Positions 1 to 29,025 of a stretch of DNA of 29,025 nucleotides are shown here, piece after piece. Position 1 is the stretch's first letter. Every line of letters starts with the position of its first letter. Under the pieces are notes generated by a model, which did not search any database, was not told the origin of the DNA, and saw only the letters and a program-made list of their open reading frames with translations. Position numbers and translations under genes: made by a program. The stretch comes from a candidate division WOR-3 bacterium (GTDB lineage: Bacteria; Hydrothermota; Tepidihabitantia; Tepidihabitantales; Tepidihabitantaceae), in NCBI GenBank assembly GCA_965648905.1, contig CBFGIT010000032.1:1-29025 (forward strand), in the 5' to 3' direction.

Positions 1-84
1 GGGTCGTGGTTTCTCTAATGCCGGTGAAAGGGGCGCTATGAAGAGAAGCGCGAGTATCAGAACCGCGGCTGGCGTTGGCGGCAC
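1..84 (-). CDS. 5' end of a probable secreted protein running off the window edge (partial)
   Basis: GTG at 84 opens MPPTPAAVLILALLFIAPLSPALEKPRP..., open to position 1. It has a hydrophobic signal-peptide-like core. Not in the ORF track; only 28 codons visible. Confidence 0.4.
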   Translation of the reverse strand, partial: MPPTPAAVLILALLFIAPLSPALEKPRP

Positions 85-169
85 GCTGCTCGGCCGCGGA
101 TTCGGCAGGAATGGCTATTGACGACACGACTGCCTAAATGGGTACCGTCCCCAATAATCTTGTCCCTGC

Positions 170-204
170 TTTGCGTCTTGGCTCTTGGCTTCTAGCTCTT
201 GACC
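170..204. repeat. Degenerate heptamer tandem repeat
   Basis: tttgcgt-cttggct-cttggct-tctagct-cttgacc. Confidence 0.6.
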
Positions 205-436
205 TCGCCCCACCCGCTCCTTTCTGCGTCCTTGCTTTCAGCTTCTGCCTTAGTCTCGTGACTGCCTACGCCCCTCGGCCCATCACCCCTGCCGAAAGCG
301 AGGGGACAGCAAGAGCCGGGCCGACGCTGTCGTCAGCTTGGCCGTAGAAGAGAGCGACTAACGCACGGCTTGGCGGACAGACCTGCTTTGGAATTCCGAA
401 CTGACAAGAGGTTTTTCGCGAGACGTGTCCGTTTGC

Positions 437-760
437 TCATCGATAGGGCGACAAGGCCATATTCAACTCGATGGAGCTAACATCGGACTCCAGGGAGCTG
501 ACGTCAGACTCGATGGAGCTGACGTCAGACTCGATGGAGCTGACGTCAGACTCGATCTGACTGACCTCGGAACCAATGAATGAAAGCTCCATCTGGATTG
601 AACGTAGTCGGGCATCGATGTGCACCATCCACAACGCAAAGAGAGTCATCAGCAAACCCAAAAAGAATGCTCGCCAGTGCGCCTTTGCAAGCCGAAGGAC
701 TGTCTTTGCAACTCGCTTCACCACGTCTCCTTTCAGCGGTTTATCTCGGAATCTCGACAT
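437..760 (-). CDS. Small membrane-anchored coiled-coil protein (hypothetical)
   Basis: One TM segment (AFFLGLLMTLFALWMV) followed by heptads (SDVSSIE)n. An alternative start is GTG at 721, behind AAAGGAG. Confidence 0.7.
   Translation of the reverse strand: MSRFRDKPLKGDVVKRVAKTVLRLAKAHWRAFFLGLLMTLFALWMVHIDARLRSIQMELSFIGSEVSQIESDVSSIESDVSSIESDVSSLESDVSSIELNMALSPYR
467..571. repeat. 21-bp tandem repeat x5 encoding heptad SDVSSIE
   Basis: Units ctcgatggagctgacgtcaga (exact at 509-529 and 530-550), with variants at 467, 488 and 551. Confidence 0.95.
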
Positions 761-892
761 TTCCGGGACATTTTGCTTAGCTTCTTGTCGTCGATGACTG
801 CCGGACTTCGTGTCTTACTCGAGTCATTGTACTCTGGGTCGGGGGGCAGTGTTTGGTGTGCGCGGAAACTCCCGCGGCGCGCTACCAGACTG

Positions 893-1030
893 TTGAGGTC
901 GGACTGACTGTTGTCCCTCCCCGACCATCTGTTTCGGTCACGCCGTGATAGTAGATGCCCGGGTTGGGCGTGTCAAGAAGAGAGCAAGAGAATCAAGGGG
1001 GCAGGGAACCGAGGGGTCGAGTGGCCGGGA
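893..1030 (-). repeat. Promoter/leader module, copy 1
   Basis: 952-977 matches 3261-3286 at 24/26 nt. It shares the gaatcaagggg octamer-like tract on the upstream side and about 50 bp of colinear leader downstream. Edges approximate. Confidence 0.8.
948..976 (-). promoter_or_regulatory. sigma70-type promoter (module copy 1)
   Basis: Minus strand TTGACA (976-971), 17-bp spacer, TACTAT (953-948). Confidence 0.75.
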
Positions 1031-1083
1031 AGGGGCCAGGGGGCAGAATCGCAGGGACGCGCGGGGCGGGGTGGGAAAGAGCA

Positions 1084-1722
1084 TCAGCCGAACCGTGACA
1101 TGTAGTTGGCGATTCTGGACTTGATCTGGTCCAGGGTCAGGGCGCTCGGCTGGAGCCTGGCTGCCCAGACTCGGCCTGGGTGAAGCGTGTCCCAGTTCGG
1201 GCGTCTTCCCCGGTGGCGCCCGGCCCCCGGGTCGTGGTTGCCGAAGCCGTCCAGAACCACGTTCCACAGTGGCTTGTAGCTATCTAGGAGTAGCGATTCC
1301 GCAAGGCGAATCCAGACTTCGTCTACAACTAGGTGGCGGCACCCGAAGTCCGCGAGTTCCAGGTTCCGGGCCTGCCGAATTGACTCGGCGTGTTCTTCGA
1401 GCCGGCGGAACAGCACCGGGTCCGGCCGCGGTTCGTCCGAGAACTCGCCGCCTTTCCGCCCACCCGGCGGGACCGCCTTGCCGACGTAGATTGGATGCTG
1501 CCATTGCTCGGCATTGGCCTGGGCCAGCGGCCGGTACAGGGCGAAGTCCCCGCGGTAGTAGATGGCGTAGATGCCAGCCCCGGGAAAGCGCGTTTGTGGC
1601 GGCAGCGGGTGTACGTCATGACCCAGAAGCTCCCGGACGATGCTTTCGGCCAGCCGTCGCTTCTCCAATGGGTTGTACGGTTTCAGCGTCCTGCCGTTGA
1701 TAGGCCCGGGTCTTGCCTTCAC
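1084..1722 (-). CDS. Eco29kI-family GIY-YIG type II restriction endonuclease
   Basis: GAGIYAIYY...PIYVGKA, RRLEEH, LAESLLL, PLWN..LDGFGNHDPG.GR, WDTLHPGR.WA are hallmark motifs of the Eco29kI/Cfr42I family. Lies directly downstream of an MTase. Confidence 0.93.
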   Translation of the reverse strand: MKARPGPINGRTLKPYNPLEKRRLAESIVRELLGHDVHPLPPQTRFPGAGIYAIYYRGDFALYRPLAQANAEQWQHPIYVGKAVPPGGRKGGEFSDEPRPDPVLFRRLEEHAESIRQARNLELADFGCRHLVVDEVWIRLAESLLLDSYKPLWNVVLDGFGNHDPGAGRHRGRRPNWDTLHPGRVWAARLQPSALTLDQIKSRIANYMSRFG

Positions 1723-1728
1723 TGCCAG

Positions 1729-3249
1729 CTATCGCTTCCGGAGCATCACCGCTGACTCGTAGAGCGTGGCGCGTGACTCCAGCCCGCGGCGCACCGCGGA
1801 CTTGGTGATGCTTGCTCCCACGCGCTTGGTCCTGAGCATCTCAATGCCTAAGACCTCGTACCCAAGTCGAGTCGCGAGGTCGGCCAGAATGCGGTCGACC
1901 TTGACTTCGTGCCCTTGGATGATGGAGTTGCCAATGACGATGACCACGGTTCCGCCTTTGGCGAGCGACGGTCTCATGACTGCTAGGTAACGCTGGGTGT
2001 CGTTCAAGTAGGAGGCAACGTAGTTAGCCCAACCCGGCCCGCCGTAGGCACCCTCGTCGGTGCGCGTCGACCGGAGTTCGTTCAGTAGCCGATGTACCGC
2101 CGTGTCTTCAAACTCAAGCTCGACCGGCTCCGAATCCCGGACAGTCTGCCAGTACTTCCCGACATTGTTCTCTTCCAAGCTACGCAGGTCCTCGCGGCCT
2201 TGCACGAGGTCCAGCCAGTGAAGCTGCGGCCGGGTGCTGCGGACGTAGTGGTAGTTGTTCATGTACGGGGGCGAGGTAACCACGAGGTCGATGCTGGCCG
2301 GCTTCAGCACACGTTGTGAGTCCATGAAGCTCATCTGGTGAACCGCTCCTTCTCCCTGAACAGCCGCGGACTTCAGTTCCGACTGCAGCCATGTCACGTC
2401 GTGGAGCATCTGGCCGAGCTTGCGCAGGATGCAGCCATGCACGTCCGCATCCTCGACTAGCGGCTTCCCTGCTCCGGGCCGGGAGCAGAGGCTCGGTTCG
2501 TAAGTGTAGTTGGAGAAACTCACCATCACGGCACCGAAGGCCAGCCGGAACAAGTCGGCTACCTCCGGGCTGCGGATGGTGCGCAGGAATGCCCGAAACC
2601 CGAAGACCTGTTTCTCGACCGAGGGGCTGAAGAACGGGATGCGCGTCATGAAGTCAGCGGGCCGAGTACCAGTCTTGCGGTGCGAGCCATTCCGGCTGAA
2701 CTCCGCATAGCGCCGGCACTGCCTCCCGAACTCCGCTGGGTCGATTCGCAGCGCGGCCATCTTCGCGCGGCAAGCCAATGCAGCATACGGGTTGATCTCG
2801 AAACCGATGGTGTCATTGCCGGCGGTCAGCGCGGCGACCAAGGTCGTGCCCACGCCGGCAAATGGGTCCAGCACGCAAGGTCGTCTCCCAGCCGAGCGGG
2901 GCAAGAACTCGCGCATGCAGTCATCGACGAACGCAGAAGAGAAACCGGCAATCCAAGGAATCCAGCGATGAACCGGGACCTCGCGGTTTTCCATGAAGGC
3001 TGAATCACGGAATCGGCGGACCGGAGCCTCGGTCGAGTCAACGACCGGCAATTCAAGCTGCGGGCCGCAGGCCAAGGCGTCGCGGACAAGGAATGATTCG
3101 AATCGCTGTACCCGATGCCGGGGCCGCGGACGGGCGGTGGATTTCTCCGGTTTTCTGGAAGAATCCTGGCGGCACAATGTCAGACTCCTGACGCCAGCCG
3201 ACGACGTCGGCCTAGCTGCTGTCAGTCGCCGTCTATCCACTTTGGCCAT
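1729..3249 (-). CDS. DNA amino-methyltransferase, probably N4-cytosine (motif I before motif IV)
   Basis: DPFAGVGTT (SAM binding) precedes VVTSPPY (catalytic); PVHRW..W.AGFS near the N-terminus. The ORF-track start 3357 is upstream of the promoter at 3257-3285, so I used ATG 3249. The true start could be further downstream. Confidence 0.9.
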   Translation of the reverse strand: MAKVDRRRLTAARPTSSAGVRSLTLCRQDSSRKPEKSTARPRPRHRVQRFESFLVRDALACGPQLELPVVDSTEAPVRRFRDSAFMENREVPVHRWIPWIAGFSSAFVDDCMREFLPRSAGRRPCVLDPFAGVGTTLVAALTAGNDTIGFEINPYAALACRAKMAALRIDPAEFGRQCRRYAEFSRNGSHRKTGTRPADFMTRIPFFSPSVEKQVFGFRAFLRTIRSPEVADLFRLAFGAVMVSFSNYTYEPSLCSRPGAGKPLVEDADVHGCILRKLGQMLHDVTWLQSELKSAAVQGEGAVHQMSFMDSQRVLKPASIDLVVTSPPYMNNYHYVRSTRPQLHWLDLVQGREDLRSLEENNVGKYWQTVRDSEPVELEFEDTAVHRLLNELRSTRTDEGAYGGPGWANYVASYLNDTQRYLAVMRPSLAKGGTVVIVIGNSIIQGHEVKVDRILADLATRLGYEVLGIEMLRTKRVGASITKSAVRRGLESRATLYESAVMLRKR

Positions 3250-3335
3250 CGCGGTCATGATAGATGCCCGGTCTGGGCGTGTCAAGCAGAGAAGAAGAAT
3301 CAAGGGGTCGAGGAACCGGGAGGCAGAGTGACAAG
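3200..3335 (-). repeat. Promoter/leader module, copy 2
   Basis: 3256-3298 is identical to 4366-4408 at 42/43 nt. Edges approximate. Confidence 0.9.
3257..3285 (-). promoter_or_regulatory. sigma70-type promoter (module copy 2)
   Basis: TTGACA (3285-3280), 17-bp spacer, TATCAT (3262-3257). The in-frame ATG follows 7 nt later. Confidence 0.8.
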
Positions 3336-3434
3336 GGGGTGCGCAAGTCGACCCCATACGCTATCGTCCGCCCGGCCTCGGGTGAGGTTAACCAACGCAC
3401 GGCTTGACAGACGAACCCGTCCACGGGAACTACC

Positions 3435-3539
3435 GATGATCTCATATCGTATCAATCCGCACGGCTCGTACACGAGCGCATCGGTCTGCCTTTCGGTGAC
3501 GGTCACCGCGCGCAATTGAGGTTCCTGCTGGTTCTGGGC
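3435..3539 (-). pseudogene. Eroded remnant resembling the C-terminal tail of a Type IIG/Eco57I-like RM enzyme
   Basis: Translates AQNQQEPQLRAVTVTERQTDALVYEPCGLIRYEII, similar to the common tail '..QRQIxATDRQIDxLVYELYGLTxEEI'. Recognised by eye only. Confidence 0.55.
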
Positions 3540-3748
3540 ACGGCTTTCGACCTTCCGGGTCGCTACCTAATGCCGGTGCATCGTTCAAGGTCGGGAGGGT
3601 TACTTCAGGGCGACTCCAAGGCGCCTTGGTCCAATAGCCGCTCCGGCCGAACTACGCCCAAGCACGGCCCAGTTCCTGACTAACGGGCAGTAACGGAAGG
3701 CGCACTTGGCCTCCGTAATCAGGTCATCCGGTCTGACTAAGCTCGCGA

Positions 3749-4246
3749 CTATCTCTGATCACGCAGAATGACGTTCACCGCTGAAGGCCTGAGCCGATAG
3801 GCATCGCCCATAATGAGTCCGGAAAACAGGCCACAGCCGGCCACTCCGGCGCCACCCAGCATTAGTGTGCCAGTGAGGCCCGAGGTGAATGAGCTGTAGG
3901 CAGGTCCTGAGGACCGACTATCCGCATTCCTCTTCAGGAGATACCCGGCGCCAGCGAGTAACAACCCTCCTCCTGTGAATCCTACAAGGTAGCAGCCGCG
4001 CAGGCTGCGATGCAGGTCTACCGCCACCGGCTCGTACCCATCCTTGCTAAGCACGATTGTTACATTCTCCGTCCTGTTCAACTTAAGCAGTACCGGGGTC
4101 GTCGCGACTTGTACGCCCCTGACAGTGACAGCAGCGCCGGGCGGCTCGGAGCGAACCCAGACGCGCTGGGTTGGGGCGCAGCCCGTCACCACGACCGTCG
4201 AGAGCAACAGGACTGATACCCACCGTTGCAGGTCTGAACTACACAT
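3749..4246 (-). CDS. PEGA-domain lipoprotein with C-terminal hydrophobic/Gly-rich segments
   Basis: Lipobox VVTGC; VRSEPPGAAVTVRG...TTP...LSKDGYEP is PEGA-like. AAGGA RBS precedes ATG 4246; the ORF-track start 4426 lies upstream of the promoter. Confidence 0.75.
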   Translation of the reverse strand: MCSSDLQRWVSVLLLSTVVVTGCAPTQRVWVRSEPPGAAVTVRGVQVATTPVLLKLNRTENVTIVLSKDGYEPVAVDLHRSLRGCYLVGFTGGGLLLAGAGYLLKRNADSRSSGPAYSSFTSGLTGTLMLGGAGVAGCGLFSGLIMGDAYRLRPSAVNVILRDQR

Positions 4247-4317
4247 GCATGATTCCTTTCGCGTCTTCCTGAATCCCGATGACGCAATACGTAACCATTG
4301 ACGCCGGTTGGACATCA

Positions 4318-4455
4318 CGTGGCTGGTTGCCATCAACCGCCGTACATCTGGATCGGTCGCGCGACCATGATAGATGCCCGGTCTGGGTGTGTCAAGCAGA
4401 GAAGAAGAGGAGGAATCAAGGGTCAAGGAATCGAACGGCTAGGGAGCAGAGTGGC
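4318..4455 (-). repeat. Promoter/leader module, copy 3
   Basis: Matches copy 2 at 42/43 nt in the core; same flanking gaatcaaggg tract. Edges approximate. Confidence 0.9.
4367..4395 (-). promoter_or_regulatory. sigma70-type promoter (module copy 3)
   Basis: TTGACA (4395-4390), 17-bp spacer, TATCAT (4372-4367). Confidence 0.8.
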
Positions 4456-4565
4456 AGCGGGGTGCGCGGGGCGGGGGTCGATGCCACCGCCGGCAGGCAC
4501 AAGTGAATCACCGCGCCGACTGTACGCCGTGCCGCTCTAGCTGGGCGGGACGGACGAGCTGTGAG

Positions 4566-4769
4566 TCAGGCGAGGTCGGCGACGCTGACGAGCCGTCGTT
4601 CGGCACAGGTGCGCCGGTGGCGACGACAGCGTTCAATCTCATGGAGCGTGTTGGCCGTCAGGTAGCTCTGGCCGCAGTGGGGGCATGCGACAACCGGCAC
4701 GTTCTCAATGACGAACAGGCTTCGGCCCCTGCCGTAGCTCCGGGTGACACGCTCGATGCGTGCGCCATC
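4566..4769 (-). pseudogene. 5'-truncated YgiT-type (MqsA-like) zinc-finger protein
   Basis: DGARIERVTRSYGRGRSLFVIENVPVVACPHCGQSYLTANTLHEIERCRRHRRTCAERRLVSVADLA*. The IENVP..CPHCG.SY motif is present, but the first CxxC and an in-frame start codon are missing. Absent from the ORF track. Confidence 0.8.
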
Positions 4770-5187
4770 ACGAGTTGCGGTCGAGCTGGAGCTGGTTTTG
4801 GTTGGGTTTCGTGGAAGTTCGGTCTAATGCTCTGAGCTGCGTGTTTGCGAAAGTTGGACCGGCAACACCGGTTGCGCGACTGATGTCTTGAGTGGTCCGG
4901 GGAGCGAGTGGGGGAACGGCTCCCGTAACCAGACCGGAAGCTGGACCATGGACTGGTTGCGTCTGTGCCTGGCAGTTCGGTCATGCTGGCAGGCGTGATT
5001 CCGGTTCTGGTTGCGGGTGCGACTGCAGAACCGGCGGCAACCGCGTTGCCGGTTGCGGCCGCGGTTGACGAAGCTGTTACGTGAGTAGGTCGGTTATCGT
5101 GTCTGAGGACGGCCGCAAAGCCGAACCTGTCGCTGCCTGCGAAAGCGGTAGCGAAAGGAGATGCGCGACTGCCGGCAGCGTCAGCGC

Positions 5188-8100
5188 CTAGAACTGGCCG
5201 GTGATGCGGCCGGAAAGAGCGAGCGAGCGGGGCGGAGTTGGGGCGAGCGGATGGGAGTAGTTAAGGCTGAACTGGAGGTAGAGGAACCGGAGCAGGTTGA
5301 GGTTGAAGCCGAGGCCGGGGAGGAGCGTGAGGGTCGAACGGCTGTTGGTGAAGGATGAGGACCGGGTCGTGTCGGTCTGCTGGCGCGAGGCGCCGAGGTC
5401 GAGCGTGGCAAAGGACTTGGTGGTGAAGCGGTACAGGAGCTGGGAGTTGAGCTTGAGTTCGCCGGAGGAGACCTGCGGAGCAGTCTTGCTGCCCCAGGCG
5501 TCGGTGTTGGTGCGGCCGCTGGCAGTGAGCTTGGTGCGGATTTTGTCCGACCAGGGCCGGTTCCATTCCAGAAACAGGCTGCTCGTGGTGCTGAACGGAT
5601 AGCTCGCGACGCGGCGGAGTGTCCACTGGCCGCTGAACATGCCCCAGCGCGGAGGCTGGTATTCGATTCTGACCTCGTCGTCGGTCGAAGGCGACAGTTC
5701 GGGCAGAGCGTAAAGGGCAAATCCGCTCCGGTTCAGGGCCCGGCGGTATCGCAGCATCAGCGTGGACCAGGGGTCAAGTTGGACCGAGCCATACATGGTC
5801 ACGAGGTCTTTGACCCGGGAAACAGGGACGCCAGGCAGGGGCCGCAGGCGGAAAGGCGGTGCTGCGGCCTCGATGTTGCGGGAGTACTGGTCGAAGTTCG
5901 TGCCTGCGCCGGCTGAGAAGTTGACCACGGCAAGGCGCGGGTCCCAGCGGCCCGGGGCGATGCGCAGGTCGTTGAAGACGTAGGAAGAGACCGAGAGGTC
6001 GCGAGTCGGGGGGACACGACCCGAATTGTCGGACAATTCGGTCATGTCCCCTCTGAGGTTGAAGGTGCCAACATAGTAGAGCCCGGGGATGGCGTCAACG
6101 TTGAGGCGGCCGCGGAGTTCGCGCTGCGTTGCGGCCTGCGCGCCAAACAGGCGGTTGGAGCGCAGGCGGAAGTTGCCTGTGACCGGAAAGGGCAGGGTGA
6201 ATCCGGCGTCGGCGATGTACTCGGAGGAGCGATAGTGAGGGGTCAGGGAATCATGTGCCTGAGGTTCAACGGCTGTGTTCTGGTACACGCCTGCGAGCTT
6301 GAGCCGGGTCGATAGCACGGTGAACTCGTGGCCGAGGCTGGCCTTGAGGCGCAGCTTGTCGTTGTCCGGCAGCATGTCCTTACCAACCAGCAGATAGCCG
6401 TTGGGCAGGTTCTGGTTCAGGTAGCTTAAGCGGGCGCTAGTGTAGTTGGCGGTCACAGGAGACCAGTCGGCGAGGTACTCGCGGCGGATGCTGCCGTCGA
6501 GACGCACCTGGGCGATTGGCTCGATGCCGAGCGAAGCTGCGGCACTGTGCCGGAGGTCGCCGTACTTGCGCTTCTGCCGGCCAAAGGCTTCAAACCTGGC
6601 TGCGTAGCTTTCGTACTCGGCACGACAGGAGAGCCATTGGTAGTTGGCCGTAAGCGTGTGGTGCTGGGCTGCGGCACCGCGGGTATTGACCGCGAACTGG
6701 GGAATAACTGTCAGGCTTAGGGGAAACGCTCCCGAATCCGAAGGAGGTTTGGTGTTCAGTCCCTTTGTTTCGAACCGGCCGGAGAGGTGCACCATATCTT
6801 CGCTGTCCGCGTGTGAGAACCCGGGCGACAGCCTGAGCCCGGGCGCGACCGCGATATTGGGCTGGGCCGACCAGAACAGCGACTTCTCCTCACGTTCGAC
6901 CGACGAGTACCGGACTGTGATTTCGCTGTAGTCGGTCACGATGTCGGGCTTCAAGAACACGAGCGTGCCCGAGGTGTAGTCAATGGTATAGTCGGTGCCG
7001 CGTCGAACTGGTTCGCCATCGACCAGCACCTCTTCGCTGTTGCGCACAACCGGGCAGGACGACAGATAGTAGAAGAGCGAGTATGACCGGTAGCTCAGGT
7101 GCATCGTGTAACACCGTCGGCGTTCGGTGTAGACCACGTCCGGGAAAGGCCGGGCCGTGGGGAACAGAAGGAATCCCAGGTCGCAGTTGACGAACTCCGG
7201 GTCCACGCTGTTGTCGCCGTCTTGGTCCAGCCCGAACTCGCTCAGGGCGTGGACTTGTCCCAGAGTGTCTACAATCGTCATGACGAGCGAGCCGGGGATG
7301 ATTCCTGAGCCGAGAGCGTAGACGTTCTCCATCACGTGGTCGGTGACCGTTTCGGACTGGAGCACCAGTTCCTCGCTGCCGAGCTTGAGGCAGACCAAGT
7401 CGGTCGGCCGGACCGGCACTGCGAACTGGACGATGCCGCGGTCATAGTCGATGTGATAACCCTTGCCACGGATGAGCGGGTCGAAGTCGCCGGTAATGCC
7501 GGCAACTGTGAAGCCGATGCGCGTGTCGAGCTTGTTCGTCAGGACCTGGTGGTCGTCGATGAAGATAGTGTCCTGGGTGCGCTTGAGCGGCCGGGCCGGC
7601 TGGTATACATGGTAGAAGGCGTTCCTGACGTAGTTCACATCGGGCAAGGTGAGGTTCTTGTCCAAAGACCGGCCGGTGAAGAGGTCAATGCGCGGTCGGG
7701 ACTGGAGTTTGCCCGCCTGGACCCCGGCGCGGTGGTCTTGGTACTGGAGCCGGGCGTTGCCGCCGAAAAGAGAGAGCTGCGGAATGATGTCAAGGTCAGA
7801 GTACTCAGACTCGACAAAGCCTGCATCAGCCCGCCGCAGGATGTCTTGCGCAGTGCCCCGATACCCGGCGCCGTAAACGACCTGGTCTTTGTCGGTGTCG
7901 TCGTAGTACAGGGATAAAGAACGGTTGCTGGAGTGGAGCGCGGCGAGGTTCAGGGCTGCGGTACGACTGCCGGTGCGGCTGGTTGACTCGGGCGTTACGG
8001 TTCTTGATAGCGCGTGGTAGGCGCGGCCGGTCAGGCGCAGGTCGGTCGCAGGGATAAGCCGCAGGTGCCCGCCCGCATCGTCCAGATAGACGAGCTGCTG

Positions 8101-9126
8101 CCGAACTGCGTCGGCCCGGGCCAGCTTCTCGACCTTCCAGATGCCGGCGGCGCGGTCCTGAAACTCGATGGCCTTTTCGGTCACGGCGAAGAGCACCTGG
8201 CCGTCCTGGAAAGCGGCCCTGATGGTGTCGGTCTCGAGTCCGGTCGCGACTGAGTACGTGCGCACCGTGCGGGTCGCGAGGCTGTCAATCAGGAGACCTT
8301 TGTCTGTAGCCAGCACGAGGTTCGCGCCCGAGGCAGTAATGCCGTTGACCGGGGCCAGGTTCTCGATGTCGCGGAATACGACCCAGTTGTCCGAGCCGGG
8401 CTCGTACAGCACCACGCGGCCCCGGCTGACGACAAACAGCGAATCGCCCAGAATTGAGTAATCGGATATTTCGATGCCACGATAGACCGACCATGCCGCG
8501 GTTGCCCGGCGATAGGCAACCAGACCCTGCGACGAGACAAACCAGACGCGTTGCTCAGTGCTGATGATGCGGTCATAGGCATAGGGCGGCGCGGACACGG
8601 CTTCGAGTTGGTTGAACTCGCGGCTGTAGCGCGCGAGTCCAGAGTCAGTGGCAAGCCAGACATAGTCATTGTCCGAGAATACGTCGTTCGCCGGCAAGGC
8701 ACTGACCTGGTGCCACTGCTCGGTGATGCGGTCGAACCGTGCGAGACCGAACCGGCCTGCGGCCCAGACATAGTCCTTGTCAAACGCGAGTCCGGTTACC
8801 CTGCCAGGCAGGTCATAGGTCTGCCAGTCGCCGAGCTTCAGGTCGGCTGAGGCAAGGCCTGAGTCTGTCGCGACCCAGAGTATGCCGTCGTCAACACCCA
8901 GGACGTTAACCGAGTTATCAGGCAGGCCGCTGGCTTTGGTGATTCTGCCCCAGGTCTGGGTGGTGCGGTTATAGGTGTGGATGCCAAGGGGCGTTGTGAC
9001 GAACAGGTACTCAGCAGCATGTCGGTCAGCAGTACCGTCGAGTATCATGGGCCGCCCCTCGAACGCCTTGCGCGTCAAGCCCAGGGCAGGAGCGGCGGTC
9101 AGGAGCACGACGGCCACGAGCCGCAA
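5188..9126 (-). CDS. Large secreted/outer-membrane protein: N-terminal beta-propeller, SprA-like middle motifs, C-terminal beta-barrel
   Basis: Signal peptide (LRLVAVVLLTAAPALG; TTG 9126 preferred over 9207). Propeller blades LWVATDSGL and VWLATDSGL; EEVLVDGEPVRRGTDYTIDYTSGTLVF; amphipathic strands; terminal Phe. Confidence 0.8.
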   Translation of the reverse strand: MRLVAVVLLTAAPALGLTRKAFEGRPMILDGTADRHAAEYLFVTTPLGIHTYNRTTQTWGRITKASGLPDNSVNVLGVDDGILWVATDSGLASADLKLGDWQTYDLPGRVTGLAFDKDYVWAAGRFGLARFDRITEQWHQVSALPANDVFSDNDYVWLATDSGLARYSREFNQLEAVSAPPYAYDRIISTEQRVWFVSSQGLVAYRRATAAWSVYRGIEISDYSILGDSLFVVSRGRVVLYEPGSDNWVVFRDIENLAPVNGITASGANLVLATDKGLLIDSLATRTVRTYSVATGLETDTIRAAFQDGQVLFAVTEKAIEFQDRAAGIWKVEKLARADAVRQQLVYLDDAGGHLRLIPATDLRLTGRAYHALSRTVTPESTSRTGSRTAALNLAALHSSNRSLSLYYDDTDKDQVVYGAGYRGTAQDILRRADAGFVESEYSDLDIIPQLSLFGGNARLQYQDHRAGVQAGKLQSRPRIDLFTGRSLDKNLTLPDVNYVRNAFYHVYQPARPLKRTQDTIFIDDHQVLTNKLDTRIGFTVAGITGDFDPLIRGKGYHIDYDRGIVQFAVPVRPTDLVCLKLGSEELVLQSETVTDHVMENVYALGSGIIPGSLVMTIVDTLGQVHALSEFGLDQDGDNSVDPEFVNCDLGFLLFPTARPFPDVVYTERRRCYTMHLSYRSYSLFYYLSSCPVVRNSEEVLVDGEPVRRGTDYTIDYTSGTLVFLKPDIVTDYSEITVRYSSVEREEKSLFWSAQPNIAVAPGLRLSPGFSHADSEDMVHLSGRFETKGLNTKPPSDSGAFPLSLTVIPQFAVNTRGAAAQHHTLTANYQWLSCRAEYESYAARFEAFGRQKRKYGDLRHSAAASLGIEPIAQVRLDGSIRREYLADWSPVTANYTSARLSYLNQNLPNGYLLVGKDMLPDNDKLRLKASLGHEFTVLSTRLKLAGVYQNTAVEPQAHDSLTPHYRSSEYIADAGFTLPFPVTGNFRLRSNRLFGAQAATQRELRGRLNVDAIPGLYYVGTFNLRGDMTELSDNSGRVPPTRDLSVSSYVFNDLRIAPGRWDPRLAVVNFSAGAGTNFDQYSRNIEAAAPPFRLRPLPGVPVSRVKDLVTMYGSVQLDPWSTLMLRYRRALNRSGFALYALPELSPSTDDEVRIEYQPPRWGMFSGQWTLRRVASYPFSTTSSLFLEWNRPWSDKIRTKLTASGRTNTDAWGSKTAPQVSSGELKLNSQLLYRFTTKSFATLDLGASRQQTDTTRSSSFTNSRSTLTLLPGLGFNLNLLRFLYLQFSLNYSHPLAPTPPRSLALSGRITGQF
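6010..6051. repeat. 42-bp palindromic element (in-frame, intragenic), copy A
   Basis: GGGGACACGACCCGAATTGTC-G-GACAATTCGGTCATGTCCCC, a near-perfect hairpin; 36/42 identical to 25554-25595. Confidence 0.9.
6720..6764. repeat. Probable diverged relative of the palindromic element (45 bp, in frame)
   Basis: GGGGAAACGCTCCCGAAT... resembles the copy A left arm GGGGACACGACCCGAAT and ends in GTCCCT. Encodes GLNTKPPSDSGAFP in a likely loop. Confidence 0.45.
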
Positions 9127-9155
9127 TGCTCTTAGTTCTCGTCCGTTCCCGGACG

Positions 9156-10664
9156 CTACTCCTCGATGAATCCCGAAGGTATCTCCTCCGGCACAGACTG
9201 GCCGCACTGGCGCTGCTGCACTTTGGCGTCGGTCTTGTAGGAGCCGGTGCGGCGGCGTTCTTCGCCGATAGAGAAGACCTGGATGGCGGCCGGACCTTCA
9301 AGCGGGCAACGCGCTTCGCACGCGCCGCAGCCGACACACGCCTCGGCATTCACCGACGGCCGCAAAGCCTGCCCCATGCCGGTCGGGTCCTTGACCGCGT
9401 TGATGGCGTCGTAAGGGCAGGCTTCGTCGCAGACCAGGCAGTGCTTGTCGCGTTCCCAGGCCAGGCAGCGGCTGCGGTCCACGGCCGCGGTGCCCATCTT
9501 GGCATAGCTCTTTTCTTCGAGCGACAGGTTGCGGATAGCACCGGTCGGGCACGCCCGACCGCACAGGTTGCAGTTCTTCTCGCAGGCACCGACACGCGGC
9601 ACGACTCTCGGGGTCCAAAATCCGTTCACGCCGGACTCGAGGATGGCCGGCTGCAGACACCCGCTCGGGCAGGCCTTGATGCACCGGTCGCAGCGCAGGC
9701 AGGTGGCAAGAAAACTTGCCTCAGGCAGAGCGCCCGGTGGTCGGATGAGCCGGGAGGTAAGCCGCGCGTGCAGCAGGCTGCGCGCGAGCGGTGCAAGAAG
9801 AAGAGCAGAGCCGGCTGCAAGGATTGTTTCGCGGCGACCGATGTCGAACCTCTCAGGCCTTGTCTGCACGCGGTAGCCGACGGTTCCGTGTGCGCAGCGG
9901 TACTTGCAGGCCAGACAGTCGATGCACTCGGATGAGTCAATGCGGCGCTCGGCCGACTTGACGGCTCCGGTCGGGCAGGCTGACTCGCACAGGCCGCATT
10001 CCTTGCACTCATTCTGAAACGCGAACTTGAACAGAGAGAAGCGCGAGCAGATGGCAAGCAGGCCACCGAGCGGGCACAGATTGCGGCACCAGAACCGTGG
10101 GGCGACAAACCCGAACAGGAGGATGCCGGCAAAGGTCGCGAAAGCCGTGAATGTCTCGGTTACTGTGACAGCCCGGGTTGCGCCGACCAGGCCCGCAAGA
10201 TACGTGCCGACCGGGTAGAAGACAAGGGCGAGGGTGCGCTCCATTATGACCAGCGGGTCGAAGAAGCCGATGAACGACGCGCCGAGGAGCGCAGACAGAA
10301 GCAGGAACAGGAGCAGCGCGTACTTCAGGTTGCGCAGCGGCGAACCCGGCCTGTTTCTGCGCCGGACCACTGCGTCAAACAGGTCGATGGTTGTGCCCAA
10401 GGGGCAGACGAACCCGCAGAAGAAGCGCCCAAAGACCAACGTGGCCACCACCAGGATGAGCGCAGGCAGGGCCGCAGCCACGAGAACTCGAGCAGCCAGG
10501 CTTGTCACCACAAGTACCAGCGGGTCGAATCGGAAGAAGACGTCACCGCCAACCGGGCTTGTGCCGTACCGGGTCCTGAGGAACAGAGCAATGAACAGCG
10601 CAAGAAAGGCGAGCTGTATTGCCCACCTGATTAGCCGTTCGGCTGCGAGCTTCGGTCGGCTCAC
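9156..10664 (-). CDS. Membrane polyferredoxin (NapH/MauN-like TM + 4Fe-4S domain fused to NapG/MauM-like domain)
   Basis: GRFFCGFVCPLG and RFWCRNLCPLG; multiple CxxCxxCxxxCP motifs; LIRPPGALPEASFLATCLRCDRC; internal GRRETIL followed by a hydrophobic segment. Confidence 0.9.
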   Translation of the reverse strand: MSRPKLAAERLIRWAIQLAFLALFIALFLRTRYGTSPVGGDVFFRFDPLVLVVTSLAARVLVAAALPALILVVATLVFGRFFCGFVCPLGTTIDLFDAVVRRRNRPGSPLRNLKYALLLFLLLSALLGASFIGFFDPLVIMERTLALVFYPVGTYLAGLVGATRAVTVTETFTAFATFAGILLFGFVAPRFWCRNLCPLGGLLAICSRFSLFKFAFQNECKECGLCESACPTGAVKSAERRIDSSECIDCLACKYRCAHGTVGYRVQTRPERFDIGRRETILAAGSALLLAPLARSLLHARLTSRLIRPPGALPEASFLATCLRCDRCIKACPSGCLQPAILESGVNGFWTPRVVPRVGACEKNCNLCGRACPTGAIRNLSLEEKSYAKMGTAAVDRSRCLAWERDKHCLVCDEACPYDAINAVKDPTGMGQALRPSVNAEACVGCGACEARCPLEGPAAIQVFSIGEERRRTGSYKTDAKVQQRQCGQSVPEEIPSGFIEE

Positions 10665-10668
10665 CCGG

Positions 10669-11622
10669 CTAGGCTTTGACTTCCCTTAGGTCCATCTTTG
10701 CCGGGTCGATTTCGCCCAGCTTGTGCGCCGCGGCCGCGACGATGTACTTCACGCCTTTGCCGGTGAATGACTTGTTGTACCACTGGGTGATGCCGACTGC
10801 GTAGGAGTCGACCGCAACCGGGTCAGTGCCGGCGATGACCGTGTCGAGTTGCACGGTCTTGCCTGGTCCGCCCGGCCCGCCGCTGGTCAGCGCCCGGGTT
10901 GCGTCGACGACGATGAGCTGGGGTTTGACCACCGTAGCCAGGTCGGCAATGCACTGGTGCAGATTGAGCGAATGGAACGTGCCGCGGTCCCAGATGAGTC
11001 CCATCAGGTTCTTCATGCCCAGGCTCACGCCGGTGGCCGAGTGGGACTTGGCCGTGGGCAGATTGATGAGCTTATCTGACTCGAGCACGGCCCGGGCAAC
11101 TCTGGTCGTCTTCAGTTCCCTGCCCTGTTCAACTTTGACTTCAACGAACTGCCGCTCCTTGCCGAGCGTCAGCACGCTGACCTTGTCTTTGTCGAGCACG
11201 GCCTTGTTGACGCCGCTCTTCTCCACACAGACCTCGGCGCTGGCCAGGGTGTGGTCGACCAAAATGATTCGGGCCGCGCCCGCCTCAAGACACAATTGCA
11301 CGACCTGCTGCATCACCTCGGCGCTGGTCGTGGCCCCGCAGTCGGCATTGGCGGCAAACGAGATATTCGGCTTGATGCAGACCTTGTCCCCGGGTTTGAC
11401 GAACATCTTGATGCCGCCGAGTGCGTCGAGTGCGGCCTTGACCAGCTTTGACCGGTTGCCGCGTGCGACCGCGACGGCCGGGCCGGCAGGCTGCTCAGCC
11501 TCGGCCGCGACCAGGCTGCGCGGCAGCAGGGCCAGCGCGGCCGCGCCCAAGCCCAGTTTCAGAAAGTCGCGCCGCGAGACGCTGTGCAGGCGGTCCGGAA
11601 TTCTGCGCTCTGCTTTCTGCAT
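10669..11622 (-). CDS. Tat-exported DUF362-family protein
   Basis: SRRDFLK Tat motif; LGGIKMFVKPGDKVCIKPN, INLPTAKSH, SLGMKNLMG, DPVAVD. Confidence 0.9.
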   Translation of the reverse strand: MQKAERRIPDRLHSVSRRDFLKLGLGAAALALLPRSLVAAEAEQPAGPAVAVARGNRSKLVKAALDALGGIKMFVKPGDKVCIKPNISFAANADCGATTSAEVMQQVVQLCLEAGAARIILVDHTLASAEVCVEKSGVNKAVLDKDKVSVLTLGKERQFVEVKVEQGRELKTTRVARAVLESDKLINLPTAKSHSATGVSLGMKNLMGLIWDRGTFHSLNLHQCIADLATVVKPQLIVVDATRALTSGGPGGPGKTVQLDTVIAGTDPVAVDSYAVGITQWYNKSFTGKGVKYIVAAAAHKLGEIDPAKMDLREVKA

Positions 11623-11628
11623 TCTGAC
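11601..11628. repeat. Heptamer repeat overlapping the start codon
   Basis: ttctgcg-ctctgct-ttctgca-ttctgac (minus strand NGCAGAA-like). Confidence 0.7.
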
Positions 11629-11635
11629 TTCGCTC

Positions 11636-12643
11636 CTACTGCCTTATCGCCTGAGAGATGTTGCGGCAGAACAGCTTGGCCACGAGCAGGGCCGCGTCCG
11701 AGTTCTCCTGGATGGTGACCCAGACATAGTAGCGGCCGTCGCGGAAATCGACTCTGTACGAGAAGAGCTGCTGCTCGATGCGGGCCTCGTCTCCGGCATT
11801 ATCCCCGGTCCACGGCACCTCGACGCCGGTAGCGACCGCACCGTACACGCCGCGGGCGTTGGTCGAGTCGGCCATGTCGAAGATGCGCAGGTTCAAGTCC
11901 ACGGTTGTGCCTGAGGGCGAACCGGTGTAGTCCTGGAACGCACAACGAACAAAGCCGTGTTCGACATAGGGTACACCCTCACCGTCAATCAGGTCGTACA
12001 ACTGCTGCTGGTTCTCGGCGGTCTTGACCGGGCCGCTGGTGTTCCAGCCGCCGATTTCGTTATTCGTGGGCAGCAGCTCAATCGGGTCCTTGGGCTCAGG
12101 GGGCAGGACCGCGTCGGTGTCGGCTTTGGCACCGGCAACAACCGCGAACCGGCGGCAGACCTCGCGGGCAAGAGGCAAGGCGCTCTCGATGCGCAGCCAG
12201 AAGAAGTACTGACCGTAGCGGAAGTTGACCTCGTAGAACAGGGAGTCGGTCAGAAACCGCGCTTCGTCGCCCGGGTTATCACCGGTCCAGGCGGTCTGGC
12301 CTGCGCGTGCCAGCGCCGCGTAGATGAGACGGGCATGGGTAGTGTCAGCCATGTCGGCAATGCGGAGTTCGAGCCGGACCGTGCTGTCGGCGATTTCCCC
12401 CTCGAAGAACTGGCGAGCCAGCTTGGAGAAACCGTTACTGGTGTAAGGCTGGGCCGCAGCACCGAGCAGGGCAGTGAGCGCCGAATCGGTCCGGACCGAG
12501 TCGGTCTGGCCCGAGCGCGTCCAGCCGGTAATCTCGTTGCTCGCGGGCAGCAGTTCGACCGGGTCTTTGGCCGTGGCCGGCTGGTCTTCCTTCTTACACG
12601 CGAAGCACAGGATGACAAGGGACAAAACCAGCATTCGTCGCAT
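11636..12643 (-). CDS. Lipoprotein with two tandem homologous domains (DUF6599-like)
   Basis: Lipobox CFAC. Internal duplication KDPVELLPASNEITGW / KDPIELLPTNNEIGGW, LRIADMADTTHAR / LRIFDMADSTNAR, WTGDNPGDEAR / WTGDNAGDEAR. Confidence 0.8.
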   Translation of the reverse strand: MRRMLVLSLVILCFACKKEDQPATAKDPVELLPASNEITGWTRSGQTDSVRTDSALTALLGAAAQPYTSNGFSKLARQFFEGEIADSTVRLELRIADMADTTHARLIYAALARAGQTAWTGDNPGDEARFLTDSLFYEVNFRYGQYFFWLRIESALPLAREVCRRFAVVAGAKADTDAVLPPEPKDPIELLPTNNEIGGWNTSGPVKTAENQQQLYDLIDGEGVPYVEHGFVRCAFQDYTGSPSGTTVDLNLRIFDMADSTNARGVYGAVATGVEVPWTGDNAGDEARIEQQLFSYRVDFRDGRYYVWVTIQENSDAALLVAKLFCRNISQAIRQ

Positions 12644-12646
12644 TGG

Positions 12647-13969
12647 CTACTCCTGGTTGAGGACCGTTATCTTTCTGGTCTGTGTACCGCTGCGACTTGA
12701 AAGGCGCAGGAAAAAGGTGCCGGCGCCGACCTTGCCCCGGGTGTGCCAGTTCACCTGATGCCGGCCTCGGGTCAGGCGTCCGCGATACACCTGGGCCTGG
12801 GTGCGGCCGGCAGCGTCAACAACATCGATGGTCACGTCACCGGCACTCGGCAGGGCAAACGTCACCCGGGCCTGGCCGTGCACCGGCTGAGGCGAGATTT
12901 GGAGACGGGACGCGCGGTCGATCAGGCCACTTTCTTCCATGCCGACGTTGTTCAGTTCTATCAGGTTCACCTCGGTCGTGCCCAGGCTATAGGGCGGCTG
13001 GGCCGCAGTGGTTATCTGGGCCGCATTCAGTACGCCGAGCCCATGCGTCTGGCGCTCGATGTTGATGACGTTCTGGCCCTGGTAGTCGCAGGCCACTTGG
13101 TCGCGGCTCATGATGAGCAATTTGGGATTGAAATTGGGCGAGCCGCCCGGCCCACCTGAATACAGCCCGAAAAGCCCGTCAATGACAAAGAGCTTCTGGA
13201 TGTTGTTGGGCGTGACGACATCCCGAATCTGCTGGTTCAGGGATGGTATCGCCGGGCTGCAGCCGCCGGTGTGCTGAAGCCCGCCCGGGTTGTGCACTGA
13301 GCCGTAGTGATTCTTCAAGCAGAGAGTCACCACGCCCTGGCTGTGAGTCTTGAGTACCGCGGCGTCAATCAGATAGTCGACCATCCGGCTCAGGATGACG
13401 CTCGGATTCTGGGACGAGCCATTGACATTGAAAGTCACGCTGCTGTCATAGCCAAAGCCCGAGTGGTTCGTACCGACGTAGCGCACCTGGGTCGGTTCCG
13501 AGCCGGTGTAAATCGTGTAGCCCGAGCTGGTCAGCTCCGAGTCGGTGCGGTCCCAGACGATGATGTTGTTCTTCGGGAAAAGGGTGCCGCCAAAGTCCAT
13601 TCGGCCCAGCCCGTTTGCCATGCAGCGCACGACTTCGGGGTGCGTCGGCAGATAGCGGTTGATGCAGTTGACCTTGATGCCGATGATACTCGACTCGGTG
13701 ATGCCGGGGAAAAAGCTCTTCCACGCCTCGCCGACGTCGCGCACGCCGGCCAAGGCCATTACCGATTCGTCCATCATCATCTGTACGATGGGCTCGTTGA
13801 TGGTGCTGCCTGAGGTTGCCTGTTCGTGGAAGCACTGGACTACGTCGCTGGCCAGGTCGCCCGGCGCAAAGCCGCGCGTCAGGCCGGGCAAGCCTCTGGG
13901 CCGGACCGCGAGTCCGACCGCGCCGATACCGATGAACTTCAGGAAGTCACGTCGCGATACATCTTTCAT
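12647..13969 (-). CDS. Tat-signal DUF362-family protein with C-terminal Por-secretion/FlgD-Ig-like tail
   Basis: SRRDFLK; IGIKVNC, VLKTH, TLCLKNHYG, DQVACD; C-terminal ISPQP...IDVVDAAGR...GTFFLRL...RKITVL. Confidence 0.88.
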   Translation of the reverse strand: MKDVSRRDFLKFIGIGAVGLAVRPRGLPGLTRGFAPGDLASDVVQCFHEQATSGSTINEPIVQMMMDESVMALAGVRDVGEAWKSFFPGITESSIIGIKVNCINRYLPTHPEVVRCMANGLGRMDFGGTLFPKNNIIVWDRTDSELTSSGYTIYTGSEPTQVRYVGTNHSGFGYDSSVTFNVNGSSQNPSVILSRMVDYLIDAAVLKTHSQGVVTLCLKNHYGSVHNPGGLQHTGGCSPAIPSLNQQIRDVVTPNNIQKLFVIDGLFGLYSGGPGGSPNFNPKLLIMSRDQVACDYQGQNVINIERQTHGLGVLNAAQITTAAQPPYSLGTTEVNLIELNNVGMEESGLIDRASRLQISPQPVHGQARVTFALPSAGDVTIDVVDAAGRTQAQVYRGRLTRGRHQVNWHTRGKVGAGTFFLRLSSRSGTQTRKITVLNQE

Positions 13970-14041
13970 CTGGGTTCCTTTCGTGGCCTGACCGCGGACC
14001 GAACCAGTTCCCGGACGGGTGCTGGTGTAACGTCACCTTAC

Positions 14042-14071
14042 ATTATCCCTGACCCGGCAGTGCCATGTCAA
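14042..14071 (-). promoter_or_regulatory. sigma70-type promoter for the DUF362 operon
   Basis: TTGACA (14071-14066), 18-bp spacer, GATAAT (14047-14042). Confidence 0.6.
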
Positions 14072-14083
14072 GCATGGCTTGGC

Positions 14084-14112
14084 TTGACCGAGGCGCACGC
14101 CGGACGTATAGT
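14084..14112 (+). promoter_or_regulatory. sigma70-type promoter for tatA-tatC
   Basis: TTGACC, 17-bp spacer, TATAGT; back-to-back with the minus-strand promoter. Confidence 0.65.
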
Positions 14113-14162
14113 CTCACCATGTACGGCGATTCGGCTGTTTCCGGCGCAGGAGGTGACCGCTA

Positions 14163-14360
14163 ATGTTTGGCATCGGCTGGCAGGAAATACTGCTTATCGT
14201 CCTCATCGTGCTGCTGCTTTTCGGCGCGCGGCGCATCCCCGAGGTGATGCGTTCGTTGGGCAAAGGCGTGCGCGAGTTCAAGCAGGGCATGAAGGACATC
14301 GACAACCCGGACAAACCCGAGCAGCAGCACAAGGACGACCAGGGCCCGAAGGCAGACTAA
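14163..14360 (+). CDS. tatA: Twin-arginine translocase TatA/E
   Basis: MFGIGWQEILLIVLIVLLLFGARRIPEVMRSLGKGVREFK; AGGAGG RBS. Confidence 0.96.
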   Translation: MFGIGWQEILLIVLIVLLLFGARRIPEVMRSLGKGVREFKQGMKDIDNPDKPEQQHKDDQGPKAD

Positions 14361-14415
14361 CCGCGTCCACTGACTGACAGTCCGCGGTTCTGAACTCTGA
14401 AGTGGGTCAGACGAC

Positions 14416-15105
14416 ATGACCTTTCTCGACCACCTCGAGGAACTCCGCAAACGCGTTCTCTACTCGGCCGTTGCTCTGGGCATTGCGGCGGTGGCGGGAT
14501 TCTTCTTCTCTCAGCGCATCACCAACCTGCTGACCCGGCCGGTGCCGGAACTCGTCTTTCTCGCGCCGGCCGAAGCGTTCGTAGTTCAGCTCAAGGTCGC
14601 ACTCATTGCCGGCCTGTTTCTCGCCGCACCGGTCATCTTCTACCAGTTCTGGCGATTTGTCCGGCCTGCGCTCCTGCCCCACGAGGTGAAGTACGTCGTA
14701 TCCGCGGTCATCGTCTCAAGCGTACTTTTTGTCACGGGTGTTGCCTTCGCCTATCTCGTCGTGGTGCCGACCGCAATGAAGTTCCTCCTGAGTTTCCAGA
14801 CCCCGAAGCTTCGTGCCATGCTTTCGATCAGCGAGTACGTCGGTACGGTCGGTACGTTTCTCTTTGCCTGCGGCGTGATGTTTCAACTGCCGGTCATCAT
14901 GTTCTTTCTCACCAAGCTCGGCGTCGTCACTCCACGGTTTCTCGCCCGGAACCAGCGCGGCGCCATCGTCGCCATCTTCATCGTTGCCGCGGTCCTGTCT
15001 CCGCCCGACGTATTCAGCCAGGTGCTTATGGCCGTGCCGCTCCTGGCGCTCTTTGAACTCAGTATCCTGGCTTCCTTCCTCGCCCGTCCGCGCCCCACCG
15101 GCTGA
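14416..15105 (+). CDS. tatC: Twin-arginine translocase TatC
   Basis: MTFLDHLEELRKR, YQFWRFVRPAL..HE, FQLP, AAVLSPPDVFSQ; multiple TM helices. Confidence 0.96.
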   Translation: MTFLDHLEELRKRVLYSAVALGIAAVAGFFFSQRITNLLTRPVPELVFLAPAEAFVVQLKVALIAGLFLAAPVIFYQFWRFVRPALLPHEVKYVVSAVIVSSVLFVTGVAFAYLVVVPTAMKFLLSFQTPKLRAMLSISEYVGTVGTFLFACGVMFQLPVIMFFLTKLGVVTPRFLARNQRGAIVAIFIVAAVLSPPDVFSQVLMAVPLLALFELSILASFLARPRPTG

Positions 15106-15168
15106 GCCGCAGGCAGGATGATGTTCAGTTCCTTCTGAGTCATGCTGGTTCGCTGATAGAATGGAGCC

Positions 15169-15786
15169 ATGGATAAGACCCTGAAACAGCGATATGAGGC
15201 TCTGAAGGCGATGGTCGTGAAACGGAAGGAACCGTTCGACCAGTTCATGGCTTTCCTCGAAGAGAAGACGTCGTGGCTTGAGAGTCCGGCCAGCACCCGG
15301 TTTCATTTGGCTGAGAAGCACGGGCTGCTGAAGCATTCGGTCGGTGTGGCTGAGACCCTGCTCAGATTACGTGCCTGCCTTGCGCCGCAGTTGTCCGAGG
15401 AGAGTTGTGTAATCGTCGGTCTGCTGCATGACGTCGGCAAGGTCGGCATGCCGGGCAAGCCGCTGTATTTACCGAACGAGAACGAGTGGGAGAAGAAGAA
15501 CCGGGGCATGATGTACAAGTACAATGCGGAAGTGACCGCGATGGGTCTGGCCGTGCGCAGCCTGTACCTTGTTACCAAGTACCTGCCGCTGTCCGACGCG
15601 GAAGCGCAGGCGATATGCTATCACGACGGCCCTTACATAGCGGAGAACGAAGCGGTTGCCCATGACGAAGAACCTTTGACGCTGCTTGTGCACTGGGCCG
15701 ACTACTGGACCGCGCACATCTTCGAAGGCGGGCGCGCGGTAAGAGAGAGCGAAGACTACTTCGACCGCGAACCGGGCCCGGGCTGA
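15169..15786 (+). CDS. HD-domain phosphohydrolase (YhaM-like HD domain)
   Basis: SPASTRFH...GLLKHS, LLHDVGK, AICYHDG, LVHWAD. Confidence 0.85.
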   Translation: MDKTLKQRYEALKAMVVKRKEPFDQFMAFLEEKTSWLESPASTRFHLAEKHGLLKHSVGVAETLLRLRACLAPQLSEESCVIVGLLHDVGKVGMPGKPLYLPNENEWEKKNRGMMYKYNAEVTAMGLAVRSLYLVTKYLPLSDAEAQAICYHDGPYIAENEAVAHDEEPLTLLVHWADYWTAHIFEGGRAVRESEDYFDREPGPG

Positions 15787-15961
15787 TGAGTAGCCGTCTG
15801 CGTCCGAAGCTGCCATCGACAACGACGCCAGCATGGTTTGACTTCATCCGGCATCGTGTTAACATTGAAGTCCGCACTGACAACCTAACATGACAGACGA
15901 CACTAGAATCGAGGTCAGAAGACCTCTTCCGCAGTTGCCCAAGCGACATTGAACTGGAGGT

Positions 15962-16570
15962 ATGATGGCTGAAGCCTGTTTCGACCTGGGCGGCAAGGTT
16001 CTGGAAGTCCGGTGGCACGGCCGTGGCGGACAGGGCGCGAAGACCGCAGCCCTGTTGTTCGGCGAATCCGCGCTCGACACCGGTATGCACATCCAGGCGT
16101 TTCCCGAGTATGGCCCGGAGCGCATGGGCGCACCGGTGGCGGCGTTCAACCGCATTTCGGACAAGCCGATTCGGTCTCACTCCGGCATCAAGGAGCCGGA
16201 CATTGTGGTGGTGCTCGACCCGTCGCTGATTGAACCGGCGCGGGTTACCGATGGCTTGAAGCCGAACGGTATCATCCTTGTGAACTCGACCGAGAGCCCG
16301 GCTGAAATGCGCAAGCGGCTCAAGGTGCCCGAGACGGTGACGGTCTACACCGTGGACGCGTCGAAGATCGCGCAGGAAACCGTGGGCAAGGACGTGCCCA
16401 ATACGCCGATGCTCGGGGCGCTGGTGAAGGTCACCAATGTGCTGAAGTTTGACGCGATGATGAAGGCGATTGAGCAGAAGCTCTCGGAGAAGTTCACCGG
16501 CGGCAAGGCGAAGTTTGTGAAGCCGAACCTGGAAAGCGTGCGCCGGTCGTACGAAGAGGTGCGCTGCTAA
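15962..16570 (+). CDS. porC: 2-oxoacid (pyruvate):ferredoxin oxidoreductase gamma subunit
   Basis: EVRWHGRGGQGAKTAA, QAFPEYGPERMGAPV, PNTPMLGA. Confidence 0.95.
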   Translation: MMAEACFDLGGKVLEVRWHGRGGQGAKTAALLFGESALDTGMHIQAFPEYGPERMGAPVAAFNRISDKPIRSHSGIKEPDIVVVLDPSLIEPARVTDGLKPNGIILVNSTESPAEMRKRLKVPETVTVYTVDASKIAQETVGKDVPNTPMLGALVKVTNVLKFDAMMKAIEQKLSEKFTGGKAKFVKPNLESVRRSYEEVRC

Positions 16571-16604
16571 TGACGAATTGCGAATGCCGAATGACGAATG
16601 AGAG
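16570..16604. repeat. Intergenic heptamer tandem repeat
   Basis: atgacga-attgcga-atgccga-atgacga-atgagag. Confidence 0.8.
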
Positions 16605-16610
16605 GACGGA

Positions 16611-16907
16611 ATGGCGAAGCTGAAGAGCTGGCGCGAGCTGCCCTGCGGAGCGATCATCGAAGACCCGAAGGCAGTGCTCGACAACAAGACCGGGGCCTGG
16701 CGCAGCATGCGGCCGGAGTGGAACGCCGACAACTGCTCCCAGTGTCTGACCTGCTGGGTCTACTGTCCGGACGCGGCGATCGTCGTGAAGGATGGTAAGA
16801 TGACGGGCATCGACTACGAGTACTGCAAAGGCTGCGGTATCTGTGCCGCGGTCTGCCCGGGCAAGAAGCAGGTGAAAGCGATTACCATGGGAAGGGAGAA
16901 GAAGTGA
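16611..16907 (+). CDS. porD: 2-oxoacid:ferredoxin oxidoreductase delta subunit (2x4Fe-4S)
   Basis: KTGAWRSMRP, CSQCLTCWVYCPD, DYEYCKGCGICAAVCP. Confidence 0.95.
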   Translation: MAKLKSWRELPCGAIIEDPKAVLDNKTGAWRSMRPEWNADNCSQCLTCWVYCPDAAIVVKDGKMTGIDYEYCKGCGICAAVCPGKKQVKAITMGREKK

Positions 16908-16913
16908 TGAGAG

Positions 16914-16955
16914 GGCGAAGGCAGAAGGCAGAATGCAGAAGGCAGAGTGCAGAAA
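16914..16955. repeat. Intergenic heptamer tandem repeat
   Basis: ggcgaag-gcagaag-gcagaat-gcagaag-gcagagt-gcagaaa. Confidence 0.85.
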
Positions 16956-16980
16956 TGCCGGCTGCGGACCGGGAGGCAGG

Positions 16981-18135
16981 ATGATACTGGCGAAAACAGG
17001 CAATGAGGCACTGGCGTATGCGATGAAGCAGATCAACCCGGACGTGGTGGCAGCATATCCGATAACGCCGTCGACGGAAATCGTGCAGATATTCGCCGGG
17101 TATGTGAACGACGGCCTGGTCGACACAGAGTTTGTCGCCGTCGAGAGCGAGCACTCAGCCATGGCCGCGTGCATCGGCTCGGCTGCATGCGGGTGTCGGA
17201 CCATGACCGCCACGGCATCGCAGGGGCTGATGTTGATGCACGAGATGCTGTTCATCGCCGGTGGACTGAGGCTGCCGATTGTGATGCCGATTGCGTCGCG
17301 TTCGGTTTCGTCGCCCTTGAACATCCACGGCGACCACTCGGACTCGATTGCGTCGCGCGACTCGGGCTGGCTGCAGTTCTTCTGCGAAACAGTGCAGGAA
17401 GGGTACGACACGCTCATTCAGGCGGTGAAGATTGCCGAGAAGGCGAGCCTGCCGGCAATCGTCGCGGTGGACGGGTTCATTCTCTCGCACTGCATGGAGC
17501 GCATCGAGACGTTCGAGGACTCTTCGGTGCGCGGCTGGCTGGGCCGGTGGCAGCCGAACTGGAATCTGCTGGACTTGAAGAGACCGATTCTGGTCGGGCC
17601 GGCGACGATGCAGGACTACTACTTTGAGTTCAAGCGCTCTCAGATTGAGGGGATGAACCGGGTCCTGCCGGTCATCGAGGAAGTGCAGGCGGATTTCCGG
17701 AAGCACTTCGGCCGCGGCTACGGCATCATCGATGAATATCGGACCGATGATGCCGAGGCGGTGGTGCTGCTCATGGGCTCGGCCTGCGGCACGATGCGCG
17801 AGGCGGTGGACGCGTTGCGCAACGAGGGCAAGAAAGTCGGAATGGTGAAGCTGCGGGTCTTTCGACCTCTGCCGCATACCATCTTGAAGAAGGCCTTGGC
17901 CCGGTTCAAGACGGTTGCGGTCATGGACCGGGTCGACGCTGTGAACTCTTACGGCGGGCCGCTCTACACTGAAGTGACCTCGCTGCTCTATGACCTGCCC
18001 CAGCGGCCTAAGGTGCTTGCCTACGTCTACGGCCTGGGCGGCAAGGAGTTTACGCCGCTCGACGCCGCCATGGTGCTCGAAGGTGCGCTGAAAGGCACAA
18101 AGGACGAGCTGGTGACGTATGTGGGAGTGAGGTAG
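16981..18135 (+). CDS. porA: 2-oxoacid:ferredoxin oxidoreductase alpha subunit
   Basis: GNEALAYA...VVAAYPITPSTEI, VESEHSAM, TATASQGL, NIHGDHSD, YGLGGKE. Start 16981 lies behind GGGAGG. Confidence 0.95.
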   Translation: MILAKTGNEALAYAMKQINPDVVAAYPITPSTEIVQIFAGYVNDGLVDTEFVAVESEHSAMAACIGSAACGCRTMTATASQGLMLMHEMLFIAGGLRLPIVMPIASRSVSSPLNIHGDHSDSIASRDSGWLQFFCETVQEGYDTLIQAVKIAEKASLPAIVAVDGFILSHCMERIETFEDSSVRGWLGRWQPNWNLLDLKRPILVGPATMQDYYFEFKRSQIEGMNRVLPVIEEVQADFRKHFGRGYGIIDEYRTDDAEAVVLLMGSACGTMREAVDALRNEGKKVGMVKLRVFRPLPHTILKKALARFKTVAVMDRVDAVNSYGGPLYTEVTSLLYDLPQRPKVLAYVYGLGGKEFTPLDAAMVLEGALKGTKDELVTYVGVR

Positions 18136-18151
18136 CACATGGGACGTGCGA

Positions 18152-18193
18152 AGTCAAGAGTCAGTAGTCAGAGTGCAGAACGCAGAACGCGGA
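18152..18193. repeat. Intergenic heptamer tandem repeat
   Basis: agtcaag-agtcagt-agtcaga-gtgcaga-acgcaga-acgcgga. Confidence 0.8.
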
Positions 18194-18206
18194 ACGGAGG
18201 CAAGTG

Positions 18207-19163
18207 ATGGCGAGACTGAAGGACCTTTGTCAGAATCCCGAGCTATTCTCCAGCGGGCATCGGGCCTGCGCCGGGTGTGGCGAGGCGCTGGCCGTGCGCC
18301 AGATTCTCCTTGCTGCGCCGCAGCCAGTGGTGGGAATCATGCCGACCGGCTGCACCGAGATATTCTCGTCCATCTATCCGCACTCGGCCTGGCAGATACC
18401 GATGATTCACACCGCGTTCGAGACCGCGGCATCAACGGCATCAGGCGTTGAGACCGCGTATCGGTTCTACAGGAAGATGGGCCGGATGAAGGAAGACGTG
18501 AAGTTCATCGCGTTTGGTGGCGATGGCGGCACCTACGATATCGGGTTTCAGGCTTTGTCCGGTGCGTTCGAACGGAGGCACAAGTTCCTCTACGTCTGTA
18601 CCGACAACGAGGGCTACATGAACACTGGTATTCAGCGGTCGTCGGCCACTCCTTATGGCGCACACACCACGACCTCGCCAGCCGGCAGCGTGGTTCCGGG
18701 CAAGACAGTGCACCGCAAGGACATCATGGAGATAGTCATTGCCCACAATCCGGCCTACGCGGCTCAGACGACCATCTCGGTCGGCAGGCAGGCGATGACC
18801 GGCTGGCGGGACCTGAACGAGAAGGTGCAGAAGGCGCTGGCGGCGGACGGACCCGCGTTCCTGAACGTTCTTGTGCCGTGTCCTCTGGGCTGGGGTCATC
18901 CGGGCGCCCAGACCATTGAGATGGCGCAACTGGCAACCGAGACCTGCTTCTGGCCGGTGTACGAGTATGAGAACGGCAGGTACCGGATTACTTACGAGCC
19001 CAAGGACAAGCGACCGATCGAGGAGTTCCTGAAACCGCAGGGTCGGTTCAACCACCTGTTCAAGGACGAGACCGGCAGGCAGGTGATTGCTGAGCTGCAG
19101 CGCTACATCGACGCCCAGTGGGAGCTGCTGCACAAGCGGCAGCAGGCGTTCGGTCCGGCGTAG
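18207..19163 (+). CDS. porB: 2-oxoacid:ferredoxin oxidoreductase beta (TPP-binding) subunit
   Basis: GHRACAGCG, GGDGGTYDIG, DNEGYMNTGIQRS, PCPLGW. Confidence 0.95.
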   Translation: MARLKDLCQNPELFSSGHRACAGCGEALAVRQILLAAPQPVVGIMPTGCTEIFSSIYPHSAWQIPMIHTAFETAASTASGVETAYRFYRKMGRMKEDVKFIAFGGDGGTYDIGFQALSGAFERRHKFLYVCTDNEGYMNTGIQRSSATPYGAHTTTSPAGSVVPGKTVHRKDIMEIVIAHNPAYAAQTTISVGRQAMTGWRDLNEKVQKALAADGPAFLNVLVPCPLGWGHPGAQTIEMAQLATETCFWPVYEYENGRYRITYEPKDKRPIEEFLKPQGRFNHLFKDETGRQVIAELQRYIDAQWELLHKRQQAFGPA

Positions 19164-19176
19164 CTCGGTCTGACGG

Positions 19177-20448
19177 CTAGAGCCCGTACTTCAGTTCGAC
19201 CGTGAAGATGCGGGTGATGAAGTTATCGGTCTCAACCGCGTGCCATTCCGGCGCGATGCTGGCCATGACCGTCGCGCTCAGACTGCTGCCCGGACGGGAG
19301 AATACGGTCCAGTTGGCGTTGAGGTTCAGTTCGTTAAACGAGTAGCTGGATTGATAGCCTGAATCAGCCAGTGGATAGTGCCGACGGCCGATTCGGTCCT
19401 CGAATGATACCCACAGCCGGTTGACGATAAGCAAGTCGATGCCGCCGACGAGCGAGGGCTCGCGGTAGTCCTGGTCCGTGGGCAGGGGCAGGCTTTGGCC
19501 GATTGCGTACTGGGGCCCGACGCGCGCGGTGAGGTTCGCGCCGAGGTCGAGGTCAAGGCCGAGACGGAGTGTGTTCTCGAAGATGCTCTGGTAGACGTCG
19601 GTCGTTGAGTCGTACCAGGTCCAGTTGGCGTCGTTACCAAGCGTCGCTCTGAGGCGGTCAAAGAGGGTCTGGCTCAGAGTCGGACTCAGTCGCGCCTCGC
19701 GGTAGCTTCGTTCCCGGGCGGTGTAGGTTCGGCGGCCGATGCCGACTTCGACGCTTGCGTCCGTTCCGGTCTCAAAGTAGTAGTCGAGTCCAGCCTGGGC
19801 GCTGTGGCCGTGGTACTTCAGGTCGTCGTCAGCCGCACCGAGCCGCTGGTCCCAATCGCCGCCGACGTGAACCGATGCCAGCAGCCCGAGTTCCTGTCTT
19901 GCGTCGACCGAGACGTTGTTCAGCGCGTAACTGCGATAGTAGGAATCCGGCTGAGGGTAGTGGTAGTACTGAAACCGGTCCGACAACGAGAGCCTGGTGG
20001 TGTTCCACGGCTGCCAGGTGAGTCCGAGTTGACTTGTGTTGTCAAGGTAGCTCGTGTTGAACGATGTATCGGACAATTGGGGCAGGGCCCGGTGGTAGAG
20101 GCGGGCCTCGGCATCGTTCGAGACTGCCAGTTCCAGGGCGGGCAGGAACTGGTAGTCGAGGCGTAAAGACAGCCGGTCGCGGACCGACCGGGTGGAAAGA
20201 CCAAGGGCATTGTCGAGGTCGAAGCTGAACGGCAGGCGGTCAGGGTCGACCGGGGTCAGGAGCGAAAGGCCGCTGTTCCAGAAGGCTCTTGCTTCGGTCT
20301 CGATGTCAGTGGTGTCTTGTTCGGTCGTGTTCAGCTCCAGGGTGTCGAAGCGCAGCGCGGAATACTGCTGGCTGGAGTAGTCCGCGCCAAGTCCGAACTC
20401 AGAGCGAAACGTGACCGTCGAGAGCAGGCAGAGAGCGAGTGCTCCCAC
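19177..20448 (-). CDS. Probable outer-membrane beta-barrel protein (hypothetical)
   Basis: Short hydrophobic N-terminus; Tyr/Asp/Ser-rich alternating strands; ends FTVELKYGL. Confidence 0.7.
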   Translation of the reverse strand: MGALALCLLSTVTFRSEFGLGADYSSQQYSALRFDTLELNTTEQDTTDIETEARAFWNSGLSLLTPVDPDRLPFSFDLDNALGLSTRSVRDRLSLRLDYQFLPALELAVSNDAEARLYHRALPQLSDTSFNTSYLDNTSQLGLTWQPWNTTRLSLSDRFQYYHYPQPDSYYRSYALNNVSVDARQELGLLASVHVGGDWDQRLGAADDDLKYHGHSAQAGLDYYFETGTDASVEVGIGRRTYTARERSYREARLSPTLSQTLFDRLRATLGNDANWTWYDSTTDVYQSIFENTLRLGLDLDLGANLTARVGPQYAIGQSLPLPTDQDYREPSLVGGIDLLIVNRLWVSFEDRIGRRHYPLADSGYQSSYSFNELNLNANWTVFSRPGSSLSATVMASIAPEWHAVETDNFITRIFTVELKYGL

Positions 20449-20467
20449 GTCGTCTGAACCGGACGGG

Positions 20468-21523
20468 CTAGCGGTCCTTGGTCGGCAGTGAGGCGTCGTC
20501 CCTCGGCTGCACGAGTTCGATCGCTCGTTTGACCAGTCGGTATGCGGTGCGGGCTTCAGTCAAGGCAGGCTTGAGCCGTTTCTCGGCCAGGTGCTGCCGC
20601 GCGGACTCAAGCCGCAGCATTGCCTGGTCCAGGAGTCGTTCGGCTTCGGTGTTTCCCGGCTGTCTGACAGTGTTCGACCACTGCCGGGCCAGTTCCTCAG
20701 CCGTCGCGATTGTCTGTTCGACCAACTCCGGGGACAGCCCACCGCGTACAATCTCCCATGCCTTGAGCAGCAGCTCGCGGGCCGCGAGGCTGAGCTTGAC
20801 TGCCGGGACCAGGCGTTTCTCACGCAGGGCTGAGCGAGCCTGAGACTGTAGTTCTGTTGCTTTGGCGAAAAGGTCGATGGCACGTTGGTTGGCGCTGGCC
20901 TTGACTGGTTCTGCTGCGCGACGGAGCAGCTCGTCGGTCCGGTCGAGTACTTGAGCAACCTGTTCCGGGTCAACCGAGCGCTTGAGCAGACCGACCGCGG
21001 CCCGAACGTGCTCGCGAGCAGCCAGAGTGAACTTGATGGCAACGCCGTATCGTTCCTTGCCAAACGCATTCTCGGCAGTCGCCTGCTCGGTCTCGGCCAT
21101 CTTCCATAGCTCATTGGCGCGTGGCTCGCTGGTCCGCCGCACCAGCGGGCCGAATTCGGCCATCACCTCACCGGTCCGACGCAGCTCTTCTCTAGCTCGT
21201 GCCTTTTCCTGTTCCTGCCGCTGCCGCTCGCCTTCCGGGTCTTTGGCCAGTCGCGCTGCCTGCTGGGCATTCTGTCGTGCTCGTCGCGTAAGCTCAAGCG
21301 CACGGCGCGGCTGGTTGTTATCGTAGGCCTGCCAGGCCGTACGCTGCTGTTCCTCGGCAGTGGCCAGCAACTTCTTCGCCTCCTGGACTTCTGCCCTCTC
21401 GACAATCGGTCGGGCTTCGGCGATCACCTGGTCGGTCTGCTGCAGCTCTTCGAGCACACTGCCCGCGACCTGACCGAAGGTCACAGTCGCGAAGCACACG
21501 AGAATCAAGGACAACTGCCTCAT
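20468..21523 (-). CDS. Secreted all-helical repeat protein (four approx. 75-85 aa repeats)
   Basis: Signal peptide MRQLSLILVCFATVTFG (start 21523, downstream of the sigma54 promoter). Repeats A.ELL..A...Q..A..A.....A..L...AR. Confidence 0.8.
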   Translation of the reverse strand: MRQLSLILVCFATVTFGQVAGSVLEELQQTDQVIAEARPIVERAEVQEAKKLLATAEEQQRTAWQAYDNNQPRRALELTRRARQNAQQAARLAKDPEGERQRQEQEKARAREELRRTGEVMAEFGPLVRRTSEPRANELWKMAETEQATAENAFGKERYGVAIKFTLAAREHVRAAVGLLKRSVDPEQVAQVLDRTDELLRRAAEPVKASANQRAIDLFAKATELQSQARSALREKRLVPAVKLSLAARELLLKAWEIVRGGLSPELVEQTIATAEELARQWSNTVRQPGNTEAERLLDQAMLRLESARQHLAEKRLKPALTEARTAYRLVKRAIELVQPRDDASLPTKDR

Positions 21524-21539
21524 AGTCAGATATGGCTCA

Positions 21540-21555
21540 TGCACGGGTCGTGCCA
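21540..21555 (-). promoter_or_regulatory. sigma54 -24/-12 promoter
   Basis: TGGCACGACCCGTGCA = GG-N10-GC, near consensus; lies immediately downstream of a sigma54 activator gene. Confidence 0.85.
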
Positions 21556-21606
21556 GTCTTATCACGTTGATGGACAACGACTTGCGTGATACAGACACAG
21601 GTGAGA

Positions 21607-21642
21607 TGTACCGGCGGGTACACACGTGAACACCGTTGTTCA
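21607..21642. promoter_or_regulatory. Tandem palindromic upstream activator sequences
   Basis: TGTACC-ggcg-GGTACA (21607-21622) and TGAACA-ccgt-TGTTCA (21627-21642); centres 20 bp apart, about -85 and -105 from the predicted TSS. Confidence 0.7.
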
Positions 21643-22995
21643 GGCCTCCTCGCCGGGGTCAGGCCCGGTTCCGAGTCCGAATCGCTCGAGCTTCGTGTAA
21701 AGCATACGGCGGGTGATTCCCAAGAACTTGGCGGCCTTGCTCTTGTTGCCTCCGGCCCGGCGCAGCGCGTCTTCGAGCATCCGGCGCTCAACATCGAAGA
21801 GCGTGTCGGACGGGTTGTCGCCCTCAGCTCTTCCGGGCTTCATTAGGACCGGCTCGGGCAACTGGATGTGCTCTGGACCGATTTCCGCTCCGGCCGCTAG
21901 TATCACTGCGCGTTCGAGCACGTTTTCGAGTTCCCGGACATTGCCCGGCCAGTTGTACTCGGTCAGTTCCCTGATGATCGTGGGGGCGAGCTCGCGGCCG
22001 TAGCCGAGCCGGGCAAGGGTGTATCGCACCAGGGGCGCAATGTCGGCGCGCCGTTCGCGCAGAGGAGGGACCTGAATCGGAAAGACCGAGAGGCGGTAGT
22101 AGAGGTCTTCACGGAACCGGCCCTGTCGGACAGCTTCGGCAAGGTCCCGGTTTGTGGCCGCGACAATCCGGGCGTCAACCTTGACGGTCCGGGTTCCTCC
22201 AACCCGCACGAAAGTGCGTTCCTGGAGAAACCGGAGCAGCTTGACCTGAAAGGCGGAGGAGATGTCACCGATTTCATCAAGAAATAGGGTTCCTCCCTCG
22301 GCCAGTTCGAGTCGGCCGAGCTTTCGGGTCTGGGCCCCGGTGAATGCGCCTTTCTCGTAGCCGAAGAGCTCGCTCTCGAGCAGGTTCTCAGGCAGGGCTG
22401 CGGCATGAACCACGACAAAGGGGCGTGCTGACCTTGGGCTTTGGCGGTGAATCTGGCGGGCGACGAGTTCCTTGCCGACGCCGCTCTCGCCCAGCACGAG
22501 CACGGTTGCGTCGCTTGCCGCGACCTTGGCTACGAGTTCGCGCACTCGTGCAAGCCCGGCGCTCGCGCCGACCATTTCAACCTGACGCTCAACCGCGGCC
22601 AGTTCCTGACGCAGGCCGGTGTTCTCGCGCCGCAGGGTCCGTTTTTCCTGGATTCGCTCGAGCAGCAGGGTAAGTTCGTCCAGGCTGAACGGTTTGGTCA
22701 GGTAGTCATAGGCACCAGTGCGCATGGCCGCGACCGCGGTTTCGACCGTGCCATAGGCAGTCATGAGTACGACATCGGTCTCCGGGTCCAGCGCCTTGGC
22801 TGCGGCCAGAACCTGGATGCCGTCAACCGGAGCCATTTTCAGGTCGGTGATAACGACGTCGAATTCCTCGGCGTCGAGCAGCCGGATGGCTTCGGTTCCA
22901 CTTGTCACCTGGGTCACGTCATGTCCGGCTTCGGTCAGGTGCTCGGCCACCATGCGGCCGAACCGCTCTTCGTCATCAACAACCAGCAGTCTCAT
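21640..22995 (-). CDS. sigma54-dependent response regulator (NtrC/ZraR family)
   Basis: Receiver (VVDDE, DLKM), [49 protein letters not shown], Fis-type HTH. Confidence 0.97.
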
Positions 22996-24251
22996 TTGGG
23001 CAGTCTGATTTCCACAGTTGTACCAGAACCAGGTCGACTGTCAATCTTCACCCAGCCCCTGTGTGCTTCGACAATCCGCTTGACCGAGAACAGCCCGAGC
23101 CCTGACCCTTTCTCCCTGGTCGTGAAGAATGGCTCGAAGAGCCTGGCCTGAGCTTCAGGTTCAATGCCCGGGCCCTGGTCGCGGACCAGGATAACGACGT
23201 GGCGGTGTTCAACTCGACCTGTGACCTGAATCGAACCTCCCTTGGTCTGGGTCTGAATCGCGTTCAGGACCAGGTTCAGAAACACCTGGCGCAGCTCCAG
23301 CCGCGAAGCAGTGACCAAGGGTAACTGGCCGAGGTCTGTCTTCACCTCGATGTTGTGCTGCCGCGTCTCGTGTTCCACGGCACTGAGAACGTCCGCGACC
23401 AGAGCGGCAAGGTCAAGCGGCTCGGGCGCGCCCGGGGACGACTTCCCCAGGTCCAGGTATCCGGTCACGAGTCGGTCAAGCCGGTCAACTTCGTCGGTGA
23501 TGTAGTCGAAGGTCTGGTCTTCAGTGCCGGCGCCGTACCGCTTTTTCAGGCGTTCGGCTGCGGCACGGATAATCCCAAGCGGGTTTCGGATGTCGTGCGC
23601 CAGTGCCGCAGACATCTGGCCGAGCAGGGTCATGGTTCCGGCACGACCGGCCGCCTGTTCCAGCCGGAGCGCGTGCCTTGCCAGGCTCAAGGATACGACT
23701 ACGACGGCGAGGATTGCCACAAGGCTCAGCCCATTGATGAGCAGGAGCGACCGCTGGAATCCGGCCAGCACTGAAAAGAAGCGGGCGTCAGCCTCGACGC
23801 CGAGTACGGCCCAGGTCTCGCCCAGCGAATCCTCCAAGGGGACGTAGGCGGTTTTCAGGAAGTACGGCCCTGCAGCGTAGAGCCGGGACTGAGTCGGCAC
23901 GCCGACCAGGGCAGTGAGTATCTCAGCAGCATCGAGTTCGAGTACCGGGTCGGACCGGCCGAGCATCGAGCTGTCGCCGGTGCTGGCCAGATAGTGCAGG
24001 CTCTCGTCAACAACGAAGATGCGTAGCAGCCCGTTGTCCTGCCGGGCTGTTTCGAGCAGAGGTCGAGCAGTCGAGTCGGCAGGCCGGTCGGCAATCGAGC
24101 GGGCCAAGGTGAGTGCGATGGACTCAAGTCGCGCGCCCAGTTCCTCTTCGAGAATCCGACTGGTCTGCCGAAGGACAATCCAGCCCTGAACGTTGAACAG
24201 CACGATGACCAGCACAGCCAGGGCCACAGCCCAGAAGGAGAACCGGCGCAT
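22992..24251 (-). CDS. Membrane sensor histidine kinase
   Basis: Two TMs flanking a periplasmic domain; LAHDIRNPL, NLVLNA, DQGPG, FEPFFTT, GSGLGL. Start MRRFSFW (24251) preferred because the longer ORF overlaps the divergent gene. Confidence 0.95.
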   Translation of the reverse strand: MRRFSFWAVALAVLVIVLFNVQGWIVLRQTSRILEEELGARLESIALTLARSIADRPADSTARPLLETARQDNGLLRIFVVDESLHYLASTGDSSMLGRSDPVLELDAAEILTALVGVPTQSRLYAAGPYFLKTAYVPLEDSLGETWAVLGVEADARFFSVLAGFQRSLLLINGLSLVAILAVVVVSLSLARHALRLEQAAGRAGTMTLLGQMSAALAHDIRNPLGIIRAAAERLKKRYGAGTEDQTFDYITDEVDRLDRLVTGYLDLGKSSPGAPEPLDLAALVADVLSAVEHETRQHNIEVKTDLGQLPLVTASRLELRQVFLNLVLNAIQTQTKGGSIQVTGRVEHRHVVILVRDQGPGIEPEAQARLFEPFFTTREKGSGLGLFSVKRIVEAHRGWVKIDSRPGSGTTVEIRLPK

Positions 24252-24347
24252 GGGACAGTATTCTACAACAAAGCCGCCGCGCCACAAAGCCCGTCGCTCC
24301 CATCTGCTGTCCTTGACATCCGGGCTGAACCGGGCAGGATTGGGGCT

Positions 24348-25265
24348 GTGTTTCGAAGAGTCCTGGCTGTTGTCAATCCGGTTGCAGGCCGGGCGCACGG
24401 CGCGAGGCTCAGGCCCCAGGTCGTTGCCGAACTCGGGCGTCTCTTCCCGGGCATAGGAATGGTCGAGACCGCTTGTCCGGGTCATGCGACCGAGCTTATC
24501 CGTAACTCCGACGCTGATTTGGTCATCGTGGTCGGCGGCGATGGGACGGTGCGCGAAGCCGCAGCCGCGTTGGCCGGCACTGACCGGACCCTTGGTATTG
24601 TTCCGGTCGGCTCAGGCAACGACCTGCTCAAGACGCTCGGCGTACCCGGCGACCCGCGGGCCGCGTGTCGGGTATGCCGCGATGGCCAGACCCGTCGAAT
24701 CGACGTGGTCCAGGTCAGGGCCGAAGGCAGTGGTGGACCGCGTGAGCTCATTTTCGCCAATGCGGCCGGGTTCGGGTTCGATGCCGCAGTTGTTGCCGAG
24801 GCGACGAGGTCTGTGCGTCTGCGCGGTCTGCCGCTCTACCTTGCCGCGGTCTTCCGTGCCGTGCGCGATTACCAGTGTCCGCTTGTGCGCATCGCTGTCG
24901 CAGGCCAGACCTGGGAGCAGCGGGTCCTGATGTTGGCCGTGGCCAACGGTCGTATCTACGGCGGAGGGATGAAGATTGCGCCTCAGGCCCTGCTGGACGA
25001 CGGTCTTGCGGACATCTGTGTGATTGATGCGGTCAGCCGGTTGACCATCTATCGTCGCCTGCCGCGTTTCGTGGCGGGCAGTCATGTTACCTTGAGAGAA
25101 GTAAGCATGCACCGGGCTGCCGAACTCGAGATTGAGTTCCTGGAGCCGGTGCTGGTTCAGCTTGACGGCGATGTTCTGCCTGACCCGAACCTGCGCCGGT
25201 TCGCTCTGCGCGTGCTGCCATCGTCCTTGTCTGTGCGTGTGCCGCCGGTCGCCTCGTCGGCTTGA
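24348..25265 (+). CDS. Diacylglycerol kinase-family lipid kinase (YegS/BmrU-like)
   Basis: VNPVAG, VGGDGT, PVGSGND, GFGFDA, NGRIYGGG, DDGLAD, QLDGD. Confidence 0.93.
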   Translation: MFRRVLAVVNPVAGRAHGARLRPQVVAELGRLFPGIGMVETACPGHATELIRNSDADLVIVVGGDGTVREAAAALAGTDRTLGIVPVGSGNDLLKTLGVPGDPRAACRVCRDGQTRRIDVVQVRAEGSGGPRELIFANAAGFGFDAAVVAEATRSVRLRGLPLYLAAVFRAVRDYQCPLVRIAVAGQTWEQRVLMLAVANGRIYGGGMKIAPQALLDDGLADICVIDAVSRLTIYRRLPRFVAGSHVTLREVSMHRAAELEIEFLEPVLVQLDGDVLPDPNLRRFALRVLPSSLSVRVPPVASSA

Positions 25266-25289
25266 CCGGCACCGGCATCAAGTTAGAAT
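25262..25289 (+). promoter_or_regulatory. Possible sigma70 promoter of the peptidase gene
   Basis: TTGACC, 16-bp spacer, TAGAAT; GGAGG RBS at 25381. Confidence 0.45.
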
Positions 25290-25389
25290 TGATGATTGAC
25301 ACGCACCGCACAGTGGTTCGGATGAGCGCGAACCGACTGCTGCCCTGCTTCTGCTGACCGCCTTCGTCAAACGACACTCTGGAGGAAAC

Positions 25390-28014
25390 TTGAGAAAGCT
25401 GATGATAGTATTCCCTTTTCTCGTGGTGAATGTGCTTGTGGCCGGTGAGTTCCTGGGCATTGTCCCCGAGGGACGGTTTGAGGACTTGGCCGGACAATAC
25501 ACTGTTGTCGGACAGACCCGAAACGGTATGCTCGTGCTCGGCAGTTCTAGTCAGGGGACACGGTCCGGCCTGTCGGACAATCCGGTCATGTCCCCCCAGA
25601 ATCAAGTCCGCGTGCTTGCGACCGAGCCGCGCGACCATGTCTACTACACTGTGCGTCTGTTTGACCAGGACGCGCTGGCCGAGCTGGCGCAGCTTACGCG
25701 CATCCTCGACTTTGACGGCGAGCAGTATCTGGTTGAGGTCAACCCGAACCGCATCGAAGAACTGCTGTCACTGCGCGTCATGCTTGGCCGGGTCAGCCTT
25801 TCCGGCTGGAAGCCGGCGCTGCCTGCGCCGGACCTGCCGCCCGTGACTGCGAACCCGATGATTGAGCAGATGGTTGCGCGCGTGAACCCGGATACGGTTC
25901 TGTCGTATGTCCGACGGCTGCAGAACTACCGCTCCCGTTATTCGACCGGGGACTCCTGTCGCGCGGCCTGCGAGTGGGTGAGGCAGCGTTTCCTCGCGTA
26001 CGGCTGCGATACGGTAATCATGCAGCCGCACCGGACCGGCCATGCGCCCAATGTCATCGGCGTGCGCTACGGCACTGCGGGCCGGCGCAACAAGTACGCG
26101 ATTATCAGCGGTCACATTGACTCTTATGCTGCGTCGAACGCACCAGGCGCTGACGACAATGCCTCAGGCACGGCCGCGACCCTGGAGGCCTGCCGGGCTA
26201 CCCAGGGGTTCCGATTCACTCAGGACTTGCGGTTCATCGCCTGGACTGGCGAGGAGTTCGGCCTGTACGGCTCTGAGGCATATGCGAACGAGGCCCGGGT
26301 CCGGGGTGACACGATTCTCGGGGTGCTCAACTTCGACATGATCGGCTACGTGGACGCGGCTCCTGAAGACTGCGACATGATGGCCAAGATTGCCAACCCG
26401 CCCTGCGAGCCGTTCTGCGACTGGTTCATTGCGGTCGCTGATACTTACACGGCCCTGCCCTGTCTTAAGCGGATGATGAGTGACAATCAGAACTCTGACC
26501 ACGGCCCGTTCTGGAACAACGGTTACGTTGCGCTCACCGGGATTGAGGATTTCTGGCCGACCAATCCGCACTACCACACGAGCCACGACTCAATCGGCGC
26601 CGGATACAACAACAACGAGTTCTGTACCGAAGTGACCAGGGCCGGGCTTGCCGCACTTGCAACCCTGGGTGAACCGATACCATCGAACCAGCCGATGGTC
26701 GGTCTGTTCCGCACCCGGCTGGACGACGCCTCGGGCAACGGCAACGGCCGCTGGGACGCGGGCGAGTCGGTCGCGGTCTATCTCACCCTCAAGAACTTCG
26801 GCCTCATTGCCGCGACCAATGTCCAGGCGAGCATTGCGACTTCTGACCCCTATGTTACCTTGTTCCAGACCAGTGCCAACTATGGGACGGTCAACGGGCA
26901 GGATACGGCCAACGGGTCGAACCCGTTCACGATGAAGGCGTCGCCCGTCACCCCGCGTGAGCACGTCGCGGATTTCACCCTGACTATCACCTCAACCGAG
27001 ACGACATGGGTGAACAACTTCGCGCTCCGAATTGGTGAATACCTGATTACCGACCCGGTCCCGGACGGCCCGCGTCAGCCGCCGCTGTACTGGGCCTACG
27101 ACAACATCGACACCGGTTTTCCGCAGCATCCGACCTATGACTGGTTCGAAATCCGCTCCCTTGGCACGCGCATCACCTATGCGCAGAACGATGACGTCGC
27201 AGTTGTCAGTCTGCCGACCGGGTTCGGGCCGTTGCGCTTCTACGGTCAGCAGTATACCCAGGTTTCGGTCTCGGCTGACGGCTGGCTTGCCGCGGGCAAC
27301 TACCCTCAACGCAACTACTCCAACACCACCCTGCCCAGCAGTTCAGCTCCGCCCGCAATCATCTGTGCCAACTGGGACGACCTGTACCCGGACTACAACG
27401 GGACCGGATTCGTCTACTGGTATCACGACGCGGCCAACCACCGTTTCATCATCGAATTCGACAGCGTCAAGTACTACACCGGCTCGGTACGCGACAAGTT
27501 CCAGTACATCATCTATGACACGACCCGGGCCGCGCCGGACGGTAACAGCGTGATTGTGGTTCAGTACATGACTGCGAACGGCTACACCAGTTCCACGGTC
27601 GGGCTGCAGGACCAGACCCGTACCATCGGTATCGCTGCCCTGTTCAACGGCACGCTTGCCCGTGGCGCGGCTCCAGTTCAGGCCGGCCGGGCAATCAAGT
27701 ATACGACCGATGCTCCGACCGGGCTGGAGGAGCTTGCTGCTCGCTCGATGTCTGCCGGGGTACGCCTCGGCCTTGGTGCGAATCCGGTTTCGGCCCGGAC
27801 TCGGGTCATGTTCTCGCTGCCGGCAGCAGGACCGGTCGAACTCGCGGTCTTTGACCGGGCTGGTCGAAAGTCGGCGCAACTGGTTCGGACCGTGATGCCG
27901 GCCGGTCAGCATAGTGTTCTCTGGGACCCGCAGTCGCTTGTGCCTGGAGTCTACTTTCTGAGACTTGTGACCGAACGCGGCCATGCTTCAGTAAAGACCG
28001 TGGTCAGCCGCTAG
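25390..28014 (+). CDS. Secreted M28-family zinc aminopeptidase with accessory beta domains and Por-secretion/FlgD-like C-terminal tail
   Basis: GHIDS, PGADDNASG, GEEFGLYGS, NFDMIG, SDHGPF, YHTSHD; C-terminal ANP...AVFDRAGR...PGVYFLRL...KTVV. Confidence 0.93.
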   Translation: MRKLMIVFPFLVVNVLVAGEFLGIVPEGRFEDLAGQYTVVGQTRNGMLVLGSSSQGTRSGLSDNPVMSPQNQVRVLATEPRDHVYYTVRLFDQDALAELAQLTRILDFDGEQYLVEVNPNRIEELLSLRVMLGRVSLSGWKPALPAPDLPPVTANPMIEQMVARVNPDTVLSYVRRLQNYRSRYSTGDSCRAACEWVRQRFLAYGCDTVIMQPHRTGHAPNVIGVRYGTAGRRNKYAIISGHIDSYAASNAPGADDNASGTAATLEACRATQGFRFTQDLRFIAWTGEEFGLYGSEAYANEARVRGDTILGVLNFDMIGYVDAAPEDCDMMAKIANPPCEPFCDWFIAVADTYTALPCLKRMMSDNQNSDHGPFWNNGYVALTGIEDFWPTNPHYHTSHDSIGAGYNNNEFCTEVTRAGLAALATLGEPIPSNQPMVGLFRTRLDDASGNGNGRWDAGESVAVYLTLKNFGLIAATNVQASIATSDPYVTLFQTSANYGTVNGQDTANGSNPFTMKASPVTPREHVADFTLTITSTETTWVNNFALRIGEYLITDPVPDGPRQPPLYWAYDNIDTGFPQHPTYDWFEIRSLGTRITYAQNDDVAVVSLPTGFGPLRFYGQQYTQVSVSADGWLAAGNYPQRNYSNTTLPSSSAPPAIICANWDDLYPDYNGTGFVYWYHDAANHRFIIEFDSVKYYTGSVRDKFQYIIYDTTRAAPDGNSVIVVQYMTANGYTSSTVGLQDQTRTIGIAALFNGTLARGAAPVQAGRAIKYTTDAPTGLEELAARSMSAGVRLGLGANPVSARTRVMFSLPAAGPVELAVFDRAGRKSAQLVRTVMPAGQHSVLWDPQSLVPGVYFLRLVTERGHASVKTVVSR
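25554..25595. repeat. 42-bp palindromic element (in-frame, intragenic), copy B
   Basis: GGGGACACGGTCCGGCCTGTCGGACAATCCGGTCATGTCCCC; 36/42 identical to 6010-6051. Confidence 0.9.
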
Positions 28015-28039
28015 TCAGGACGGTGCGCCGCTGCTGGAG

Positions 28040-28320
28040 AAGTCAGCGTACGCGCAACCGTGAATGAAAACGTAACCGCTGCCGCAGCACAAGTCGCAAC
28101 CACGACCGCGACCATGACGGATACGCGCGCCCTGTTGCCAGCGCAGATGCCGGCCCGAATCGCTGCCCAAGCCATCGCGTAAGTGCAGGTCAGACGCGCA
28201 ACTGCAGTACAGAGCGCAGACGCAAGCGAGGTTGAGAACACAGTAGAAGTCGCAGCAGAAACCGCGCCAGCAGGGAAGCAGCAAGCGCCTGCGTACGCAC
28301 CTGCGCAGACTGCAAGGGGA
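28040..28320. repeat. Degenerate 3/6-periodic low-complexity tract
   Basis: gcaacc-gtgaat-gaaaac-gtaacc-gctgcc-gcagca-caagtc-gcaacc-acgacc-gcgacc...; the frame is interrupted by a stop codon. Confidence 0.5.
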
Positions 28321-28489
28321 ACGCGGGAGGGCAGAACTCGCCCAAGTCTGTAACCATGTGGCAGTCAGGCAGTTACCCCTGCCGCGCCACTAGCTGTCCT
28401 TATTACCTTGTGGTAATATCACCTGCCCCCAAGCCGGTCATAGGAAAGCCCGGAGTGCACCTCAGCCCAAGGCCTCAGACGTACTGGAA

Positions 28490-29025
28490 CTATTCCCAAG
28501 CTGTCAGGAAGAACAACGCCATCCTGACACACTGAAACTCCTCCTCCTCATTCATCCACCGGTACGCTCCGGCGCACACATCGGTCGCGGCACATTTCAG
28601 GGAACAGGTCGTGGTCGTGGCAAACCGCGCCCTGTCATTGATGCTGATGCTCCCTTCAGTCGCTCGTATCAAAGACCACCACCGTGTCCTCAAAGTCCGG
28701 ATAGGGCGGGCTGAACTTGTCAGGGTAGTCGAGGTACTGGACGTAGAAGCGGTACCTGCCCTCTCCGGACAGGAACCGCCACTCAGTCTGAAAGGTCGTC
28801 TGCCGGCCCAGGTTGAACCAGTCGGTCGAGTCGAGCTTGATAACGGTATCACCGTTGCCGTAGTACTCCTGGAGCAGCCTGGCTGCATCAGCCGGGCCGC
28901 CGCCTTCCCAAGAGCGCGACTCCAGTTTGAGATGCACCAGCGGCACGTTTACCTTGCCGTTCTCAGGCAAGACCGCATCCAGGCTGCCGGTCGGGAAGTG
29001 CCGCACGTGGTGGCCGTAGGGGCCG
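28490..29025 (-). pseudogene. 3' part of a secreted-type protein gene, frameshifted and truncated (5' end outside the window)
   Basis: One frame ends ..DTVVVFDTSD* (28656). The adjacent frame continues ATEGSISINDRARFATTTTCSLKCAATD, matching the 'DT..P.GSI.IN.GA..T....L...ATD' Ig-like repeat pattern, then stops at 28490. Confidence 0.6.

What the first reader, a model, noticed from the sequence alone, without database searches (positions are those of the whole stretch)
893..4455. Integrase-less cassette-like array: one promoter/leader module repeated in front of three unrelated cargo units
Seen: three same-orientation copies (about 893-1030, 3200-3335, 4318-4455) of a roughly 130-bp module. 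Each has an octamer-like tract (gaatcaag/gggtcgag/gaaccgag), then TTGACA-17bp-TA(T/C)(C/T)AT, then about 50 bp of colinear leader. Copies 2 and 3 are 42/43 identical in the core; copy 1 is 24/26. Each heads a different cargo: a PEGA lipoprotein, an MTase+REase pair, and a membrane coiled-coil protein. Decayed relics (zinc finger, Type IIG tail) lie upstream of copies 3 and 2. No integrase, transposase or convincing attC is in the window. Inference: a gene capture/exchange hotspot in which the repeat supplies both expression and a homology or recombination anchor, unlike integron cassettes, which are usually promoterless.
Basis: partly seen in the sequence, partly recalled or inferred. Interest (0 to 1): 0.8.

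Follow-up and report, generated by a model that had tools for sequence, protein, structure and literature searches.

The report
Transposon-end promoter modules before accessory genes
The three repeats are real: each joins a promoter-like sequence to the worn end of a small tyrosine-transposase jumping element, and each sits in front of imported genes with no other strong promoter, which it likely switches on and may help to swap; this is a variant of known promoter-carrying mobile DNA, not a new integron-like machine.

Summary
The repeat is real (minus strand) and not confined to the window. This WOR-3 genome has 7 copies (3 here, 4 elsewhere), and a congener has two weak homologs, the stronger at a non-orthologous site. 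Each copy is TTGACA-17-TA(T/C)NAT, a start codon 6-7 nt later (6 of 7 copies), about 55 nt, then the left terminal inverted repeat (TIR) of a Y1-transposase element (TIRtron), strong to decayed. Two IS110 right-end relics, inserted in such TIRs, also lie in the window. The cargos are accessory and have no other strong promoter match. At the methyltransferase the TIR end replaces the native ATG and the module's ATG is in frame. Copy 2 is a mosaic, and a related strain changes sequence at copy 1's upstream edge, which suggests recombination between copies. I found no attC and no integron integrase. Verdict: a promoter-carrying, one-ended transposon relic in a mobile-DNA hotspot. Dedicated gene capture is unproven (about 10%). 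This scan has noted similar TIRtron/IS110 debris and IS-derived promoter modules in other genomes.

The parts
135..158 (+). TIR end of a second TIRtron subtype (same type as the ends of the intact TIRYT element at G000:C3)
   Evidence: sequence; compare L056 ends; 7 further matches in the genome
243..396 (+). IS110 right-end relic followed by the outer half of a TIR; outer end 41 nt from the stop codon of cargo 1
   Evidence: nhmmer E 1e-30 with a profile that included this copy; 0/500 shuffles against the C3 IS110 end; junction table; distance
437..721 (-). Cargo 1: small protein with a hydrophobic stretch and a 7-residue (21-bp) repeat; SD AAAGGAGA at 733-726, likely GTG start at 721
   Evidence: a relative (P0001) has one repeat unit fewer; in 0 of 65 relatives
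757..784 (-). Second, weak TIR-like end just upstream of cargo 1
   Evidence: PWM score 12.2, below the 14 threshold used genome-wide; tentative
865..990 (-). Module copy 1 (w1): -35 976-971, -10 953-948, GTG 941-939, leader with an internal deletion, decayed TIR
   Evidence: TIR score not significant on its own (166/1500)
990..1030 (-). Octamer-like tract upstream of copy 1 (similar tracts at about 3298-3335 and 4410-4455); window-specific, not part of the genome-wide module
1084..1722 (-). Cargo 2b: Eco29kI-family type II restriction endonuclease
   Evidence: Pfam PF09517 E 1e-64; PADLOC REase_II
1729..3249 (-). Cargo 2a: type II DNA methyltransferase; the native start is replaced by the TIR end and the frame is open from the module ATG at 3249
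   Evidence: PF01555, PADLOC MTase_II; N-terminus compared with P0181 and leaderless homologs
3161..3300 (-). Module copy 2 (w2): -35 3285-3280, -10 3262-3257, ATG 3249-3247, leader with a weak hairpin, TIR about 3192-3161; mosaic
   Evidence: (6/1500)
3358..3431 (+). Truncated IS110 right-end relic plus TIR outer half
   Evidence: nhmmer E 2e-9 with a profile built without this copy; 0/500 shuffles
3430..3515 (-).
   Evidence: translation; no meaningful hit
3749..4246 (-). Cargo 3: PEGA-domain putative lipoprotein with its own SD, starting about 25 nt after the TIR end
   Evidence: PF08308 E 1e-6; in 0 of 65 relatives
4271..4410 (-). Module copy 3 (w3): -35 4395-4390, -10 4372-4367, start codon position reads GCG, well-preserved TIR 4303-4271
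   Evidence: (0/1500)
4566..4772 (-). Zinc-finger antitoxin-like relic
   Evidence: Pfam YokU E 0.009, below cut-off
5188..9207 (-). Conserved 1339-aa anchor gene; the variable island begins behind its stop codon
   Evidence: 70% DNA identity over 4 kb in congener G001; no Pfam hit

Best explanation
The repeat is a dispersed, transposase-less module of about 125 bp made of a sigma-70-type promoter motif, a start codon and the left end (TIR) of a Y1-transposase element; it likely drives the promoterless accessory genes that abut its TIR end and likely acts as shared homology through which neighbouring genes get exchanged. Shown: the anatomy, 7 genomic copies, TIR homology, IS110 insertions in the same TIR family, accessory cargos, replacement of the MTase start codon exactly at the TIR end with the module ATG in frame, and mosaicism of copy 2. 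Inferred: (1) the module arose when a TIRtron lost its interior and its left TIR came to lie next to a foreign leaderless promoter; (2) it spread by one-ended Y1 activity at the TIR or by recombination; (3) copies in front of promoterless imports were kept because they give expression; (4) the three local copies recombine with one another, probably by host homologous recombination over the 40-bp near-identical promoter core, which swaps leader plus cargo. The island is fed by several ordinary mobile elements, not by one dedicated capture enzyme.
For: TIR homology: a PWM from 7 TIRs that are not module copies scores w3, C4 and C39 above all 1500 random windows, w2 at 6/1500 and C21 at 14/1500. 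Intact TIRYT elements of about 770 bp with these TIRs were read in 4 loci of relatives, plus gutted 135-390 bp forms and lone left TIRs beside foreign DNA. The IS110 in this genome integrates at a GT core inside the TIR, including the TIR of the C39 module copy. The strongest congener homolog (E 5e-6) lies at a site whose G000 ortholog has no module, and G001 lacks the module at the C21 and C33 sites. The three promoters are the only sigma-70 matches in 5.3 kb. The native MTase N-terminus MPKKSEVSAARP of P0181 aligns with window SSRKPEKSTARP, with M opposite the TIR end, and two family homologs have their own leaderless promoter about 50 codons before FRDSAF. w2 is 37/38 identical to w3 in the promoter but closer to C4/C39 in the leader (max-chi p 0.006 and 0.005, 2 of 7 tests). 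In run X1 one contig follows the window at 655-977 with 1 difference and then changes; another keeps the C4 upstream flank (28/30 by eye) with a leader matching at 16/30.
Against: No transcript or TSS data, so promoter activity is untested. The TIR is not significant on its own in w1 (166/1500) and is marginal in C33 (54/1500). The module interior has no detected homology to TIRYT DNA, so its origin is unknown. The TIRYT of the matching TIR subtype in this genome is 5'-truncated (L058), and the intact one has a different TIR subtype. No strain-level empty site or target duplication was seen. The X1 evidence is two short contigs of depth about 3 from one run. Five of 7 mosaic tests were not significant.
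Confidence: 0.6

Rival explanations
1. Passive debris: one promoter-plus-TIR chimera was copied a few times by chance, partly by local duplication, and neither drives nor exchanges its neighbours.
For: Leaderless promoters of this form are common in the genome (30 strict matches), and similar promoters precede ordinary genes in other genera. The leaders are decaying (deletion in w1, frameshift in C39, lost start codon in w3). There is no coding signal (674/2000 shuffles) and no significant shared fold (z -2.1 to +0.8). The C21 and C39 copies head no promoterless cargo.
Against: The -35 and -10 boxes are intact in 6 of 7 copies while leaders diverge to 50-75%. The MTase has no other start upstream of its conserved FRDSAF motif with a visible SD, and its partner nuclease looks intact. 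Mosaicism and the X1 junctions point to exchange.
Confidence: 0.2
2. Dedicated capture system: the Y1 (TIRYT) enzyme uses TIR ends as attachment sites, excising and inserting promoterless genes that lie between two facing TIR ends, and the module plays the part of the integron Pc promoter.
For: Cargos start 0-70 nt after a TIR outer end at w2, w3, C4 and C33, and end 0-41 nt before another TIR end at cargo 1 and C4. The same R-M pair in another record (L062, 90% DNA identity) is followed by a TIR about 40 nt after its stop, in an island of small genes separated by TIRs. In G000, adjacent TIR ends face each other 6 times and lie back to back once.
Against: 6:1 is not significant (p 0.06). 15 of the 50 ends were added by hand, and 4 of the 6 facing pairs involve module copies. 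In relatives, adjacent strict TIR matches are mostly ordinary element ends (5 back to back, 1 facing, counted by hand; 4 confirmed as TIRtrons). Any gene between two inserted elements is bracketed this way. No cargo was found with the module at two sites.
Confidence: 0.1
3. The module is an IS110-dependent small-RNA or MITE unit like ssr9/MITEPpu9, transcribed from its own promoter and moved by the IS110 recombinase.
For: The leaders of w2, C4 and C39 align to the IS110 right end better than 999-1000 of 1000 shuffles and better than all but 15 of 20000 genomic windows. IS110 ends lie beside 4 of the 7 copies or their cargos. Precedent: PMC12288879 (abstract and passages).
Against: The test was post hoc and the three copies are not independent. 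A profile of 9 IS110 right ends scores the modules at 2.4 bits or less and does not list them among its genome-wide hits. The module lacks the IS110 left end and terminal TTGAC-N-GT junction, and the IS110 inserted into the C39 copy as into a target. There is no Rfam match.
Confidence: 0.07
4. Integron cassette array without integrase (CALIN).
For: Promoterless, unrelated, co-oriented accessory genes, including an R-M pair.
Against: 0 RYYYAAC...GTTRRRY pairs in 1-5300. The genome (99.6% complete) has 2 tyrosine recombinases, both XerC/XerD-like by sequence and neighbourhood. The repeats carry promoters and lie upstream of the genes.
Confidence: 0.02

Closest known systems
TIRtrons / TIRYT, Y1 HUH transposases with terminal inverted repeats (PMC3733652, passages read; subclass 2.1 in PMC6006769, passages read)
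   Same: The module's 3' end is homologous to the left TIR of such elements in this family (GGGGAC-type end). TIR copies form a moderately abundant repeat family in the genome, as described for some species.
   Different: The module has no transposase, usually one TIR only, and a foreign promoter that reads outward through the TIR. In the passages read, neither paper describes outward promoters or cargo expression.
Putative mobile promoters (PMC3575422, part 1 of 2 of the text read)
   Same: Highly similar upstream sequences in front of non-homologous genes in one genome (w2/C4 82% over 108 nt).
   Different: Here a transposon end is part of the unit, and one copy also supplies the start codon.
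PeSL regulatory cassettes of T4-type phages (PMC2839356, abstract and outline only)
   Same: Repeated strong sigma-70-like promoter cassettes among non-essential genes; recombination between copies is proposed to shuffle modules.
   Different: Chromosomal, not phage. No terminator was called next to the modules. Circles were not tested. The unit ends in a TIR.
Promoter-bearing MITEs such as Correia elements (named in PMC3575422; details recalled from memory)
   Same: Small non-autonomous mobile DNA that supplies promoters to neighbours.
   Different: Those have two TIRs, a target duplication and many copies; this one is one-ended with 7 diverged copies.
IS110/IS1111 elements that target REPs, attC sites or transposon IRs (PMC11187229, passages; PMC12288879, abstract and passages)
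   Same: The local IS110 inserts at one position inside another element's terminal repeat.
   Different: The target here is a TIRtron TIR; the IS110 appears to be a passenger of the hotspot, not the module itself.
Integrons / CALIN arrays (defining features recalled from memory)
   Same: Tandem promoterless accessory genes.
   Different: No attC, no IntI; a promoter is repeated in front of each unit.

Membership tests
Integron / CALIN | attC sites (RYYYAAC ... GTTRRRY imperfect palindrome) after each gene | tested here: not met
   0 candidate pairs in 1-5300; simple pattern scan, IntegronFinder itself not available
Integron / CALIN | IntI integron integrase in the genome (not required for CALIN) | tested here: not met
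   2 PF00589 hits, XerC/XerD-like by my reading of sequence and neighbours; no IntI-specific model was run
Integron / CALIN | Promoterless cargo genes | tested here: met
   No sigma-70 match other than the modules in 1-5300
TIRtron (autonomous) | Y1 transposase gene between two TIRs | tested here: not met
   No Y1 ORF in or beside the modules; 2 PF01797 loci elsewhere in G000
TIRtron-derived repeat | End homologous to the TIR flanking TIRYT genes (GGGGWSAS-type) | tested here: met
   5 of 7 copies at 14/1500 or better; w1 and C33 not significant; reference TIRs from intact elements
MITE | TIRs at both ends | tested here: not met
   Only w2 has a second, back-to-back TIR end (3431), and it is IS110-split
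MITE | Target duplication or empty site in a close strain | not testable with these tools
   No conspecific genome held; the congener is too diverged in intergenic DNA
MITE | Several dispersed, non-coding copies | tested here: met
   7 copies on 5 contigs; no coding signal
Putative mobile promoter | At least 80% identity over at least 50 nt upstream of non-homologous genes | tested here: met
   w2/C4 82% over 108 nt; cargos unrelated; other pairs 74-79% over 85-130 nt
Putative mobile promoter | Promoter activity | not testable with these tools
   No RNA holder listed
PeSL cassette | Stem-loop terminator joined to the promoter | tested here: not met
   None of the 4 terminator calls lies at a module; the leader hairpin is weak and not shared
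PeSL cassette | Recombination between copies and mini-circles | tested here: inconclusive
   Mosaic copy 2; X1 junctions; no joint that joins modules in the one run laid
IS110-dependent MITE / sRNA unit | Both IS110 ends with the core dinucleotide at the borders | tested here: not met

The most novel reading that the evidence does not exclude
TIRtron ends serve as attachment sites for a Y1 HUH transposase that captures and exchanges promoterless genes between facing TIR ends, and this module is the system's portable promoter and start codon: an integron analogue run by a single-strand HUH enzyme, which would also give TIRYT proteins a function.
Probability: 0.1. Interest if true: 0.78.

Novelty: new variant of a known kind. 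Interest (0 to 1): 0.33.

Why it matters
It gives a concrete case of how imported genes, including a restriction-modification pair, can obtain expression in an uncultured lineage: a transposon end fused to a leaderless promoter, which in one case also supplies the start codon. It adds to the thin record on TIRtrons (a search for 'TIRYT' found 3 papers, 2 listed): in this family they are multi-copy, leave one-ended relics and are targeted by an IS110. If the Y1 enzyme really moves genes between facing TIR ends, that would be a new gene-capture route. The present evidence is also explained by ordinary mobile-DNA traffic.

Tried and rejected
Exact-pattern scans for the promoter core found 0 matches in GTDB genomes, JGI metagenomes and IMG/VR. 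A promoter-plus-TIR pattern found 0 in GTDB. The tools may withhold the window's own or very near genomes, so these show only 'not found'. The order-wide pattern missed the genome's own C4 copy, so its negative is uninformative; its one hit was L055/L184. BLAST of copy 2 in 40 relatives gave 3 short weak hits in 2 genomes, over the -35 box and purine tract, which I did not inspect. Of 18 non-self hits of model R1 I read 17 (L037 not read): 2 carry a TIR end (G001), about 10 look like ordinary promoters and 5 look like chance matches in coding DNA (by eye). Rfam gave 0 matches at E <= 1. A conserved leader RNA fold was rejected. A conserved leader peptide was rejected (674/2000). A longer 265-bp repeated unit with an IS110 relic upstream of all three copies was rejected: it holds for copy 2 only (219/500 and 75/500 for copies 1 and 3). 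The IS110 right ends at 358-380 and 3387-3417 first looked like attC arms and are not. Octamer tracts are not clearly enriched genome-wide with my pattern (21 against 13 in the reversed control). No RNA holder was listed. Run X1 covers only parts of the island; uncovered parts prove nothing, and its 6 listed joints lie inside the MTase and probably come from other organisms. The X1 sequence beyond 977 has no match with up to 4 mismatches in G000. The G001 livH locus ends too near a contig edge to judge the C39 site. The congener search for the C4 site returned only a flanking gene and IS110 ends. No structure prediction was run, since the finding is non-coding.
Full report
OBSERVATION. The three copies are real and lie on the minus strand: TTGACA at 976-971, 3285-3280 and 4395-4390, a 17-nt spacer, and TACTAT/TATCAT/TATCAT. 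They are the only sigma-70-type matches in 1-5300 (3 found, 0.8 +/- 0.9 in shuffles). Copies 2 and 3 match at 42/43 and copies 1 and 2 at 24/26. The cargos are an Eco29kI-family endonuclease, a type II methyltransferase, a PEGA protein and a small repeat protein with no family above cut-off. Source names of two close homologs say candidate division WOR-3.

THE MODULE IS GENOME-WIDE. BLAST and a profile search of the 3.0-Mb genome give 7 copies: w1-w3 here, and C4, C21, C33 and C39; C39 lacks the -35 box. These 7 were the training set of the profile. The next hit is a promoter-only match at E 0.07. Alignment shows a unit of about 125 bp from a pyrimidine tract before -35 to a conserved 3' block. 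The octamer tract is shared only by the window copies. Six of the 7 copies have ATG or GTG 6-7 nt after the -10 box; w3 has GCG. That layout occurs 30 times in the genome by a strict pattern and precedes ordinary genes in other genera, so the promoter style is generic while the close likeness of these copies is not. A sequence model found weak matches in 11 of 43 relatives. Of 18 hits I read 17; two, both in the congener G001, carry the 3' block (E 5e-6 and 8e-3). The G000 ortholog of the stronger G001 site has no module, and G001 has none at the C21 and C33 sites.

WHAT THE 3' BLOCK IS. An intact Y1 transposase in G001 (PF01797; NCBIfam REP_Tyr_transpos below cut-off) is flanked by inverted repeats. 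The left one reads GGGGACATAATACGCGATTA-TTGACA and runs into a leaderless promoter for the transposase. This fits the TIRtron/TIRYT class of PMC3733652, whose TIRs share GGGGWSAS (passages read), placed in subclass 2.1 by PMC6006769 (passages read). The module's 3' block is the reverse complement of that left TIR. A PWM built from 7 TIRs that are not module copies scored w3, C4 and C39 above all 1500 random windows, w2 at 6/1500, C21 at 14, C33 at 54 and w1 at 166. A PWM retrained on 30 G000 hits (partly circular) gives 55 hits against 4 in the reversed genome. A strict TIR pattern matched 15 of 44 family genomes, up to 18 times in one, with 0 control hits. Among 20 stretches fetched, 4 held intact elements of about 770 bp and others held gutted forms or lone left TIRs beside foreign DNA. 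In G000 the TIRYT of the matching subtype is 5'-truncated and the intact one has another TIR subtype, a copy of which lies at window 135-158. A second repeat at 243-396 and 3358-3431 is the right end of an IS110. Its junctions show integration at a GT core inside the TIR, including the TIR of the C39 module copy and a TIRYT end in G001. IS110/IS1111 elements that target other elements' ends are known (PMC11187229, passages).

CARGO AND HOTSPOT. The repeat protein and the PEGA protein were found in 0 of 65 relatives with these queries, and the MTase in 2 of 65. Behind the same anchor gene G001 has a lipoprotein, a toxin-antitoxin-like pair and a gutted TIRtron, and G010 has other genes. The PEGA gene and the C4 and C33 cargos have their own SD and start within about 70 nt of the TIR outer end; cargo 1 starts about 145 nt after w1's decayed TIR and about 35 nt after a second weak one. 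The MTase is the clearest case. Its closest named homolog begins MPKKSEVSAARPRPRHRV (P0181), the window reads ...QDSSRKPEKSTARPRPRHRV, and the native Met falls on the last bases of the TIR. The frame is open from the module ATG, 28 codons upstream. Two family homologs have their own leaderless promoter about 50 codons before the conserved FRDSAF. I infer that the module replaced both the promoter and the start codon. The same R-M pair at 90% DNA identity occurs in 1 of the 80 metagenome loci kept (L062; 545 were found). It has a different 3' neighbourhood with a TIR about 40 nt after the stop; its 5' end is off the contig and it shows no module.

SIGNS OF EXCHANGE. w2 is nearest to w3 in the promoter (37/38) but nearest to C4 and C39 in the leader and hairpin (25/31 and 30/39, against 20/31 and 21/39 for w3). 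Max-chi p was 0.006 and 0.005; the other 5 of 7 tests were not significant. One run (X1) holds a 434-bp contig that matches 655-977 with one difference and then continues for 111 nt with sequence not found in G000. A second contig keeps the C4 upstream flank (28/30 by eye) with a leader matching at 16/30. Both are single contigs of depth about 3, so this is a hint, not proof.

MECHANISM. Shown: anatomy, dispersal, TIR origin of the 3' end, IS110 targeting, accessory cargos, and the MTase junction. Inferred: a TIRtron lost its interior and its left TIR came to lie next to a foreign leaderless promoter. The chimera spread by one-ended Y1 activity or by recombination. Copies in front of promoterless imports were retained because they give expression. 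The three local copies exchange leader and cargo through the near-identical promoter core, probably by host recombination (confidence 0.6). Against this: there is no transcript evidence, no strain-level empty site, weak TIRs in w1 and C33, and two of four outside copies without promoterless cargo. Passive debris (0.2) is favoured by decaying leaders with no coding or folding signal. A TIRYT-run capture system (0.1) is suggested by cargos bracketed by facing TIR ends. The 6:1 excess is not significant (p 0.06), 15 of 50 ends were hand-added and 4 of the 6 pairs involve modules; in relatives adjacent TIRs are mostly element ends. An IS110-dependent RNA unit like ssr9 (PMC12288879, abstract and passages) (0.07) rests on a post hoc similarity of three leaders to the IS110 right end that a 9-sequence profile does not support. 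An integron is contradicted.

COMPARISON AND NOVELTY. It works like a putative mobile promoter (PMC3575422, part 1 of 2 read; the 80%/50-nt criterion is met by w2/C4) and like the PeSL cassettes of T4-type phages (PMC2839356, abstract and outline). It is built from a TIRtron end but is neither an autonomous TIRtron nor a two-ended MITE. My searches (listings and abstract starts only, except the papers named) showed no description of outward promoters on TIRtron ends. The library lacks most subscription papers, and I did not open supplements, such as the TIR lists of PMC3733652, which may hold similar cases. Earlier notes of this scan report TIRtron ends hit by IS110 in another genome (e1-7896832) and IS-derived promoter modules before cargo (e1-6571887). 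I had reached the TIR reading before seeing them, and they are not independent evidence. Note e1-9847597 listed the PeSL paper.

VERDICT. Observation confirmed, interpretation partly supported. New variant of a known kind; interest 0.33. The boldest reading not excluded, an HUH-driven integron analogue, has probability 0.1 and interest 0.78 if true.

Noticed in passing
G000 C3:51790-52890, C48:200-570, ends of C6, C25, C29, C36, C38, C39, C45; G001 L146: An IS110-family element (NCBIfam NF033542 hits below cut-off on the broken C3 copy) inserts at a GT core inside the TIRtron TIR. A transposase-less form of about 350 bp (C48) and a right-end-only insert of about 105 bp (L146) also occur.
   Followed up: partly
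window 1-159: The contig start overlaps the end of contig C7 at 99.4%. There an IS3-like relic (family recalled from its motifs) abuts the second-subtype TIR, so the island may continue leftwards.
   Followed up: partly
window 466-570: The 21-bp tandem repeat in cargo 1 varies in number: P0001 has one 7-residue unit fewer. GC is 52% against 62% for the rest of the window.
   Followed up: partly
window 6010-6056 and 25554-25600: A palindrome of about 45 bp with GGGGAC-type ends; the first copy lies inside the open frame of the 1339-aa gene. Many copies occur in G001 and G010.
   Followed up: no
G000 C2:118848, C57:4575, C33:20671, C5:34742, C17:27890, C48:200: A second one-ended TIR family. In the C2 and C48 copies the inner side carries the last about 30 codons of a secreted-protein C-terminal domain (by eye).
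   Followed up: no
L055 (G001:C100:9912-10045): An independent promoter + short gene stub + left TIR of the same layout but with unrelated interior, in front of another small-gene pair.
   Followed up: partly
L023 (G000:C26:7087-7118): The promoter of a tRNA-like gene (Gly by eye; ARAGORN not run) matches the module promoter at 28/32; E 0.07 with the profile.
   Followed up: no
L062 1160-4300: Island in a metagenome record with the same R-M pair, two toxin-antitoxin-like pairs and several TIR ends, one IS110-split.
   Followed up: partly
L020 9649-10410: A nucleotidyltransferase-like ORF about 4 kb behind the anchor gene in G010; resemblance to CBASS cyclases is recalled from memory and untested.
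   Followed up: no
genome-wide, G000: 30 strict TTGAC(A/T/G)-17-TANNNT-6/7-RTG matches suggest many leaderless genes in this lineage; no shuffled control was run.
   Followed up: no

Follow-up and report, generated by a model that had tools for sequence, protein, structure and literature searches.

Two unrelated protein genes on the stretch of DNA analysed here (29,025 nucleotides, referred to below as the window) each contain, in frame, a 42-bp sequence of hairpin type. The question raised by this locus is what this element is and how it came to lie within two open reading frames. The features concerned are as follows.

6010-6051 (core 6011-6050), plus strand: hairpin copy A, the element in host gene A
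25554-25595 (core 25555-25594), plus strand: hairpin copy B, the element in host gene B
5188-9207, minus strand: host gene A, a 1339-aa open reading frame that is open through copy A
25390-28014, plus strand: host gene B, an 874-aa open reading frame for an M28-family peptidase, open through copy B

The two sequences are present exactly at these positions, as an earlier note on this DNA had reported, and agree at 36/42 positions when aligned in direct orientation on the plus strand, compared with 25/42 when one is set against the reverse complement of the other. One host gene is on the minus strand and the other on the plus strand, so that translation passes through the two copies in opposite directions. 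Copy A, on the minus strand, reads GDMTELSDNSGRVP (residues ~1053-1066 of the 1339-aa barrel protein), and copy B, on the plus strand, reads GTRSGLSDNPVMSP (residues ~56-69 of the 874-aa M28 peptidase). The palindrome described at the outset is indeed a hairpin, but an imperfect one, with self-complementarity at 28/42 positions in copy A and 22/42 in copy B. Five of the six frames are stop-free in copy A, for which this property had been singled out, and equally in copy B. The ends GGGGACA and TGTCCCC are found in both window copies; across the wider family, however, the outer G/C pair varies, and the conserved core of both copies is 40 bp.

The assignment of host B to the M28 peptidases is confirmed by a Pfam match at 2.4e-30. 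Host A (1339 aa) gave no Pfam match, and its match to SprA is weak and below the cut-off. Its description as a barrel protein draws on a structural model (built from 7 sequences, mean pLDDT 76), in which the C-terminal 470 aa form a predicted β-barrel, and outer-membrane barrels were the best matches in a structural search with this model. The C-terminus of host A is thus predicted to be an outer-membrane β-barrel, and the copy A peptide would form a strand tip and loop of it. The copy B peptide corresponds to a segment with pLDDT<50 (model positions 40-53), and in the prediction this segment is a disordered loop that joins two strands in the N-terminal domain.

At the M28 site there are 40 residues in this genome (G000) versus 25 in the sister species (G001), a net gain of 15 aa, and the element is absent from the protein of the sister species and from each of the 22 further orthologues with sequence at this position (24 rows, one of them N-terminally cut). 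At the barrel site the 40 residues of G000 compare with 37 in the sister species (+3) and 32-33 in five others (+7/+8), and the element is absent from 6/6 full orthologues. As judged from these alignments, the hairpin copies at both window sites are derived insertions, rather than residues conserved among the orthologues. Elsewhere in the genome, UvrC and WecB exceed the commonest orthologue length by 15 aa and 3 aa, respectively, and their orthologues lack the element (17 UvrC orthologues were aligned, with the G000 row placed by hand). The element segment of WecB aligns to solved structures at near-normal length, so that the element took the place of host sequence there. The insert loops of both UvrC and WecB carry unrelated inserts in other genomes. 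Where orthologues align well, the net gain lies between 0 and about +16 residues, and is not fixed because inserts often replace host loop sequence; the proposal that the element adds 14-aa loops is not upheld by these values. Among the pieces listed from the contigs of three sequencing runs, none bridges copy A or copy B, and no RNA data set was among the runs listed.

The exact pattern GGGGACA...TGTCCCC occurs only five times in G000, but a profile made from those five copies converges on 33 copies (E<0.05), together with the two halves of one split copy, and the expectation of further genomic copies is thereby borne out. The family core can be written as GGGACA-YRA-T-[stem]-loop-[stem']-TYA-TGTCCC and measures 39-45 bp, mostly 40 or 43, with weak tails beside it (flank consensus GGCTT / GCGCC). 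Its outer six pairs are invariant, in part by construction of the search patterns. As the two ends are unequal (CAC[AG] versus CAT[AG]), a C-A mismatch and a bulge arise in just one of the strands; in an unbiased symmetric search of G001 this asymmetry was kept in ~27 of 30 element matches (hand count). Extra half or tandem copies lie no more than 60 bp from 15/107 copies, compared with 2.5% of random sites. Besides the full copies, several of which are decayed, G000 contains 15 solo ends of the terminal inverted repeat (TIR) kind.

A Y1/HUH transposase flanked by the same motif had been suggested as a partner of the hairpin. G000 contains two PF01797 genes, L001 and L002. L001 is intact and has the ends GGGGACGCTACC. 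L002 is missing ~45 N-terminal codons and has an rve_2 integrase-core fragment, which we take to be of IS3 type, directly upstream, and has kept its right end GGGACATAAC. PF01797 gene flanks are TIRs of several types. A tree was built from 25 of the 30 Y1 proteins (five distant or fragmentary rows being left out), and in it L002 falls in a clade of eight with 100/99 support, whose ends are mostly of the type GGGGACAT[AG]ATA. The left TIR of L047 is the same as the first 12 bases of two G000 element copies, and among 76 metagenomic sequences related to the intact member of G001, ~40 of the 67 with upstream DNA begin GGGACA[CT][AG]A, mostly after AATTCCG, an outer arm that is also seen on long copies of the element in other phyla. 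Moreover, L435 is bordered on each side by a 39-bp head-to-head TIR dimer, L412 has one such dimer downstream, and at L236 20 bp separate a full element from the TIR of a cognate-type gene with 70% identity. The hairpin ends match the TIRs of one clade of Y1/HUH enzymes, and the suggested partner accordingly has a counterpart, although one of TIRYT type and not a GTAG-REP RAYT. The cognate protein matches PF01797 at 1e-12, and the L046 protein of G001 carries NHVH and YVELNP, that is, the HUH and Y---NP motifs. It has a conserved C-terminal extension of ~100 aa with no Pfam HTH match (E<=1), and scores 66.5 bits against REP_Tyr_transpos, for which the cut-off is 80.

The strict element pattern was found in 12 of 41 genomes, namely G000 and 11 of the 24 others of its family, with 0/16 in four other families; a reversed-pattern control over the 41 genomes gave no match. 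PF01797 genes are present in 11/12 element-positive versus 3/29 element-negative genomes, and members of the cognate clade (at least 63% identity) in 7/12 versus 0/29. The cognate clade was not found in the other five element-positive assemblies (G013, G014, G015, G018 and G019), and one of these, G015, has 32 strict copies, often identical, in an assembly that is 98% complete. G022 has the most cognate genes, yet only 7 strict element copies. Fisher tests of the association between element and clade gave 3.5e-5, and 1.6e-3 within the family, values that overstate it because the genomes with the element are related to each other and mostly among the larger ones. A Y1 gene lies in the flanks of 1 of the 205 element loci searched (L236), and the element profile run over the flanks of 30 family Y1 genes gave no full copy, so that REPtron-like adjacency is rare. 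Repeats flank the transposase gene in L236, L435 and L412 only.

The explanation that we favour, and regard as likely, is that the window copies belong to a gene-less hairpin repeat with ends matching the TIRs of one TIRYT Y1/HUH clade, that this clade is likely its maker and likely also its mover as folded single-stranded DNA, and that most copies lie in open reading frames, where they likely persist by way of tolerant surface loops. The hairpin would have originated as a head-to-head TIR dimer that formed where a transposase unit ends. Recognition by the Y1 enzyme would be of a single folded strand, through the conserved mismatch and bulge, in the way described for IS608, ISDra2 and group 2 TnpA-REP in the part of PMC8266576 compared here. 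Insertion would proceed by single-strand transfer, often with local replacement of host sequence or with a later frame-restoring deletion, and copies that break frame or fold would be purged by selection. Neither of the commonest core lengths is divisible by three, and the net gains vary, which suggests that variable tails or local deletion likely preserve the frame. Translation through the unit may have become easier in this bacterial family once the AT-rich outer arms were lost. We infer that it is the transposase that mobilises the hairpin; the cognate gene is truncated in G000, so the hairpin family may be inactive in this genome.

The gene calls for G000 (simple hexamer gene caller, 2329 genes) place 29/33 copies (88%) inside genes, with two overlapping gene ends and two intergenic. 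For random 42-mers the genic share is 84% (binomial p 0.81 versus 29/33), which indicates that the hairpin family does not avoid genes; of the 15 solo ends, none is inside a gene. A stricter test, which requires 60 open codons on both sides, was passed by 10/17 copies versus 440/600 random sites, and the lower rate is due in part to the many copies near C-termini. A Pfam-matched stretch surrounds 12 of the 29 genic copies. The enzyme hosts in G000 include CarA, UvrC, WecB, ABC ATPases, and B12 and SAM methyltransferase proteins; further hosts are a ThiI-like protein, a PP-loop protein and ~11 secreted-type proteins. Those in relatives include CarB, TrmFO, TruA, IleRS, RecJ, MnmA, MetRS, ValRS and HutI; for IleRS and CarB the loci are incomplete and, with one or more models, score under the curated cut-off. 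The view that the hosts are mainly secreted proteins is not upheld by these lists, since cytoplasmic-type enzymes host at least 12 of the 33 G000 copies and the hosts in relatives extend to tRNA synthetases, RecJ and MnmA. In-frame copies with homology on both sides were counted at 12/27 loci in G001 (three unparsed loci and one non-element being left out), and, in two other genomes of the family, at 17/30 in G010 and 1/30 in G015 (in each case the first 30 strict matches, out of 45 and 32, respectively), all of these being lower bounds. The comparison with Rickettsia palindromic elements (RPE) made in the earlier note therefore holds as regards behaviour, namely in-frame insertion into unrelated genes.

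Eighteen of the 30 element loci of G001 could be placed in G000; seven have a copy in both genomes and 11 are empty or hold a remnant. Of the seven common sites, three are nearly unchanged (L080, L084 and L086) and four have different stems; the two genomes are ~80% identical in DNA, a divergence at which exact junctions are beyond resolution. In CarA, both species have copies in one variable loop, that differ in stem, frame and offset, and the element is absent from the seven further orthologues with sequence at this site, all of them from outside the genus. The empty sites and the two different CarA copies together indicate that the family turns over between sister species and gathers in permissive loops.

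Some copies may have multiplied along with their hosts. Five lie in a repeated C-terminal sorting domain, with a common orientation and at offset 31-32 in the motif (5/20 motif matches); they may descend from one or two founders spread by duplication, and part of the copy number is likely to come from duplication of these genes or domains. If this applied to the family at large, the hairpins would descend from TIRYT ends but would have spread mainly passively, by duplication of genes and C-terminal domains, gene conversion between copies and hairpin-driven replication slippage, without transposase catalysis. The four same-site pairs with differing stems would suit such a history, as would a cognate gene that is truncated in G000 and was not found in G015. 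We nevertheless consider it unlikely. Most hosts are unrelated genes without flanking homology, a sixth copy in the C-terminal domain (C7:1163) has the opposite orientation, the CarA loop shows two separate insertions, and the element co-occurs with one transposase clade.

The inner stem of the hairpin covaries. Its first six pairs are 93% Watson-Crick, versus 67% (maximum 72%) after 2000 arm swaps (86 distinct copies from four genomes), and in the GTDB copies 94% are paired versus 67% when arm-swapped (67 distinct copies). The copies have on average 4.9 of six frames free of stops, versus 3.8 in shuffles; five of the six frames, and both orientations, are in use across the G000 copies, and the sixth is closed by TGA in 28/32. 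In two places the TGA of the element is the stop codon of the upstream gene, and in one the ATG of the element starts an open reading frame. The UGA that precedes the hairpin in the sixth frame also raised the idea of a SECIS-like role, which was rejected, as that frame is closed in 28/32 copies and, where it is used, the TGA ends a gene.

The strength of the covariation, the three copies nearly unchanged between the sister species and the start and stop codons supplied by the element could mean that the hairpins are selected as functional sites and are not tolerated passengers, serving either as mRNA structures for translation or decay or as DNA sites for a domesticated Y1 protein. This seems improbable, however, for an element that is read in both orientations and five frames in hosts with no common pathway, that is empty or a remnant at 11/18 comparable sites in the other sister species, and of which several copies have decayed. 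Identical stem variants recur between genomes, so that covariation can be inherited from few source variants, and at gathering thresholds Rfam gave no match in the window.

A GTDB scan gave at least 113 loci with the core, and the element is not confined to this lineage, as had been supposed, since the same core is found in many phyla, mostly outside genes there. According to record titles, the 80 GTDB loci listed include Aminicenantes, Eubacteriales, Deltaproteobacteria, Syntrophaceae, Armatimonadetes, Planctomycetota, Acidobacteriota, Alphaproteobacteria and Dehalococcoidales, and none among these 80 is from Rickettsiales. Viral contigs contributed 14 matching stretches, and a plasmid blastn search returned only four partial matches, at chance level. 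Once 19 loci from unclassified records with short-form flanks had been set apart by hand, the remaining GTDB loci showed paired outer arms (5.9/10 versus 4.2 shuffled), typically GAATTCYG. Only 12/58 of the long-form copies in other phyla passed the open-frame test, which indicates that they are mostly extragenic, although lower GC contributes to this low rate. Two forms can hence be distinguished, a long and mostly extragenic one (other phyla and G015) and a short and mostly genic one (G000, G001 and G010). With regard to inverted target duplication as a source of the outer arms, no excess pairing was seen in G000, G010, G015 or the unclassified set; it was marginal in G001 (34/1000 shuffles) and clear only in other phyla.

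In some deltaproteobacterial records the core lies within a longer element that has other inverted ends. This nesting, together with inverted termini and no coding capacity, is what might be expected of a classical MITE, mobilised in double-stranded form by a DDE transposase acting on the inverted ends and duplicating the target. However, no direct repeat of 2-8 bp was found beside the 107 copies at any of 49 boundary choices (best 4-mer 3.7%). Lack of a target-site duplication is expected for Y1/HUH enzymes and not for DDE enzymes. The element ends match Y1 genes, and the hairpin falls short of the 70-300 bp range given for MITEs in the compared part of PMC3733652, all of which makes a MITE of this type very improbable. 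Chance resemblance, hairpins that arose separately de novo or an error of assembly, in favour of which there is the high GC content and nothing further, are refuted by the two window matches to GGGGACA-N20-40-TGTCCCC (mean 0.01 in 100 shuffles), by the 33 copies in the genome, and by identical copies at orthologous sites of an independently assembled species as well as the GTDB loci.

Set against known systems, the hairpin is a TIR-dimer repeat, in the sense of the TIR families of Di Nocera, that behaves like the Rickettsia coding palindromes. In the text of PMC3733652 (Di Nocera et al. 2013) that was compared, TIRtrons are Y1 transposase genes between TIRs of consensus GGGGWSAS, and TIR repeats are also dispersed, many as dimers or clusters. 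The left end of the hairpin, GGGGACAC, agrees exactly with this consensus and the right end, GGGGACAT, at 7/8 positions; the hairpin, too, is dispersed (33 copies), a head-to-head dimer, and accompanied by extra halves and solo ends. The published TIR families are moderately abundant, and a genic location is not reported for them in that text, whereas the hairpin is a fixed asymmetric dimer of 39-45 bp with a covarying stem and is 29/33 genic. GGGGACA occurs in none of four supplements of PMC3733652; the TIR sequences of its Figure 9 lie outside the comparison, and the hairpin may be identical with one of those families.

The enzyme side of the comparison is given by TnpA-Y1 subclass 2.1, which PMC6006769 (Quentin et al. 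2018) equates with TIRYT in the part compared. HUH and Y---NP motifs, a C-terminal extension and flanking repeats of the form GGGG[AT][CG]A[CG] are common to subclass 2.1 and the cognate clade. The same part of that paper reports no REP-like sequences nearby and an HTH-like extension, whereas here there is a candidate dispersed hairpin substrate and a cognate protein without a Pfam HTH match.

RPE, in the portions compared of PMC10969869, PMC3767692 and PMC3733652, are 100-150 bp long, restricted to Rickettsiales, about half in open reading frames and without a dedicated transposase, the short RPE-4/6 being CGTC-tagged. They resemble the hairpin in being palindromic inserts in frame in unrelated housekeeping genes, at apparently solvent-exposed positions, with differing inserts at nearby positions of orthologues. 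Unlike them, the hairpin is ~40 bp (39-47), has GGGAC ends and a candidate transposase, and is 88% genic, a separation that is made by description and not by sequence. The hairpin therefore works like an RPE, yet falls outside the RPE as described there by size, tag and lineage. It also resembles REP, BIME and REPIN elements with their RAYT in size, in the imperfect stem with a conserved mismatch and bulge, in clustering and in having a Y1/HUH partner (PMC8266576 and PMC3733652, in the parts compared). In contrast to GTAG-REP, its foot lacks GTAG, the family is not extragenic and the transposase is rarely adjacent. Membership of GTAG-REP was rejected given the GGCTT / GCGCC flanks and the 29/33 genic copies; the extragenic preference of REPtrons fits the long form in other phyla, not the G000 family. 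In-frame REP-like inserts as such are already known, in the sources compared, from RPE and from intragenic GTAG REPs. The literature covered, which most subscription journals and figures lie outside, contained no description of this hairpin or of a mostly genic TIR family.

A broader reading could well hold, although we would lean slightly against it: that TIRYT (subclass 2.1) enzymes make minimal head-to-head TIR-dimer hairpins, and that the shortened form found here, stop-free in five frames, is a genome-wide loop-rewriting agent which replaces and extends surface loops of essential proteins, and so would amount to a coding palindrome of Rickettsia type whose enzyme can be identified. On either the broader or the narrower reading, the hairpin is a concrete candidate, 40 bp long, for the substrate of TIRYT/subclass 2.1 Y1 transposases, which are widespread and whose targets are left open in the compared text of PMC3733652 and PMC6006769, the two papers in the literature covered that name them. 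The cognate Y1 protein becomes a candidate enzyme for RPE-like coding palindromes, of which short CGTC forms are described, in the same text of PMC3733652, without a dedicated transposase. The long extragenic and short genic forms amount to a natural experiment on the survival of selfish repeats in genes, and the insert sites map tolerant loops in CarA, CarB, UvrC, tRNA synthetases and other proteins.

At one gene junction in the source genome, G000 (contig and position C1:66261-66303), the hairpin element itself forms the boundary between two reading frames. Its ACATGA ends a B12-binding gene by providing the stop codon and also contributes the first ATG to a homocysteine methyltransferase ORF, the two meeting in an overlapping ATGA.

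The cognate Y1 transposase gene of this genome (locus L002) lacks its 5' end and is adjoined by a fragment of an rve_2 integrase core (L002:1270-1467 and 1498-2030). Solo transposase ends (single TIRs) number 15 in G000 and fall into two types, GGGGACATAATAC and GGGGACGCTACC. In most cases TTGTCAAT follows at approximately 25 bp; 13 are intergenic and the remaining two overlap gene ends. A palindrome shorter than the element was also found at five sites, and is composed of two left ends, GGGACACGAT-N5-ATCGTGTCCC. Three of these five copies are read in frame within genes. The positions in G000 are:

C2:118810, C3:31395, C3:52898, C33:20678, C48:14169, C57:4582: solo ends, first six
C2:89120, C11:67224, C29:5434, C29:26154, C31:29153, C43:13733, C43:13899, C45:155, C59:120: solo ends, other nine
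C4:128009, C36:1018, C14:23144, C8:35419, C16:67162: palindromes of 25-27 bp

Nested or tandem copies, with one element lying within or next to the halves of another, occur in two other genomes of the family, G010 (loci L151-L153, L155, L164 and L165) and G015 (L179, L182, L183 and L189/L190), and these are the best sites at which to read the target rule of the element. In five other records (L203, L208, L209, L223 and L239) the 43-bp core is enclosed by a longer element of ~120 bp, with the ends GTAA(C/T)TATTCAGC...GCTGAATAGTTAC. Other hairpins with GGGAC-type ends, GGGACAGTTCCC and GGGACGGTCC, were found in genes: at L100 (contig C37 of the sister species, G001) and G000 C45:~5580, at L326 (WecB of G001), and upstream at L155. 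One of them is common to both species of the genus, and these hairpins possibly represent families belonging to other TIRYT clades, the TIR-flanked Y1 transposases.

The window carries additional repeats:

921-1037, 3230-3344, 4340-4467: repeat of ~110 bp, in three copies
466-570: tandem repeat with a 21-nt unit, at least four copies, within a small minus-strand ORF (437-760)
11590-11633, 16910-16954, 18150-18194: intergenic heptamer-type tandem repeats, GCAGAAG/GCAGAAT

The ~110-bp copies are 66-76% alike across 70 nt, and all three contain TTGACA-17 nt-TACTAT/TATCAT on the minus strand. They precede a small ORF, a DNA methylase/Eco29kI restriction pair and a gene with a PEGA domain, such that repeats and genes together look like cassettes, each with a putative promoter of its own. 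Low-complexity inserts resembling the heptamer repeats are present in the UvrC loop of G001, G015 and a further family member, G022.
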